DNA from: Thermoprotei archaeon
GTDB lineage: Archaea > Thermoproteota > Thermoprotei > Thermoproteales > B15-G16
Direction: 5' to 3'
Assembly: GCA_003649205.1 (NCBI GenBank)
Contig: QMRC01000004.1
Span: 1-64,000, forward strand
Length of the DNA: 64,000 bases
Within the stretch, counting starts at the first letter, position 1. The number at the start of each line of letters is the position of its first letter. The notes beneath the pieces are model-generated. The model was not told the DNA's origin, did not search any database, and saw only the letters and a list, made by a program, of their open reading frames with translations. Both the position numbers and the translations under genes were made by a program. This document shows positions 1 through 64,000 of the stretch, in pieces.

Positions 1-1
1 A

Positions 2-202
2 GGTCATCAACTAGCTGAAGAAGATGAACTACTGAATTGGTACAGAGATCCGAAGTGGATGAAGATGAATGAGTTAATAGGTAGGTGGCATCTATTGGAA
101 GTAGCTAAGTTATTGAGAAGAGCAAGCAGGCTAAGGACCCTACTTCAGAGATCTTTGGTAAAATCTTACGAGGTGAAAGGTAGTGTAACGAGGAAATATT
201 AG
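2..202 (+). CDS. 3' end of a gene entering from the left edge (partial, unknown function)
   Basis: Frame 2 is open from base 2 (GHQLAEEDELLNWYRDPKW...) to TAG at 200-202. Confidence 0.6.
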   Translation, partial: GHQLAEEDELLNWYRDPKWMKMNELIGRWHLLEVAKLLRRASRLRTLLQRSLVKSYEVKGSVTRKY

Positions 203-209
203 AAGTTGT

Positions 210-287
210 TGGTGCCCCGGCCGGGATTTGAACCCGGGTCACGGGCTCGAGAGGCCCGCATACTTGACCGGGCTATACGACCGGGGC
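210..287 (-). tRNA. tRNA-Glu(CTC), CCA encoded
   Basis: Reverse complement folds as a cloverleaf: GCCCCGG acceptor, anticodon arm CGGGC-CTCTCGA-GCCCG, GGTTCAAATCC T-arm, ACCA end. Confidence 0.97.
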
Positions 288-340
288 GACTCTGTCTTGT
301 TCTTGATGTGGAGGTTTCTTATGTCTTTCTCTATTTCTAC

Positions 341-1099
341 TTAGGGTGGTTTGAAGCTACATACTAGGTTGCTCATGCATTTTCCACAGCAATCAACTTC
401 CTCCTCTACCTTCAGTAGCTTCTTATAGGTTCTCGATACTTCCTGTAGCATTCTAAAGCACTTCTCTCTTCCACCTTTCTCCCAGTTCTTCAATGCATTT
501 AGTGGGCATCTCTCTATGCAAGCACTGCACTCTATTCCTCTCTTAGCTAGACAGTACTCTTCCTTAATTGGTTCTCCACTTGGTCTTACTCTTGCTGTTG
601 TTACTAAGGTACCTAGCCTAACTGAGCAACCTATCTTCGTTATTATGAGTCTGTGCTTCCCGAGGGTACCTAGTCCAGCCAGGTAAGCTATGTATCTGTG
701 ACTCCAGTTGCTGTGTACTGTCCCGTGTAGTGTTACTTCGGGTACTGCTGCCTCGTATCCTCTAGCTCTTAGGTAATTGCTCAGTATGTGAAGTAGTTGC
801 TTGAGCACTTTGTTTAGGAGTACGTACTCTCTAGCGTAGCTTAGTGCAATTTCTTTCTCTCTAGCGTTCCGGAGTATAGCATCTACGCTATGTGGTACAG
901 CAACCACTATGACTGATCTAGCTCTCGGTAGTATGGTCTCTGGATCTAAGTGATTTATCTCCCTAATGCTTTTTCTCAAGTTCTTCACTACACATGAGCT
1001 GACCAGCGGTTTTGTTCTGAGCTGTATGTGGTATCTATGGTATAGTCTCGCTACTGTGTCCTGTACTACCGTGTCTAGTTCATCGAGTTCAATACTCAT
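341..1099 (-). CDS. Epoxyqueuosine reductase (QueG)-like 4Fe-4S protein
   Basis: WSHRYIAYLAGLGTLG, VRLGTLVT, C-x6-CSACIERCP and CCGKCMSNLVC ferredoxin-type motifs. Confidence 0.75.
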   Translation of the reverse strand: MSIELDELDTVVQDTVARLYHRYHIQLRTKPLVSSCVVKNLRKSIREINHLDPETILPRARSVIVVAVPHSVDAILRNAREKEIALSYAREYVLLNKVLKQLLHILSNYLRARGYEAAVPEVTLHGTVHSNWSHRYIAYLAGLGTLGKHRLIITKIGCSVRLGTLVTTARVRPSGEPIKEEYCLAKRGIECSACIERCPLNALKNWEKGGREKCFRMLQEVSRTYKKLLKVEEEVDCCGKCMSNLVCSFKPP

Positions 1100-1101
1100 C
1101 T

Positions 1102-1284
1102 CTACTCAGGTTTTATCTCTATGTCCTTCGGTACTAATCCTTCCTGCTTCATTCTGATGAATTGTTCGTAAAGTTTCTTCCTTATTACCTTGCTACCACA
1201 TCTATAGCAGTAGTACTTGCCTTCGATTAGTGCAAGGACATCTCTACTACCGCATATGCAACACTTGATCTCTTCTCCTGACAT
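1102..1284 (-). CDS. Small Zn-ribbon protein
   Basis: CCIC...CYRC pairs; start moved to ATG at 1284 (MSGEEIKC). Confidence 0.7.
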   Translation of the reverse strand: MSGEEIKCCICGSRDVLALIEGKYYCYRCGSKVIRKKLYEQFIRMKQEGLVPKDIEIKPE

Positions 1285-1359
1285 ACCGTTTACTATCGTC
1301 ACTATGTGGGGTATATACTTATTCCTGATCTCGTCCACACATAATCTGGGGGGTTTGTC

Positions 1360-1848
1360 ATGGCTAGGCTGTACGTAGTGCCTGTAGTGGGTGATTACGT
1401 GTGCTTGACTAGGTTTGGTGGTGTTCTGTGTTTTCCAGGTTCTAGGTTTGATGTTGGTTCTGTGATTGTGGACTGTGTTAATGATGTCTTAAGTGAGTTT
1501 GGTGTTGAAGGTGTGGAGTCTCTACGTGAGGTTGTTGTGATTGAGGGTTTTGGTGATGTTGATGTTGATTATGCTCGTAAAGCTGTTGTGAATCCACCGA
1601 GAGTTGGTCTTCACTTTGTGTTCATGGGTGAGTTCGATAGAGTTCCTAGCCCTCATTTTCCTGATCATGAGGTTTCGGTGTATGTCCTCTGTTTGTGTAG
1701 GGAGGTTAGTGGTGAGTTGATTAGGTATGGGTTTAGGGAAATACTGGATAGATTTCAAGATCTCAGTATTGAGCCTTGGTCTTTGCTCTTGCTCAAGGTC
1801 TTACGTGCTGGGTATGTACCTAAGTCCTGGTTGAGAGTACTGCGGTGA
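1360..1848 (+). CDS. Hypothetical protein, possibly a degenerate Nudix fold
   Basis: 162-aa ORF; beta-strand pattern and FPG motif resemble Nudix, but there is no intact Nudix box. Confidence 0.5.
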   Translation: MARLYVVPVVGDYVCLTRFGGVLCFPGSRFDVGSVIVDCVNDVLSEFGVEGVESLREVVVIEGFGDVDVDYARKAVVNPPRVGLHFVFMGEFDRVPSPHFPDHEVSVYVLCLCREVSGELIRYGFREILDRFQDLSIEPWSLLLLKVLRAGYVPKSWLRVLR

Positions 1849-1912
1849 GCTTTATCTGCGTGCAACTTATTACTTATTTCTGTTATGGAGTTACTTGGGT
1901 TTTGGTGATTTC

Positions 1913-2986
1913 ATGGAGGTTAGTACTGAGTTTCCTGATGTAGTTAAGCTTGTTTTCAGGAAGTACCTTAGTGTGTTAGAGGGTAAGGACTACCCACTTC
2001 ACTACGTAGTTAAGTCTATAGAGGTTGAGTTCAAGCCTGATGACTCGCTTAGAAGGTTGTGGCAACTTCATGACGTAGCTCTTCAGGAGATGTGGGACTT
2101 AATCAGTGAGCAGAGATCTGGAGAGATCATTGGTTTGAGACCCAAGCAATCATTGTTAGACCTCAAGATCTGTATTGCTGAAAACATAGTGAGGTCATGT
2201 CACTTTTGCGAAAATAGGTGTAGGGTAAATAGGTTTGCTGGTCAAGTAGGTAAGTGTAGATGTCCCTACAGAGTTGTTGTGCATAGTGCATTTACACACT
2301 ACGGTGAAGAAAGCTTCGTATCACCATCGTTCACTATATTCACTCTTGGGTGTAATTTCCACTGTGTCTATTGTCAGAACTGGCGTATTAGTCAGTGGTA
2401 CGATGAAGGAACTAACCTAGACTACAGCTACATGGCGTACCTAGTTGATGAAGCATTTGATAGAGGTGCGAGAAACTTAAACCTCTATGGAGGAGAACCA
2501 ACACCTTGGATACACGAGTGGTTGAAGGTAATAAAGGAGATTAAGAAACCCATACCAATACTCTTCAACTCAAATGGCTACTTCACACCTGAAGCACAGA
2601 AAATACTTGAAGGAGTTGTAGACATAATGAAGATAGACCTAAAGTACGGAAACGATGACTGTGCACGTAAGCTATCAGGAGTAGAGAACTATTGGGACAT
2701 AGTCACTAGAAACACCAAGGCATGTGTAGGTAAGTTCATGCTTCTCCTAAGACACCTAATATTACCAAATCACGTAGAGTGCTGCTCCGAGAAGATACTC
2801 AAGTGGTTGAGCCAAGAAATTGAACCAGATAAGTACGTACTCAACATAATGACACAGTACCAACCTGAATACCGAGTTCTCAGAGGAGAATTTCCAGAAC
2901 TAGCTAGACACGTCAACAAGGATGAAGTGGAAAAAGTAGTGAAGCTAGCAAAGGACCTAGGTCTAAGCTACATAGTGGAGAGATAG
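1913..2986 (+). CDS. Radical SAM protein, PflX family
   Basis: CNFHCVYC radical SAM motif, N-terminal CHFCENRCRVNR, GGEPTP, NIMTQYQP. Confidence 0.85.
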   Translation: MEVSTEFPDVVKLVFRKYLSVLEGKDYPLHYVVKSIEVEFKPDDSLRRLWQLHDVALQEMWDLISEQRSGEIIGLRPKQSLLDLKICIAENIVRSCHFCENRCRVNRFAGQVGKCRCPYRVVVHSAFTHYGEESFVSPSFTIFTLGCNFHCVYCQNWRISQWYDEGTNLDYSYMAYLVDEAFDRGARNLNLYGGEPTPWIHEWLKVIKEIKKPIPILFNSNGYFTPEAQKILEGVVDIMKIDLKYGNDDCARKLSGVENYWDIVTRNTKACVGKFMLLLRHLILPNHVECCSEKILKWLSQEIEPDKYVLNIMTQYQPEYRVLRGEFPELARHVNKDEVEKVVKLAKDLGLSYIVER

Positions 2987-3149
2987 ACCACCCTCACTTT
3001 CACCTTACCCTCTATCTCCACTATCGAGACAGTACCTAGAACGAAAGCGGTACTAAACCCAGAGCACAGCTAGATTACCGTAACGAGGAAACATACCATG
3101 GCAAAGAGCACAAAAACCCAATCAACAGCACAAGCACACGAGGATTACC

Positions 3150-4061
3150 ATGAGCTACCTGTACTGTACAGAATGTGGTGGGAAAGTCATCAGAAACGAA
3201 AGTGGCGAGCTAGTGTGTACGCAGTGCGGATTAGTACACAACGAAATCATACTGCCAGAGTACGGTAGTGGAAAGAGGGTAGAGGTACCAAAGGAGTTTC
3301 AGATACCTGAAGTGCACAACCAGAACATACGTCAAGAGTACGCGCACTTAATGAAGATAGATAGGATCATAAGATCAACATCGAGTAGCTACCAAAGAGC
3401 ACTACAGTGCCTACTCAAGATAGGTGAGAAGCTAAACATACCTAGAGAAGTCATAGAATACGCCTACAACCTATACCTCAAAGCAGTTAGACACGACCTA
3501 CACAAGGAAAAAGACATAACACACTACAAAGTAGCACTAACCTGTCTACTCATAGCAATCAAGAAATTCATGAGAAATCCAGTTAGCATAAAGGAATGTC
3601 TAAGAGTATTCAGAGAAGAAGGACACAGGATAACCTTAGGTGACATCTCGAAAATAATTGTAGCACTAAGGAGGGTCCTCCAGCTAGAGACAGTAGTGCT
3701 AGACCTTAGACAGTACATCGTGAGAATAGTGAACGAACTGTACTCAAACCCATACATAGAGATGTACATACTGAAGAAGAGCAAGTACCTATATCCACAG
3801 TCACTGAGAGGAGCAATTCTGCAGGAAGCGCTCAAGATAAGTGAGAAGATTAGTCCAAGTATTAGAGCAGGTAAGAATCCACAGATCCTAGCTCTAGCAA
3901 TAGTATATGAAGCAGAGAGAAGAGTTAGGAGGAGATTTGGTATAACCAGGATCTATACACAGAATGAAATTGCTAGGAGATTTGGATACAGCGTTCACAC
4001 ACTTCGTGAGTACGTGAAGTTGATTAGGAGCTTACAGCAATTTCATGAGGTAAGTCCGTAA
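3150..4061 (+). CDS. Divergent TFB (TFIIB) paralogue
   Basis: N-terminal Zn ribbon CTECGG...GELVCTQCGLV, two cyclin-like repeats, GKNPQILALAIVY, C-terminal HTH TQNEIARRFGYSVHTLRE. Confidence 0.85.
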   Translation: MSYLYCTECGGKVIRNESGELVCTQCGLVHNEIILPEYGSGKRVEVPKEFQIPEVHNQNIRQEYAHLMKIDRIIRSTSSSYQRALQCLLKIGEKLNIPREVIEYAYNLYLKAVRHDLHKEKDITHYKVALTCLLIAIKKFMRNPVSIKECLRVFREEGHRITLGDISKIIVALRRVLQLETVVLDLRQYIVRIVNELYSNPYIEMYILKKSKYLYPQSLRGAILQEALKISEKISPSIRAGKNPQILALAIVYEAERRVRRRFGITRIYTQNEIARRFGYSVHTLREYVKLIRSLQQFHEVSP

Positions 4062-4959
4062 CATTCCAGTTAAAGTAAGCGACAACAGTAACTGGGACCT
4101 TAACCGTGATCTTCCTACTCAATACCTTGAAGTCCTTAACGAGGTACTTACCTTCGGGATCCTTAACATCGACTTTAAGCCCTATCTTACCGATGTACTT
4201 TGCGGTAGTCACATTGCCATTACTCGATATGCTGTAAAGACTTAATTTACCTCTAAACGAATACCTAATCCATAGATCTAGAGAGCTAGCTCTCTTCTTT
4301 AGCGTTGTACTCAGTGCTTTCCTAATGCATCTAGCTATGGCACGAGCTATGTCATCACTAAAGACTTCTGATGTGAAGTTAACCTCTCGTCGTATCTTGA
4401 GCTTGTGAAGGAATGATGTGTAGAGGTCAATAGCTTTAACTCTGTACATTAGGGTCACTGTGCTATCGATGTCTTTGGTGTAGCGGTAGAGTTTCTTACC
4501 GATCTTGAACCAAGCTCTGAAGACTAGGTTTGTGCATACGGTAGGTCTACCCTCTGGATCTAAGTTCACCACTACGTTGCTTTCTGTTAGTACGACTTCA
4601 ATACATAGGTTTGATTTTGTGAGTACAGTGTTGTACTTTTGGATGTAATTTAGTACTTCTCTCTTCACGTACTTAGCTAGGTCACTGAATTTCCACGTGG
4701 TATTAGTTAGGTAGTTCAGTAGTGCTTTATCGCACGCCACCATTGCATACACGTGAATTGCTCTACTTATTGACCTTTGGAGCGTAATTGTTTCAATTGC
4801 TCGTTTGTAGATTGTTGTTGCTGATATCAAACCAGTTATGACCTGTGTCGCTACTGAGGATGCGAGTAAGATAACGACTAAGTACAGTAGTGCTATGTAT
4901 GTGAAGACTTCCCCTCTACTTCTTGATGATCTGTACATAGAGTACTCTACCCTCCTCAT
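4024..4959 (-). CDS. Putative prepilin-like secreted protein
   Basis: Basic leader RSSRSRG followed by a hydrophobic stretch (class III signal peptide-like; likely start ATG 4938); beta-rich body. Confidence 0.55.
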   Translation of the reverse strand: MRRVEYSMYRSSRSRGEVFTYIALLYLVVILLASSVATQVITGLISATTIYKRAIETITLQRSISRAIHVYAMVACDKALLNYLTNTTWKFSDLAKYVKREVLNYIQKYNTVLTKSNLCIEVVLTESNVVVNLDPEGRPTVCTNLVFRAWFKIGKKLYRYTKDIDSTVTLMYRVKAIDLYTSFLHKLKIRREVNFTSEVFSDDIARAIARCIRKALSTTLKKRASSLDLWIRYSFRGKLSLYSISSNGNVTTAKYIGKIGLKVDVKDPEGKYLVKDFKVLSRKITVKVPVTVVAYFNWNVTDLPHEIAVSS

Positions 4960-5236
4960 CTAGGACAGGTACTAGAAGCGTAGCATTGCTACACACCTCT
5001 GTACTCACTAGTATTAGTGCGTGGTCTGTACTACTGACACTAATGAGCTGTGAAGTGCTGTAGTTACCTAGAACTACATCAACGACAACATCAGGTACGT
5101 ACTTACTAACTGCATGCGCTATGGCGCACTCATTAACTAGCTCCTCAACCTTGCTGCTTGGTATGTATAGGGGTAGGTACGTAGCTGGAATCAGTACGGT
5201 TATCAGCAAGAGAACCTCAAGTAGGTACCACCTCAC
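4916..5236 (-). CDS. Small N-terminally anchored hypothetical protein (minor pilin-like)
   Basis: Hydrophobic N-terminus LLEVLLLITVLIP; overlaps neighbours in an operon. Confidence 0.5.
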   Translation of the reverse strand: MRWYLLEVLLLITVLIPATYLPLYIPSSKVEELVNECAIAHAVSKYVPDVVVDVVLGNYSTSQLISVSSTDHALILVSTEVCSNATLLVPVLDEEGRVLYVQIIKK

Positions 5237-5604
5237 TACTTCATCACCCCAAGAAACTTCTCCATGATTAGCACTAGGTGCTTCAGCACTGTTGTGAGTA
5301 GTGTTGTTACTACACTCATTAATGCTACTATCACCAGTGCGTAGGTCACTGTAATTGCTAAGTAGATGAGTGATCCCCTTCTAGATCTCCTGGATAGCCT
5401 TTTGAAGATGGTGTAGGAGGGTACTATCGTGAATCCACTATCTATTAGGTACTCATGTAGTGTAGCGTTGACTTCTCGGTACTTCTTTATCAGGATTACG
5501 AGATTTAGTATTGTTGTTAGAGTTGTGAACAGGATAATAGCTGCTAGGATGCAGGATACTAGTAACCATAGTACACTAGCTGTAGATTCCTCAAATAGCT
5601 TCAT
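5236..5604 (-). CDS. Two-TM small membrane protein with an internal prepilin-like site
   Basis: Two hydrophobic helices; the second is preceded by RRSRRG. Confidence 0.55.
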   Translation of the reverse strand: MKLFEESTASVLWLLVSCILAAIILFTTLTTILNLVILIKKYREVNATLHEYLIDSGFTIVPSYTIFKRLSRRSRRGSLIYLAITVTYALVIVALMSVVTTLLTTVLKHLVLIMEKFLGVMK

Positions 5605-5702
5605 GATGTTCGCTAGAGGTGCTTCAATTAGGAATTTAAGGAGTACTAGCCATGTTGATTACCCCCTTATAAGTTATTGAGACTCAACACTTGGGTGCTT
5701 AG

Positions 5703-7460
5703 GTGCTTAAGCTAACTCCAGGTGCGTTAAAAGGTGGCTTAGCGAAGTTAGTGAAGGTATTGAGTAGCGAAGTTACTCGTGATGAAGCTCCGGTATGGGA
5801 GCAAATACTTCACTTAGTAGATGCTGTACAGCGATGTGTCTACACTACCTGCTTGTTCAGGTGTGAGAAGTGTCCGTTGACGTGTGATAGGTTCTTGATG
5901 ATTAGGGAGCATTTGAAGCTATACCCGTGCTCTGGTACGCTAATTCTCGATCCTAGAGCAGTGAGGGTTGAGGACATTACCTGTAGTAAGTTCCCAAAGA
6001 TTTGGCTTAATGAGATCAGGCACAGGTTAACTAAGCTACAGACAGCCTTCTCCTCTGTGGTGGTTCAGAGACAAGCTCTCGGTGATATGCATGTTCATGA
6101 GAGAGATACCGAGTTTATCTCTGGTTCCGAGACTTACAGGGTTAATATCTTCTTAGTTGTGGTGAGTAGAGAGAGGTTGAGTTATTGTGCTAAGCCATAT
6201 CTTCCAGTTTTCGTAATTAGACAGCTTGAGAAGCACTTAATTCCTGTGCTTCAGTCCATTATTGTGGAGAGGCCACAGTACTACACTGAACGTTTACTAA
6301 GGTATCGTAGGTTCATCTGTACGTACTTACTACTCACGAGAATCGATATGGATTTAGAGCAGGAGTTGATCAGTGACTTGAGTACTTATCTTGTGTTGAG
6401 ATCCTGTGGCCTTAAGTACTTAATACCGCCACTTCTCGATGCTAGAGTTGAGGATTTGTTTGCTAGGAGTTCAAGCAACTACGTCTACCTAGCGCACTCT
6501 ATAGGTGCTAATCTCGCGTATAGAGTGAGGAATGTGGTTTCAGAGCTACGAGCACTACTTAGGTTAGCTAAGTTGAAGGGTTTGGCATTAGATGAAGAGC
6601 GACCTTCAGGTAAGTGTGATATCAAGTTATTTAATCACAGCTTGAGGTTGGTCTTTGATACTCATCCCTATACGCCTAATACCATGTCGATTAACATTAG
6701 GAAGCTAGATAGGAGTTACTTCTCGCTGACGAGGCTAATTCAGTATGGTTGTCTAAGTGTTAAGGATGCGGCTTACCTACTAACTACGTTACTTCTCAAA
6801 CGTGAGAGCATTATGATTGTTGGTGAGGTTAGTACTGGAAAGACTACGCTGCTTAATGCTCTTGACCTAGCTCTACCACATAACTTGAGGAGGGTGTATA
6901 TTGAGGAAGCTGAAGAGACACCACGTGTACCGTATCTGAATCAGGTTAAGTACATTGTTGAGCCTTACGAGGTGAGTGCTAAGGCTAGGTATCTAGAGGT
7001 CATTAAGTTACTTCACAAGAGACCAGACATAGTGATCTTTGGTGAAGCTAAGGGATACCTACACTTCAAGGCCCTGTACCATGCTGTTATTACAGGTATA
7101 CGGTGTCTCGCTACAGCACATGCACCGTCAGTAAGTGCTCTCCTCATGAGATTGCTCAACATATACAAGATTCCTCCAGAAGTCATTACTCAGGTACCTG
7201 TAGTCGTAGTCATGTGTAGAGAGGGTACTGTACGGAAGGTCCGTGGTATCTATAGATTGATTCAGAAGGGTAGTGAGGTACTGCCTATAAACTACGATAT
7301 TGTACTTGAGTCTGAGGATAGTGAGTACCTGAAGTACATGGACTTAATAGCTACAGCACTTGAACACGCACTCATCAGGCATGTGTTGTCACCTACCTTA
7401 CTCTCATTCTACCTAGATGAGTTCTACAGGAGGTGTGGTCTCTATGAGGTACCTAGATAG
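5703..7460 (+). CDS. Type II/IV secretion ATPase (VirB11/TadA/FlaI family), divergent
   Basis: Walker A GEVSTGKTT, Asp box YIEEAEE, RPDIVIFGE Walker B, His box ATAHA; Cys-rich N-terminus. Confidence 0.85.
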   Translation: MLKLTPGALKGGLAKLVKVLSSEVTRDEAPVWEQILHLVDAVQRCVYTTCLFRCEKCPLTCDRFLMIREHLKLYPCSGTLILDPRAVRVEDITCSKFPKIWLNEIRHRLTKLQTAFSSVVVQRQALGDMHVHERDTEFISGSETYRVNIFLVVVSRERLSYCAKPYLPVFVIRQLEKHLIPVLQSIIVERPQYYTERLLRYRRFICTYLLLTRIDMDLEQELISDLSTYLVLRSCGLKYLIPPLLDARVEDLFARSSSNYVYLAHSIGANLAYRVRNVVSELRALLRLAKLKGLALDEERPSGKCDIKLFNHSLRLVFDTHPYTPNTMSINIRKLDRSYFSLTRLIQYGCLSVKDAAYLLTTLLLKRESIMIVGEVSTGKTTLLNALDLALPHNLRRVYIEEAEETPRVPYLNQVKYIVEPYEVSAKARYLEVIKLLHKRPDIVIFGEAKGYLHFKALYHAVITGIRCLATAHAPSVSALLMRLLNIYKIPPEVITQVPVVVVMCREGTVRKVRGIYRLIQKGSEVLPINYDIVLESEDSEYLKYMDLIATALEHALIRHVLSPTLLSFYLDEFYRRCGLYEVPR

Positions 7461-7845
7461 GTTGTGTAGGAAGTATGTTGATGAGGTACATCCTCCAAGG
7501 GTCTCACTTCAGCTACCTACAGGTACTACGTTACTTCGTGTTAAGAGGTTCCTAAAGGGTTGTAATGATCTTGGTATTGAGGCTAAGGTTTCTAGAGTTA
7601 TATCTGAGTCACGTATTAGAGCTAATGAATTGTTGCAGTTAGAAATTGCGTCGTCTGCCACAGAGAACTGGATTACTCTCATGCTGGGTTCTATAGCGAT
7701 GACTCCAGTCATCATTGTTGTCGTTGCTGTAGTTACGAAGTCCTCATACTTAGCTTTAGCTGCATGCCTAAGCGTCTGTGCTGTTGTCCCAATTCTCTTC
7801 TACAAGGTACGGAGAAAAGTTCGTGAGGTGATTAGTGTTGGGTAG
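7417..7845 (+). CDS. Membrane protein, TadB/TadC-like half
   Basis: Two C-terminal TM helices; overlaps the ATPase gene. Confidence 0.5.
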   Translation: MSSTGGVVSMRYLDRLCRKYVDEVHPPRVSLQLPTGTTLLRVKRFLKGCNDLGIEAKVSRVISESRIRANELLQLEIASSATENWITLMLGSIAMTPVIIVVVAVVTKSSYLALAACLSVCAVVPILFYKVRRKVREVISVG

Positions 7846-8395
7846 TGAGGTGGATGAATTTTTCCTGAAGTACAGTGAGAAGTGTGAGAAGTTAGGACGA
7901 CCCATACAGGCTATGGCTGCTACTGATGCTCCAAGAGCATACCTCACTACGAAGAGGTATCTCCAGGGTACACTACGTCGTCGAGATTGCTCTACTACCT
8001 CGCTAATCGTGTTGAGTAGTGAGTTTAGTGATAGTCGAGGTCTTGAACTAGTTGAATTAGCAACCAAGTTTAGAGCTGATGCGTATCTAGTACTCCGCAA
8101 AGTGAGGTATGTTTTCTCATCCATGTCGATTAGGTTATCTCTTATAATGAAGTTATTTTCCCTAACGATGCCAGTGGTTTTGTCAGTATTCTGTGTCCTA
8201 CAATGTCGTGAGTATGAGTCAATGGTCTATCAGTTCCTCACTGCTATCTTAGTTCTTCAGTTGGTGACTTCTCTTCTCGATGTAAGGAGGAAAGGAGTGA
8301 ATGCTATCTTACAGGTGGTATCTTCCCTAATCTTTAAGCTACTGTACTCAATTGTTGTTTTAGTGCTGGTTGTTTCATTGGCTTCGAGCCTGTAG
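7835..8395 (+). CDS. Membrane protein, TadC-like half
   Basis: Soluble helical N-terminus plus three TM helices; same operon as the ATPase. Confidence 0.5.
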   Translation: MLGSEVDEFFLKYSEKCEKLGRPIQAMAATDAPRAYLTTKRYLQGTLRRRDCSTTSLIVLSSEFSDSRGLELVELATKFRADAYLVLRKVRYVFSSMSIRLSLIMKLFSLTMPVVLSVFCVLQCREYESMVYQFLTAILVLQLVTSLLDVRRKGVNAILQVVSSLIFKLLYSIVVLVLVVSLASSL

Positions 8396-8403
8396 ACCAT
8401 AGA

Positions 8404-9897
8404 TTATATATTTCTTCTCCATTTCCAGTAGCTCTTTAGTCTATAGTCGCTCACAGCAATACCTAGTTCACTTAATTTTGCTCTAATCTTATCAGCTAAT
8501 TCCCATAGCTTGATCTTTCTCAAGTCACTTCGTATCTCGAGTACTAAATCTATGAGTTCGTGAACTAGTTTCTCGTAGTTTACTGGTGGTGTTACCTCAT
8601 TTAGTACGCCAAATACGTTACAGAGATCTAGGTATGTGCTGTATATGTAGGATAGTACTTCTGTACTTAGCTTTTCCTCACTTGTTACTATGGTTGTTAT
8701 GATATACTTAGCTAGTGATATCAGTGTTGAGAGTGCTTTTGGTGTGTTGAAGTCGTTGTTCATGTATTTCTCAAATTCCTCTACGTAGCTATTGACCTTG
8801 ACTACAGCATCTCTTTCCCTATCGCTTAATCTATCTGGGTCTATGCTGGTTACTGTTCCTCGTTCCTTGATTACTTCCTTTAGGTAGTCATGTGCTGTGT
8901 AGAGTGTATCGAGTATTGTTCGATATTGCTCGAGGTGCTCCATAGCGAAGTCCAGTGGTTTCCTGTACTGTGTTGATGCTATGTACAGTCTAAATACTTC
9001 AGGATTGTACTTAGCCAAGACGTCTTTCACGAGTACGATGTTCCCTAGTGACTTCGACATCTTTTCACCCTTAATCGTTACGAGACCTACGTGCATCCAA
9101 TACCTAGCAAATGAGCTAGGTCCATGTAGTACCCTAGCTATGGCTAGCTCATTTTCGTGATGAGGAAACACTAGATCTTGTCCACCACCGTGAATATCAA
9201 ATACCTGTCCAAGGTACTTCGTAGCCATGACGACACACTCGAGGTGCCAACCAGGTCTACCAGGTCCCCAAGGTGTTTCCCACCATGGTTCACCAGGTTT
9301 CCTACCTTTCCAAAGTGCGAAGTCTAGTGGATTTCTCTTATATGGTTCTGGTTCTACTCTGGCACCTGCAATTAGCTCCTCTATCTTCTGATGCGATAGT
9401 TCTCCGTAGTTAGGTACCTTAGTTACATCGAAGTAAACTGAGTGATCTGGTGTTACATATGCGTAACCTAGCTCTATGAGCTTCTTTATTGCATCTACCA
9501 TGTCCTGTATATGCTCCGTCACTCTCGGATTTTTGTATGCTGGCTTTATGTGGAGCTTCTCACAAACCTCGTAGTAGTCCTTAATATAGGTCTCAGTTAT
9601 CTCTCTCCAATCTCTACCCTCTGACCTAGCTCTATTTAGTATCTTATCATCAATATCTGTGAAGTTGACTACGAGCTTAACCTCGAGGCCTAGGTACTCG
9701 AAGTACCTCCTAACGATGTCGAAGAATACGTAGACTCTAGCATGGCCGACATGTGTGTAGTCGTAAGGTGTAGGGCCACACACGTATATCTTAACTGTAC
9801 CTGGTTCGGTTAGGATTAACTTCTCTAGTTGTCGAGAAGCAGTGTTGTATATGAGTATGGGTGTCTCTCTTTCCCCTCTTAAACTACCTCTGAGCAG
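8404..9897 (-). CDS. cysS: Cysteinyl-tRNA synthetase
   Basis: CGPT, HVGH (HIGH), GRPGWHLEC, HGGGQDLVFPHHENE, KMSKS. The frame stays open upstream of the track's GTG (9783) through the conserved IYNT; start placed tentatively at CTG 9897. Confidence 0.95.
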   Translation of the reverse strand: MLRGSLRGERETPILIYNTASRQLEKLILTEPGTVKIYVCGPTPYDYTHVGHARVYVFFDIVRRYFEYLGLEVKLVVNFTDIDDKILNRARSEGRDWREITETYIKDYYEVCEKLHIKPAYKNPRVTEHIQDMVDAIKKLIELGYAYVTPDHSVYFDVTKVPNYGELSHQKIEELIAGARVEPEPYKRNPLDFALWKGRKPGEPWWETPWGPGRPGWHLECVVMATKYLGQVFDIHGGGQDLVFPHHENELAIARVLHGPSSFARYWMHVGLVTIKGEKMSKSLGNIVLVKDVLAKYNPEVFRLYIASTQYRKPLDFAMEHLEQYRTILDTLYTAHDYLKEVIKERGTVTSIDPDRLSDRERDAVVKVNSYVEEFEKYMNNDFNTPKALSTLISLAKYIITTIVTSEEKLSTEVLSYIYSTYLDLCNVFGVLNEVTPPVNYEKLVHELIDLVLEIRSDLRKIKLWELADKIRAKLSELGIAVSDYRLKSYWKWRRNI

Positions 9898-9965
9898 ATA
9901 GTCAACACCTCTGTCTGTAGCTCCTTCTAGTTACTTATAAGGTTGTCGATGCGCATTGTCGAGTA

Positions 9966-10016
9966 TCAGCTAGGGAGGCCTTCAATCACTAATCATCAAG
10001 GGTGTGTAGTCATCAC
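9966..10016 (-). ncRNA. C/D-box guide sRNA candidate
   Basis: GTGATGA box C ... internal TTGA/ATGA and GTGATTGA ... AGGCCTCCCTAG-CTGA box D; 51 nt, intergenic. Confidence 0.6.
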
Positions 10017-10081
10017 CATACCTAACCGTATTGAAGTAGGGATTTAAGTATTCACCTACACTTCCCAGATGAGGTCTCTTC

Positions 10082-10131
10082 GTGATGAGCCTTAGGACAG
10101 CTGATTAGTTGATGAGTTAACCCGTTGCTGA
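10082..10131 (+). ncRNA. C/D-box guide sRNA (probable 23S rRNA targets)
   Basis: GTGATGA-GCCTTAGGACAG-CTGA-TTAG-TTGATGA-GTTAACCCGTTG-CTGA: four boxes with 12-nt guides; TTTAAGTA TATA about 25 nt upstream. Confidence 0.9.
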
Positions 10132-10670
10132 CTAGACTCAATACACCTGGTCTCAACATCTACTAGTGAGAGGATTTCTCCACACTTCGTACACATCAGG
10201 TAACACCTAATAGTTGACTCCGTAAGTAGTTGGTACCTGATCCGTATATGCTCTATGTGGCTTACGTGTGTACTTACTCTATTACCTACCGAGTAAACTA
10301 GCTCACGATATACCTCTGAGCCACGTATTACATACCTTCTACTAGCTTTGCTGGTGTGGGATCCAAGTACTAGAGGGATTATTCTATGGAATATTTCTTC
10401 GTGACAAAACACGACAATTAGCTCACTGTTCTCGAGAATATACGTATTGAATCCAACTACATAGTTTCCAAACAAGGCTATGTTCTGGGGGAGGGGTGAG
10501 AGCAGTATTGGTGGATCACCTAGTTTAGAGAAGCCACAGCTCGGTGATGTCGGTATGGAGAGGTGCTGACACCTTGGGCATGAGGTTACGGCTACGTAAT
10601 CACTTATGAGGAGTATGGTCACTTTTTCGTAACCACAGCAATAACATCTGTACCTACCTTCACTTTCCAC
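10092..10670 (-). CDS. Hypothetical Zn-binding protein
   Basis: CYCC...CPRC and HVSH...CTKC motifs; downstream of the PAPS-reductase-family gene. Confidence 0.6.
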   Translation of the reverse strand: MESEGRYRCYCCGYEKVTILLISDYVAVTSCPRCQHLSIPTSPSCGFSKLGDPPILLSPLPQNIALFGNYVVGFNTYILENSELIVVFCHEEIFHRIIPLVLGSHTSKASRRYVIRGSEVYRELVYSVGNRVSTHVSHIEHIRIRYQLLTESTIRCYLMCTKCGEILSLVDVETRCIESSQQRVNSSTNQLS

Positions 10671-10680
10671 GTGACCTCAC

Positions 10681-12060
10681 CTAACTTGACCTAGATTTGA
10701 AGTACTCCTCAGCAATATCCAATTCCCAGCAACGATATGCTGGACATATGTAGCATCCAATTCTGTAGAAACCCTCGAGGTAGAGGGGGTTCAGTGGTAC
10801 TCCATTCTGAAGTAGATAGAGTTGCACCATAGCCGTTGACCAGAACTTAATTGGAGCTACCTGTACGTAGTTTCCATGTGGTCTAACAGGTGGTCTAAAG
10901 AGTCTAAGCAGTGACTCTGTATCACGATCACCAACAACTATCAGTGGTCTCTCAGCTACCTTCTTGATTGCTCTGTATAGTGCTGCTATCTTGAGCTTAG
11001 TGCACCACCTATTTTCATGTGTAGGCAACTCAAATCCCCTACGTTCCCACTCAACGTCAATACCTGCGTACTCAACCTCATAACTAATTCCCAAGATCTT
11101 AGCAACATCATTAACGTACTTATACACCTCATCTATCTCCACTCCAGTATCCACGAAGATGGGAACCACGTGATCACGTGAAAAGACCTTTAGTGCAAGA
11201 ACTAGAGCAGCTGTACTATCCTTACCACCACTCCACGGAACGATAACTCGATCATAATCGTAACTCTCAGCAACTGACCTCAGTAGGTGTACAGCTATCT
11301 CTTCATGAATTTCCATCTTATCTCTATTAACCTCAATAGTCTTCTCAAACACATGACTAACATCCTCCACCCTATGACAGACCTCAAGAACCCTACTAAC
11401 ATCGACATCAGGTATAATCACTGAACCAACCCTCACAGACCCAACATACACCTCATGTACATCGTGAATTAGCTTCACTATGAGTGGTATAGCTCTAATC
11501 TCCACACCAAGTAACCTACTCCATCTCTCAACATGTCTCTGACCAATAGCGAAGTACATATCGTGAAGCGGGTGAGGCTGTACAGGAACCTTAGTACCAC
11601 GTAAGCACTTACCAAGTACGTAGTGGTCCTCAATCCAGGAAATCCTCAACCTAATCAGTGATAGAGCCTTCATAAAGTACCTAAATATCATACTCGGTCT
11701 ACAGTTCCTAACCTTAGCCCTCGGTAAAGTCACTGAAACCACATTATCGGGTAGAATCTCATCGATACCGCTTAAACCATCCTCCTTACCGAGTAACACC
11801 ACGTAGTACCTCCATGGCTTAACCTCAACCATCTCATGTAGTATCTTACGAGCTTTCTCTAATTCTCGAGTACCATGTAATGTAGCTACCTCAATTCTCC
11901 ACCACTCGTGATACTGCTTAAAGTGAGAATTCAGGGTAGCCAATACAGCATCTCTATCCTTCTTGGATCTAACAACTATAGTCACTACTGGCTCGTACTC
12001 TATGACCACACGACGTAGGTAGCTTGAAGGAACTTTATAAATGTAGTGAAGGTATGTCAA
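10681..12060 (-). CDS. PAPS reductase family (PP-loop) protein with N-terminal extension
   Basis: WSGGKDS PP-loop, FVDTG, RWCTKLK, LNPLYLEGFYRIGCYICP. Confidence 0.85.
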   Translation of the reverse strand: MTYLHYIYKVPSSYLRRVVIEYEPVVTIVVRSKKDRDAVLATLNSHFKQYHEWWRIEVATLHGTRELEKARKILHEMVEVKPWRYYVVLLGKEDGLSGIDEILPDNVVSVTLPRAKVRNCRPSMIFRYFMKALSLIRLRISWIEDHYVLGKCLRGTKVPVQPHPLHDMYFAIGQRHVERWSRLLGVEIRAIPLIVKLIHDVHEVYVGSVRVGSVIIPDVDVSRVLEVCHRVEDVSHVFEKTIEVNRDKMEIHEEIAVHLLRSVAESYDYDRVIVPWSGGKDSTAALVLALKVFSRDHVVPIFVDTGVEIDEVYKYVNDVAKILGISYEVEYAGIDVEWERRGFELPTHENRWCTKLKIAALYRAIKKVAERPLIVVGDRDTESLLRLFRPPVRPHGNYVQVAPIKFWSTAMVQLYLLQNGVPLNPLYLEGFYRIGCYICPAYRCWELDIAEEYFKSRSS

Positions 12061-12080
12061 GTACTACGAGGTGAAGGATC

Positions 12081-12362
12081 TTGAGCAATAGGTGGTTGAG
12101 GTTAATCGATGAAGCTACGAAGCAAGGTAATGAGTACCTCGTTAGGAAGTTCAGGGAGAAGCTGATAGCCAGCATTGCGTACGCTATACAGCAAGCTGCA
12201 GCAGAGCTGGATAAGCATAGACTCCAGCACTTACTCAATAAGGCTAAGGAGCTAAGAAGTAAGTTTGGTCTTACTGAGCTAGATCTCTACATTGAGTTAG
12301 GTGAGAAGGAGCTCAAGAGGATTACTGAATTGAGAAAGAAACAGGGTAGCGGTTTAAGTTGA
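12081..12362 (+). CDS. Hypothetical helical protein
   Basis: 93-aa ORF abutting the wecC-like gene; GAGGTGA SD upstream. Confidence 0.6.
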   Translation: MSNRWLRLIDEATKQGNEYLVRKFREKLIASIAYAIQQAAAELDKHRLQHLLNKAKELRSKFGLTELDLYIELGEKELKRITELRKKQGSGLS

Positions 12363-12363
12363 G

Positions 12364-13770
12364 GTGGCTTCATTGCTCATATACCTCAGTGAGGATGAGG
12401 TGAAGAGGAGATTACGTAGTGGTGAGCTAACTGTTGCTATCTACGGTATGGGTTACGTAGGCGTCCCTCTAGCATGTGCTTGGTTGAGAGCTGGTGCTAA
12501 GGTCATTGGCGTTGATGTAGATGAGGAGAAGGTTAGGTTGTTAAATGAGGGTCGATCTCCGGTTCCTGAACCTGGAGTAAGTGAGGTAATTAAGCACTAC
12601 CTATCGATTGGTAAGTTCAGAGCAACAACTAATGGTGTTGAAGCATCGAAACTAAGTGATGTGAAGATAGTTACGGTTCCCGTATCGCTTAGAGGTGAAG
12701 GTGGTGAGAAAGCACCTGATTTTACTAACTTGATAGCAGCTATTCGTGATATCGCTAAGGGTCTTAAGCGTGGTGACTTAGTCATAATTGAGTCCAGCGT
12801 CCCACCTGGAACTACCTTAGAAGTCGTTAAGCCTATACTTGAGGAAGTTAGTGGTCTTAGAGCCGAGGAGGACTTCGGCTTAGTATACAGTCCTGAGAGA
12901 GTAGCAGAGGGTAGGGTACTGTATGATATTGAGGAGGCTTATCCCAAGATCATTGGTGGTGTAGGTACCAAGAGCACGAGAACTGCAAAAGCACTCTACG
13001 AGGTCATAGCTAGGAAGGGAGTTATCGTAGTGTCATCACCTACAACTGCTGAGTTTGAGAAGCTAGCAGAGGGTGTGTATAGGGACGTAAACATAGCACT
13101 TGCAAATGAGTTAGCGACATTAGCTAGAGCACTTGGAGTAGATTTCCACGAGGTACGTGTAGCAGCAAATAGTCAACCCTACTGTCACCTACATACTCCT
13201 GGTACTGGTGTGGGAGGAATGTGTATTCCTGTGTATCCGTACTTCATGATGTGGGTAGCTAGGAAGCTAGGTATTGAGTTGAAATTGACGAAATTAGCTA
13301 GAGAAATCAATGAACTAGCTCCAAAGACTGTCATAGACCTAGCTGTGGAGCTATGTAAGTTGGCTGGTTTATCCATTGAGAGGTGTAAAGTAGCTATTTT
13401 AGGTCTAGCATTTAGAGGTGACATTGCTGATTCAAGAGCTAGCCCCACATATGACCTAATCAAGTACCTCAGAAGATTCAACGTTAGAGAGGTAGTAGTT
13501 CACGATCCCTTGATAACGTTCGATAAGGAGCTAGATAGGTTAGGAGTACCACTAGTGAGCGACATCTCAGCAGCTGTGAAGGGCGCTCAAGTAATCATTG
13601 TCTCAACAGATCACACAACATATAGGAGAATTTCCCTAAAGTGGCTCTTGGACATGTGCAGTGTTGAACCACTTGTCGTTGTCGATGGTAGAGATGTCCT
13701 AGATATAGCTACGGTACCGAGTGGGAAGGTGTACTACGTTGGTATCGGTCGTGGGTTCAAGATTAGGTAG
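12364..13770 (+). CDS. UDP-N-acetyl-D-mannosamine / nucleotide-sugar dehydrogenase (WecC family)
   Basis: GMGYVG Rossmann motif, ESSVPPGTT, SPERV, PGTGVGGMC catalytic Cys, DSRASP. Confidence 0.9.
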   Translation: MASLLIYLSEDEVKRRLRSGELTVAIYGMGYVGVPLACAWLRAGAKVIGVDVDEEKVRLLNEGRSPVPEPGVSEVIKHYLSIGKFRATTNGVEASKLSDVKIVTVPVSLRGEGGEKAPDFTNLIAAIRDIAKGLKRGDLVIIESSVPPGTTLEVVKPILEEVSGLRAEEDFGLVYSPERVAEGRVLYDIEEAYPKIIGGVGTKSTRTAKALYEVIARKGVIVVSSPTTAEFEKLAEGVYRDVNIALANELATLARALGVDFHEVRVAANSQPYCHLHTPGTGVGGMCIPVYPYFMMWVARKLGIELKLTKLAREINELAPKTVIDLAVELCKLAGLSIERCKVAILGLAFRGDIADSRASPTYDLIKYLRRFNVREVVVHDPLITFDKELDRLGVPLVSDISAAVKGAQVIIVSTDHTTYRRISLKWLLDMCSVEPLVVVDGRDVLDIATVPSGKVYYVGIGRGFKIR

Positions 13771-13866
13771 TTGACTTGTCGCTGTACTGGATGAACGAGT
13801 AAAGTTTATCTACTTAAATACCTCCACAGCTATAGACCTAGGTACGGCAGTTTGGGGTAGATCTGT

Positions 13867-15021
13867 ATGTCAACCCCACTGGAAGTCTTGAAACCACTGT
13901 CTGTAGGTCAGGAAAGACTACTGAACGTACTGATGGATAAGGAGTACGAGATAGTTGGTGTATTTGGTCCTACAGGTACAGGTAAGAGCTTGTTCTGTTG
14001 TGCATATGGCATTCACTGTGTGCTCAAGGGTGAGTACAAGAGGTTCATCATAGCTAGACCTGTTGTGGATGTGGTTACAGGTAAGGAGATAACAACATCT
14101 GAACTAGGTGAATTGTACTACAGGATAGCATCTACCTACCTGGAGGACATTTTCTCAGGTATCATGCCACTAGAGGATCTCCAGAAGTTGATTAAGGAGG
14201 AAAAGGTCATAATAGCTGACATACACTACCTAAGAGGTAGAACATTCGATGACTCCATAGTGTTCCTAGATGATGCACAGGCAGTACCACCAGAGAGTGC
14301 TGCTGAGATCCTCATGAGAATTGGTAGGAATGCAAGGCTCCTCATAGCAGGTGATCCAGTATTTCAGAAACCTGTTGAGTTGGAGAAAGATGGAGCAACA
14401 TTACTGAGAGAAATTTTACTTGGTGAGGAGAAGGCAGCTGTAGTAGATCTCGGTCTCAAGGACATAGTTAGACCTGGTGCTAAGAGGGGTATCAAGATAA
14501 CTCTAGAAATGAGAATGAGGAAGAGACCACTCTCAGAATCTGAAGCAAAGATAATGGAGTCCATCAGAATTCATGCACCAGATGCAGATGTAGTCACTGT
14601 CATAGAGTTTAAGAAGGAAAAGGAGCAGTTTGGAATTCCCGATGAGACAACACCAGATGCGCTAGCCATAGCTAAGGAGGGCTACCTCGGTAGGTTAGTG
14701 GGTAGAGGCGGTGAGAGAATCAGGAATGTTGAGAGCGAAACAGGTTTCAGAATTAGATGCGTTGAGTTAACTCTCGACTTAAAGAGGCTAATCACAGCAA
14801 TACACCCAGTATCGTGGATAGGTAAGCACATTAAGGACGTAGACTTTGCAGGTCCTGAACTACTAGTAACCGTTAAGAGAGCAGAATTTGGCGCATTTGT
14901 AGGTCAGAGGGGAAGCTACATAAGGTTCGTGGATAGAGTAATTCGTAGACTAATCAATGTAGGAGTTAAAGCTATGGAAGCTGAGGAGGAAGAGGAAGAG
15001 AGTAGGAGGAAGAGGAGGTAA
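13867..15021 (+). CDS. PhoH-like ATPase with C-terminal KH domains
   Basis: GPTGTGKS, YLRGRTF, DDAQA, AGDP; KH GxxG motifs GRLVGRGG and GAFVGQRG. Confidence 0.9.
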   Translation: MSTPLEVLKPLSVGQERLLNVLMDKEYEIVGVFGPTGTGKSLFCCAYGIHCVLKGEYKRFIIARPVVDVVTGKEITTSELGELYYRIASTYLEDIFSGIMPLEDLQKLIKEEKVIIADIHYLRGRTFDDSIVFLDDAQAVPPESAAEILMRIGRNARLLIAGDPVFQKPVELEKDGATLLREILLGEEKAAVVDLGLKDIVRPGAKRGIKITLEMRMRKRPLSESEAKIMESIRIHAPDADVVTVIEFKKEKEQFGIPDETTPDALAIAKEGYLGRLVGRGGERIRNVESETGFRIRCVELTLDLKRLITAIHPVSWIGKHIKDVDFAGPELLVTVKRAEFGAFVGQRGSYIRFVDRVIRRLINVGVKAMEAEEEEEESRRKRR

Positions 15022-15030
15022 GTCAAGGAC

Positions 15031-15573
15031 TTGAGTAGAGATCTACCAAACCTCATTCTCCAATCACTAATCTTTATCCTACCTGCCTATACAGCAAATG
15101 CTACCCCAGTCATCACATCTAAACTCCTACGAACATCAACACCTATAGACCTCAGAAAGAATTTCATAGATGGTCGTAGGATATTTGGAGAGGGAAAAAC
15201 AATTGAAGGATTTCTCTCAGGTCTCATAGTAGGTACACTAGTGGGTATAGCAGTAAGCGCAACACCGCTAAACACTATACTCCCTCAATCACTAAAACTA
15301 ACCCCACTCAAGAGCTTCGTACTCTCACTAGGTGCACTCCTAGGTGATCTCCTAGGTTCATTCATCAAGAGAAGACTAGGTATACCACGAGGAGCACCAG
15401 CACCATTACTTGACCAACTAGACTTCCTCCTAGTAGCACTCCTCCTCTACGTACTGATCTTCGGCACAATAGACTTATCATACATAGCAGTACTAGTACC
15501 ACTAACAGTAGTTCTCCACATAGCTACAAACTACATAGCGTACAAGCTAAGACTAAAGCCCGTACCCCTATAG
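15031..15573 (+). CDS. carS: CDP-archaeol synthase
   Basis: PAYTANATP, DGRRIFGEGKT, GDLLGSFIKRRLG, LLDQLDF. Confidence 0.93.
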   Translation: MSRDLPNLILQSLIFILPAYTANATPVITSKLLRTSTPIDLRKNFIDGRRIFGEGKTIEGFLSGLIVGTLVGIAVSATPLNTILPQSLKLTPLKSFVLSLGALLGDLLGSFIKRRLGIPRGAPAPLLDQLDFLLVALLLYVLIFGTIDLSYIAVLVPLTVVLHIATNYIAYKLRLKPVPL

Positions 15574-15642
15574 TGGTTACAGAGCATAAACCTCGCAATT
15601 CCCCACGTAGATACCACACTTCAAGTCTCGAGAGGAGTAGAC

Positions 15643-16455
15643 ATGATACACGTACTAGAGCTTGAGCTAAGGTTCTTCACATCATCAGTCATAGAGTACT
15701 TTACCGGACTCTTCACACTAAAACTACTTCTCAAGCTAATAGCACTTAGAGATCACGATCTAGCGAGAAAACTACACAACATGAAGAGGGTAAAGCCATA
15801 CTCCTGTACAGCCCTAATGCTTGGAAACAAAGTACTGAGTAATAGAGTCACAAAACTACTACCCAACATAACCTATAGAGTAAGGTACGTACTTGTACTC
15901 GACGAAGTATTCAGGACATTAATTACATCGATATCCACACACATAGGTGAGAAACTAACTGTAGAAAACGTAGACCTAACTATTACAAACGTGAGATACA
16001 CAGCTATTTCACACATTGACTTACCATCGAGACCAAGCCCAAAGATAACAATAGAGTTCCTCACACCAACACGATTCGTGGTCAAGAGAACAGTTAAGAA
16101 GAGAAAACCAAAGTATAGGCTCTTCCCACTTCCAGAAACAATAGTGCACAACATACTTCATCACTGGAATGAATATGCGCCACCAGACGTGAAGTTAGAT
16201 GAGAAACCAGTACTTGAGTGGGTACTCAATAACGTATACGAAACGCAATACCACCTAAAAAGAGCAACCTCAACACTAACCCGTGGTAGGTTATTGATTG
16301 GTTTCGTTGGTTGGTGTACCTACACAGTCGAAGATCTTGAGAGTCACTGGTCGAGAATCTTCATGAGGTTACTCAGGTATGGGGAGTTAGTCAATGTGGG
16401 TAATTCCAAGAGTATGGGCTTAGGTATGGTACGTATACTAACTACCGAATCCTAA
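15643..16455 (+). CDS. cas6: CRISPR-associated endoribonuclease Cas6 (no other cas genes in window)
   Basis: [21 protein letters not shown]-terminal glycine loop GNSKSMGLG. Confidence 0.85.
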
Positions 16456-16630
16456 CCTTGTTGACTTTCTTATTCTGCCAGCTATATCTCCTCATCCTAG
16501 AGCTTCTACCGAAACCACAGGCAGCACAGTACTTCTTCCTAATGTGGTATGCGTGTCTACCACATCGTCTACAGCGTATATGTGTCTTTCCTTTACTCAT
16601 CTTACCGAAGGAGGTCGTACCCTTGACCAT
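16442..16630 (-). CDS. rpl37e: Ribosomal protein L37e
   Basis: KGTTSFGK...HIRCRRCGR...CAACGFG. Confidence 0.97.
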
Positions 16631-16640
16631 GATTCACACC

Positions 16641-16871
16641 TCAGGTAACAGGACTTATCAACATTACATTATCTCCCCTTATAACTATTGTTCCTAGCTT
16701 TCTAATCTGATTGTTTGGTCTAATTTCCTCAGCCTGTTCTAGGACTAGGTTTAGGTGCTGATCAAAGCTACGTAGTATACCCCTTACCTCTCTACCACCT
16801 TTGAGTTTCACTAGGACTGTTGTTCCAATACTCTTTGCTAGTTCTTCAGTCATAGAGGGCATTACAGACAC
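16641..16871 (-). CDS. Sm/Lsm protein (SmAP1-type)
   Basis: Sm1 [14 protein letters not shown], Sm2 IRGDNV; canonical position upstream of rpl37e. Confidence 0.95.
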
Positions 16872-16908
16872 ACTCCGGTCTTAAGTTAATCACGAGTTAT
16901 TATAAGCT

Positions 16909-18828
16909 TTATCTCAACCTCATTGCATCCAAGTTCGCTAATACAGCTGTCTTAATTCTAAACAACCTCTCAATAGCTATTGAGAGGTCAAAGATCTTAC
17001 TTCTCTCCCCATGGCACAGCACTATTCTCTCAGGTTTAGGCTCGATGTTCTTAACGTAGGCTAGTAACTGTGACCTATCGCTATGTCCTGAAAATCCATC
17101 AACCTTATGCACCTCCATCCTAACCTTGATTACCTCTAACTTACCTTCAGGACTCATCATGTGAACTTCCCTAAGACCATCGAGAATTCTCCTACCAAGA
17201 GTACCCTCAATCTGGTAGCTAACGAAGATAATGCTATTCCTCGGATCATCTGCGAGATACCTGAAGTACTCCATAACAGGACCACCGGTTAGCATTCCGG
17301 AGGTAGCCATGATGATACAGGGTTCCTTCTGCTGAGCTATCTCAATTCTCTGACTAGGGGAAGTCACTGCTGTGAAGTACTCAGAGACGAAGGGATTCTC
17401 ATCTCTGTAAATCTTCTTCTGCAACTCCTTACTGAGGTACTCCGGAAAAGCTGTATGTATTGCAGTTGCCTCTATGAGTAAACCCTCGATGAATACAGGT
17501 ACTGCAGGCAGCTTACCACTCTTCATAGCTTCATCGAGAACCACCATTATTTCCTGAGCTCTACCAACACTGAGGACAGGTATGAGCACCTTACCACCAC
17601 GTTCAAGGGTCCTCCTAACGATGTCGATAAATGTACGCTCAGTCTCCTCTCTAGATGGCATCTTATCCTCTCTACCACCGTACGTACTCTCCATTATGAG
17701 AACCTCAACTCTTGGAAATTGATAAGCAGCCTTATCTAGCAACCTTGTTTTACCGAACTTGAAGTCACTGGTGTACACTATGTTGCATAGGCCATTACCT
17801 ATGTGTAGGTGGGCTATAGCTGATCCAAGTATGTGCCCAGCTGGATACAGCGTCAACTTAACGTCAGGTGCTACATCAGTTACCTCACCATACTCAAGAG
17901 GTATCACGTGAGCTAGTGCATCCTGTACATCCCTCTTACTGTATATCGGTACCTTACCCTCCTTCTCAGCAACCTCAACGTAGTCATTTAGTGCGAGTGC
18001 CATGAGGTAGAGAGTTGGTTGTGTACAGTAGACCGGTCCCTGATAACCATACTTGAAGAGGTACGGTAGAAAACCACAGTGATCTAGATGTGCATGCGTT
18101 ATGACTATTGCATCTATTTTATCTAGATCGAACTCCTCAACATCTATGTACGGGTACTCCTCAGTATATCCAGGCTTTATACCACAGTCGAGGAGTATGT
18201 TACTCTCCTTCGTCTGAACAAGTATCATACTCCTACCAACTTCTTGAAAACCGCCAAGAGCAACAATCCTAACACGGTAATCCCTAAGCAACACTAGATC
18301 CCTATGAATTCTGTGCCCCAACCTCATCAACATGTCCTTCCTCTCATCAGCTCTAGAGTAGAGGAGTTCCCTAACCTGTCTCACGATCTTAGACTCAAAA
18401 GCAGCAGCTCTCAATACCTTCGGTCTCCAATTAGTTATCGAAGCAATTTGCTTCAGAATCTGTCCGCCCTTACCTATAACAGCACCGACTTTGAGGGCTT
18501 CAATAATGACCTCACCGGTGGTCTTATCAAAGAACATGTTAACAATACCTGCATCTGAAGGAACTAGCTCCCTAATGATCTTCTCGGCTTCCTTCTCACT
18601 CATTCTAAACCTTGGATCAGCTCTAACGACCAACCTCTTCTTGAAGTCCTTAGCTAACTTCCTAATAACCTCGTCATTCTCCATGAAGTAAGCTAGCTTT
18701 GTTGTGTAGATAGCTATGACAGGCCCCTCAAATTCAATACTAGTAACCTTGACATCGCTGGGTAGTGAATCAATTAAAGACTTATACAGCTGCTTAACTA
18801 ATTCTTGCTTGCTAATCACAGTATTCAC
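16909..18828 (-). CDS. fttA: aCPSF1 / FttA beta-CASP ribonuclease (transcription termination factor)
   Basis: N-terminal KH domains, HAHLDH, AGHILG, MESTYG, FSGHSD. Confidence 0.95.
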   Translation of the reverse strand: MNTVISKQELVKQLYKSLIDSLPSDVKVTSIEFEGPVIAIYTTKLAYFMENDEVIRKLAKDFKKRLVVRADPRFRMSEKEAEKIIRELVPSDAGIVNMFFDKTTGEVIIEALKVGAVIGKGGQILKQIASITNWRPKVLRAAAFESKIVRQVRELLYSRADERKDMLMRLGHRIHRDLVLLRDYRVRIVALGGFQEVGRSMILVQTKESNILLDCGIKPGYTEEYPYIDVEEFDLDKIDAIVITHAHLDHCGFLPYLFKYGYQGPVYCTQPTLYLMALALNDYVEVAEKEGKVPIYSKRDVQDALAHVIPLEYGEVTDVAPDVKLTLYPAGHILGSAIAHLHIGNGLCNIVYTSDFKFGKTRLLDKAAYQFPRVEVLIMESTYGGREDKMPSREETERTFIDIVRRTLERGGKVLIPVLSVGRAQEIMVVLDEAMKSGKLPAVPVFIEGLLIEATAIHTAFPEYLSKELQKKIYRDENPFVSEYFTAVTSPSQRIEIAQQKEPCIIMATSGMLTGGPVMEYFRYLADDPRNSIIFVSYQIEGTLGRRILDGLREVHMMSPEGKLEVIKVRMEVHKVDGFSGHSDRSQLLAYVKNIEPKPERIVLCHGERSKIFDLSIAIERLFRIKTAVLANLDAMRLR

Positions 18829-18917
18829 CTAGGAGTAGCTAAGCCTGTACTAGGAAGTAGCTCAAGGAATTCACGTAGTCGAGAAATTAAAACCTTTCAT
18901 CTAGATTCAGGTACACC

Positions 18918-19613
18918 CTACCTACTCCTCTTTATTTTCCTAATGAACCCTTCAGTTTCAGAGTCACTCAACTCGACATACCCCTTATCGTAGCTTATGT
19001 AGGCAACATCAACACCCTCACCACTACCTGGATCCCTCCTCATAGCTGAGTACACAGCTCTAATAGCTAACTCAATAGCTTCCTTAATACTCATATCAGG
19101 ACTATACTGATCCTCAAGAACACCAAGTGCGGTTGGCGAGCCAGAGCCAGTAGCTATGTAGTCTCTCTCCTCAGTTACAGTACCAAACCAATCAACAGTG
19201 TAGATCTGTGGCCCTATGTCATCTATACCAGCAATTATTATGTGACTGAGCAGTATGGATGGTCTAGCTGAGAACAGTAATAAAGAGGCGAGAGATGCAA
19301 GAGACTTAATTCTTATTGGTCTTCTATTCACTAGCCTATAGTACTTAGACTCAGCTGTTAACCTATCAAGTATCTTCTGTGTATCAGCTACAGCACCAGA
19401 CATGGTAGCTGCTGCGTGGTCATCTATCTTCCAAATCTTCTTACCTTTCTTATGAGCTATGTAGAAACCACTGGTAACCCTTCTATCAGTAGCAAGGACA
19501 ACACCTTCCTTACACTTGATACCCACTGTTGTAGTTCCAGTCTTCAGAATCCTATCTAGATCACGAACACGAATCAAGTTCAGCACCCAAGATGTGTGAG
19601 ACATGTTAACCAC
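18918..19613 (-). CDS. psmB: Proteasome beta subunit
   Basis: Propeptide then TG|TTTVG, DRRVT, GSGS, RDPGSG. Confidence 0.95.
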   Translation of the reverse strand: MVNMSHTSWVLNLIRVRDLDRILKTGTTTVGIKCKEGVVLATDRRVTSGFYIAHKKGKKIWKIDDHAAATMSGAVADTQKILDRLTAESKYYRLVNRRPIRIKSLASLASLLLFSARPSILLSHIIIAGIDDIGPQIYTVDWFGTVTEERDYIATGSGSPTALGVLEDQYSPDMSIKEAIELAIRAVYSAMRRDPGSGEGVDVAYISYDKGYVELSDSETEGFIRKIKRSR

Positions 19614-19641
19614 TTAAAAGTGTATTGGAGTTATCTACAGC

Positions 19642-20103
19642 GTGAGAGTTAGGAGATTAATTACGCTTATCTCTGAAGAAGTTGCCGTAGAGGGGTACAG
19701 ATTTAGGTTAACAGGTACAGTACCAAGTGAGTGCAGGAGCTGTAAGCTGTATAGAGTGTGTATCGGTAATCTGAAGCTAGGGATTGAGTACATGGTAGTT
19801 GCTGTCAGGAGAGTAAAGCACTACTGCCCACTACTAGGTAGCTACGTTAGAGTTGTTGAAGTTGAACCACAACCAATTGAGTTAGCTGTTGAAGATAGTA
19901 TGGCAGTTCAAGACATTGTCTTTACCTACAGAGCGAAGGGGTGTAGAGATAGTTCATGCCCTGCGTACAGATTGTGTAACAATAGATTGATTGAAGGTAC
20001 GAAGTTGAAGATAATTTCTGTGAGTAGTGAGAAATTTAGCTGTAGATACTACGGTCTAGTGAGGAAAGTCCTTTGCATACCAGTTGATTACCTACTCAGC
20101 TAA
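19642..20103 (+). CDS. UPF0179 family protein
   Basis: ITLI...CRSCKLYRVC...HYCP Cys pattern typical of this archaeal family. Confidence 0.75.
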   Translation: MRVRRLITLISEEVAVEGYRFRLTGTVPSECRSCKLYRVCIGNLKLGIEYMVVAVRRVKHYCPLLGSYVRVVEVEPQPIELAVEDSMAVQDIVFTYRAKGCRDSSCPAYRLCNNRLIEGTKLKIISVSSEKFSCRYYGLVRKVLCIPVDYLLS

Positions 20104-20781
20104 AGGCACCTTCTCAATAAATGTTATCTCAGTTACATCCTTGATGTACTTCTTGACATCCCTAATGAAGAGTCTGAGTACTGCACCTAAGTTATCCACG
20201 TTTACCGCTGTCCTAGGTAGCTCTATCGTTACCTTACTACCCTCAATCTTCACACCTATGTCCTCCCTCTTAAGTGAGGTAGCCCACCTATGTAGTAACT
20301 CCTTCAACTTCTCACTCAAGTCCTCAATCTTCTTGACAATCCTAACCCTAAACACCAAGGTCTTACCTGCTAGTGGATGGTTGAAGTCAAGTAGTACACG
20401 ACCACCTGTAATAGCTCTCACAATAGCTTTCTGACCATCAATTTCAACAACCTCATTAATTCTCGGAGTTATGTTCCTACGTAGGAGTTCCCTCAGAGGA
20501 ACAACCCTAACCTTATTTGGATCCCTAGGACCAAAGGCTTGTTCAGGAGGGACCTCAACAACTACTTCCTGACTGACATCAGCTCTCTTCAACGCCTCTT
20601 CAACTGGTTTAAGTAATGTACCCTCACCAAGTATAACTAACTTAGCACCATATTCCTCATCAGGACTATATATACCAGCCTTCTTAGCTTCTTCCTCACT
20701 CGTTGTATCAACCACCTTACCATCTTCCTTAGTAGTTACTGTGTACTCGATAAGTAGGAAGTCACCCTCACTAAACGGCAC
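20092..20781 (-). CDS. slyD: FKBP-type peptidyl-prolyl isomerase (long SlyD-like)
   Basis: DGKVVDTT, PPEQAFG, LDFNHPLAGKTLVF. Confidence 0.92.
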   Translation of the reverse strand: MPFSEGDFLLIEYTVTTKEDGKVVDTTSEEEAKKAGIYSPDEEYGAKLVILGEGTLLKPVEEALKRADVSQEVVVEVPPEQAFGPRDPNKVRVVPLRELLRRNITPRINEVVEIDGQKAIVRAITGGRVLLDFNHPLAGKTLVFRVRIVKKIEDLSEKLKELLHRWATSLKREDIGVKIEGSKVTIELPRTAVNVDNLGAVLRLFIRDVKKYIKDVTEITFIEKVPLAE

Positions 20782-20797
20782 ATTCCCACCTCCGACA

Positions 20798-20845
20798 TCA
20801 GATGGGGACTGCTCTTCACCGATCTAAGCAGGTCAGTTTCATCAT
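20798..20845 (-). ncRNA. C/D-box guide sRNA (probable 16S rRNA targets) upstream of slyD
   Basis: ATGATGA-AACTGACCTGCT-TAGA-TCG-GTGAAGA-GCAGTCCCCAT-CTGA; guides complement GCAGGUCAG and GGGGACUGC, both recalled as conserved archaeal 16S motifs. Confidence 0.88.
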
Positions 20846-20891
20846 TCACGTACCCCTAATCCATTCAAGTATATAAGTTTACTCAGGTACT

Positions 20892-21179
20892 CTACTCAGG
20901 TCCTGAACCTGCTGTAGCTCCTGAAGAGACCTCGGGACCAGTGATTCCCGACCCAGCTTCGATGGCTGCTCTCTCCTCAGCTTCTCTAGCTCTCATCCTC
21001 AGCTTAACTAGGTGAGTTATGTAGCCAGCAACCCTATTTCTTAACTTCTTTGACCTTATATCAGTGAGTAACTGAACTAACCTCTTATTCGTCTCGAAAT
21101 CTGTCGTGAACCTATCCGGATACAGCTCGAGAAGTTCCTTAGCTATGTTCTTAATTAACTTAGGCCTAACCTTACCCAT
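20892..21179 (-). CDS. rps17e: Ribosomal protein S17e
   Basis: MGKVRP...FTTDFETNK...[13 protein letters not shown]; start at ATG 21179. Confidence 0.96.
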
Positions 21180-21310
21180 GGAGACACCGAAACCAATGAG
21201 TAGTAACCCCCTAAAATACACTTACTCAACTAGTCCACAGCAAACAAACAGAAAGGTTTAAATAGAAGCGCTAGAGCACGTTCGTGGAGAATGAGATAAG
21301 GTGATTAGGT

Positions 21311-22963
21311 ATGTCCGCCTCGCAACCACAACAAGCAACACTAGCTCAAATCGGTGGTGTACCAGTACTAATCTTAAAGGAAGGTACACAGAGAACGTTC
21401 GGTAGAGAAGCACTGAGAGTAAACATCATGGCAGCGAGAGCAGTAGCCGAAGTACTAAGAACGACACTAGGACCAAAGGGTATGGACAAGATGCTAATCG
21501 ATAGCCTAGGCGACATAACGATAACCAATGACGGAGCAACGATCCTAGATGAGATGGATATCCAGCACCCAGCAGCAAAGCTACTAGTTGAGGTAGCTAA
21601 GGCACAGGACGATGAGGTTGGTGATGGTACAACAACAGCAGTAGTAATAGCTGGTGAACTACTGAAGGAAGCAGAGAACCTACTAGCAAAGAACATACAC
21701 CCAACACTCATAATCCATGGATACAAGAGAGCACTAGAGAAATCGATTGAGATACTGAAGAAGATAGCTATACCAGTCAGCAGAGACGATACAGCAATGC
21801 TAAAGAAAGTAGCAATGACAGCAATGCACGGAAAGGCAATAGCAGGAGTTAGAGATTACTTCGCAGAACTAGCAGTAAATGCAGTTAGAGAGGTAGCAGA
21901 GCAGAGAGGTGATAGGTGGTTCGTAGATCTAGACAACATACAGATAATAAAGAAGCACGGTGGAAGCCTACTAGATAGCAAGCTAGTTAATGGAGTCATA
22001 ATCGACAAGGAGGTTGTTCATCCTCAGATGCCTAAGAGGGTTGAGAAGGCTAAGATAGCTCTACTAGATTGCCCACTAGAAGTAGAGAAGACCGAGATCG
22101 ATGCAGAGATCAGAATCACGAGTCCAGATCAGATGAAGGCATTCCTAGATGAGGAGGAGAGAATACTGAGGCAGATGGTCGAGAAGATAGCTAGCGTAGG
22201 TGCGAACGTAGTCTTCACGACAAAGGGCATCGATGATCTAGCTCAGCACTTCCTAGCAAAGAAAGGCATACTAGCAGCTAGAAGAGTGAAGAAGAGTGAC
22301 ATCGAGAAACTAGCTAGAGCAACAGGAGCAAGAATCGTAACGAGAATCGAGGACCTATCTGAGGCAGATCTAGGCTACGCAGAGCTAGTTGAGGAGAGAA
22401 AGGTTGGCGATGAGAAGATGATATTTGTTGAAGGGTGTAAGAACCCAAGATCAGTAGCAATCCTGATAAGAGGCGGTCTAGAAAAGCTAGTTGACGAGGC
22501 GGAGAGGAACCTCGAGGATGGTCTAAGCGTAGTAGCTGACGTAGTTGAGGAGCCATACATAGTACCAGGTGGTGGTGCACCAGAAGTAGAGATAGCTAAG
22601 GCATTGAGACAGTACGCAACACAGGTAGGTGGTAGAGAACAGCTAGCAATAGAGGCATTCGCCAACGCAGTCGAGGTAATACCAAGAGCACTAGCAGAGA
22701 ACGCAGGACTAGACCCAGTAGACATCCTAGTAGAGCTAAGAGCAGCACACGAGAAACCAGATGGATGGAAGTACGGTGTGGATGTCTTCACAGGTAAGGT
22801 AGCAGACATGGTAGCATTAGGCGTAGTAGAGCCACTAGTAGTCAAGATAGAGGCATTAAAGGCAGCAGTTGAAGCAGCCTCAATGATACTGAGAATCGAC
22901 GACATAATTGCAGCATCAAAACTAGAAGAGAAAGGAAAGGAGAAGAAAGAAGAGGAGAAATAA
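21311..22963 (+). CDS. ths: Thermosome subunit (group II chaperonin)
   Basis: [31 protein letters not shown]. Confidence 0.98.
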
Positions 22964-23117
22964 CAACTTAAGCTCTACTTAACTAAGTTTTCCTCCTAAC
23001 CTTCTCAAGAACTTTAAAGATTTTTGAAATATTTTCTTTCCCACTTTGCTACGAGTAACATAAATCTTTAGAACATTTTAATTCATCTCCTCAGTAACTA
23101 CTAACTTAGGTGTTGAA

Positions 23118-23558
23118 ATGGAAATTATCAAGAATCTGTATGAAGCACTTCAACGAATCAAGGGGGTAAAGCCAAGGTTTGTAATAGCTTTTATAGGTGA
23201 TGAGCCACTAGCAATATACCCAGAGAGTGAGGAGGTAGATCCAAGACTATGTGCATTGGTCTACAGCAGCTACGTAGGACTCGAAGCAACAGTAAAGGAC
23301 ATAGCTACAGTAGAGAGCGTAGGTAGTGGCGAAAATCCACCAATGTTGGAGGAGGTCATGGTGACACTATCTCGAGGAAGCTCAGAAATGTACCTCTGCA
23401 TATACGGTTCAAAGACTAGTCTAGGGCTGCACGTACTACTCGGTGTACTAGTTGAGGGCAATCTACACACAGTACACAAGGCCATGATAAGGACAATAGC
23501 TAGAAACTACATGGTTAAGCTAGTGAACTACGTAGAGACTGAGTACGTAACTAAGTAA
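23118..23558 (+). CDS. Roadblock/LC7 (MglB-like) domain protein
   Basis: Alpha-beta-beta-alpha-beta-beta-beta-alpha pattern with DPRLCAL, EEVMVT and LLGVLV; converges on the GTPase gene. Confidence 0.65.
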   Translation: MEIIKNLYEALQRIKGVKPRFVIAFIGDEPLAIYPESEEVDPRLCALVYSSYVGLEATVKDIATVESVGSGENPPMLEEVMVTLSRGSSEMYLCIYGSKTSLGLHVLLGVLVEGNLHTVHKAMIRTIARNYMVKLVNYVETEYVTK

Positions 23559-24144
23559 ACTTACTCAACTCAGCACACTTCCTAATGAAATCATCAACCC
23601 CACGTCTGTACAGTGCACTTGTCTCAACGTACTCCTGAATACCTAATCTCTTAGCAATCTCAGCACCTGGAAGAGCATTAGGTAGATCCTGCTTATTAGC
23701 AACAAGGAGAAGAACCTTGAACCTCACCTTCTCACTAACCTCTTTCAAAATCTTCTTACTGGCCTCAATACTTCTCTCATCACCTGAATCCACGACAAGA
23801 GCTACGACATCAACCTCCTTAGCACTAGTACTCAAGACTATGAGTCTCTGATGCCTAAACCTCTCATGACCAGGCGTACCAATGAACTTAATCTTCAAAA
23901 ACCTATCTGGCTCACCACTAGCTTCAGGAGGTACATAGCTAGTGTACCTACCTGTCTTAAGGTCGTAGATGATGATCCCTACATCCATGAATATCGTTGC
24001 ACCACTAGGCGCATTAACACTCTTAGCCCTCTCATCAATAGCGTGAATTAACGTAGTCTTACCAGCACCTGTAGGACCAGTGACCAATACCTTAACCTCC
24101 TTCAACCTAGTGAAGAACTTGATAGCACCAGCGAACTTTCTCAC
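23551..24144 (-). CDS. Small GTPase, MglA/Rup (COG2229-like) family
   Basis: G1 GPTGAGKTT, G2 TIFMDVG, G3 GTPGHERF, G4 NKQD, G5 TSA. Confidence 0.9.
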   Translation of the reverse strand: MRKFAGAIKFFTRLKEVKVLVTGPTGAGKTTLIHAIDERAKSVNAPSGATIFMDVGIIIYDLKTGRYTSYVPPEASGEPDRFLKIKFIGTPGHERFRHQRLIVLSTSAKEVDVVALVVDSGDERSIEASKKILKEVSEKVRFKVLLLVANKQDLPNALPGAEIAKRLGIQEYVETSALYRRGVDDFIRKCAELSKFT

Positions 24145-24788
24145 CTATATACCCTCAGAATACCTTTATCGATCAACTGTAGTAAATAGTTAACGAATTC
24201 CCTCCTAGGAATAGCTATCACAACCTCAAAGAACTTCCTAGGTAAAGTAACGAGAACCTTCTCCCACTCCTCAAGGAATTGAGGGACAGTAGCAGCGAGA
24301 ACCAACCTCACGTACGTGATGGGATCTCTCTTAGCCTCCTCCTCAGCAAAGTCAAGAACATACGTACTGTACTTAATTGCTCTAGAATCGAAATCCCCAT
24401 CGAGGTACTCAATAGGTACAAGGTGTTCACTACATAGCTCACCCTCCTCATACAGCTTCCTCAACACCTTAAGGTACTCAAATACGCTATCCCTGGAAAA
24501 CGGTATGTCATCCCTCCAAATAGCTAGAGCTAAGTCATCACCGAGGTAGAGAGCAAACTTCCTACCACCCAACTCAACGAGACAATACCTCTCAGAGCTA
24601 AGAGCAGCTATACTGAGACAGTTAGTAAATATGACCTGAGTCAACGTAGCCTCTCTCTCAAGCTCAAGCTCATCAACTATACTAGAGCTAAAGAAAGCTA
24701 CCAAGTCCGTAGTCTCAACATCACCACGAGGGACGTGAAAGAGCGCAACAACCAAGGAAACTTCACCTACCTCAAGAACTGGTGTCAC
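24141..24788 (-). CDS. Putative longin-like domain plus C-terminal winged helix protein
   Basis: N-terminal beta-beta-alpha-beta-beta-beta-alpha pattern (VVALFH...G, YCLVELGG, FALYLG, LALAIW); C-terminal LLQLIDKGILRV wHTH-type end; 4-nt overlap with the GTPase gene. Confidence 0.55.
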   Translation of the reverse strand: MTPVLEVGEVSLVVALFHVPRGDVETTDLVAFFSSSIVDELELEREATLTQVIFTNCLSIAALSSERYCLVELGGRKFALYLGDDLALAIWRDDIPFSRDSVFEYLKVLRKLYEEGELCSEHLVPIEYLDGDFDSRAIKYSTYVLDFAEEEAKRDPITYVRLVLAATVPQFLEEWEKVLVTLPRKFFEVVIAIPRREFVNYLLQLIDKGILRVYR

Positions 24789-24803
24789 ACTAGGAAATAA
24801 AAG

Positions 24804-25988
24804 CTAAACTGAAGTACCGAAACTGTAGTGATACATCTTACCTAGGAACAACACCTCACCAGAAACACCAACACCACCACCACGCTTACCAGCACAGAAA
24901 CTAAGCGATGAGTGAGACATCAAGTTACACAAAACCTTCCTCTCAACACGAAATACCTCACCAACCCCCCTAAACTCATACTCCGAAACACAACCACAGA
25001 ACTCAGTAAACAACTCAAGAAGAAGCTCAAGAACAGTAACCCTACCCCTCGAGTACAGGGAACAGAGATTAAACCACCGCCCCCCACTACACAACAACTT
25101 AAACACACAACCAATGAAGTTAAGCCTAACATCATGAGGTAACCAATGCAGAAAACTAGACGAAACAACACAATCAAACCTACCACACCAATCACGAGCA
25201 TGAACAAAATCACTCAACTCACCAAAACCACACACCTCATACTCAATAGAGGAGAGGTAGCTCTCAGGAACACCAAACTCACCACACCACCTCTCAACAA
25301 CACCCCACCACTCACCACAAAGCTTCTCACTAGGGAGAACAGCAACATACCTAAACCTACCAACACCAGCACCACGAAGCATACGAAGAACAGCAACAGT
25401 AGCATCACCGTACGGAACACCAACAAACTCAACAACAGCAACCCCATCCCTAGGCTTAAAACCAAGGTAAGACAGCAAGGACTCCCTAGTGTAGAACATA
25501 GCAGGACACGCATGAAGCACGTTAAACACCATGAGGTAGAAACTCCTATCGAGAAGAGCACTAACCCTATCCTCACTCGACCTCAACCTATCGACAAGAC
25601 GCCTAACAAGAAAATCAACAGCAAGAGCAAAGTGAGGAGAGAACTCCCTGAGATCCCCAGAACTAGGAGGTTCAACACCCCTAACAACCAACCTACCACC
25701 AACCCACCTAAACACACCAGCAACCTCAAGAGCCTCAACAACCCTATACAGAAGATCACGATCAAGACCAAGCCTCCTAGCAACCTCAGAAACCGAGACA
25801 CCAGACTCAAGAAGAGAAACAACACCAACCTCCCTAAGAACATCAACCAACCTACAAACTAAGTAAGAATCAAGAACACGACAAAACACATGACACCTCC
25901 GACCACCAAAAAGACCAATAGGCACAGCAAACCCCAACAAAACAAATAGCAAATCCAGTACTTTAACATTACACCATAACACAGACAC
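24804..25988 (-). CDS. wHTH plus degenerate class I SAM-methyltransferase-fold protein
   Basis: VSVSEVARRLGLDRDLLYRVVEALEVAGV wHTH; motif I-like VVEFVGVPYG; FDCVVSSSFLHW; LLCSGGRW. Start uncertain. Confidence 0.7.
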   Translation of the reverse strand: MSVLWCNVKVLDLLFVLLGFAVPIGLFGGRRCHVFCRVLDSYLVCRLVDVLREVGVVSLLESGVSVSEVARRLGLDRDLLYRVVEALEVAGVFRWVGGRLVVRGVEPPSSGDLREFSPHFALAVDFLVRRLVDRLRSSEDRVSALLDRSFYLMVFNVLHACPAMFYTRESLLSYLGFKPRDGVAVVEFVGVPYGDATVAVLRMLRGAGVGRFRYVAVLPSEKLCGEWWGVVERWCGEFGVPESYLSSIEYEVCGFGELSDFVHARDWCGRFDCVVSSSFLHWLPHDVRLNFIGCVFKLLCSGGRWFNLCSLYSRGRVTVLELLLELFTEFCGCVSEYEFRGVGEVFRVERKVLCNLMSHSSLSFCAGKRGGGVGVSGEVLFLGKMYHYSFGTSV

Positions 25989-26136
25989 AACACAGATCAG
26001 AGCTGCAGACCCACATCACCAATCAGCAACAGAAACCACATCACCACAAAACAACCCACAGAACCAAAATAAAAACACAACCCAACAAAGAGAAAACCAT
26101 AAATTAACCCAAACAAAACCACAAACACGAGAAACA

Positions 26137-26304
26137 GGGCCCGTAGCTCAGCCAGGCAGAGCGTCGGACCGCCCCGCTCGCCCCTGTTACAGGAATTGTT
26201 TGGGCGGGCGGGGTGGGACGAAGCTCCAGATGCTAGAACTCGGGTCTAAGGACCGATGACTGGGAGAGACCCGAAGGTCGGGGGTTCAAATCCCCCCGGG
26301 CCCA
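26137..26304 (+). tRNA. tRNA-Trp(CCA) with two introns (30/31: 26168-26222; 37/38: 26230-26268)
   Basis: GGGCCCG acceptor; joining the exons gives TCGGG-CTCCAGA-CCCGA; intron 1 forms a strict BHB, intron 2 a relaxed BHB; CCA not encoded. Confidence 0.9.
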
Positions 26305-26391
26305 TCATTTACTCATTCTAAGAGTGCCAATTTCAGTAGAGTTTACACATGTTTTCTTGAGTTCTCTTAATATATTCCTGTCTCTTCTTGT

Positions 26392-26835
26392 GTGTGGGGG
26401 TTTGTTGTGCCTCGTTATGCTATTGTCTTGCCTATCAAAGACATTAAGCCTGTTACTGTTAGTTTTGTTGCTGAAGTTCCCTTCATGGTTTCCTGTAGTA
26501 TTGAGGTTCCTAGAGAGGTCATTGAGAAGTTGATCAAGGAGGAAGTACCTGAAGGATACCCGGTACATGCATACGCTCTTCCTCTAGAATATGTCAAAGA
26601 TCTTGAAGCTAAAGGTGAAAACACATTATTCTATGGAGTGCCTTTAGCTGCTTGGTATGAATTTAGTAAGGATCTCAAGCTCCATATCGATGAGTTTACA
26701 TGGGAGATGATATATCACGGCTGTAAGGAGTACCTCAAGGACTTGAGGAAAGGAGATCCCATTCAGCTCAGAATAGTACTTCACACTGGTCTATTCATAT
26801 CGTACACAGATGAGGAAGATGAGAAGAAAAGGTAA
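26392..26835 (+). CDS. Hypothetical protein
   Basis: 147-aa ORF, normal composition, immediately 3' of tRNA-Trp; start uncertain. Confidence 0.55.
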   Translation: MWGFVVPRYAIVLPIKDIKPVTVSFVAEVPFMVSCSIEVPREVIEKLIKEEVPEGYPVHAYALPLEYVKDLEAKGENTLFYGVPLAAWYEFSKDLKLHIDEFTWEMIYHGCKEYLKDLRKGDPIQLRIVLHTGLFISYTDEEDEKKR

Positions 26836-26856
26836 GGTCGTTAAAGGGGAAGGTGC

Positions 26857-27737
26857 TTAATCCTGTAACTCAATGATCTCGTACTGTAGCAGCGATCTGT
26901 ATAAGTACTCTGTACCAAGTATCTCCACCCTATCAGTCATCACTATCGCCATAACGACTACGTGATCTACACTGTAATCTCGTGCATGTCGCTTAGCTTC
27001 CTCTACACTCAAGTCAATGAGTTTCTTCAAAGTCTTCATTGCTTCCTCAGCTACTTCAAACCTAGTCTTGACCTCTGCAATAGCTCTTACAGTACCACTA
27101 GCCTTGTCTAGTATTAGGAAATCTGGTTTTCCTGGCTTACCTACCGAGACTACTCTGTAATCAGCTAGACCTAGTGCTCTTGCTATGTATTGCTTCACCG
27201 CTTTATACTCAAGTAACTTAAGAGCTATCTGCTCTCCAATATATCCCCGTGCTACAGTACTTAACGTTAGGTACTCATTCACCAGCTTCGGCTTTACGTA
27301 GAGCTTAATTCCCTTCTCGACCTTCTCAATCACTATGTACTTCTCAATGTTTTCTAGCTCTAGTTTTGTTTCGTGTACCTTGAGCTTTGTTTCGTTTAGT
27401 AGGTACGTTACCTCTCCTACCTTTACGTAGTTTCCAATTACTGTTATTGCTTTTGTGGAGTCCTTGGTCTCTAGGTAGGTCTCTAGTACTTGGTTGCAGG
27501 TTGTTGGTTATATCCTGGGTACTTGAGTGCTAGGTATGTTGTGGATATTGCTAGTCCTATTACTAGTGCTCCGAGGAGTTTTCTTAGTGCCCTATCGTCT
27601 ATGAGGTACCTACCTAAGAAGAGCCATAGTAGGATTGTTGCTAGTGGTAGTGGTGCTTTGACTACTATTCCGATGATTGCTGATGCTATTGTCAGTAAGA
27701 TCAGGATTAATCTAATGAGTTTGGTAATTAGCTTCAA
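26857..27737 (-). pseudogene. Frameshifted gene: membrane segment (27483-27737) plus PD-(D/E)xK nuclease-like domain (26857 to about 27507)
   Basis: GYIGEQIA...KPDFLI...IAEVKT nuclease motif; its frame is open with no start codon up to about 27507, overlapping the end of the 3-TM ORF in the -1 frame. Confidence 0.6.
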
Positions 27738-27842
27738 CTACGTCCCGTGAGTTTTGTGTACTAAATTCGTTATGGGGTATTCGTGGTAGTACGTAGTTAC
27801 TTATGTATGGATTATGTGTTCTCTATGTGTGCTCTACTTGAT

Positions 27843-28328
27843 CTAGCTAAATACCATCTTGAGTAGGATGCCTATGACAGCTACTAGTATCGGTACGTTA
27901 AACGCTATGAATATCTTCACTAGTAATGCTAGCTGTCTCTCAATACCAGTTAACCTCTCCTTAATTGCTGTTACCTCCTTCCATAGTGCTCTTACCTCAC
28001 TCCATAGCTTATCTACCTCTGCTCTTAACTTACTTAATTCACTTCTGAACTCATTTCTCAACTTCTCCATTTCGCTCCAGAATTCTCTTCTTAGCTTCTC
28101 ATTTCCTTCTCGAAATTCACTTCTAAATTTCTCAAGGTCTAATCTCGTAGCTTCTCTCAACTTCTCGATATCTGACTTAAGAGCTACTTCCCTGAGAACA
28201 GCATTAATGATAGCTAACCTAATCTCAGGTTCAGCGATGAGGAGTTCAGCTAACCTTCTTCTCGCTCTAACATCCTTCTCAAATAGCTCGACAATTTGCT
28301 CTGCTGTTATACTCACCTCACTCATCAC
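27843..28328 (-). CDS. Coiled-coil, C-terminally anchored protein (paREP/CCDC90-like)
   Basis: RLAIINAVLREVALKSDI head, 11-residue repeats (EKLRxEF), C-terminal TM. Confidence 0.7.
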   Translation of the reverse strand: MMSEVSITAEQIVELFEKDVRARRRLAELLIAEPEIRLAIINAVLREVALKSDIEKLREATRLDLEKFRSEFREGNEKLRREFWSEMEKLRNEFRSELSKLRAEVDKLWSEVRALWKEVTAIKERLTGIERQLALLVKIFIAFNVPILVAVIGILLKMVFS

Positions 28329-28411
28329 CTACATTAATCGCCTACTTCTCCAGTATTTAGCTCTACTCCATGACTGTAGCTACACTCTAAATCCTCGAAA
28401 CTACACTAAAC

Positions 28412-29143
28412 CTACCTCTTCTTCGCTACTACGATTAATCTAGGACTTGTTGCCCTGTACTCACTCATCCTGTAGTCACCATACAGCTTCTCAACCTCGA
28501 GATCGTACCTACTGAGTAGATCGATCAGTTCCTTAGGCATGTACACTCTAATCGATGATCCTCTTACAGCAACTACCTTACCTGTCTCCTTATCTATGAA
28601 CATCCTCTTCATTAGGTACCTAGCTGAGACTAGGTCTAACCTACCCTTCCTCTAGAACCCTGTAGGTAGTAGCTAGCTACGAAGAGTGGTACAGGATTTA
28701 ACTGATCTATCAGCAACTTCCACCTCTCTTCAGTAGGTTTGCTACGTTCTCAATAATTACCTCATTCTCCTCATCTGTGAAGTATCCAAATGTTGTGAAG
28801 AATGTATACACTGCATCGAAGTGCTGTCTAAGTCTTGTCTAATCAAGTCGAGTAGGTTCTGTACCTGGTACTCACGTTCTCTCTCAAGTGCTTTAGCTAG
28901 TAAGTACTTACTTAGGTCAAGACCAACTACTCCACAACCCATCTTAGCTAGGTACGTTACGTGTCTACCGTAGCCACAACCTAGGTCGAGTACTCTCGAC
29001 TCTGATCTCAGCTCTAGTGCCTTAGCTATGATCTCTGCTTCCTGTCGATTCCTGTCTTCAGGTTCATGTAGTCTGTAGGTTTCGTGCACAGTTCATCAGG
29101 AGAAGTCTAGAAACTACTCGCTGGTATCTCGTACCTCGTCACC
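28412..29143 (-). pseudogene. Class I SAM-dependent methyltransferase pseudogene
   Basis: VLDLGCGYGRH and GLDLS in one frame; FDAVYTFFTTFGYF...LLKRGG in another; SIRVY...LYGDY...SPRLIVVAKK in a third fragment; multiple frameshifts and stops. Confidence 0.85.
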
Positions 29144-29157
29144 ATAAAGGTACTCAA

Positions 29158-30366
29158 TTACTCGTATCTTAAGGCTTCTGCTGGTCTCAATCTAGCTGCT
29201 CTCCAAGCTGGGTACACCGACGCCACTAGTGCTGATGCTATTGCTAGTACTGTGGCTAGCGCTATGTACTCAGGTGTGAACACTGGCTTGAATACTAATC
29301 CTGGCCCCCTCGCTCTATGTGGTGCTCCTGGTACTGATACATAGCTAGATAGTATAGCATTTAGCATGTACGCACATGCTGCTCCAAGTGGTATTCCAAC
29401 CGCAGCACCTAACATACCGAGTATTAGTGCCTGAACTACGTATATGAGTAGTACTGCTGTATCTGTCATCCCTATTGCCTTCAACGTACCTATCAACCTA
29501 GTTCTCTCGAGAACTGATATAGTCATCACGTTTGCTGTACCAAAGGACGCTGCTATGAATGCTGTTACCGCTGCGCTCAGCCCAAATACAGTAATTGCAG
29601 TTAGTACACTAGTTACCTGAGTTGCTATGAATTTCAGCGATATTACCTGTACATTCCTACCGTAGAGGATCTTTATCATCTCCGTAACCTCATCTACGTG
29701 GTCAGTACTATCTACCTTCACTATGATTAGATCGTATACGGGTCTCCGCCTTAGTGAGAGGAGGTACTTTAGTGGTACGAAGATACTGTCATCAGGTGAT
29801 ATGAAGGGTGCTGCACCGTACGTACTCAGTATACCGATAACTGTTAGCGGTATTGTGTGTGACCCTTTCCTAGCTATTAAGCTCTGTGCTACAGCTATTC
29901 TCTTCTCACCTGTAGTTACGTCAAAGGCTATGTTGTACCCAACTAAGGCGGCGGGTATAGGTGCATCTACGTACGTGCTACCCTCAACTAGCTTAACCTC
30001 ACCAAGTACAGAACCTAACTTATCTGAGTCTATCCCTACAATTGTGGTAGATATGGTGTCAGAACCTACAACAACTGTGATACGCTCAATTATGATGGGA
30101 ATTACCTCCTTTACGTGCTCTATAGTACGTAGCTTAGCAACATCAATACTTGTGAGGAAGTACCTAGGGGTAGGTCGAATGAGGATTGTTGTCGGCCCTA
30201 ACTTCTCAAGAATTGAGAGCACGTTAACTTTCAAACCCTCAACCTGAGCAGCAACAGCTACAACAGCTACAACACCTATCGAGATAGCTAAAACTATGAG
30301 AGCTGACCTAAGTTTTCTCTCGCTTAATTGCTTCCAGGATATGTACGCAACATCGCTAAGTCTCAT
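29158..30366 (-). CDS. ABC transporter permease, MacB/FtsX family
   Basis: RKLRSAL, SVLERTRLIGTLKAIG, PAWRAARLRPAEALRYE. Confidence 0.92.
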   Translation of the reverse strand: MRLSDVAYISWKQLSERKLRSALIVLAISIGVVAVVAVAAQVEGLKVNVLSILEKLGPTTILIRPTPRYFLTSIDVAKLRTIEHVKEVIPIIIERITVVVGSDTISTTIVGIDSDKLGSVLGEVKLVEGSTYVDAPIPAALVGYNIAFDVTTGEKRIAVAQSLIARKGSHTIPLTVIGILSTYGAAPFISPDDSIFVPLKYLLSLRRRPVYDLIIVKVDSTDHVDEVTEMIKILYGRNVQVISLKFIATQVTSVLTAITVFGLSAAVTAFIAASFGTANVMTISVLERTRLIGTLKAIGMTDTAVLLIYVVQALILGMLGAAVGIPLGAACAYMLNAILSSYVSVPGAPHRARGPGLVFKPVFTPEYIALATVLAIASALVASVYPAWRAARLRPAEALRYE

Positions 30367-32003
30367 TTCCTTCTCCTCCTAAGTAGGAGTAAGTACAGTA
30401 ATGCGAGAAGTACTACAGCAACCACTATGGATACTCCAACCATCAGTGGAGTTTGTGGGGTAGGTGATGATCTAGCTTCTTTACCTACACTGTGTTGTGT
30501 GTGCTGTGGTGCTATAGATACTTTGATTGGTATGGTAATTGTCGTATTGTGCTCCATCCTGAGATTATCCATGTACGTAACTACTAGAGGTAACGTAGCT
30601 ACCCCTCCTCTGGGCATCTTCTCTATCATGAAGCTTATTGTGAATGTAGTTGGGGTATTTACCTGCACATTACCTATGAAGGTAGACCTAGTTAGTGGTC
30701 TTACGTACTCTGTCTCAACTGGGATTATGTAGGTTGCGGTAGCTGTCGTAGTACCTACATTGACTAACGTTATAGTTACAGAACCAGGTTTACCAACTGA
30801 AACTACCTCAGGCATCTGAACAATATCGACAACCTTAAACTCAACTAAACCCACCAAAATGAAGGCTATGGACTCACTATGTGTACCAACAATACCTAAC
30901 TCCTCATCCAGGTACCTCACAGTAACGTGTAGGTAACCTACCTGAACACCTGTTGATGGTACGTAGATTTTCACGAGAATTCTCCTACATTCACCACCAC
31001 GTAGATTATCAAATATGTGAACTTGCTTGGTAAGTAGCTGTAGAGGTGAAGTTGCTGATATGGTGACTTGAACACACTTTAGCAATCGAGAACCAATGTT
31101 CTCTACAGTCAATACTACGGCGTTCTCCTTACCCATGTATAGTCTAGTGGCATTTACAGAGATACGTAGTGGGGATGTGTAGTGAATTGGCTTAACAGAA
31201 ATAGCTACAACTCTACTCGATGTCATGAGATTACCTAGAACATCTCTGTAGCGAATAAGTAGGTTTAGACACAATGTGCCCCTTCTCTCCTGTCCCATAG
31301 CAACAACAGGTACTCTAACTACCTTCTCCTCACCAGGCTCCAGGATACCGATAGCGAATTCAGTACATCCAATACATGAGCCACCTACTGACGATGATAC
31401 AGTAACCTCAACACCATAAGCTGGCGCCGTACCTACGTTCCTTACAATTAAGGTCACGTTCTCAACCCTGTATGGAGTAATCTCTTCTGTAGCTGAAATT
31501 ACATCCACGATAGCTCTACCATAGAGTGGAATAGCGACACCAAGTACATGGGTGCTCTCACCAGTTCTCGTATAGCATTTCAGCACCAACGTACCGTAGT
31601 ACGTACCAGGCTTAACACCACTACCCACTAAGATATTGAACTTCAAACTGAAGATAGAGCCAAGTGATATAGGTACCGAGTAGTAGCTGATAGCTGTGTC
31701 ATTACCATCAACGGAGGAGAAGCCACTAGGTAACCTCAACTCAGCAACAATAGAGTGTATGAGAGAATAACCAACATTCCTAAGAACAACCTCGAGAACC
31801 CCTGAATCACCAGGACCAACACAACTCAACCACCTAACACAAACAACATCAATAGGGTACTTTGGAGTTTTCTCCCTAATCTTCTTAGGTATCTTCTTCA
31901 CGTACTGATCCAGACAAAGAATTGACGTAGTGAAAACGGTTAAGAGAACCAGTAGCAGAATAGAGATCACCAAAGTGATTTTACCCCAACGCACCATCCT
32001 CAC
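30363..32003 (-). CDS. COG1361-like S-layer/CARDB-repeat protein
   Basis: Signal peptide, four Ig-like repeats (xRNVG/ENIG/VNVG), C-terminal TM plus RRRRK; typical partner of MacB-type ABC systems. Confidence 0.8.
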   Translation of the reverse strand: MRMVRWGKITLVISILLLVLLTVFTTSILCLDQYVKKIPKKIREKTPKYPIDVVCVRWLSCVGPGDSGVLEVVLRNVGYSLIHSIVAELRLPSGFSSVDGNDTAISYYSVPISLGSIFSLKFNILVGSGVKPGTYYGTLVLKCYTRTGESTHVLGVAIPLYGRAIVDVISATEEITPYRVENVTLIVRNVGTAPAYGVEVTVSSSVGGSCIGCTEFAIGILEPGEEKVVRVPVVAMGQERRGTLCLNLLIRYRDVLGNLMTSSRVVAISVKPIHYTSPLRISVNATRLYMGKENAVVLTVENIGSRLLKCVQVTISATSPLQLLTKQVHIFDNLRGGECRRILVKIYVPSTGVQVGYLHVTVRYLDEELGIVGTHSESIAFILVGLVEFKVVDIVQMPEVVSVGKPGSVTITLVNVGTTTATATYIIPVETEYVRPLTRSTFIGNVQVNTPTTFTISFMIEKMPRGGVATLPLVVTYMDNLRMEHNTTITIPIKVSIAPQHTQHSVGKEARSSPTPQTPLMVGVSIVVAVVLLALLYLLLLRRRRK

Positions 32004-32689
32004 CTCCTAACAACTTCAATACCAATAACCTTACCATCACGAAGCTTAATCACCCTATCACAGAACCTAATTAGCTCAAGGTTGTGAGTAACCATGACAA
32101 TGGTCTTACCGAGATCATCACACAACCTCCTAAACAACGAAACAACAATCTCAGTATTCTTAACATCGAGATTACCAGTAGGCTCATCAGCGAGAATAAT
32201 GGGGGGATCATTCATGAGGGCTCTAGCAATAGCAACTCTCTGTTGCTCACCAGAAGACAATTCAGTAGCTCTCTTATGAGCCTTATCACCAAGACCAACG
32301 ATCTCAAGAAGCTTGAGAGCACGTTCCCTCCTAATACGTCTAGGTACACCGGCAATAGCAGCAGGTAACTCGACATTCTCAACAACAGAGAGGTAAGGAA
32401 CTAGGTTAAAGGTCTGAAATACAAAACCAATAGTCCTATTCCTAAACACACTCAACTCCTTAGAGCTAAGTCTAGGAACCTCAACACCAGCAACGTAAAC
32501 AGTACCCTTCGTAGGCTTATCAAGACCACCAATGATATTCAGGAGAGTAGTCTTACCAGAACCGGAAGGGCCAACAACAGCAACAAACTCACCCTCATCA
32601 ACCGAGAAACTAACACCCTTAAGAGCAGGGTACTCAAAGCGACCAGATCTATAGATCTTCCAAACATCCTCAACCACTATAATGGGCAT
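32000..32689 (-). CDS. ABC transporter ATP-binding protein (LolD/MacB-like)
   Basis: GPSGSGKTT, LSSGEQQR, ADEPTGNLD, MVTH. Confidence 0.95.
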   Translation of the reverse strand: MPIIVVEDVWKIYRSGRFEYPALKGVSFSVDEGEFVAVVGPSGSGKTTLLNIIGGLDKPTKGTVYVAGVEVPRLSSKELSVFRNRTIGFVFQTFNLVPYLSVVENVELPAAIAGVPRRIRRERALKLLEIVGLGDKAHKRATELSSGEQQRVAIARALMNDPPIILADEPTGNLDVKNTEIVVSLFRRLCDDLGKTIVMVTHNLELIRFCDRVIKLRDGKVIGIEVVRR

Positions 32690-32794
32690 AGAGACCGAAG
32701 TTAGTCAAGACTCGTGAGGAATTATAAGTTTTGCGAACCTCAGGTACATACACGTAACACAAAACCAGTATGTGCAATACACCACAGGTAAACT

Positions 32795-32858
32795 ATTTAA
32801 ATTGTAGTACAGAATTCTGATGCAGACGTAGTACAGAGGTGATAAGTATCAGTACTAC
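32795..32858 (+). promoter_or_regulatory. TA promoter/operator: TTTAAA box, two GTAGTACAGA direct repeats and an inverted GTACTAC copy
   Basis: GTAGTACAGA at 32804-32813 and 32828-32837; GTACTAC at 32852-32858; palindrome CAGAATTCTG at 32810-32819. Confidence 0.55.
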
Positions 32859-33078
32859 AGTATCCTTCCGTATACCTAGGGAGCTAAAGAGGAGAATGGA
32901 CGCTCTAAGCAATGTAGTTAACTGGAGCGAGGAAGTTAGGAAGTTCTTGGAGAGACGTGTTAAGGAGTTAGAGCAGCTTAAAGCTATTGAAGAACTCGAG
33001 AACTTGATCAAGAGGCTACCGAAGTTACCGAAGGGTACTGCTACCAGATACGTGAGGGTGGATCGTGATAGTTATTGA
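32839..33078 (+). CDS. vapB: VapB-type RHH antitoxin
   Basis: TVSFRIPRELKRRM, VNWSEEVRKF, VRVDRD; overlaps the PIN gene. Confidence 0.88.
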   Translation: MISISTTVSFRIPRELKRRMDALSNVVNWSEEVRKFLERRVKELEQLKAIEELENLIKRLPKLPKGTATRYVRVDRDSY

Positions 33079-33475
33079 TGCATCAGCACTAGTTAAGTAC
33101 ATCCTACACGAAGAGCATTGGGAAGACATCAGCAAATTCATTAGAGAGAAGAGACCTCTCTACTCAGTTGATCACATAGCTAAGGAAGTTGGTAATGCAC
33201 TGTGGAAACACTACATTCGTGGCATTGTGAATAGAGGTATCGTACTCAAGTTGATGAAGTCCTTCATGAAGCTAGTTCAGACCGAGGTAATAATCCTGGA
33301 ACCTGAGTACAAGTACCTGTACACAGCACTTGAGATAGCTATCGAGCATAAACTTCCCCTCTACGACACACTGTACATAGCTCAAGCAAAGCACTACGGT
33401 GAACTACTTACAAGTGATAAAGAGCAGGCAGAAGTAGCTAAGGGACTAGGAATTGAGGTCTACCTCGTAACGTAG
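33065..33475 (+). CDS. vapC: VapC PIN-domain toxin
   Basis: VIDASALVK, EVGNAL, LYDTLYIAQA, LLTSD. Confidence 0.92.
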   Translation: MIVIDASALVKYILHEEHWEDISKFIREKRPLYSVDHIAKEVGNALWKHYIRGIVNRGIVLKLMKSFMKLVQTEVIILEPEYKYLYTALEIAIEHKLPLYDTLYIAQAKHYGELLTSDKEQAEVAKGLGIEVYLVT

Positions 33476-33611
33476 CATACATTTAATCAAATACATAAAC
33501 AATAACATTGCTGAGAGGTGTATTGCTCAATAGATAGTTGAATCACACAAATGAAATGATGGGGAAACCTTAAAATCACACCTAAGACTTGTGAGAACTC
33601 GGTGAACTTAC

Positions 33612-34406
33612 GTGAGAGAAGTACTCGAGATGTGGAAGTACTCGAGGATGATTGCTAGCTTCGTCCTAGCTGCTGCAGTCTACGCAGTAGTTCTCTGGGT
33701 CTTCGCACCACTGTGGATAATACCAGGTGTAACAGGTATCAGAATAGCAAACATACTGCCACCAGTCTTCAGCCTGCTCTTTGGACCAGCAGCTGCTTGG
33801 GGTATAGCCGTTGGTAACCTCATAGGTTACGATATTCTTGGTGGAGCACTTACCATAGGTAGCATAGGTGGCTTCATAGGTAACTTCCTACTTGGCTACA
33901 TGCCGTACAAGATATGGCACAGAATGTTCAGAGAACCACCACACTGCAGAACACTATCTAGCGTACTGAAGTTTGAGTTCGTAACGCTAATTCACGCAGC
34001 AGTATGCGCACACGTGATATCACTTTGGTGTGAAGCAGTTGGGTTCGTGCCATACACACCGCTAGCCTTCATAATATTCACGAACGACTTCTTAGCACCA
34101 GCCATAGCAGGTCCAATACTCATGGCACTGCTCTACGATAGAGTTAGGAGAGCAGGGTGGCTCTGGACTGACGTCATGAAGGGCTACGAGTACTTACCAA
34201 CAACGGTGAAGAAGAGGTGGGTCATCGGCACAATACTCGTAACCATAGGCTCAGTCATCGGTCTCGTAGCAACGATAGGTGTTGGTCTAGGACTAGGACA
34301 GCCACTATTCTTTGGACCTGGACTAAAGTTCATCGGTACACCACTGGTAGCAACAGGTCTAGTATTCCTCATCATATGGATCATAGGCGTTGCACTTCTC
34401 GAGTAA
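33612..34406 (+). CDS. ECF transporter S-component (QueT-like)
   Basis: AAAVYA, IRIANILPPVFSLLFGPAAAWGIAVGNLIG; about 8 TMs; first gene of an ECF operon. Confidence 0.75.
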   Translation: MREVLEMWKYSRMIASFVLAAAVYAVVLWVFAPLWIIPGVTGIRIANILPPVFSLLFGPAAAWGIAVGNLIGYDILGGALTIGSIGGFIGNFLLGYMPYKIWHRMFREPPHCRTLSSVLKFEFVTLIHAAVCAHVISLWCEAVGFVPYTPLAFIIFTNDFLAPAIAGPILMALLYDRVRRAGWLWTDVMKGYEYLPTTVKKRWVIGTILVTIGSVIGLVATIGVGLGLGQPLFFGPGLKFIGTPLVATGLVFLIIWIIGVALLE

Positions 34407-34478
34407 GGTGAAGTACTTTTCACTAACCTCACTACCTTTTTCTCCCCCACAAGCTCTGATTAACTACGTGAAGTAGCT

Positions 34479-36155
34479 ATGTCAACACTCATAGAGCTAG
34501 ATGATGTCTGGGTCAGGTACAGAATGGCTAGAGATTACGCACTTAGAGGTATATCGCTCAAGATTAGAGAAGGTGATGTAGTCGGTATCATAGGACCTAC
34601 AGGAGCAGGTAAGTCAACACTCGCTAAGGTCATGTGCGGTATAGTACCCAACCTAGAGCCCTGTGATGAATTTCGAGGCTACGTATCGGTCTGTGGCCTA
34701 GATACGAGAGAAGTCCCCGTAGGCATAATCTGCAGGAGGTGCGCAATGGTGTTTCAAGACTACGAAGCACAGCTCTTCAGGACATCTGTCGAGCTTGAGG
34801 TAGCCTTCGGGCCTGAGAACCTAGGACTTGAACCAAGTGAAATCGAGAGGAGGGTTAAGTGGGCTCTAGAGCTAACAGGTCTAGTAGGTCTCGAACGCAG
34901 GTACACCTACGCCTTAAGTGGTGGACAGAAGCAGAGACTCGCAATAGCATCAGTACTCAGCCTCCAACCAGATGTCCTGGTACTAGATGAAGCAACCAGC
35001 GACCTAGATCCGAGAGGTAAGCTAGAGCTATTTCAGGTGATCAAGAAGTTAATTGAAGCAAGAATAATTAAGGCAGCTGTGATAATAGACCATCACCTCG
35101 ATAAGCTAGCACAGCTAGCAAATAGAATAGTGGTTCTCAAAAATGGTGAGGTAATAGATGAGGGAACCCCAAGAGAAGTACTGACCAAGGTAGAGCTACT
35201 GAAATCACTTAAGTTAGAACCACCTCAAGTAACTGAACTCTTTCACAGACTAGGTCACACAAGAGATAAGCTACCACTCACCATAGATGAAGCTCTAGAG
35301 CATACCAAGAACCTCAGAGCTAGAAAACCAGAGAGGACAGAGGTGTCTAAAGTAGATAAGGTACTATCCCTAAGAGATATCTGGTTCTACTACGTACCAA
35401 GCGAATGGGTTCTCAAGGGAATCAACCTAGATGTGTACAGAGGTGAGTGCCTAGGCATAATAGGTCAAAACGGTAGCGGTAAGACCACACTAGCAAACAT
35501 CATAATGGGCATACTGAAGCCAATTAAGGGTAGAGTAACCCTACTAGATCAAGACGTAACAGAGAAAGGACCAACAGCAAGAATCGGTATAATAGGTTAC
35601 GTACTACAGAACCCTGACTACCAAATATTCAACAGAACAGTATACGAAGAACTCGCATTCGCACCAAAGCACATGAACTTACCACCAGACGAAGTCGATA
35701 GGAGGGTCAAGCACGTAGCTAAGCTCGTCGGTATAGAGCACTTACTAGATGAAGACCCATTCTTCCTCAGTAAAGCAGATAGACAGAGAGTAGCAGTAGC
35801 ATCAGTACTCACAATGTACCCAAAGATCTTACTACTCGACGAACCAACAACAGGATTAACACCAGGAGAAACTAGAGACCTCATGGACTTAGTAATGAAG
35901 TTAAATAGAGAACTAGGAATGACAGTCATAGTCATCACACACGACATGAACGTAGTTGCTAGGTACTGCACAAGAGTAGTACTCATGAAGAGTGGAGAAA
36001 TAGTAATCGACACAGACACCAGAACACTATTCAAAAACATCGAATTACTGAGACAAAACTACATAGAACCACCACAGATCATAGAGTACACGGTAAGAGC
36101 ACTCGGAGAACCATACCTAACAGTTGACGAACTCATACAGCACCTAGAGAGGTGA
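34479..36155 (+). CDS. ECF transporter fused A-A' ATPase
   Basis: Two ABC cassettes (GPTGAGKS/LSGGQKQR; GQNGSGKT/DEPTTG) with Q-helix E-V/L-AF-x-P. Confidence 0.93.
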   Translation: MSTLIELDDVWVRYRMARDYALRGISLKIREGDVVGIIGPTGAGKSTLAKVMCGIVPNLEPCDEFRGYVSVCGLDTREVPVGIICRRCAMVFQDYEAQLFRTSVELEVAFGPENLGLEPSEIERRVKWALELTGLVGLERRYTYALSGGQKQRLAIASVLSLQPDVLVLDEATSDLDPRGKLELFQVIKKLIEARIIKAAVIIDHHLDKLAQLANRIVVLKNGEVIDEGTPREVLTKVELLKSLKLEPPQVTELFHRLGHTRDKLPLTIDEALEHTKNLRARKPERTEVSKVDKVLSLRDIWFYYVPSEWVLKGINLDVYRGECLGIIGQNGSGKTTLANIIMGILKPIKGRVTLLDQDVTEKGPTARIGIIGYVLQNPDYQIFNRTVYEELAFAPKHMNLPPDEVDRRVKHVAKLVGIEHLLDEDPFFLSKADRQRVAVASVLTMYPKILLLDEPTTGLTPGETRDLMDLVMKLNRELGMTVIVITHDMNVVARYCTRVVLMKSGEIVIDTDTRTLFKNIELLRQNYIEPPQIIEYTVRALGEPYLTVDELIQHLER

Positions 36156-36159
36156 AGTA

Positions 36160-36954
36160 ATGAAGTTCGTACTGTACGTAGATGCCAACTCACCAATACA
36201 CAGACTAGACCCAAGAACAAAACTCTACTGGGTACTCTGCGTCTTCATATGGTCAATGACCTTCAACCACCCACTCTACACAGCAGCAATACTAGGAATC
36301 GTACTAGCAACACTACTGATGAGCAGAGCAATTAAAGGAGTGAAATTCGCAACAATACCACTGACAATACTCATAGCAATGTGCATCGTACTGTGGCCAC
36401 TCTTCAGAAGAGAAGGAACAACCGTACTACTCTCCCTAGGACCACTAAACATATACTACGAATCACTACTCTACGCAGTAGCTGTTGGATTTAGACTAAC
36501 AGCAATGGTCCTAGCAGGACTCACACTACTCGTAACAACCAGAATAGAGGAACTAGAAGCAGCACTAGTCAAGCTCAAGCTACCCTACCCAATAGCATTT
36601 GGAGTATCAGCAGTATTCAGATTCATACCAACACTCATGGGAGATGCACACATGGTAATAGCAGCACAGAGAGCAAGAGGAGTAGACCCCTTGAGAGGTA
36701 GCTTAGTAACCAAGATCAAGAACTCAGCATTGATAGTAGCGCCGATATTCATGACATCAATGAGAAGACTATCAACACTACCACTAGCAATGGAATCAAG
36801 AGGATACACACCAACAGCAAAGAGAACATACCTCATACAACTCAAGATGAGACCAGTAGACTACATCTACATAGCACTCTCCACAGCACTAACAGCAACC
36901 TTCATCTACATGAGACTAAACGGAATAGGAGTCATATACCCACACTACATCTAA
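36160..36954 (+). CDS. ecfT: ECF transporter T component
   Basis: IHRLDPRTK, RFIPTL, AQRARG, AMESRG. Confidence 0.93.
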   Translation: MKFVLYVDANSPIHRLDPRTKLYWVLCVFIWSMTFNHPLYTAAILGIVLATLLMSRAIKGVKFATIPLTILIAMCIVLWPLFRREGTTVLLSLGPLNIYYESLLYAVAVGFRLTAMVLAGLTLLVTTRIEELEAALVKLKLPYPIAFGVSAVFRFIPTLMGDAHMVIAAQRARGVDPLRGSLVTKIKNSALIVAPIFMTSMRRLSTLPLAMESRGYTPTAKRTYLIQLKMRPVDYIYIALSTALTATFIYMRLNGIGVIYPHYI

Positions 36955-37212
36955 GAAAACACAAACAAACTCAAAACCTCCTCAACAACACACTCAATCC
37001 ACTACCAACTCCCCCTTCCCAAAAGACAACACATAGATAGATACCCCAACTACGTAGAGTATAGTGAACACGATAACCTACATAGAGCTACCACACACAT
37101 AACACATGTATAGAGAAGCGACGAAACAATAGAACTGTACACTGTATACACGTTAAACACCTCAAACCACAGTTCAAGACAGGCTGCAATGTAGAGTATA
37201 CGTAGTTAAATA

Positions 37213-37238
37213 ATTTGAACTAATCAAATGTATATAAA
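37213..37238 (+). promoter_or_regulatory. Pilin promoter: palindrome ATTTGA-N5-TCAAAT abutting TATATAAA
   Basis: Perfect 6-bp inverted repeat at 37213-37229, TATA at 37231-37238, ATG at 37276. Confidence 0.6.
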
Positions 37239-37275
37239 CCATTCACTCAATATAAAGACCACAGAGGTTGGGAAT

Positions 37276-37812
37276 ATGAGGAGAAGTAGGAAAGGTATGA
37301 CCGCAATACAAGCAATTGTAATCGCAGTAGTAGCAATCGTAATTGCAGGAGTAGCAGCATTCGTAATCTGGAGAATGACAGCAGCTGCAGCAGCGCAATT
37401 CAAGCCAGAGGTACTGGAGAGCAAGGCAGTATATGATGAAAGTGATGGATCACAGGCAATCTATATTGTGCTTAGAAATGGAGGTACGAAACGCGTAAGG
37501 CTCATAGCGGTTGATGTTGTGACATCTGGTGGTAAGAAAACTGCCCCACCATCTGGTGGAGCTGCAGCAATAGAACCGGGATTAACGTATGTGATAAAGA
37601 TAAATCCTGCTTCACTGGGCATTGCAATGACACCAGCAGAAACAGTAACTGTTAACTTAAGGTTTGATGACGGCACAACAGTACCAGTTAGTATAGAGAG
37701 CGAAAGTGGTTCTATAAGCGATACCGAATCGTACATAGCTTCGGCCTTCTACGGTCAGGACAGTATACCTACCAATTACCTAATTATAGTGGGTGGGACA
37801 ACTGGTGTATAG
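37276..37812 (+). CDS. Type IV pilin (probable major pilin)
   Basis: Class III signal peptide MRRSRKG|MTAIQAIVIAVVAIVIAGVAAFVIW; LRNGG beta-sandwich motif. Confidence 0.88.
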   Translation: MRRSRKGMTAIQAIVIAVVAIVIAGVAAFVIWRMTAAAAAQFKPEVLESKAVYDESDGSQAIYIVLRNGGTKRVRLIAVDVVTSGGKKTAPPSGGAAAIEPGLTYVIKINPASLGIAMTPAETVTVNLRFDDGTTVPVSIESESGSISDTESYIASAFYGQDSIPTNYLIIVGGTTGV

Positions 37813-37835
37813 TATTATATAGTGGGGTAACAAAC

Positions 37836-39623
37836 TTGCTCCGTAGTAGTGTTTTTTTCAAAGTTCATCAATTTATATCTAACTTCCTAAACTCACATCC
37901 TGAAGTTAGCAGTAAACTTAATGATCTATTGCTTAGGGCTGGTATTCACATTCCTGCCGATGTCTATGTGTCCAATGCAGTTATTTCTTCAATGCTCACG
38001 TTCCTTGGATCTATGGCCCTTAGTATATTGCTTCTTACACTAATGAACTTACCTCCTAGCTTCACTATACTGTTCATATTTCCGGTACCTGTAATAACTT
38101 TCCTTTTCTTCCTATTCGTTATTCCACTTGTGAAAGCTAGTTCCATTAGGTCGAGACTTGATGTTGAGCTTCCTTTCTTTACTGCTTTTCTTTCTATGGT
38201 TGTTGCTAGTGGTGTTTCTATTGCTAGGGGTATTCACTATGTTGTTAAGAGACCTATCTTTGCTGAAACGAGTAGGTTCCTTAGGCAAATCTACATTAGG
38301 TTTATGTTCTATGGTAGGTCTGTTTTTGATGCTATTACTGAGGTTTGTAGGTTTATTCCTCATGAGAGGTTGAGGGCTATACTGAGTGGTTATGTTACGA
38401 CTGTTCTCACGGGTGGTGATGTTGTTCACTACATGGATCTCGTGACTAGGGATGTCATTAACTATAGATCGGCTACTGTTCGTTCAACGGTTAGCTTCGT
38501 TATTAACTTCATTACTGGTTTGACTGTTGGTGTTTTGATGATAATTGTCATGCTTGAGATTGTTGCTTATCTACCTGTCTTGGGTGTTGGTATTCAGGTT
38601 CTATCTCCTGAGGAGCTTGATGTGGTTTTCATGCTTCTCATGTTCTCTCCACTTCTCTTCATTGTCTTTGGGGCAACTACTCGTGGTATATACTCTGGAT
38701 CCATGAAGTATAGGGGGAGGCACTTCGTGTATGTAGCTGCGTTGTTTGGTATTGGTTGTCTCTGTGGTCTTGCTCTCTACCACTTACTACCTAGTGAGGT
38801 CGCTATTCAGCTTGGTTCTGTGTCTTCTGTTGTTAAGAAGGATCTATCTGTTCTCGTTATGTTGGTTATTCTCTGTGGTTGTCTTGCTGCTGGTGCTTGG
38901 TATGATCGTATTTATCGTGAGAGGATTAGTCTTGAGCGTGGTTTTGTAAGGTTTCTCGTGGATCTTGCTGAAGCTAGGAAGACTGGTCTCTCTGTTGAGA
39001 GGTGTTTTGAGTTGCTTGCTGAGAGGGATTACGGTGCTTTTACGAAGATTCTTCGTGATGCTGCTAGGCAGCTTAGGTTGGGTGTTTGGATTGGTAGGAT
39101 AGTGGATATGGTTGTGTCTAGGAGTACGTCGACTCTCGTGGATACCTACATGAGGTTGCTCATGTCTAGTATTGAGTTTGGTGGTGGTCATGTTAAGTCT
39201 CTTGAGTCGTTAGCTACCTTCGCAACTACTATGATGGGTATTGAGGATGAAGCTCGTAGGTCAGCTAAGCAGATTCTCATTATTGCGCTTATGGCTGTTG
39301 TCACCCTGCTCATTACTGTGATCTTCATGAATATCCTGTCTGTTGGTACTATTCAGTTCGTATCGTCTCCTGTCGCTGCTGGTGCTGGTGGTTACACATT
39401 TTCTGTCTCTAAGGAGCATCTAGCTATGTTGTCTGAGTTGAATTCACGTATCATCCTATTCGTCATACTGTGTTCAATTGCTCTCGGTTTCTTAGCTGGT
39501 AGGGTGTGTTACGGTGATGTTCTTCAGTCCTTTAGGGCTATTGCTCTGTTGTCTGCTGTCTCGCTTGTGCTGTATGTATTCTCTCCTGTTGTTCAGAGTA
39601 TTGTGCTTGGTATTGGTGGTTGA
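37836..39623 (+). CDS. T4P membrane platform protein (TadC/FlaJ family, two T2SSF domains)
   Basis: LDVELPFF...SG, FLVDLAEARKTGLS, RDYGAFT, FGGG; many TMs. Confidence 0.9.
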   Translation: MLRSSVFFKVHQFISNFLNSHPEVSSKLNDLLLRAGIHIPADVYVSNAVISSMLTFLGSMALSILLLTLMNLPPSFTILFIFPVPVITFLFFLFVIPLVKASSIRSRLDVELPFFTAFLSMVVASGVSIARGIHYVVKRPIFAETSRFLRQIYIRFMFYGRSVFDAITEVCRFIPHERLRAILSGYVTTVLTGGDVVHYMDLVTRDVINYRSATVRSTVSFVINFITGLTVGVLMIIVMLEIVAYLPVLGVGIQVLSPEELDVVFMLLMFSPLLFIVFGATTRGIYSGSMKYRGRHFVYVAALFGIGCLCGLALYHLLPSEVAIQLGSVSSVVKKDLSVLVMLVILCGCLAAGAWYDRIYRERISLERGFVRFLVDLAEARKTGLSVERCFELLAERDYGAFTKILRDAARQLRLGVWIGRIVDMVVSRSTSTLVDTYMRLLMSSIEFGGGHVKSLESLATFATTMMGIEDEARRSAKQILIIALMAVVTLLITVIFMNILSVGTIQFVSSPVAAGAGGYTFSVSKEHLAMLSELNSRIILFVILCSIALGFLAGRVCYGDVLQSFRAIALLSAVSLVLYVFSPVVQSIVLGIGG

Positions 39624-40036
39624 GAATGAGTATGGATGTTAGGTTTTTCTCGAGTTTTCAGGAAGCTTTGGAATTCTTTGAGCGTGAGCGTGAGAGGTTA
39701 CGGTCTAGGCTTGAGGAGCTTAGGGTTGTTGTTAAGGAGTTTGAGGAGCTTCGTAGTAATCCAATCTATGAGGAGGTTGAGGAGCGTGTTCAGGAGTTTG
39801 AGAGTGTCTTTGGTAAGATTCGTATAGTGATTTCTGAGCCATTGTCGAAGTTATTGGAGAGGCTTCACTCTATCTTAAGTGATCTCGAGGTTGCTGTTAA
39901 GAATCTCGATGAGACGATCAGTACTCTCCGTAAGGCTCTCGATCAAGATCCATCCCTTAAGAATGTTAAGGGGACAGTGATTGTTGTTCTTGAGAATTAC
40001 CTAGCTAAGAGGGTTATTGTCGTGCTTGCTCCTTAG
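39620..40036 (+). CDS. Pilus-operon coiled-coil/beta-hairpin protein
   Basis: Helix-hairpin-helix-strands pattern; 4-nt overlap with the TadC gene. Confidence 0.7.
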   Translation: MRMSMDVRFFSSFQEALEFFERERERLRSRLEELRVVVKEFEELRSNPIYEEVEERVQEFESVFGKIRIVISEPLSKLLERLHSILSDLEVAVKNLDETISTLRKALDQDPSLKNVKGTVIVVLENYLAKRVIVVLAP

Positions 40037-41033
40037 GGGTGAGTGCATGCTGAGTACTCCGCTAGATGTCTCGTGGTTTATTAAGTTACTTGTCGTGTGC
40101 GTATCTGAGTACAGTCTGTACTTAACTCTCGCATCCTTAGTAGTGGGTGTAGTTCTTGTTGTTCTTGATAGGGTGTCTATTGGTGTTGCTATACCTACTT
40201 CACTTGTCGTGCTGGGAGCTACTCTACATCTACTGTATCCAGGTGATGTTCCTCTTAACTCACTTATCAACTATCTCTTTGCTCTTCTCTTGACGATTAC
40301 GGTGCTTGTTTGCTATGATCTCTTGAGGTTGATTATGGAATCTAGGTCTAGTGTCTCGGAAGAGGGTTCTAAGGAAGTACCTACGGAGAGACGTGGGTTT
40401 AAGGTACGTATTCTCGGTCGGAGAGTGAAGGAGGTTAAGCACGTAGTTCCTTCTGAGAAGCTTGATTCAGTGATTAAGGAGGTGTTACCTACTCTTAGGC
40501 CTCTAGCTTCGTCTCTTATACCTGTATCAACTTCATCGCTTGAGTCTTCAACTAGGAGCTTATCCGCTAGTGGGGATGTTAGGGGGAGATTGAGTAGGGT
40601 ATTGTCTCTTGTTAGGGGGAGGTGTATGTGTGTTATTCTTGGTCGTGGATTAGAGGATTTTGCTGAGAAGCTTCGTGAGTTTGAGACTTACCTCAAGTTC
40701 GAGATTTCACGTCTTAGGGCTAAGAGGTTGCAGGTAGAGAACTTGCTTAGGTTGGTGTCTCGTGGTGTTAAGGCTTCTCACGTGATCAAGAGGTTTAGTG
40801 TTGGTGGTTGTAGTTTTGAAGTTCTTGATTTCTACGATAAGTCTATTCTCGTACTTCTTGAGGATAAGGTACGTAGAGATGTCATCCTCCTTTCTCAGGT
40901 ACGTGAGATCCTCGATGAGCTTGAGAGGGGTTCGCTACAGAACATTATCTCTCGTGATGATTTGTTGATCCTACCAGTACTGTACTCATCGTGTGGTGAT
41001 GTACTTGTTCTACATAAGGTTTCCAGGAGGTGA
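40017..41033 (+). CDS. Pilus-operon membrane protein with C-terminal coiled-coil/hairpin domain
   Basis: About three N-terminal TMs, Ser-rich linker, C-terminal domain resembling 39620..40036. Confidence 0.65.
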   Translation: MSCLLLRGECMLSTPLDVSWFIKLLVVCVSEYSLYLTLASLVVGVVLVVLDRVSIGVAIPTSLVVLGATLHLLYPGDVPLNSLINYLFALLLTITVLVCYDLLRLIMESRSSVSEEGSKEVPTERRGFKVRILGRRVKEVKHVVPSEKLDSVIKEVLPTLRPLASSLIPVSTSSLESSTRSLSASGDVRGRLSRVLSLVRGRCMCVILGRGLEDFAEKLREFETYLKFEISRLRAKRLQVENLLRLVSRGVKASHVIKRFSVGGCSFEVLDFYDKSILVLLEDKVRRDVILLSQVREILDELERGSLQNIISRDDLLILPVLYSSCGDVLVLHKVSRR

Positions 41034-41039
41034 TTATGG

Positions 41040-42623
41040 GTGAGGTTATTTAAGCTACGTCGTGGTGAGAAGGCGGTTCAGGAGCAAGTTTCAGAATCGG
41101 AGACTACGTACATTACGACGTACCCCGGTATTAGGATAATCCCATTTACTGAGGAGTACAGGGTTATTGAGAGGTATCCACTGATTGAGCCATTTGCGTA
41201 TGCTGTTATTGGTGAACACCTTGAGACAGGTAACTACCTGTACTTCGTTGATGAACCATCGCTCACAGGTAGAGCGTATAGAGTCTACAAGACGCTTCTA
41301 GACTACCTACTCATTGAGGTACCTGAGATCAAGGTGGAGGCTGTTAGTAGCTATAGGGAATTACTTGAGGAGATGTATGTCCATGTAGAGAACATAATTC
41401 GTAAGTACAAGCTAGTTATTGGTGAGTTATCTGACTGGGAGTGGGCTACGGTACTGTACTACATAATTCGCGACTTAATTGGTTACGGACCTATTGAGCC
41501 GGTTATGAGGGATGACAATATTGAGGATGTATCATGTGATGGTGTTGGTAAGCCAATATATGTATGGCATAGGAAGTACGAGTCACTACCTACGAACATA
41601 GTGTTTGAGAGTGAGGAAGCTCTAGACGAGTTCGTCACGAAGTTAGTCCATAAGAGTGGTAGGTCGGTATCGGTAGCTACACCAATTGTTGATGCTCAGT
41701 TACCGGATGGTTCACGACTCTGTGTTACGTATAAGAGGGAAGTATCTGTGGAAGGTTCTACCTTCACGATACGTAAGTTCAGGAGGAAGCCCTTTACATT
41801 TGTTGAGTTGATTCAGTATGGTTCAATCTCGCCAGAGATCGCTGCTTACTTCTGGCTCTTGCTGGAGCATAAGAGGTCTTTCTTAGTGATTGGTGTTACA
41901 GGTTCAGGTAAGACGACTCTACTAAATGCTCTAGCAACCTTCATACCACCCTACATGAAGATCATAACTGTTGAGGAGGTTCCTGAGATTAATTTACCTC
42001 ATGAGCACTGGGTTAGGTTGGTATCTAGATCTGCATTTGCTGCATCGGGTGAGAAGGTTGCTGAGATCACACTCTTTGACCTCGTTAAGGCTACATTACG
42101 AATGAGACCTGACTACATTATCGTAGGTGAGATTCGTGGTGAAGAAGCGTTCGTACTATTTCAAGCAACATCGACAGGACATGGAGGTATAAGCACGATG
42201 CACGCAGAGGACTTTCACAGTGCTGTTCGTAGGTTAGAGTCACCGCCAATGAACATACCACCACACTACATACCGACAATGAACGTCATGCTACATATAA
42301 AGAGAATTAAGCTAGGTGATAGAACAGTTAGGAGAGTTGTCGAGGTTGCTGAGGTCATTAGCGATAGAGAGTTCAACACCGTCTTCAAGTGGAACCCAAG
42401 AACTGATGAACATACGTCATTCATAGAGAAATCAAAATTACTGAGAGACATATGTGAGGAGACCGGATACGATTTCACTGAGTTACTGACTGAGGTATAC
42501 ACACGTAAAAGAATCATCGATTGGATGGTGAGGAATAACATATCTGACTTCAGTGATGTAGCTAAGGTCGTAACTCAGTTCTACCGTAGGAGAGAGAAAG
42601 TGCTTAAGTTGGTGAAGCTATGA
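41040..42623 (+). CDS. T4P assembly ATPase (FlaI/TadA/VirB11 family)
   Basis: GYGPIEPVM, TIRKF, GVTGSGKTT, TVEEVPE, RMRPDYIIVGEIRG, TGHGGISTMHA. Confidence 0.95.
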   Translation: MRLFKLRRGEKAVQEQVSESETTYITTYPGIRIIPFTEEYRVIERYPLIEPFAYAVIGEHLETGNYLYFVDEPSLTGRAYRVYKTLLDYLLIEVPEIKVEAVSSYRELLEEMYVHVENIIRKYKLVIGELSDWEWATVLYYIIRDLIGYGPIEPVMRDDNIEDVSCDGVGKPIYVWHRKYESLPTNIVFESEEALDEFVTKLVHKSGRSVSVATPIVDAQLPDGSRLCVTYKREVSVEGSTFTIRKFRRKPFTFVELIQYGSISPEIAAYFWLLLEHKRSFLVIGVTGSGKTTLLNALATFIPPYMKIITVEEVPEINLPHEHWVRLVSRSAFAASGEKVAEITLFDLVKATLRMRPDYIIVGEIRGEEAFVLFQATSTGHGGISTMHAEDFHSAVRRLESPPMNIPPHYIPTMNVMLHIKRIKLGDRTVRRVVEVAEVISDREFNTVFKWNPRTDEHTSFIEKSKLLRDICEETGYDFTELLTEVYTRKRIIDWMVRNNISDFSDVAKVVTQFYRRREKVLKLVKL

Positions 42624-43375
42624 AGTTGGTACTGAGAAGCGATAGCGTTGAAGTATTTCGTAGATCTCATCTTAAGCAACTCTATGTGGAAGCTTACTTC
42701 CTGAGAAAGGTAGTTATGAGTAAGTTACCTGAACTCAGTAGTGAAGGTTATAGGAGAATGGATGTGAATGGGTGTATATTCGAAGTAAATCCATCAAGTG
42801 AAGTAGTGCTTAAGCTCTTGAAGAGTAGGCTCGAGAAGATTACTAGATTCACATCGCTGTTCACTAGAGCACTTGACATTATTGAGAAGGAGTTGGGTAG
42901 TGCTCGATCTAGTTCCTACGTATTGTTTCTACGTGATGACTTACTGGAGATACTGCTCTACGTTCTGACTCAAATACCTAATGTAATACCGTGTGATCTA
43001 CAGCCAAATGATGTTGAGGCTTTGAAAGTTCTCTACGATACTTCTCCAGAGGCGTGTGAGAGTGAAGATGCTATTAAACCCATTACTGAGCACATCAAGG
43101 GAGCTGCGGTTGGGGTAGAGAGGAGGGGTGTGGAACCTACTCACTACCGTGAAGTACGTGACGTAGATAGGAGTGAGGTAATGAGGTTGGTGGTTTACCT
43201 TGCTTGCAAGAGGTCCACTACTTTGAGTGAGTTACGGAGTAAATTTGATCAATCCCTAATCGATGAGGTACTAGCTATTGGTAGGTCTCTTGGAGTTCTC
43301 GAGGTTGAGGGTGAGAAAATTCGTGTTCGTGATGTGAATGAGCTAAAGAAGCTGATAAAACATCTGCTGAGGTAG
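42620..43375 (+). CDS. Pilus-operon protein: coiled-coil/hairpin domain plus C-terminal wHTH-like region
   Basis: VNGCIFEV hairpin; C-terminal TLSELRSKF...LGVLEVEGEKIRV. Confidence 0.65.
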   Translation: MKLVLRSDSVEVFRRSHLKQLYVEAYFLRKVVMSKLPELSSEGYRRMDVNGCIFEVNPSSEVVLKLLKSRLEKITRFTSLFTRALDIIEKELGSARSSSYVLFLRDDLLEILLYVLTQIPNVIPCDLQPNDVEALKVLYDTSPEACESEDAIKPITEHIKGAAVGVERRGVEPTHYREVRDVDRSEVMRLVVYLACKRSTTLSELRSKFDQSLIDEVLAIGRSLGVLEVEGEKIRVRDVNELKKLIKHLLR

Positions 43376-43380
43376 GGGTA

Positions 43381-43974
43381 ATGGTGTCTAGACGCAGGGG
43401 TCAGTTATCGATTGAGGCTATACTGATTACACTAGCTGTGTTAGTAGCTGCGTCTGTAGGTGCGTATGTGTATCTTAGGTACGTATCGAGGGGATTATCG
43501 GAGATAAACTTTCAAGCAATTAAGTTTAGTATTCAGATGCACTACAGCTGTAAGTACGTTGCTCTCTCTCCAAAGTACTTAGCAGTTAAGCTAATACTAA
43601 ACAAGGTACCGACAACACCTAGTATTCAGGCTTTCGTATTTACGATCTATGTAGTGGATTTGGAAACAGACTCAATACTCTACATAATTGACCTAAATTC
43701 AACAAGCATAGTGGGTCCGTGTAAGCTCTATACCATTGAGGAAGACTTCACAATACACTTCCTAAACGGTACAACTAGGTCGAGACACATGAAGGTTTAT
43801 GTGCTTGTTCCCCAGATGTCACCTGAAACAATAGATATTGTTCTAGATCTTGAGGCCTTGAAACCTATTCTTACTTCAGCTAGTAATCCTGCTATAGTTA
43901 CTTCGTTTTGGGTTGTGAGGGGTGGTGATCTATATGAGGTGGGTAGGTATGAGTACCCGGTTAAGGTCGTGTAG
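43381..43974 (+). CDS. Minor type IV pilin
   Basis: RRRG|QLSIEAILITLAVLVAA class III signal peptide with Q+1 and E+5. Confidence 0.85.
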   Translation: MVSRRRGQLSIEAILITLAVLVAASVGAYVYLRYVSRGLSEINFQAIKFSIQMHYSCKYVALSPKYLAVKLILNKVPTTPSIQAFVFTIYVVDLETDSILYIIDLNSTSIVGPCKLYTIEEDFTIHFLNGTTRSRHMKVYVLVPQMSPETIDIVLDLEALKPILTSASNPAIVTSFWVVRGGDLYEVGRYEYPVKVV

Positions 43975-45712
43975 TAGGGTTAAGAGGTATGGGCAAGCTG
44001 TAACGGCACTAATACTTATGATAGCTTTCATCGTGTCTATAGTGGCTTTGACAACCTACATGCTAACGTACATGAGGACTATACAGGGAGCTATTGAGGC
44101 TAGAGGTCAGGAGCAAATACTTGAGCAACAGGAAAAGCTAATTGTGAATGTGACTGCTGATGGTGTTATGGAGTTGTACACAAATTCAACACCTATACAC
44201 CTAGTCAGGATCTGGATTAAGAACAAGGATACAGGTGAAGTTAAGTCCTACACCTTAACTGTCGATAGCGACTTAACAGCTCTCTTCGACGAGGTGCTAG
44301 ATGAAGTAACGGTTAAGGCTGGAAGCGCATCCATAACCATAACATCAGGTAGCTGTGAAGAACTTAAGAAGTATGCACTACTCACGTTAGGTATCGTACT
44401 CGAGTTACACTTCAAGACGGATCTAGTGGGTAAGGTACAGGTAGCTTTTGAATCCTATAGAAAGTTCTATGGTTGGTACGATCTAGAGTACAGACCACTG
44501 ACTGGAGAGTACATGTTAACTACAACACCTGGTCTCGCAGGTAGTATACTTAGCATAACATTTAGCGACATAGTAGTACCCAAAGATCTGGACAAGTACT
44601 TTGAGATGTTAGATGAGAATGACGATCCAGAAGGTGGTCGGAAAGCATTTGAGGAGAGCGGTATTGAGGGTTGTGAGGGTTATGTTCTGGAGCAACAAGC
44701 ACTACTAGATGACCCTGGTACTGGAAAGTACTATCAAATTGAGGTCTACAGAGAGCATCAATATGCAGTTCCCTACTCAGTGCTAGCTATAGGTAATGAC
44801 TTGAGGTATGGTGGAAAGGTGATTGTGTTAGGTATTGGAACTGGACCATCCTCGTCCGGCCCAGCGCATATAACCAATGTTAAGGTATATGTAGTAGCAC
44901 CAGATGGAGCGCAGTACCTTTACACGCTTGAAACTGGTGAGAAGATCGTAATTCGTGGATTTAGAGGCACAATCAAGGTATTTCCATCAATGAATTACGA
45001 AGTTGATAAAGAGGGTAAGAACATAACGGCAGTATGCGCAATGTTCTTTTACAAATACTACAGAGATGAGAGCACTACCTATGACGAAGCGGCAATATGC
45101 ATCACAGGTAGAGCTAAGGTAATCGAGGTGTACAAGCATGTGTACAAGGAGTACACAGGTTATAGAAACTACATGTTTGTAGGTGACTTCGACGGTAATG
45201 GTCTCAATGAGATAGTCTTCAATACAATACATATCTGGTATGGTGGGAAGAGCACAAAGGGTAATGATTGGGATGCAAACATTCACAGAGACGAGAAGTC
45301 CGTAACTGAGTTGAAGTTGGTGCTGAAGGACTATGGCGGTAAACCGTACATTACAGGCGCTAAGTTCATTACCGTGTACATAAAGTTCTACTTCCTCGAT
45401 AATGCAGGTGATGACTGGGATGAGCTAGATGCTAATGAGTGGATATTCTTCGTAGCACTCTACGAGGTGACGTCTGATGGGAAGTACGTTGAGTACATGA
45501 GGAAGGAGTGGAAGTATCAGCAACTAATGACACTTGAAGATACTTACCCACCAAGTATGTCATCGATAACCGAATCAGCATCATTCCCATGCGATCCAAA
45601 TAAGAAGTATGTCGTTGTTGTAGGTATTCAAGATCCATATGGTAATGATAGTTTAGGTGATGCTGACATAGTCATAGGTATAGAGTACCTAGGTATAACG
45701 TACTACGTCTAG
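43949..45712 (+). CDS. Large minor pilin / adhesin
   Basis: KRYG|QAVTALILMIAF signal; acidic beta-rich body with GDFDGNGLNEI Ca-binding-type motif. Confidence 0.75.
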   Translation: MSTRLRSCSRVKRYGQAVTALILMIAFIVSIVALTTYMLTYMRTIQGAIEARGQEQILEQQEKLIVNVTADGVMELYTNSTPIHLVRIWIKNKDTGEVKSYTLTVDSDLTALFDEVLDEVTVKAGSASITITSGSCEELKKYALLTLGIVLELHFKTDLVGKVQVAFESYRKFYGWYDLEYRPLTGEYMLTTTPGLAGSILSITFSDIVVPKDLDKYFEMLDENDDPEGGRKAFEESGIEGCEGYVLEQQALLDDPGTGKYYQIEVYREHQYAVPYSVLAIGNDLRYGGKVIVLGIGTGPSSSGPAHITNVKVYVVAPDGAQYLYTLETGEKIVIRGFRGTIKVFPSMNYEVDKEGKNITAVCAMFFYKYYRDESTTYDEAAICITGRAKVIEVYKHVYKEYTGYRNYMFVGDFDGNGLNEIVFNTIHIWYGGKSTKGNDWDANIHRDEKSVTELKLVLKDYGGKPYITGAKFITVYIKFYFLDNAGDDWDELDANEWIFFVALYEVTSDGKYVEYMRKEWKYQQLMTLEDTYPPSMSSITESASFPCDPNKKYVVVVGIQDPYGNDSLGDADIVIGIEYLGITYYV

Positions 45713-45724
45713 AGCAGCATCTCG

Positions 45725-47410
45725 GTGATGTGGATGAGAGGGGTTGATAGCTCGAGAATAGCTAAATTGCTACTCATACTACTTCTACTCACGTTAACAA
45801 CATCGTTAACACCGGTACTACCACAGGAACGTAAGGAAGTAGCAAAACCTGAGAGTGAATGGAGTTGGAGGTCTGTAATCTACAACATAAACGGTACGTA
45901 TGTGGAGATCAGCCTAAAACTACCATATTACCTACACTACGGCTGTACTTACAAAGTACCTGTAAGGTTGAGAATACTTAAGATTCCTAAGCACGTAGCT
46001 GAGGTAAAGATACTAGGTATTGTACTCTGGATAAGTGAGCTAAGAATCGAGTATCCACTAAAGGAGCCAATAACAGCTAGTGAAGCTGGTAGTGAATACG
46101 AGTTCACAATAGACCTACCCATAATGTACCTAGTACTGAGTTACCCACCTGGAACAGTAGTCTTCGAGAAACTCTACGTAGTACCTCTCTTCGAGCTCAA
46201 GCTAGAGGAAGGTACGGAGGTTACTGAGCAAGAGATATCCGTTGAGCCGAAGTACATAAACATTGCGATAGCTACCCTACCAGCGAACCTAGTTGTTAAT
46301 GCATCAACGAAATTTATCTACTTAAGTGAGGAGAGGAAGTACTACTGCTACGTAACCCTAAACATATCGAATGTCAATGCTAGAGAACGCTTCGATAATG
46401 TCAGGGTAGTTGTAAATGAGAAAGAAGGTAAGTACAAGCTAGATATAGCAGCTAGAGAGCTAGTACTTGGGTCACTAGACGTGAATGAAAGTAAGTCAAT
46501 AGCGTTTCTCATAAACCTAACATTGGTACCAAGTGATTACCTAGGGAAGGAGATCTACATAACGATAGATGTACAGGCAAGACACATGAGTGGTTACGTA
46601 ATGCACTACTACTTCGACTTACCTATCAAGATAAAGAAGAGACGTGAAGTAAGTGTTGCGCTACCTGCAACGAATCTCGTGCTAGGTATGCCGTATAGTG
46701 TAACGATATCGACAACACCACTAGAGAAAGGTGAGAGAGTACAGCTACAGATTAGGGAGAATGGTAAGGTAGTAGCATCGTACACCATCACGTCAACTAC
46801 ACAGGCAATTACCTACATCCCTAGAACTACAGGTGAAGTTAGACTAGACTTCGTACTATCTGAAACACCTGAGTACGCGAGTGCCCTGTGGACGACAAAG
46901 ATCTACGTAGCTGAGATACCACCTAAGGTAACTACGTACGTAGCGGTAAGCGATAACACTGTAACAGTACATGGATCAGCAACGCCGTACTACGGTGGTG
47001 GTTTCAGCGTGAAAGTAGTAGACAGCAGGACAGGTACAGTAGTCTACAGCAAGTTCATACCAGATACAGAGGTCCGTAAGGTAACTAAGACCATTGAGTT
47101 CGCTGAGAAGAAGTTCCTCTGCACCTCTGGATCATTTACACATACATTCACACTCAATAGAGGTACCTACATACTGGAGGTAACTCATAGAGGCGTTACA
47201 GCTAGATACACATTCACCGTAGTGAAAGCACGTGGACTACTACCGTTCAAGATACCAATTATTAGCGAACTAGGACCAGAGTATGAGCTACTGTTCCTAC
47301 TAGTAATTGCCATTACAGTAATACTGCTGATCTACGTACTAGTGGTGCTAAGAGCTAAAAAGAGAGGGAGACCTGGTACAGAGGCTGGGTATGGCGTAGC
47401 TACGCTCTAG
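45725..47410 (+). CDS. Secreted, C-terminally anchored Ig-like surface protein
   Basis: Signal peptide, beta-rich domains, C-terminal TM followed by RAKKRGR. Confidence 0.75.
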   Translation: MMWMRGVDSSRIAKLLLILLLLTLTTSLTPVLPQERKEVAKPESEWSWRSVIYNINGTYVEISLKLPYYLHYGCTYKVPVRLRILKIPKHVAEVKILGIVLWISELRIEYPLKEPITASEAGSEYEFTIDLPIMYLVLSYPPGTVVFEKLYVVPLFELKLEEGTEVTEQEISVEPKYINIAIATLPANLVVNASTKFIYLSEERKYYCYVTLNISNVNARERFDNVRVVVNEKEGKYKLDIAARELVLGSLDVNESKSIAFLINLTLVPSDYLGKEIYITIDVQARHMSGYVMHYYFDLPIKIKKRREVSVALPATNLVLGMPYSVTISTTPLEKGERVQLQIRENGKVVASYTITSTTQAITYIPRTTGEVRLDFVLSETPEYASALWTTKIYVAEIPPKVTTYVAVSDNTVTVHGSATPYYGGGFSVKVVDSRTGTVVYSKFIPDTEVRKVTKTIEFAEKKFLCTSGSFTHTFTLNRGTYILEVTHRGVTARYTFTVVKARGLLPFKIPIISELGPEYELLFLLVIAITVILLIYVLVVLRAKKRGRPGTEAGYGVATL

Positions 47411-47417
47411 TATACAC

Positions 47418-48830
47418 CTACTCAATGAAGGGTTCTAATTTCGCTGGTACATACTTTATCAATGGTATTAGATCTCTTGGTATTGGCTTGTAACCCCATA
47501 GATCTAGTGCTTCCTTGAGTTCAGGTACCTGCTTAGCGTACTCCCTCAAGTCTATACCCTTTAGTATAGCCTCTAGTGCTGCTCTAGCGGCTACTGCACC
47601 TGCTCTCGTACCTCTTGGATGACCGTGAATTCCACCACCCATATTACACACTACGTCAGGTCCTAGCAGTAGTACGTTCCAGTGCAGATTACCTGGGTGT
47701 ATCCCACCTGATGCTACTGGCATGGTGCTCTTCAGGTGTAACCAAGGCTTTGTTAATGATAGGTTTATTCTCTGGATCTCGGTTATGACACCGTGCATCT
47801 TACCTGCTGCAGTGCCTGTATGTAGTTGGTCACCACCTGCTAACCTAACTAACTTAGCTATTACCATCATTGTTATTCCATGTTTTGGATTTCTCGTAAA
47901 TGCTGCGTGCCCTGCTCTATGACAGTGTATTACTACCTTTCCTCTAACTGATGGGTCTTCAGCTACCATTCTGAGCGTGTCTAGTCCAGCCCATATGAAG
48001 TCAATCATTATGCAGTTAGCTCCGTGCTGAATTGCCCTATCAGCTAGCTCAAGTATCTTGTCAGGTCTAGCTGTTACATTTATTGCATAGAGTACTCTCC
48101 TTCCTGTTTCCGACTTCACTCTATCAAGTGCCTCAGCTGCTAATGAAGCTCTCTCCTCAATTCTACTGTATGGTGGATTTACAAGTAGCTCATCGTCCTT
48201 CACGAAGTCAACTCCACCAATAGCTGCATTGTACACCACATCTATATGTTCCTTAGCTGGTAAGCCGTAGTCAGGTTTCACGATGGTACCTAAGTGTGGT
48301 CTCCTGCTCTTCTCAGTACCTACGAACTTCCTAACACCTTCAACACCAAATGCCGGTCCCTTGAACGACTTGACAAATTCCTTAGGTAAGTACACATCGA
48401 GTAGCCTTACGTTTGCTAGATCACCTATGCCGAAGAGATTTCCAGCTATGTGGACCATTAGCTGTGTTAGACCGAGGGTGTCTGGATCAAACGTATCTAC
48501 AGGCCAAGCTATGTCAACAATCCCTGCATTGAGGTCAGGTATCTTGAGTACGGTTATTACTTTAGCTGCGTACTTCTTTCTGACTTCAGGGGTTTCCTTC
48601 TCAACAGGTGTCCAAGTGCCTGTACTCTGCTCAGCCGCTATGTGCTCAGCTGCTAGGTCGAGAGCTATACCCTCTTTCGGCTCTACGTAGTACCTAGCAA
48701 TTACGTACTTATCTGGATCAACGAGTATTGTGCTTTCCCAAGTTTCTCTAAGTCTCATTTCATCGGTAAAGTACATCCACATTGCATGTTGGTCAAAGTG
48801 CTCGATTACTCCCTTCTTAGTGATGGTCAT
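47418..48830 (-). CDS. rbcL: RuBisCO large subunit, form III-like
   Basis: AAEQSTGTW, AGNLFG, GGVDFVKDDE, HCHRA, LHTGT-x-x-GKM, ASGG, GGGIHGHP; operon with R15P isomerase. Confidence 0.9.
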   Translation of the reverse strand: MTITKKGVIEHFDQHAMWMYFTDEMRLRETWESTILVDPDKYVIARYYVEPKEGIALDLAAEHIAAEQSTGTWTPVEKETPEVRKKYAAKVITVLKIPDLNAGIVDIAWPVDTFDPDTLGLTQLMVHIAGNLFGIGDLANVRLLDVYLPKEFVKSFKGPAFGVEGVRKFVGTEKSRRPHLGTIVKPDYGLPAKEHIDVVYNAAIGGVDFVKDDELLVNPPYSRIEERASLAAEALDRVKSETGRRVLYAINVTARPDKILELADRAIQHGANCIMIDFIWAGLDTLRMVAEDPSVRGKVVIHCHRAGHAAFTRNPKHGITMMVIAKLVRLAGGDQLHTGTAAGKMHGVITEIQRINLSLTKPWLHLKSTMPVASGGIHPGNLHWNVLLLGPDVVCNMGGGIHGHPRGTRAGAVAARAALEAILKGIDLREYAKQVPELKEALDLWGYKPIPRDLIPLIKYVPAKLEPFIE

Positions 48831-48885
48831 ATGCTTGACCCTCAGTACCTAGTCTTACCTCTAAAAGACTCAAGAATTTTTCTCT

Positions 48886-49893
48886 CTATTCCCTATCGTC
48901 TTCTAGCTCCTTACTCAACTTCATTACCTTCTCCTGTATTGCCCAACCGTAGTGCTCTCTGAGAATTAGTATTGCTGCTTGTGGCGGTATTACTCCGTAC
49001 TCGGTGATTATTGCTGTTATGTATTCTGGTGGTGTGACGTCAAACGATGGATTTCTAACGGTAATCCTCGGGTTTCTCTTCAGGTAGTCTTCTGGTACTA
49101 CCTCTGTCGGGTCTCTCTCCTCGATGATAACTAGCTCACCTGTTACGGTTGCTGGGCTGAACTTATAGGTTTCTGCAGCTACGTAGAAGGGTACACCTGC
49201 TTCCTTAGCTGCTAGTGCTATCAGCGATGTACCTACCTTATTTATCACAGCTCCGTTAGCTGCTACAGTATCGGCACCTACAACAACTTTCGTTATCTTC
49301 TTCATGAAGTACCTAACAGCTGAGTCAGGTATCAGGTGAACTCTCAATCCAGCTTCTATCAACCACTGTGTTGTTATGTAGCCTTGAAACTTAGGTCTTG
49401 TCTCAGTTGCGTAGACTCCAATTCTCTTACCCTCTCTATGAGCTTGAACTATGACTGCAACAGCTGCTGCGGAGTTGCAATGTGTAAGCACTACATCACC
49501 ATCCTCAATCAACTTAGCACCTATCTCACCTATCTTCTTTGTTGCCTCTTCACTATACTTAATGAACTCGGTTGCTGCCTTGATAACCACATCAATTAGC
49601 TCGCTCGTGGATTTACCCTGTTCATATGCTGTCTTGAGTCTATACATGACGTAGGCTATTGCGTTTGGTAGTGAGACAGCTGTTGGTCTAGTACTGAGCA
49701 GTATGTTGCTGCAGTACTCCATGTACTTCATGAGCTCGTTCCTGTCACTGATACTGCACTTCTCAGCTGCGATCATGAGTGCTCTCGCAGCTGCTCTAGC
49801 AATTCTACCTGCACCACGTACTCTCATCGACCTTATGTCATCCGCTATCTTTAGAACCTCACTCGGTACCTCAAACCTTCTCTCAACACCCAT
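48886..49893 (-). CDS. Ribose-1,5-bisphosphate isomerase (eIF2B family)
   Basis: MRVRGAG, RPTAVSL, catalytic THCNS and GADTV, NKVGT; adjacent to RuBisCO. Confidence 0.92.
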   Translation of the reverse strand: MGVERRFEVPSEVLKIADDIRSMRVRGAGRIARAAARALMIAAEKCSISDRNELMKYMEYCSNILLSTRPTAVSLPNAIAYVMYRLKTAYEQGKSTSELIDVVIKAATEFIKYSEEATKKIGEIGAKLIEDGDVVLTHCNSAAAVAVIVQAHREGKRIGVYATETRPKFQGYITTQWLIEAGLRVHLIPDSAVRYFMKKITKVVVGADTVAANGAVINKVGTSLIALAAKEAGVPFYVAAETYKFSPATVTGELVIIEERDPTEVVPEDYLKRNPRITVRNPSFDVTPPEYITAIITEYGVIPPQAAILILREHYGWAIQEKVMKLSKELEDDRE

Positions 49894-50860
49894 ACTTCCT
49901 CAACTCCTCAAGCAATGTGAAGATCTCCTCAAATCTCCTAGGTGGCCAACCATATAGTTCACGAACAATGAATATTATGGCTTGTGGTGCAACTAGTCCT
50001 CTCTCGGTAATTATCGCGTCGATGTACTCCGGTGGTGTGACGTCGTACAGTGGTGCATGTACCTCAACCTTACCTGCCCACATACTCAACTTCTCAGGAG
50101 GTATGAATGACTCTGGTCTCTTCTCAGCAATTTTCACTAATTCACCAAATACAGTTTCTGGACTTATCTTCCAGGTAATAGCTGCTACGAAGACTCTAAC
50201 TCTTGCTTCGTGTGCAGCTAGCGCGATCTGTGAGGTACCTACCTTATTTATCACAGCACCATTAGCGGCAACGGCTTCACTACCAATAAGGACCTTATCT
50301 ACCTCCTTCATGAAGTACCTAGCCGCTGAGTCAACTATGAGCACGGTCTCGATACCTAGTGACGCTATGTCCTCAGCCATCTTATGACCTTCATTCCCTG
50401 GTCTAGACTCAGTGACTATGACTCTAATTCTCTTACCTTCAGACACTATGTACTTCATTGCCTCGAGGACAACCCTGCTGTATGAGTGAGTCATTATCGT
50501 ATCTCCATCCTCAACCCTCTTAGCCATGAATTGAGCTACTAAGGTATTCGCATTCTCTATGTTGTTGATGAGGTTCTGCACCGTACTCAGTATGGTATTC
50601 CTGACTTCACTTAACCCCCTACCCTCTCTGAGGGTAGTTAGCGTAGCTCTAACAACTTCCCTAATACCGTTTAGTAGTAGTGCTGATGTTGGTCTTGCCT
50701 CAATAGCTAACTTCGAGAATGTATAGAGTTCACGTACAAGATCCGTGATCTCTCTAGCCTTCATCGCAATTTCTCTAGTAACATTCATTACTGTGTGAAA
50801 CGCATCAGTAGCGCTGTAGATATTGAGCTTTAAGTCTTCGATAATCCTCCCGTACGACAT
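49883..50860 (-). CDS. R15P isomerase / eIF2B-family paralogue lacking catalytic residues
   Basis: RPTS, THSYSRVV (no Cys), GSEAV (Glu for Asp), NKVGT, DVTPP; RGA motif absent. Confidence 0.85.
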   Translation of the reverse strand: MSYGRIIEDLKLNIYSATDAFHTVMNVTREIAMKAREITDLVRELYTFSKLAIEARPTSALLLNGIREVVRATLTTLREGRGLSEVRNTILSTVQNLINNIENANTLVAQFMAKRVEDGDTIMTHSYSRVVLEAMKYIVSEGKRIRVIVTESRPGNEGHKMAEDIASLGIETVLIVDSAARYFMKEVDKVLIGSEAVAANGAVINKVGTSQIALAAHEARVRVFVAAITWKISPETVFGELVKIAEKRPESFIPPEKLSMWAGKVEVHAPLYDVTPPEYIDAIITERGLVAPQAIIFIVRELYGWPPRRFEEIFTLLEELRKYGC

Positions 50861-50928
50861 AGGTCTCCACTATACATGGGTTGTATTTAAGTTTGGGTTC
50901 GTCGTATCTAATTATAAGGGTCTTACCC

Positions 50929-51651
50929 ATGAAGCGGATCAAGATAGTGCTCGAGAACCTACCTGAAAGTGATGATCTAATCTTCATAACTGGTTTTCAC
51001 GGTATAGGTTACGTTGGGTTTCTAGCAACTAGGTACTTAGTGACTACGCTTAAGGCTAAGAAAATAGGGTACGTTGAGACTAGTATAGAACCGCTCTTCA
51101 CTTCATCAACTCAAAGTGGTGGTGTGTATGTACCTTTCGAGATATATTGTTTTGAGAATATGGTGTTCTTCTGTGCTAATTATGGATTCACTAGTAGAGT
51201 TGAGTTGAGGGTTCTTGATTACATTGCTAAGTGGGTTTCATCAATGCCCTTTACCTGTGCTATAATGTTTGGTGGTTTAGATAGTCGATTGAGGAAGTCT
51301 CAAGATGTTGATCTTAGGTTAGCTGCGACAAGTGAATTCATTAGGAGATTTAGGGATTGGATTAGAGCACCACTTCTTGAGGAGGGTCTATGGATTGTGG
51401 GTCCACTTGCTCGTTTACTTGTTAGATTTGAGGAGTACTTGTTCCCTGCTGTAGCTATACTACCGTACGCAGAGATTATGAGACCGGATCCCTATGCAGC
51501 TTCAGTAGGTATAAGTTACCTGAAGGATATACTGAAGATAGAGGTCGATCTATCTAAGCTACTTGAGTCCGCTGAGGCTATTGAGCGTGAAATTGAGGAG
51601 CTTAAGAAGCGTTGGGAGAGATTGCAGACGGAGAAGATGACGTACATGTAG
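50929..51651 (+). CDS. PAC2 family proteasome assembly chaperone-like protein
   Basis: TGFHGIGYVG, FGGLD, IVGPLA, RPDPYAA, C-terminal MTYM. Confidence 0.85.
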   Translation: MKRIKIVLENLPESDDLIFITGFHGIGYVGFLATRYLVTTLKAKKIGYVETSIEPLFTSSTQSGGVYVPFEIYCFENMVFFCANYGFTSRVELRVLDYIAKWVSSMPFTCAIMFGGLDSRLRKSQDVDLRLAATSEFIRRFRDWIRAPLLEEGLWIVGPLARLLVRFEEYLFPAVAILPYAEIMRPDPYAASVGISYLKDILKIEVDLSKLLESAEAIEREIEELKKRWERLQTEKMTYM

Positions 51652-53274
51652 CTATCTAGTGCTAGTGGAGATCTCCTTCAAATACTTCCTAACTCTCTCA
51701 GCAAGCAACCTAGGGTCTAGATCATGAACTTCGATATCCAACATACTAAGCTTCTTTGTTAGTGCATCACCTAAATACCTATGAGTTACCTTTCCAACAA
51801 CTAGTACCTTCCTATACCTCTGACAGAACTTACGTAGGTACCTAGCTAGTGTATCAATAGCTCTTTTGGTGTCAGGTGACACTATGGATACATAGCTCTC
51901 ATTTTGAGAGAGTGGATATACGTCATCTACCTCAAGCGGTATCGGTCCAAAGGGTGGGTAGAATACAAGTACATGTACTCTATTGAGAGCACCTACCCTA
52001 CTTAGTTCACTTAGTATCTTCCTAACTGAGGGATCTATGTGGAAGGGCTTCTTCTCTACGTCAGTTACTACGATGAGGACATCTCTAGCTGGTGGTTCGT
52101 AGAGGTTTAATACTCTATAGCGATGTCTCTCAACCTCTGGTCTAAAGTAGCTAGTTCCCTCGTAGAGAAAAATCCCTCTAATTTCCCCACCAGTTACTGG
52201 ATCTAATTCTTCAATGTACTTACGGTACTTACGCAACTTCTTCAACGCTCTATAGAGGCCGGGGTGTGACCTACATCGAACCTCTAGTAACTCCCACAAC
52301 CTACCCTCATATATTGCCTGCTTTATGCTATCTAGCTCGTACTTCAGTACGTAGAGATTGTGCTTTGCTAATTCTCTCTCCCTCTCATGTGAAGGTAGCT
52401 CCAGGAGGTCTTCTACTGTGTACTTCCTGCACACTGGACAATTACAGGGTAGTACCTTCAACTCACTTAACCTATACGTTCCATGAGGTGTCATGTACCT
52501 ACCATCACGTGCATAGAGTATGTAGGAAGCTGAGTCAAAGAGGTCGCAACCAAGAGCTACGGCTAGTGCTAACATGATTGGGTGCCCTGCACCGAAGAGG
52601 TGAACTGGTTTACTTAGAGGTACTTCGCTCTTGACAGTCACTATCATGTCGACAACCTTACTGAACTCGTACTCAGCTAGTAACCTTGTTGGACTACCTA
52701 CAGCATATATGTCGAAAGGTAGCTTACTCATCTTCCTAGCTGAGTACCTCAGTATATCTAGGTGAGTACCACCCTGTATGGGACCAACTAGTAGTGTGTC
52801 ACTACCAACACTACTCTTTACTGCTAGTGCTCTCATAGCTCTTCTAATTGTCTCCTCAACTTCTAACCAAACTGCTCTCCTACTGCTCTCTGGTCTCGTA
52901 GGTATATCGAGGATAACAGCTATGTCACTACCGATATCTAGCTGATACAGCAGTATCTGATCTGGTGAAACATCAATGTAACCGTACTCCATTAACTGAT
53001 ATGCACCTGAGTCAGTCATGATCACGACATCACTACTAGTACCGAGTATACTATCTAGCTTAAGCTCCTTACCTAGCTCACCGTACCTCCTCCATATGAT
53101 GTAGGCATTCGTTATTACGAACTTGAAACCAATTTCCTCAATTTCCTTAATGGAAATAGTTGATTTGAAGGGATTGACCACGGGTGCGAGTGCTGGAGTC
53201 TCCAGAGTACCCTTACGAGTTCTTAATCTACCTACTCTACCAGCTAAGTCCTTAGCTACTACCTCGAAGCTCAT
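51652..53274 (-). CDS. tgtA: Archaeosine tRNA-guanine(15) transglycosylase
   Basis: TDSGAYQ, ILDIPT, PIQGG, HLFGAGHP, DLFDSASY, CNCPVC. Confidence 0.95.
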   Translation of the reverse strand: MSFEVVAKDLAGRVGRLRTRKGTLETPALAPVVNPFKSTISIKEIEEIGFKFVITNAYIIWRRYGELGKELKLDSILGTSSDVVIMTDSGAYQLMEYGYIDVSPDQILLYQLDIGSDIAVILDIPTRPESSRRAVWLEVEETIRRAMRALAVKSSVGSDTLLVGPIQGGTHLDILRYSARKMSKLPFDIYAVGSPTRLLAEYEFSKVVDMIVTVKSEVPLSKPVHLFGAGHPIMLALAVALGCDLFDSASYILYARDGRYMTPHGTYRLSELKVLPCNCPVCRKYTVEDLLELPSHERERELAKHNLYVLKYELDSIKQAIYEGRLWELLEVRCRSHPGLYRALKKLRKYRKYIEELDPVTGGEIRGIFLYEGTSYFRPEVERHRYRVLNLYEPPARDVLIVVTDVEKKPFHIDPSVRKILSELSRVGALNRVHVLVFYPPFGPIPLEVDDVYPLSQNESYVSIVSPDTKRAIDTLARYLRKFCQRYRKVLVVGKVTHRYLGDALTKKLSMLDIEVHDLDPRLLAERVRKYLKEISTSTR

Positions 53275-53280
53275 GTAGCT

Positions 53281-53715
53281 TTACTTCGCTCTTCTCTCCC
53301 TCAAATATTCTTCAAATATCCTCCTCACTCTCTCAGCAACAGGACCTGTACCCTCAACACCCTTCTCAGTAACCTTTATCCTATCCATGATCACGATGAC
53401 TCTAGCATCCTCAATGTACTTAACCATCTGTGGGAAGTGCCTCTCCAGAATTGACGCTAGCTCTCTTAGGTCTATAATCTCCTCCTTCGTTGTTATCTCA
53501 ATAATTGCGTGACCATAGATGAAAACCCTCGTGTACTTCTCACCCTTATCATCAACAGCATCCGCTAGACATATGCTCTGTGAATTTGGGTCGTAACCAA
53601 ATAGCTTACCTTCGTACCTCTTACCAGCGCTGGTCACTACACTTACAGTCTTATCAAGTAGCGACATTATTTCCGACTGATACCTCCTAGCTGGTAGCAG
53701 TAATGAACCAGCCAC
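53281..53715 (-). CDS. Sm-like protein with C-terminal domain (SmAP3-type)
   Basis: Sm fold (YEGKLFGYDP) plus C-terminal GVEGTGPVAERV domain; next to tgtA and rpo8. Confidence 0.85.
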   Translation of the reverse strand: MAGSLLLPARRYQSEIMSLLDKTVSVVTSAGKRYEGKLFGYDPNSQSICLADAVDDKGEKYTRVFIYGHAIIEITTKEEIIDLRELASILERHFPQMVKYIEDARVIVIMDRIKVTEKGVEGTGPVAERVRRIFEEYLRERRAK

Positions 53716-53792
53716 TTCTACCCCCCTACTCTATTGGGGGTAAAACGTTAATACGCTTTTACGAGCCTAGCCTATGCTAGAGGTAGGTATGT

Positions 53793-54158
53793 ATGGAGTT
53801 TGAGGTCACTGTGAAGAACATATCGGAAACACCAATTAAAGGTGTTGTTCTTATTGAGTGTGAGAGCAAGGATGGTAGGTTTTCAATATCGTTTGAGTAC
53901 CCAAGACACGTACTTGGTAAGTACGTAGACTTCAGTGTCGGTGATGAGCTACTACTTGCTCTGCATAAGGAGAAGACTAGTGAGCTAGATAAGTGGGATG
54001 TGTACATGCATGGTATGGTATACCACGTGAGGGATATAGGTGAGGGTCGTAAGGTGTTCTACATCTCGATATGGGGGTATCAAGTTAGGCTCTGTGCACC
54101 AGAGCAACTACTAAACCTCTACGATAAGGTGTATATCGGCATTAAGAAGCTTAAGTAG
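53793..54158 (+). CDS. rpo8: RNA polymerase subunit Rpo8 (RpoG)
   Basis: OB-fold, YMHGMVY and ISIWG motifs typical of RPB8/Rpo8. Confidence 0.75.
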   Translation: MEFEVTVKNISETPIKGVVLIECESKDGRFSISFEYPRHVLGKYVDFSVGDELLLALHKEKTSELDKWDVYMHGMVYHVRDIGEGRKVFYISIWGYQVRLCAPEQLLNLYDKVYIGIKKLK

Positions 54159-55200
54159 CTGTGAGGTACGGTAGTAACTCCGTAAGCAGTAACTTAGGTA
54201 GCCCCCTCTTCGATAGCTCAGTATTGAGTACATGATCCTCATTAACGAGTACTTCAGCAAATGGGTGAACTACGTGTACAACCACATTACACCCATTACA
54301 CTCAAAGGGAATACCGTGTAACCTCAGGAACCATGTACATCGCCTAACATCCTCTTCACAACTGAAATCAAGCTTTACCACTCTACTAGGTACCTCGTGT
54401 CTGCAGGTAGAACTCCTCTCCAAACCACGTAACAACAACAACGAGACATGGCTAGCAACCTCAATTACACCACCCCTATCATCACTCCCAATAGGTAACT
54501 CCACAGCAATCGTCGGTACATCCTCCAATGTGAAGTGCGTTAAGTAATCACTGGGGACCTTCACTAAATTAACCTCCTTCCTAAGCTCTATAGGTAGCTC
54601 AAGTACATCACATACATTACCGAGAAAACTCATGACATCGTTAAGGAACTCAACAACCCAATCACGACACCCCACTACACACCGAGCAGTAACACGAACA
54701 GCATCTACATGAGACGGAATCAAGAAGACAAGAGCTAGTGGTCTCAAGTCATTAACCACACGGTGAATGACTTGAGTCTCTAACTGAGTTAGGAACAAAA
54801 AGTCATGAACTAAATCAACACCAGCAGCATTCCTACTACAGTACTGTCTCTCACTAACCACATAACCCTCAGGATTAGCTACAGGAATTACAGCTATCTC
54901 ACCACAACCAAGTAAGTTACCCACAAAAAGAGGATACCTACTGTATACTGGATACCGAAGCAGGTACACCGCATAGAGTAAGGTAGCAACAGATAGGGCA
55001 TCACCAAAAATACCACCAACATAGACGACCTTCTCCCTACCTGAGCCAAGCCTAGCAAGTAAGATCTCCCTACCCAACCTAGTCCTTCCAACAACCTCAA
55101 GTCCATCTGAGAGAAATTGAAGAACATTGCTAACCAACTTCAGAGGTACATCACAGCTAAGGAGAACCCTACGAAGCACAGACCTCGAGAGGCTCATCAA
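54151..55200 (-). CDS. M14 carboxypeptidase-like protein, zinc ligands degenerate
   Basis: GRTRLGREI, IPVANPEGY, RNAAGVDL; HxxE replaced by FGDA. Confidence 0.7.
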   Translation of the reverse strand: MMSLSRSVLRRVLLSCDVPLKLVSNVLQFLSDGLEVVGRTRLGREILLARLGSGREKVVYVGGIFGDALSVATLLYAVYLLRYPVYSRYPLFVGNLLGCGEIAVIPVANPEGYVVSERQYCSRNAAGVDLVHDFLFLTQLETQVIHRVVNDLRPLALVFLIPSHVDAVRVTARCVVGCRDWVVEFLNDVMSFLGNVCDVLELPIELRKEVNLVKVPSDYLTHFTLEDVPTIAVELPIGSDDRGGVIEVASHVSLLLLRGLERSSTCRHEVPSRVVKLDFSCEEDVRRCTWFLRLHGIPFECNGCNVVVHVVHPFAEVLVNEDHVLNTELSKRGLPKLLLTELLPYLTAT

Positions 55201-55246
55201 ACACCGCCTTCCTCACCTATTCGGACGTGTCACCACCAATCATCGC
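55194..55246 (-). ncRNA. C/D-box guide sRNA candidate overlapping the M14-like start
   Basis: GCGATGA-guide-CCGA-ATAG-GTGAGGA-AGGCGGTGT-TTGA; second guide complements ACACCGCC, a conserved 16S motif. Confidence 0.6.
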
Positions 55247-55362
55247 CAATATATGGGGTGTACGATCCCCCTAAAATAGACACTGCACAATTAAGAGCGA
55301 AAACCTTAAATAAATACCCCCCATAGGGGGGTACGACAAGAATCCCGTCTCCTTGGGGAGGG

Positions 55363-55773
55363 ATGGCGGGGAAAGCTAAGATCAAAACTCATGTTCGAAC
55401 AGCAGCAAAAGTAGTTGGAAAGCACGTATACGGAAATCTATATGGTTGCAACCCCCTTCTCCTATCCGATGAAGAGTACCTGAAGAAGGTTGTTGTAGAG
55501 GCTGCAGTCATCGGGAACATGACTCTATTGAATGTAATCTCGTGGAAGTTCGGTGGTGGCGGAGGAGTCAGCGTAGTAGCTATAGTTGCTGAGAGCCACA
55601 TATCAATACACACCTGGCCAGAGTACTCATACGCTACAGTCGACGTATATACTTGCGGCGAGAAGTGCGATCCGGAAAGAGCCTTCCACTACATAGTTAG
55701 CTGCCTTCGACCAAAGAAATACACGTATCACTTCGTAGATAGGTCATTGAAACCTGAAGATGAAGAGTATTGA
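55363..55773 (+). CDS. speD: Pyruvoyl-dependent S-adenosylmethionine (or arginine) decarboxylase proenzyme
   Basis: GKHVYGNLYGC, AE|SHISIHTWPE, DVYTCG. Confidence 0.9.
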   Translation: MAGKAKIKTHVRTAAKVVGKHVYGNLYGCNPLLLSDEEYLKKVVVEAAVIGNMTLLNVISWKFGGGGGVSVVAIVAESHISIHTWPEYSYATVDVYTCGEKCDPERAFHYIVSCLRPKKYTYHFVDRSLKPEDEEY

Positions 55774-55825
55774 CTTATAACCTATAACCTAACTACTTAG
55801 TATTTTTCCCCTCCTCACCTACTCA

Positions 55826-55874
55826 TCAGCATATGGGACTCACATCACCTCTCAGTGGATAGGCGCATCATCAC
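55826..55874 (-). ncRNA. C/D-box guide sRNA
   Basis: GTGATGA-TGCGCCTATCCA-CTGA-GAG-GTGATGT-GAGTCCCATATG-CTGA, two 12-nt guides. Confidence 0.88.
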
Positions 55875-55999
55875 TAATACACACCAGAGGGGTAGTACCT
55901 AAATGCGTTCCTAATGTACTTAGGAGTAGCATCTCTTAGCAGTGATGTAGCCACTTAGTAGCGTCCACACGACCTATTATCTCACCTACTATGTTGCCA

Positions 56000-56998
56000 T
56001 TACTCTAGCAATCTGGCTACTAGCTCAGCAAAGGTATCTGGTGGACCCTTAACTAGGTACCATTCTGTTCGATCAAGCAATGACCTTAGTAGCTCATTCT
56101 GCCTTTCTTCTAGCTCCGTAACGTCTATGAATGGTCTATGGAAGAAGTATAGGAGTAACGGTGTGTCGTAGTGAGTTCTATGCATTTTAGCTGTTGTCAC
56201 TAACTTCCTCCACATAATAGTCTCATCCCTAACTCTTTCAACTCTCCTCATTTGACTAAGCTCCAGAAACACCAGCTTAGAAACCCTACATTCCTTAGCA
56301 AAATAGTGTTGAGGAAATATCACTTCTGGCGGCACTTCCTGACATGAGGACAGCAACTTCCCTAGTAGAAGCTTACTCAAGTACTTTCGTACCCTAAGTG
56401 ATAGACTAAGTCTAGAGGAGAATAATCCCTTCAGTACTTGAGTATGCTTGTAATGAATTGTCAATGGAATAGGGTATGAGAGTGCTCTAGCATTAGGCCC
56501 CAATACACACATGTCATCCGCTAAGAATAGTAGCTTCTTCTCAAGCACTAACCACAGTACTGTCAAGGTCTTTCCGGTATTAGGTGGTGCTAGTAGCATC
56601 ACTCCTTCATCTCCATGCGCGATACATCCTGCATGTACGAAGGTAAAACCTTTCTGAAGCAACTTAACCTCCAAAATCTCGAAGAGGAGCCTCAAAATCT
56701 TAGGCCTTAACTTCCTCACTACTCTATACCGAAGACTAGCTAGGTACACCCTAGCTCTACCCTCTAGATTCTCAACCATGAGTCCAGAACCTAGGAATCC
56801 TCTAGAGAGGACTACAGCCCCCTCGACTTCACTAGGTATTCGAGGTAGTCGAGATAGGGAGTGTATGCTGAGATCAGTACACTTCTCAGCACTAGCTCCA
56901 CTAGTAATGAAGTATGGCGGTAGCACCTTAGACAAAGTCTCTGGTGGATACTCACTACGTACTGTGAGTATGCTGTGTATGTCGTAGTAAACAGGCAT
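56000..56998 (-). CDS. HPr kinase-related P-loop protein
   Basis: FVHAGCI, APPNTGKT, FLADD signature. Confidence 0.75.
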   Translation of the reverse strand: MPVYYDIHSILTVRSEYPPETLSKVLPPYFITSGASAEKCTDLSIHSLSRLPRIPSEVEGAVVLSRGFLGSGLMVENLEGRARVYLASLRYRVVRKLRPKILRLLFEILEVKLLQKGFTFVHAGCIAHGDEGVMLLAPPNTGKTLTVLWLVLEKKLLFLADDMCVLGPNARALSYPIPLTIHYKHTQVLKGLFSSRLSLSLRVRKYLSKLLLGKLLSSCQEVPPEVIFPQHYFAKECRVSKLVFLELSQMRRVERVRDETIMWRKLVTTAKMHRTHYDTPLLLYFFHRPFIDVTELEERQNELLRSLLDRTEWYLVKGPPDTFAELVARLLE

Positions 56999-57411
56999 TC
57001 AGCCCCCCAAGTAATAACTACCCAAGGGTTAAAAGTGTAGTATGATAGCGCACTACCAACACGATACCCCACAGACCTTACGTTAACTAAAAAGTGGTCA
57101 ATTCCATTAAAGCAGGTAACAGTAAGGTAGAGCTATCAATGTGCTAGGATCTAAGTTCAAGAATCAACATCCATAGATCCTTAAGGTACTCTCATCAATC
57201 CCCTCGTATTCAACCACGTTGATCGCTCACTACAGCATGTAATCCTCCAACCTTAGTCACGTACTTAGTGAGCTTAACCACATAAGCCTCATCGAGGAAC
57301 TCAAGATTAATGAGGTTAGGACTCGAGTACACTCCTAGCAAAGCTAATGTATACACCATGCGTGGAACTACATAGGTACAGTAACGTAGGAGCGTTGTGG
57401 ATATGTTTGTG

Positions 57412-57488
<77 letters not shown>

Positions 57489-57555
57489 TTAACCTCGACA
57501 TTCACTCTCTATGTTGATTTTTTAAAGGTTTACTTCATAATTCATGTAACCTCTC

Positions 57556-58197
57556 CTACGTTATCTCCACTCCAAGAATTTCCTTAATTTGCTCCCGTTT
57601 TATTGGCCCTTCTCTGACTACTCTCGGTGGTTGTGTTGTGAGGTCTATGACTGTTGATGGTATTCCTCCAGGGCAGGGTCCTGCATCGATTACTACGTCT
57701 ACTTCCATCCCTATTTCTCTCATTGCTTCTTCTGCAGTTCTGGGTGCTGGGTGACCTGATATGTTTGCACTTGTACCGATGAGGTACCCTCCACAGTACT
57801 CGATCAGCTTGATTGTTAGCTCCATGTTTGGCTGTCTTACTCCTAGTGAGTTTCTACCTGCTGTCAAGGTACTTGGTACGTGTTCTCTCTTCCTGAGTAC
57901 TATCGTGAGTGGACCTGGCCAGAAAGCTCTCATTAGCTTCTCAGCTTCTGGTGTTACGTAGACTAGCTCTCTTGCTCTCTCTATGCTCGATACTAGTACT
58001 GGTAGTGGTTTCTGTTCTCTTCTCTTGACTGCGTATACTCTTCTTATTGCCTGTTCATTTAGTGGATCTGCACCCAGTCCATACACTGTATCTGTTGGGT
58101 ATATGATTAATCCACCTGACTTAACTACTTGAGCTACTTCCCTAAGTACTTCGTCACTCAGTATACCTGCAGCAACCTTAATTACTCGTGGTTTCAC
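57556..58197 (-). CDS. sua5: Threonylcarbamoyl-AMP synthase (YrdC/Sua5 domain)
   Basis: YPTDTVYGL, KRR, WPGPLT, TSANISG, PSTVID. Confidence 0.95.
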   Translation of the reverse strand: MKPRVIKVAAGILSDEVLREVAQVVKSGGLIIYPTDTVYGLGADPLNEQAIRRVYAVKRREQKPLPVLVSSIERARELVYVTPEAEKLMRAFWPGPLTIVLRKREHVPSTLTAGRNSLGVRQPNMELTIKLIEYCGGYLIGTSANISGHPAPRTAEEAMREIGMEVDVVIDAGPCPGGIPSTVIDLTTQPPRVVREGPIKREQIKEILGVEIT

Positions 58198-58233
58198 GTG
58201 TAGTGATTCACGAGTGGTTTAGGTTTAAGTATT

Positions 58234-58284
58234 GTGATGATTCGGCGCTTAGCTGATTTCAGTGATGTGTCAATTCCGAGCTGA
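58234..58284 (+). ncRNA. C/D-box guide sRNA
   Basis: GTGATGA-TTCGGCGCTTAG-CTGA-TTTCA-GTGATGT-GTCAATTCCGAG-CTGA; second guide complements the 16S GGAAUUGRC motif. Confidence 0.88.
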
Positions 58285-59169
58285 TCAAGGTATTAGGTGT
58301 GAGCCATCGCAGGTAGGTGCTTTGAAGTAGGTTTCTGATGTTAGTCCCTCTCTACACACAGCATAGGTAATTCCTCTGGCGCTAGCTACCTCAACTACAG
58401 GTTTTAGGAGTTTCTTCCTTAATTCAGGACTTAGGTACCAGTAACCGTGTATCCAGGAACCTCCCTCTACGTATAGTCTCTTCCATCTCTGTGCTAGGTC
58501 TGGGTATGCTTGACACATTCTAGCTAGGTTATCTGGTTTTGCCTTGTAGGTTGAGGTTACTACGTGTCTTGCACCTAGGTCAATTACTGTCTTCACTAAT
58601 TCACGTAGTTCATCTGGTTCATCGTTTAGGTACGGTATTATTGGATCTATCCTAACACCTACCGGTATACCTCGTTTCGCTAATTCCTCAATAGCATGTA
58701 GTCTCTCTCCTGGTGATGGCGCTCCTGGCTCTAGTACTCTAGCTAGGTTACTATCTAGTGTTGTCACGGTTATCATGACTGCCACTCTACCTCTAGCTAT
58801 TACCTCGAGATCTCTCGTGACTAAGCTACTCTTCGTCGTTATCAGTACCCTACACCCTGCATTGATCAGCATCCTAAGTACCTCTCTCGTTAATTTGTAT
58901 TCAAGTTCTTCAGGTGGGTAGGGATCGCTACTTGTTGAGAGATTTATGTGGTACTTCTTGTCTATGTACTTTAGGTCGTGTAGTAGGTTTCTCAGTAAGT
59001 TCTTCTTTGGTGTGCTTCTACCTCTCCCAATGTATGAGGTTGCGTAGCAGTATAGGCATTGGTGACTACAGCGTGTGTAGGGTTGTAGACTGTACTTAGG
59101 TGGGCAGGTACATAGTGGACTCTTCCATGGATCAAATACTCTAATAACTCTTAGATCTCTTGTCTTCAC
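58285..59169 (-). CDS. Radical SAM protein, SplB-like
   Basis: CSHQCLYC, SSDPYPP, ITTKS, LEPGAPSP, RIDPIIP. Confidence 0.9.
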   Translation of the reverse strand: MKTRDLRVIRVFDPWKSPLCTCPPKYSLQPYTRCSHQCLYCYATSYIGRGRSTPKKNLLRNLLHDLKYIDKKYHINLSTSSDPYPPEELEYKLTREVLRMLINAGCRVLITTKSSLVTRDLEVIARGRVAVMITVTTLDSNLARVLEPGAPSPGERLHAIEELAKRGIPVGVRIDPIIPYLNDEPDELRELVKTVIDLGARHVVTSTYKAKPDNLARMCQAYPDLAQRWKRLYVEGGSWIHGYWYLSPELRKKLLKPVVEVASARGITYAVCREGLTSETYFKAPTCDGSHLIP

Positions 59170-59870
59170 TTCCTCATGGACCTAAGTAGCTTCTCAGCTT
59201 CCTCTATGTCCTTAACCGTATCTATTGACTTCCACATGACGTTCCTGTACTTAACTGCTTTGAGTTTCTTCTCCTCAGCTAGCTTTGGGAATGCAGTTAC
59301 CTCTATATCGCCTCTAGCTGGTAGATACTCGAAGATCTCTGGCTTGAAGCAGTAGACACCAGCATTTATCCAGTAGTTCACTAGCTCTGGCTTCTCTCTG
59401 AATTTAATTATGAATCCCGCTTCATCTATGTCCAGTATACCGTATGGAGATCTAAGAGGTACTGCTGCTATAGCTCCTATAGCATCACTTTCCTTTATTG
59501 CTTCGACCAATAGTCTTGGATCGAGGTTTGTGATGATATCTCCGTTAAGTACTAGGAATGAATCTTCATTCTTCAGTAGGTGTTCTGCGTTCTTAAGTGC
59601 ACCACCTGTACCTAGAGGCTCTGGCTCAACTACGTAAGCTACCTTTATACCGTACTTCTCACCATTACCAATTTCCTCAATTATCTTCTCCTTAAGGTAC
59701 CCAACGCATAGTATTATACAGTTAATACCATAGCTCTTCAACCACTCAAACTGATGTACTAGAATGGGCTTACCACTTATTGGGATTAGTGGTTTTGGTC
59801 TCTCAAGGGTTAGAGGTCTCAATCTCTTTCCATAACCACCACAGAGTACAACAGCTTTCATTCGGATCAC
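59166..59870 (-). CDS. Sugar-phosphate nucleotidyltransferase family protein
   Basis: GGYGKRLRPLT, PKPL, EPLGTGG, NGD, EKP. Confidence 0.92.
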   Translation of the reverse strand: MIRMKAVVLCGGYGKRLRPLTLERPKPLIPISGKPILVHQFEWLKSYGINCIILCVGYLKEKIIEEIGNGEKYGIKVAYVVEPEPLGTGGALKNAEHLLKNEDSFLVLNGDIITNLDPRLLVEAIKESDAIGAIAAVPLRSPYGILDIDEAGFIIKFREKPELVNYWINAGVYCFKPEIFEYLPARGDIEVTAFPKLAEEKKLKAVKYRNVMWKSIDTVKDIEEAEKLLRSMRK

Positions 59871-59889
59871 CTCATGTTTTAAACTCCGT

Positions 59890-59922
59890 ATTCTGTTAGG
59901 TACCTAATTCTGTTAGTTACCT
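59890..59922. repeat. Tandem 16-bp direct repeat ATTCTGTTAG(G/T)TACCT upstream of the nucleotidyltransferase promoter
   Basis: Copies at 59890-59905 and 59907-59922; embedded palindrome TTAGGTACCTAA. Confidence 0.7.
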
Positions 59923-59994
59923 GTCCAAGTAAATAAAGTTGGGTCATGTTTCATTGAGTGAGTACTCGATCACTACGTACCTACATCTACGTAC

Positions 59995-60375
59995 TCACTT
60001 ATCTTCCCTACATTGAAGGTACTTAACTACTTCACTAACTACAGCTTCTACACTACACCCCTGAATAACATTAATGCCTAGTCTAGTTAGTAGTTCTCTC
60101 GCCTCTTCCTCAACACTATTCGCAACAACTATATACTCACTTTCCGTATCCATTCTAGCTGCAAGTATGTTAAATACGTCACTAGAGCTAACACTATCTT
60201 TAAAGAGTAGAGCTATTATCCTACTACCTCTCCTACATATAGCTACATCACATATGAAGTCACTACCGGATAGTCCTCTAATAGGTGCTCTACACCTAAT
60301 TTCATACCCTAGAGGTTGTAGGTACTTCTTCAACTTCTCAATTAGCTCACGGAGTGCTGTGTTGTTGATTTTCAT
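59995..60375 (-). CDS. Small restriction-endonuclease (Mrr)-fold protein, probably inactive
   Basis: IRGLSG-x-x-FICDV motif, VSSSDV, EEARELLTRLGINVI; no ExK; 4-nt overlap with the KaiC-like gene. Confidence 0.6.
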   Translation of the reverse strand: MKINNTALRELIEKLKKYLQPLGYEIRCRAPIRGLSGSDFICDVAICRRGSRIIALLFKDSVSSSDVFNILAARMDTESEYIVVANSVEEEARELLTRLGINVIQGCSVEAVVSEVVKYLQCREDK

Positions 60376-61745
60376 ACCTCGAGCTTCCTCAAGTGTAGTT
60401 TTCTATCACTGAAATATAATAGATACTCAATGGGGTCGGACCACCTTAGCTTGTTCTTCAATACCATCAATGTTCTTACTAGTCCTCTCTTCACTTTTCT
60501 AAATCTCAACCATATGATGTTATCAGCTATTGCTGATACTGCTGGGTCCTTACCTGGTTTCTCATCTGTTGTAAATATCGTGGTTATTCCGTAGGCCTTC
60601 AGTATCTTACATAGGTCACGTATTGTGTGTACGTACAGTTCTCTACCTATTACTCTCCTTATGGATGATATACCGTCGAATATCACTAGGTCAGGTAGTG
60701 TATCTCTTCTAACGAACTTACTCACTATAGCACTTGGTGTTATGGACTTAGGATCTACGAACAGTATCTGTAGGTATGGTCTTAGCTTGTCTACTGGGTA
60801 CGATAGGGTTTCTAGTGTTTGCTGAAGTTGTTCAGTAGGTTCTTCAAAACTTATGTACAGTACCTTCTTTCCCCTCATTGCGTTTTCAGCAGCTATTATT
60901 AGTGATAGTAATGTCTTTCCTGTCCCTACATGTCCCTGAAGTAGTGTTACAGAGCCCCTGTAGAGTCCACCACCGAGGACTTCATCTAGCTCGCTTATGT
61001 ACGTTTTAAGCAATTCCCTATAATCTACGTTTGCTCTAACTTCAAGAGGTACTGGATTGAGTACAGTAAATCCTTCAGGTGGTCCAATTACGAATTGATA
61101 CACAACTTGCTCTACTGGTCTACCTCTCATCTTCCTAATCTCCAAGTACCTTACTGGTATTGTCCAAGCTTTACCTCTTCTCTGGTATAGTACTACTACG
61201 GCATCAACCATGAATTCCTCTATTCCAAGACCTATGACCTGTGCTCCATAGGGTAGCTCAGCTATTAGCAGTGTTACAGCACCTAAACCCTTCGATATCG
61301 TCTTAAGTACATTCCTTATCAGTGTTCTTGCTTTTGCCTCACCTAATTCCCTAATGAATGGTGTTATCGAATCTATGACAACTCTCTTCGCATTGAGAGA
61401 TACAACTGCTTTAACTAGTTTATCAGCTAGAACATCAATTGATTCAGTACCCAGTGGTGGTAGTAGCTCTATGTACTTAAACACTCTTCTCTCCTCTAGC
61501 TCTCTGAAGTCCATTCCTAGATCCTTCATGTACATGTAGAACTCTTCTCTTGGCTCATGGAGACTGATGTACACTCCTGGCTCACCAAATCTCTTCGCAC
61601 CTTCATACACGAACTTAGCTGCAAACGTAGTCTTTCCAGAACCTGGATTACCCGCTACGAGAACTACTGTTCCCGGTGTAAATCCTCCACCAATAGCTTC
61701 ATCAAATCCGGGAATTCCCGTTGGTACTTTCTCCATCTTTCCCAT
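60372..61745 (-). CDS. KaiC-like double-domain ATPase
   Basis: TGIPGFD, GNPGSGKT, VIDS, KMRG; second domain GHVGTGKT, SFEE, IADNII; start moved to ATG 61745 (SD GAGGT). Confidence 0.9.
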   Translation of the reverse strand: MGKMEKVPTGIPGFDEAIGGGFTPGTVVLVAGNPGSGKTTFAAKFVYEGAKRFGEPGVYISLHEPREEFYMYMKDLGMDFRELEERRVFKYIELLPPLGTESIDVLADKLVKAVVSLNAKRVVIDSITPFIRELGEAKARTLIRNVLKTISKGLGAVTLLIAELPYGAQVIGLGIEEFMVDAVVVLYQRRGKAWTIPVRYLEIRKMRGRPVEQVVYQFVIGPPEGFTVLNPVPLEVRANVDYRELLKTYISELDEVLGGGLYRGSVTLLQGHVGTGKTLLSLIIAAENAMRGKKVLYISFEEPTEQLQQTLETLSYPVDKLRPYLQILFVDPKSITPSAIVSKFVRRDTLPDLVIFDGISSIRRVIGRELYVHTIRDLCKILKAYGITTIFTTDEKPGKDPAVSAIADNIIWLRFRKVKRGLVRTLMVLKNKLRWSDPIEYLLYFSDRKLHLRKLEV

Positions 61746-61764
61746 AGTCGATACCTCACATGCA

Positions 61765-61812
61765 TCAGCCGGTGTTGGCCTCTTCATCAATCGTTCGTGA
61801 GACAGTCATCAT
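61765..61812 (-). ncRNA. C/D-box guide sRNA (probable 23S peptidyl-transferase-region targets)
   Basis: ATGATGA-CTGTCTCACGA-ACGA-TTG-ATGAAGA-GGCCAACACCGG-CTGA; guides complement UCGUGAGACAG and GGUGUUGGCC. Confidence 0.88.
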
Positions 61813-61870
61813 CCTTGCCTAACCGTTTCCATACCCCAATACTTATACCTTTCTCGTTACCACAATAGAA

Positions 61871-63472
61871 CTAGCTCTGTCTTCTCTCTAGGTACTCAAT
61901 TACTACTGTTCCATAGCTACTTGTGCTAGGTACCTCAAACAATCTGAATACTCTCGGAATGTACTTCAGTAGATCTGTTGCAGTTATCCTACCTCCCATC
62001 TCTCTAACTGCTAAGTCACCTGCAAGTCCATTTATAAACGCCGCAACCGCTGCAGCTCTTACTGGTGTACTCCAGCACAGGAGTGCTGCTACTAGACCTG
62101 TAAGTACGTCACCTGTACCACCAACTGCCATTGCTTGATTACCCGTTGCGTTTATCTTCAATACCTTACCGTCTGTGACTATGTCCTGTGGTCCCTTGAT
62201 GAGTAGCGTACATCCTAGCTTTCTTGCCCACTCAATAGCTACTTCACATCTCTCCTCTAGCTTATCTGGTGGAGGTAGTTCTTGACCTGTAAGTATTCGG
62301 AATTCTCCAGCATGTGGGGTCACCACAGCTTTTTCATAGAGTAGATCATGTCTTTCTCTAAGCACTTTAATGCCATCTGCATCGATAACCACACTTTTTC
62401 CCGATTCCTTTAAGTACTTCATCAGTTCTGTAACCGCATCGCGTACATCATCCACCGTAGTTAGTCCTGGACCTATAGCTACCACATCAGCCCTGTTTAC
62501 TAGCTCTAGAAGTGTGGGTATGTGTCTTGGTGATACGTAGTCACCGGGTAGTGCTTTAACTATGAGATTTGGTGAGTAAGACCTCACAACACTTGCTACG
62601 GTTGATGGTGTAGCTACTATGACTAAGTCGACTCCAGCACTTAATGCTGCTAGAGCTGTTAGCGCTGGTGCACCACTGTACTCAACTGAACCACCAATAA
62701 CCAGTACCCTTCCTCTATCACCCTTCTTTACATAAGGACTCCACTTCGGTAGTGTATACCTCGCATCACCGGGACCTACGAGTAATTCAGCTTCCGGTGG
62801 TATACCTATGTCAACTACAATCACGTCACCACTGTACTCCTTAGCTTTCAGTAGACCTTCCTTAACCTTGTGAAAGGTAACGGTTACAGTAGCTTTGATA
62901 GCTTGTCCAAGTACTTCACCTGTATCTGCACTTAATCCACTAGGTACATCAACAGATACGATAGGTATCTTCCTCTCCTCTCGAATGCTATTGATTAACT
63001 CAATGCATTTAGCGTAGATACCACGTACAGTACCTCTCACACCTATACCGAGAATAGCATCTACCACGCAGTCAGTACTCATCAGGAGAGACCTCAGCAC
63101 CTGTAGATCATCCACCTCCTTGATAACTACCTTTTCGATACAGTTCATTAGCTGGAGAGTAGACCAATTTCTCCTAGCTTCGTCAGTCCTTATGTCCTTT
63201 GGATCTCCAAGAAGAGCAACTGAGACATCATACCCTCTACAGCTGAGGTACCTTGCAGCTACAAACCCATCACCACCATTATTACCTAAGCCGCACACAA
63301 CAACTACCCTCTTTCCACACCCAACGTACTTAGTAACTACATCAGCTACAGACCTACCAGCTACCTCCATCATCTGTAGACTGGATATCCCAAGTGCTCT
63401 AGCATTTTCCTCAGCAATGTACATGTCACGAACTTTAATGACTTGAGGAAGGTACTTCAGGAGCTTTCTCAC
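61871..63472 (-). CDS. nnr: Bifunctional NAD(P)HX epimerase/dehydratase (YjeF)
   Basis: GNNGGDG, DVPSG, KGDRG, IDADG, TPHAGEF, GGTGDVLTG; start at GTG 63472 after GGAGGTGA. Confidence 0.95.
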   Translation of the reverse strand: MRKLLKYLPQVIKVRDMYIAEENARALGISSLQMMEVAGRSVADVVTKYVGCGKRVVVVCGLGNNGGDGFVAARYLSCRGYDVSVALLGDPKDIRTDEARRNWSTLQLMNCIEKVVIKEVDDLQVLRSLLMSTDCVVDAILGIGVRGTVRGIYAKCIELINSIREERKIPIVSVDVPSGLSADTGEVLGQAIKATVTVTFHKVKEGLLKAKEYSGDVIVVDIGIPPEAELLVGPGDARYTLPKWSPYVKKGDRGRVLVIGGSVEYSGAPALTALAALSAGVDLVIVATPSTVASVVRSYSPNLIVKALPGDYVSPRHIPTLLELVNRADVVAIGPGLTTVDDVRDAVTELMKYLKESGKSVVIDADGIKVLRERHDLLYEKAVVTPHAGEFRILTGQELPPPDKLEERCEVAIEWARKLGCTLLIKGPQDIVTDGKVLKINATGNQAMAVGGTGDVLTGLVAALLCWSTPVRAAAVAAFINGLAGDLAVREMGGRITATDLLKYIPRVFRLFEVPSTSSYGTVVIEYLERRQS

Positions 63473-63559
63473 GTACTCACCTCCGTAGAGCGCATGGAGG
63501 TACCTCAAGCTCTAAGGTACTTAGGTAAGTTTTTAAGTTGTATTAACGGACTCTACTCC

Positions 63560-63611
63560 TGGATGATGTAGGAGGTGATCTCGGATAGGTGAAGAGGATA
63601 GCAGATGCTGA
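63560..63611 (+). ncRNA. C/D-box sRNA candidate 1 of tandem cluster
   Basis: ATGATGT-AGGAGGTGATCT-CGGA-TAG-GTGAAGA-GGATAGCAGATG-CTGA. Confidence 0.75.
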
Positions 63612-63627
63612 CTCTCAACTACTGGTA

Positions 63628-63680
63628 GCGATGAGGAGGAGGCCAGTGGGCTGATCTCTGATGAACGGCAAAAGCTCTGA
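63628..63680 (+). ncRNA. C/D-box sRNA candidate 2 of tandem cluster
   Basis: GCGATGA-GGAGGAGGCCAGTGGG-CTGA-TCT-CTGATGA-ACGGCAAAAGCT-CTGA. Confidence 0.78.
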
Positions 63681-63704
63681 GCTATGATCTCTCTCGAGTA
63701 TACC

Positions 63705-63761
63705 TGGATGAAATACATGGGATATTCAGATAGGTGAAGAAGCTCGGGCAATATCAATTGA
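63705..63761 (+). ncRNA. Degenerate C/D-box sRNA candidate 3
   Basis: TGGATGA...CAGA-TAG-GTGAAGA...TTGA; shares the CCTGGATGA and GATAGGTGAAGA scaffold with candidate 1. Confidence 0.4.
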
Positions 63762-63799
63762 TTAATTCCGAGCTATTTTCGAGGAAAAATAAGGGGTTT

Positions 63800-64000
63800 T
63801 TACTTAACCTCCTCCAGTACCTTCTTCAGCTCTCCTAGACTCTTCTCTAGCTTAGAGACGTAGCTCCTCAACTTATCCAGCTCATTTTTAAGTGAGTCAT
63901 TTTCCTTAGTTAATTCCTCAACTCTTCTCCTAAGTTCATCTCTTTCCTCTGTTACTTTCTTCAGCTCCTCTCTCAATCTCTCTGCTTCTGATCTAGCTTC
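63800..64000 (-). CDS. 3' end of a coiled-coil protein (partial)
   Basis: Open frame EARSEAERLREELKKVTEERDELRRRVEEL... ending in TAA at 63800-63802. Confidence 0.75.
   Translation of the reverse strand, partial: EARSEAERLREELKKVTEERDELRRRVEELTKENDSLKNELDKLRSYVSKLEKSLGELKKVLEEVK

Follow-up and report, generated by a model that had tools for sequence, protein, structure and literature searches.

The window analysed here, a stretch of 64,000 nucleotides from a hot-spring archaeon, contains a locus in which three closely spaced minus-strand genes run tail-to-tail into a plus-strand gene and are bordered upstream by a candidate sRNA and a tRNA gene. The features of the locus are as follows.

23118-23558, plus strand: gene for a protein of predicted roadblock fold, 146 aa (from the ORF list)
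23551-24144, minus strand: small GTPase gene, 197 aa (from the ORF list)
24141-24788, minus strand: gene for a putative orphan partner, 215 aa (from the ORF list)
24804-25988, minus strand: wHTH and methyltransferase-like gene, 394 aa, annotated start doubtful
24790-26140, minus strand: G+T-rich tract, from composition in 200-nt windows
25994-26048, minus strand: candidate C/D box sRNA, directly upstream of the methyltransferase-like ORF
26143-26309, plus strand: tRNA gene with an intron of about 100 nt, the upstream border of the locus

The four ORFs lie where the original prediction had placed them, as does the 8-nt tail-to-tail overlap between the convergent 146-aa and GTPase genes; being convergent, the roadblock gene is not co-transcribed with the GTPase gene. 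The 215-aa gene overlaps the start of the GTPase gene by 4 nt, and a gap of 15 nt separates the stop of the methyltransferase-like gene from the start of the 215-aa gene. All four genes are present in unchanged order in the sister genome (G001), with dN/dS values of 0.12-0.28, and the minus-strand trio is syntenic between the two species, where it adjoins the housekeeping genes for thermosome, S17e and proteasome.

The boxes of the candidate sRNA, read from the sequence, follow the order TGATGT, about 11 nt, CTGA, 4 nt, TGATGT, about 11 nt and CTGA, which gives C, D', C' and D boxes at the spacing expected for guides of about 12 nt; Rfam reports snoPyro_CD at 20.5 bits (E 0.065) against a gathering score of 45 and sR5 at E 0.08, and the region 26000-26099 shows one difference in 100 aligned bases from a contig resembling the sister genome. 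The tRNA gene was likewise read from the sequence, with a 5' acceptor and D-arm and a 3' T-arm and acceptor. It was not called by ARAGORN or by Rfam at the gathering score, its 3' half being matched via the tmRNA model (E 1.6e-7), and contigs of other organisms skip positions 26167-26269 within it. The alignment with the sister genome decays past 26300, and synteny ends beyond the tRNA gene; farther along, at 26857-27333, lies an ORF that appears PD-(D/E)xK-like by eye.

The GTPase, the roadblock-fold protein and the orphan protein

Motifs and profile matches identify the 197-aa protein as a small GTPase of the MglA type, as had been predicted. Its matches to Pfam Arf (3.2e-13), Ras (2.7e-9) and MMR_HSR1 all exceed the cut-offs, as does that to TIGR00231 (5.3e-13; 49.1 bits, cut-off 42.5). 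All of the elements that define the Ras superfamily, G1 to G5 (GxxxxGK[ST], Thr, xxxG, NKxD, SA), are present as GPTGAGKT, T50, GTPG, NKQD and ETSA, which are invariant in the alignment of the GTPase family, and dN/dS against the sister genome is 0.16. The G3 motif reads F-I-G-T-P-G-H and lacks the Asp. In the available part of the survey of this family, MglA is told from Rup by a G3 without Asp together with coupling to a roadblock homolog, coupling being defined as an MglB/roadblock homolog within four genes, and the MglB-coupled small MglA proteins number 390 of 449 (PMC4316618). The window GTPase adjoins the 146-aa gene, whose product is a roadblock protein by its Atlas structure match and not by Pfam, and the second GTPase copy in the genome, on contig C1, is without such a neighbour.

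That paralog has G-T-P-G-Q as its G3, so that the catalytic position is Gln there and His in the window GTPase; in the alignment, the residues leading to the switch I Thr are S-G-A-T in the window and Y-R-S-T in the paralog. MglA has an intrinsic Arg finger ahead of its switch I Thr and a catalytic Gln in G3; at what are presumably the corresponding positions, the window GTPase has neither of these residues. Its switch I stretch T-x-F-x-D presumably resembles that of MglA. The closest solved relative is Arf1 (1.4e-10), and the nearest relatives outside the genus, carrying SR-beta or Arf names (4e-10 to 9e-6), are Arf/Sar/SR-beta-like and include one Asgard protein. Apart from the sister genome, a contig search with the GTPase yielded nothing but a longin-GTPase array of Freyarchaeota, which is unrelated. 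The classic archaeal GTPase (query L003:1357-1920) is absent from the genome, its best match there being the window GTPase gene, and Gtr1/RagA (PF04670), which is carried by some of the other matches, does not occur in the precomputed Pfam list of the window GTPase.

The roadblock pattern attributed to the 146-aa gene is supported at the level of predicted fold and not at that of family. The ESM Atlas model of the protein (pTM 0.80) has as its best match a cluster that is 100% PF03259 Robl_LC7 (TM 0.67/0.79), a similarity high enough for naming the fold, whereas the protein has no match in Pfam, PF03259 Robl_LC7 included, or in NCBIfam. When the genome was scanned with PF03259, matches were obtained at other loci and not at this gene; a profile comparison of the 146-aa family with archaeal roadblock proteins found nothing, and a word-based search identified the sister-genome ortholog (90% identity, dN/dS 0.13) as the only homolog. 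A roadblock fold is thus predicted with the support of one source, the Atlas model, and the protein is a putative MglB-like regulator. It had also been counted as part of a conserved core, a place that it loses through its absence at the second copy of the trio and the lack of any paralog in the genome.

For the 215-aa protein, to which the original prediction gave a longin/wHTH fold, no match was found in Pfam, NCBIfam, PADLOC or the PDB. The six members of its family are all without a Pfam match, with no HTH family at E values up to 10, and a PDB profile search with the family alignment gave chance-level rows alone (E 0.3 or more). With hhalign, the family matched neither Asgard longin domains (probability 0.06) nor archaeal roadblock proteins (0.31); profile comparisons with the 146-aa and methyltransferase-like families likewise found nothing. 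ESM Atlas feature matches, which at values below the 0.9 bar serve as leads only, point to unnamed Asgard clusters (0.84-0.86) and to a TrmB-bearing cluster (0.81). The family comprises five clusters among 1,835,955,588 representatives and occurs in one of the 401 genomes of the phylum, namely the source genome itself. The dN/dS against the sister genome is 0.12, and a paralog gives a weak match to Sp-CxC (E 0.056).

The methyltransferase-like gene and its G+T-rich tract

Pfam matches of the 394-aa ORF to HTH_29 (6.5e-5, residues 56-91) and Methyltransf_12 (0.041) both fall below threshold. The ORF is, however, homologous to its paralog on contig C1 over 335 aa (E 3e-39) in an end-to-end alignment, and that paralog, for which a word-based search found only itself or its sister ortholog, exceeds the Pfam cut-offs for Methyltransf_11, _12, _25 and _31. 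The claim of a methyltransferase-like protein is therefore upheld by homology to the paralog, which assigns a class I Rossmann-like methyltransferase domain to the window copy, and not by the window copy's own matches. The original prediction had gone further and proposed a sensor, possibly of SAM. Motifs I and II read VVEFVGVPYG and YVAVLPS in the window copy and ILEFVGVPYG and YIAILPS in the sister ortholog, the losses being the same in both; in the paralog (LIELGAGYG, LICVDMS) and in the methyltransferase-like protein of metagenome contig L029 (ILEVGAGAG, YLCTDYS) the SAM motifs are kept. Neither the motif I pattern E/D-x-G-x-G-x-G nor the acid at the end of beta-2 is present in the window copy. 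These alignments show the SAM-binding motifs to be lost in the window copy, and with both the motif I signature and the acid of motif II gone, the idea of a SAM sensor is unsupported.

The start of the gene is uncertain because a 61-nt indel relative to the sister genome falls within the first 90 nt or so; a GTG in frame at 25925 or at 25889 is the more likely start. The gene also lies within an unusual tract, whose plus strand is 74-82% A+C: its coding strand is 75% G+T, third codon positions contain 2% A, and between 24900 and 25860 every one of the six frames is free of stops, so that openness of the ORF is no evidence of a gene. These properties suit the view, unlikely in our judgement, that the window ORF is a dead relic, open only since its coding strand is almost without A, and that the functional unit consists of the 215-aa protein and the GTPase, perhaps with the roadblock protein. 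A relic would likewise account for the lost SAM motifs, for Pfam methyltransferase matches below cut-off and for a dN of 0.177 against the sister genome, compared with 0.008-0.060 in eight neighbouring genes. Yet with a dS of 0.628 the dN/dS is 0.28, below 1; the sole indel past the disputed start is 9 nt long and in frame; the alignment with the paralog runs end to end; and the sister species retains an ortholog with the same motif losses. Other G+T-rich genes of the genome, moreover, are clearly functional (Dph2, 1.1e-31; MFS, 6.1e-29; ATPase_2, 2.5e-40). We favour a retained subunit, most likely a non-catalytic scaffold without SAM binding, whose rapid evolution would be driven by a strand bias in substitution (A>G, C>T).

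Relative to the sister genome, the ORF has 179 changes to G or T and 30 away from them. In a substitution table per 100 nt, the excess toward G/T is confined to 24800-25999, that is, to the ORF, which has the largest G+T shift among 299 orthologue pairs. The tract recurs in sequencing runs, as an identical contig (X1) and as a G+T-rich allele that is 3% diverged (X2). Polarity was assigned at the protein level with the paralog and the L029 protein as outgroups: 16 sites are derived in the window copy, 21 in the sister ortholog, and 77 are uninformative. About 56 genes in the genome belong to the class with G+T-rich coding strands, and among the papers listed on strand asymmetry in hyperthermophiles, judged by title and abstract, none dealt with gene-bounded tracts. 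A tentative and rather doubtful explanation is that the methyltransferase-like gene of this hyperthermophile records a strand-specific mutation drive bounded by the transcription unit, in which A>G and C>T changes of the deamination type would pile up on the non-template strand and stop at the gene borders. The same process would have made the roughly 56 G+T-rich genes, and the trio would be a GTPase switch whose methyltransferase subunit, freed from catalysis, is being rewritten. Should R-loops be promoted by the G-rich transcript, the mutation drive would feed itself. The gene-bounded A>G/C>T excess and the G+T-rich gene class could expose strand-specific thermal DNA damage in natural genomes.

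Linkage and proposed function of the trio

A second, diverged copy of the trio lies at C1:194706-196952 with a different gene order. Identities between the two copies are 27% for the 215-aa protein (E 6e-9), 28% for the methyltransferase-like protein and 58% for the GTPase, and spacing is tight in both, with 4-nt start/stop overlaps in each. The adjacency of a 215-like and a methyltransferase-like gene recurs on the unrelated metagenome contig L029; on L031, the 1.2 kb preceding a 215-like gene and the 256 nt following it hold neither a methyltransferase-like nor a GTPase gene. Linkage of the minus-strand genes, which the original prediction had noted, is supported by the C1 trio and the L029 adjacency. 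The conserved core is the trio made up of the wHTH and methyltransferase-like protein, the 215-aa orphan and the GTPase. Searches that included the 401 phylum genomes turned up the trio in one genus and three metagenome clusters and nowhere else, and it therefore does not look ancestral.

Pairs of a small GTPase and a roadblock protein form an old prokaryotic switch, whose outputs are, to our knowledge, mostly unknown outside Myxococcus. With about even confidence, we read the locus as a lineage-restricted trio operon, encoding a wHTH-methyltransferase-fold protein, an orphan of around 200 residues and a GTPase of the MglA type, beside a roadblock-fold gene; it would constitute a GTPase switch with a roadblock regulator and two partners or effectors, the methyltransferase-like protein of the window being non-catalytic. 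As a whole it has the look of the established GTPase-roadblock switch in a novel form. The GTPase would alternate between GTP and GDP states, and the roadblock protein would act on it as MglB does on MglA, as a platform of the GAP/GEF type. The 215-aa protein, whose translation is presumably coupled to that of the GTPase, would be its partner or effector together with the wHTH-methyltransferase(-like) protein; through the two, the state of the bound nucleotide would be linked to an output that is nucleic-acid-bound or related to methylation. The C1 methyltransferase copy, which keeps its SAM motifs, may be an active enzyme. In this locus a GTPase of the MglA type would thus have two constant partners of novel types, one of them an orphan protein and the other a winged-helix methyltransferase, and the two copies with intact and lost SAM motifs would offer a natural enzyme/pseudoenzyme pair for probing the output of such a switch in archaea.

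We consider it decidedly unlikely that the locus is a defence or DNA-modification module, composed of methyltransferase, NTPase and wHTH in a variable region by a tRNA gene. PADLOC likens the methyltransferase paralog to mad2 (6.4e-12, residues 147-271) and the GTPase to mad8 (1.2e-8, residues 18-135), but the matches are limited to the generic SAM-methyltransferase core and, in the GTPase, to the half with the P-loop. The MADS operon comprises eight genes (mad1-mad8) with ATPase-nuclease modules, and none of its nuclease modules occurs here (PMC13662399); six of the eight genes are missing, and kinship to MADS was rejected, the matches being at domain level only. The trio is extremely rare and patchily spread, with two diverged copies per genome, and the locus abuts a tRNA gene where synteny with the sister genome breaks. 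A defence role would fit these traits, the weak Sp-CxC match of the 215-aa paralog and the nearby PD-(D/E)xK-like ORF, whereas neither trio operon has a nuclease or specificity subunit and the trio itself is syntenic between two species beside housekeeping genes.

Very improbable is a fortuitous neighbourhood of four unrelated genes packed into a compact genome: it would explain the convergent orientation of the roadblock gene, its absence from the second copy and the different neighbours of the 215-like gene on L031, but all three members of the duplicated trio have diverged together, the 4-nt overlaps exist in both copies, the 215-like and methyltransferase-like genes adjoin in a third lineage, and, with about three roadblock-like genes among 1889 ORFs and two GTPase genes, a rough estimate puts chance adjacency with the roadblock gene below 1%. 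Very improbable, too, is the compact SAM-sensing GTPase switch of the original prediction, a relative or analogue of Rag, Ragulator, GATOR1 and SAMTOR, which the co-occurrence of GTPase, roadblock-fold neighbour and methyltransferase-fold protein, the Arf/Sar/SR-beta-like GTPase relatives (one from Asgard) and the sub-bar Asgard leads for the 215-aa protein would favour, and against which stand the SAM motifs lost in both window copy and sister ortholog, the finding of the trio in no more than one genus and three metagenome clusters, the missing Rag-type C-terminal roadblock domain, the absence of PF04670 from the GTPase list and the lack of Pfam matches to SAMTOR/Bmt2, NPR2/NPR3, longin or Gtr1/RagA at E values up to 0.1-1 (for the GTPase, among the best 25 of 39 matches).

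Comparison with known systems

The GTPase-roadblock switch that we favour resembles the Rag-Ragulator-GATOR1-SAMTOR system by fold only, in the small GTPase, the roadblock fold and the class I methyltransferase fold; the window GTPase, at 197 aa, is without the C-terminal roadblock domain that Rags have. The proposed kinship to the Rag parts list is unsupported for want of a family-level match to SAMTOR, NPRL, longin or Rag families among the matches listed, and the locus, which does not look like a Rag/SAMTOR forerunner, has no bearing on how the Rag nutrient sensor of eukaryotes arose. The Arf/Sar/SR-beta proteins are the closest solved and non-genus relatives of the window GTPase, at about 30% identity, and differ in that the window G3 is without the Asp.

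The actinobacterial conservon consists of the kinase CvnA, the roadblock protein CvnB, the DUF742 protein CvnC and the GTPase CvnD, and is thus similarly a multi-gene module built around an MglA-family GTPase, a roadblock protein and a small protein. Neither a histidine kinase nor a match to DUF742 turned up at the two trio loci; a methyltransferase-fold protein is present instead, and the window module is archaeal and so far known from one genus. The classic archaeal roadblock-GTPase operon of sister families shares with the window the taxonomic order, the size of the GTPase and a G3 of G-x-P-G-Q/H. Its GTPase is 26-29% identical to that of the window, its roadblock gene immediately precedes the GTPase gene in the same orientation and, unlike the window, it is without a methyltransferase-like or 215-like gene.

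For none of the MglA groups in the available part of the family survey is a 215-aa or wHTH-methyltransferase-like partner described (PMC4316618). Compared with MglA-MglB, the window has a convergent roadblock gene that is missed by Pfam Robl_LC7 and a GTPase with His in place of Gln; what it has in common with that system is a single-domain GTPase, a G3 without Asp and an adjoining gene of predicted roadblock fold.

Organisation of the locus and the conserved trio

The four ORFs on which the original prediction was built were all recovered at the same positions in a six-frame ORF list of the window, as was the tail-to-tail 8-nt overlap between the gene for the 146-aa protein on the plus strand and the GTPase gene on the minus strand.

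Features of the locus, from the six-frame ORF list
23118-23558, plus strand, gene for a 146-aa protein of predicted roadblock fold
23551-24144, minus strand, gene for a 197-aa small GTPase
24141-24788, minus strand, gene for a 215-aa protein
24804-25988, minus strand, gene for a 394-aa methyltransferase (MTase)-like protein

The 215-aa gene overlaps the start of the GTPase gene by 4 nt and begins 15 nt after the end of the MTase-like ORF, whose stop codon is followed by a TTTTATTT run. Housekeeping genes flank the locus (proteasome beta subunit, FKBP-type isomerase, S17e and thermosome).

As judged from homologous loci, the conserved core is the trio of MTase-like, 215-aa and GTPase genes, a second copy of which lies on contig C1 of the same genome (locus L018).

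Second trio, on contig C1, with identities to the window's proteins
First in order, 197 aa, homolog of the 215-aa protein, 27% identity, E 6e-9
Second in order, 341 aa, MTase-like protein, 28% identity, E 3e-39
Third in order, 209 aa, GTPase, 58% identity

The C1 order (215-like, MTase-like, GTPase) is unlike that of the window (MTase-like, 215-aa, GTPase), and the genes are packed just as closely, overlapping by 4 nt at one junction and lying 1 nt apart at the other. The originally proposed gene linkage was borne out for the duplicated trio and in the sister genome G001, the sole congener in the genome collection used, where the window's four genes occur in identical order; it failed at C1, where no roadblock gene is present beside the trio. 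A C1-type copy was not found in the sister genome, which is 71% complete. Among metagenome contigs, L029 has a third 215-like gene, also diverged, that faces an MTase-like gene in convergent orientation, and L031 has a 215-like gene preceded by a peptidase-like gene, with just 256 nt of contig remaining downstream. The 215-aa family comprises five clusters among 1,835,955,588 representatives searched with HMMER, two of them the window genome's own, and occurs in one of 401 genomes sampled across the phylum, again the window's. The MTase-like family was detected at E up to 0.001 in three of the 120 genomes of the class, namely the window's genome, its sister and G013, the last through a marginal, partial match (7.8e-4).

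Upstream of the C1 trio (L018 1737-4429), one gene belongs to the archaeal ATPase_2 family (2e-25) and another encodes a canonical class I methyltransferase (Methyltransf_25, 2.4e-13); a further gene looks, by eye, like that of a low-molecular-weight phosphatase.

Domain content of the four proteins

The 197-aa GTPase exceeds the Pfam cut-offs for Arf (3.2e-13), Ras and MMR_HSR1 and passes that of NCBIfam TIGR00231; its closest solved structures are Arf1 chains (E 1.4e-10), and its best database relatives outside the genus bear Arf, Sar or SR-beta names (8.5e-12 to 9e-6, about 30% identity). In the GTPase alignment, its motifs are G1 GPTGAGKT, G2 Thr50, G3 GTPGH, G4 NKQD and G5 ETSA; the final G3 residue is His in the window and Gln in the C1 paralog, and the conserved Asp is absent from the window G3. 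The family matches, the GTPG and a G3 lacking Asp together uphold the prediction of a small GTPase with an MglA-type motif, the MglA family being defined in PMC4316618 by a G3 without Asp and by association with a roadblock gene. Sister families within the order possess the classic same-strand roadblock-GTPase operon; the classic archaeal GTPase is absent from the window's genome, where the best match is the window GTPase gene (29% identity, E 2.1e-6). The GTPase scan also reached a Freyarchaeota chromosome locus, unrelated to the trio, at which three tandem 312-329-aa proteins each combine a longin-like region at the N terminus with a small GTPase, the array adjoining a 372-aa GTPase.

The C1 paralog of the METHYLTRANSFERASE-like (MTase-like) protein is above the Pfam cut-offs for Methyltransf_11, _12, _25 and _31, as is the L029 homolog; both have motif I (LIELGAGYG and ILEVGAGAG, respectively) and the Asp that ends the next strand. 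In the window copy and its G001 ortholog, motif I reads EFVGVPYG, Leu-Pro replaces the strand-end Asp and the Pfam MTase matches fall below cut-off, from which we infer that the fold is inherited in the window copy and the SAM pocket probably lost. Of the predicted MTase-fold SAM sensor, the fold therefore stands by homology but the SAM motifs do not. Residues 56-91 match HTH_29 (6.5e-5) as well as several further HTH families, which indicates an N-terminal winged helix.

The 146-aa protein has no match in Pfam, NCBIfam or PADLOC; a 90% identical sister-genome ortholog is the only homolog found, and a search of the window's genome returned no paralog. An ESM Atlas model of exactly this protein (pTM 0.80) has as its top structural match a cluster that is 100% Robl_LC7, with 118 residues aligned and TM scores of 0.67 (query) and 0.79 (target), and lower-ranked matches are named Roadblock/LAMTOR2. 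We accept the roadblock fold originally called for this gene on this single predicted model. At least two further roadblock-like genes are present in the genome, on contigs C6 and C9.

For the 215-aa family, Pfam returned nothing for any of the six members at E up to 10, nor did NCBIfam, PADLOC, a PDB profile search or hhalign against roadblock or longin alignments. Atlas feature matches of the 215-aa protein are to unnamed Asgard clusters at 0.84-0.86, below the 0.9 bar, and are thus leads only. By eye, its N-terminal half would follow the longin order (beta-beta-alpha-beta-beta-beta-alpha), and its tail might resemble a winged helix.

A gene-bounded substitution asymmetry

The more surprising observation at the locus is a substitution asymmetry bounded by the MTase-like gene. 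Minus-strand G+T reaches 74-82% over about 24790 to 26140; the MTase-like ORF has the composition A 0.13, C 0.13, G 0.33, T 0.42, and at third codon positions G+T makes up 89% and A only 2%. Third-position G+T in bulk genes is 0.54; the GTPase gene (0.75) and the 215-aa gene (0.70) lie above this value and the 146-aa gene (0.41) below it. The MTase-like ORF shares 77% identity with its G001 ortholog, against 86-93% for neighbouring genes, in which substitutions are balanced; on the coding strand of the MTase-like ORF, unpolarised counts are A>G 105 and G>A 9, C>T 63 and T>C 26. Its dN is 0.177 (0.008-0.060 in eight neighbours), its dS 0.63 (0.23-0.70) and its dN/dS 0.28 (0.02-0.16).

The assembly (31 contigs, 2.07 Mb) contains a contig, C3, that reads the same as its reverse complement over its entire 291,428 bases, a fold-back artefact that duplicates about 146 kb and inflates the genome size and any gene count from that assembly; one arm was therefore dropped before orthologue pairs were counted. 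Among the 299 pairs left, spanning about 340 kb of G001, the MTase-like gene has the largest G+T shift (0.74 vs 0.61, z = 8.0), and its share of changes toward G/T (0.86) is the highest among the 273 genes that have 20 or more such changes (median 0.52, 95th percentile 0.66). The excess is limited to 24800-25999: the next 100 nt upstream hold one difference, and genes downstream of the ORF show balanced substitutions. For the other G+T-rich genes in the sample, both species share the bias and divergence is ordinary. An identical contig was found in a run from which the window may derive, and a run from another study contains two alleles, one G001-like and the other G+T-rich, the latter with 20 differences in 636 nt. 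The G+T-rich allele is real; a diverged allele may have been imported by recombination.

A class of genes with G+T-rich coding strands occurs across the genome, further window members being 1298-1822 (plus), 36699-37211 (minus) and 38708-39216 (plus). With one C3 arm removed, 107 tracts of at least 400 nt and at least 70% G+T on one strand make up 101.6 kb of the 1.92 Mb, and a G+T fraction of at least 0.68 is reached by 56 of 1889 greedy ORFs. Third positions in the class are A.07, C.10, G.29, T.54 (bulk.29,.17,.23,.30); the encoded proteins have half as much Lys, Ile, Asn, Thr and Gln, and more Val, Cys and Arg. Six of ten sampled ORFs have strong Pfam matches (MFS, Csa3, V4R, MarR+NMT1, ATPase_2, Dph2), and the genes cluster (15 adjacent pairs, 4.3 expected). 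Runs of at least 26 consecutive G/T, simple repeats included, occur in 73 of the 120 genomes of the taxonomic class (26/31 in family f2 and 20/29 in f3, complete genomes among them) against a naive expectation of about 0.06 per 2-Mb genome, the control being uninformative for a symmetric pattern.

Several other elements lie nearby. A candidate C/D box sRNA at 25994-26048 (minus; TGATGT, 11 nt, CTGA, 4 nt, TGATGT, 11 nt, CTGA) scores under the Rfam gathering threshold (20.5 bits, E 0.065) and falls within 100 nt that differ from the sister lineage at a single position, neighbouring genes differing by about 9%. A tRNA gene with about 100 nt of intron (26143-26309, plus) was missed by ARAGORN and by Rfam at gathering score; in four runs, contigs from other organisms have only GCTCTTA separating 26167 from 26269, and sister-genome synteny stops just past this tRNA gene. 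A 158-aa ORF (26857-27333, minus) has a PD-(D/E)xK-like motif by eye (GKPDF ... IAEVKT), its sole database match being weak (bacHORMA_2, 0.057). In the 110-aa ORF at 28757-29089 (minus), which is probably truncated, the class I methyltransferase match (Methyltransf_25, 5.7e-10) covers only the N-terminal half, positions 1-71 of the 97 in the profile. About 13 kb from the GTPase, a partly G+T-rich stretch (37228-41033, plus) holds a pilin-like ORF with the look of a class III signal peptide, then a 595-aa multi-pass membrane protein and two further ORFs, possibly a cluster for a type IV pilus or an archaellum-like structure.

A candidate GTPase switch and its rivals

We propose that the GTPase would act as a nucleotide switch whose cycle the roadblock protein might modulate, by analogy with MglB and MglA. 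The translationally coupled 215-aa protein and the winged helix-MTase(-like) protein, both co-inherited with the GTPase, would be its partner or effector subunits and would couple it to an output that is nucleic-acid-bound or methylation-related; the window MTase-like subunit would lack catalysis, and the active enzyme may be the one encoded on C1. Taken as a whole, this reading has about an even chance of being correct.

That the MTase-like ORF, with its altered motif I and a dN/dS still below one, is instead a dead relic seems unlikely. A defence or DNA-modification module is a rather improbable reading: PADLOC does report matches to mad2 and mad8, but these are at the domain level only. Chance neighbourhood of the four genes, set beside a trio present twice, is very hard to credit. 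Least credible is a Rag/SAMTOR-like sensor, since probable loss of the SAM pocket argues against SAM sensing at the window locus; the proposed likeness to SAMTOR was also set aside, no SAMTOR-type family appearing among the Pfam matches of the MTase-like proteins.

Archaeal GTPase-roadblock coupling was reportedly described by Koonin and Aravind in 2000, as cited in PMC4316618. A trio with a winged helix-methyltransferase and an orphan partner was not found in the published literature, supplementary tables lying outside the search, and is not mentioned in the available portions of PMC4316618 and PMC10933270. GTPase-roadblock coupling in archaea is already known; what appears to be new here is the addition of a winged helix-methyltransferase and an orphan 215-aa partner.
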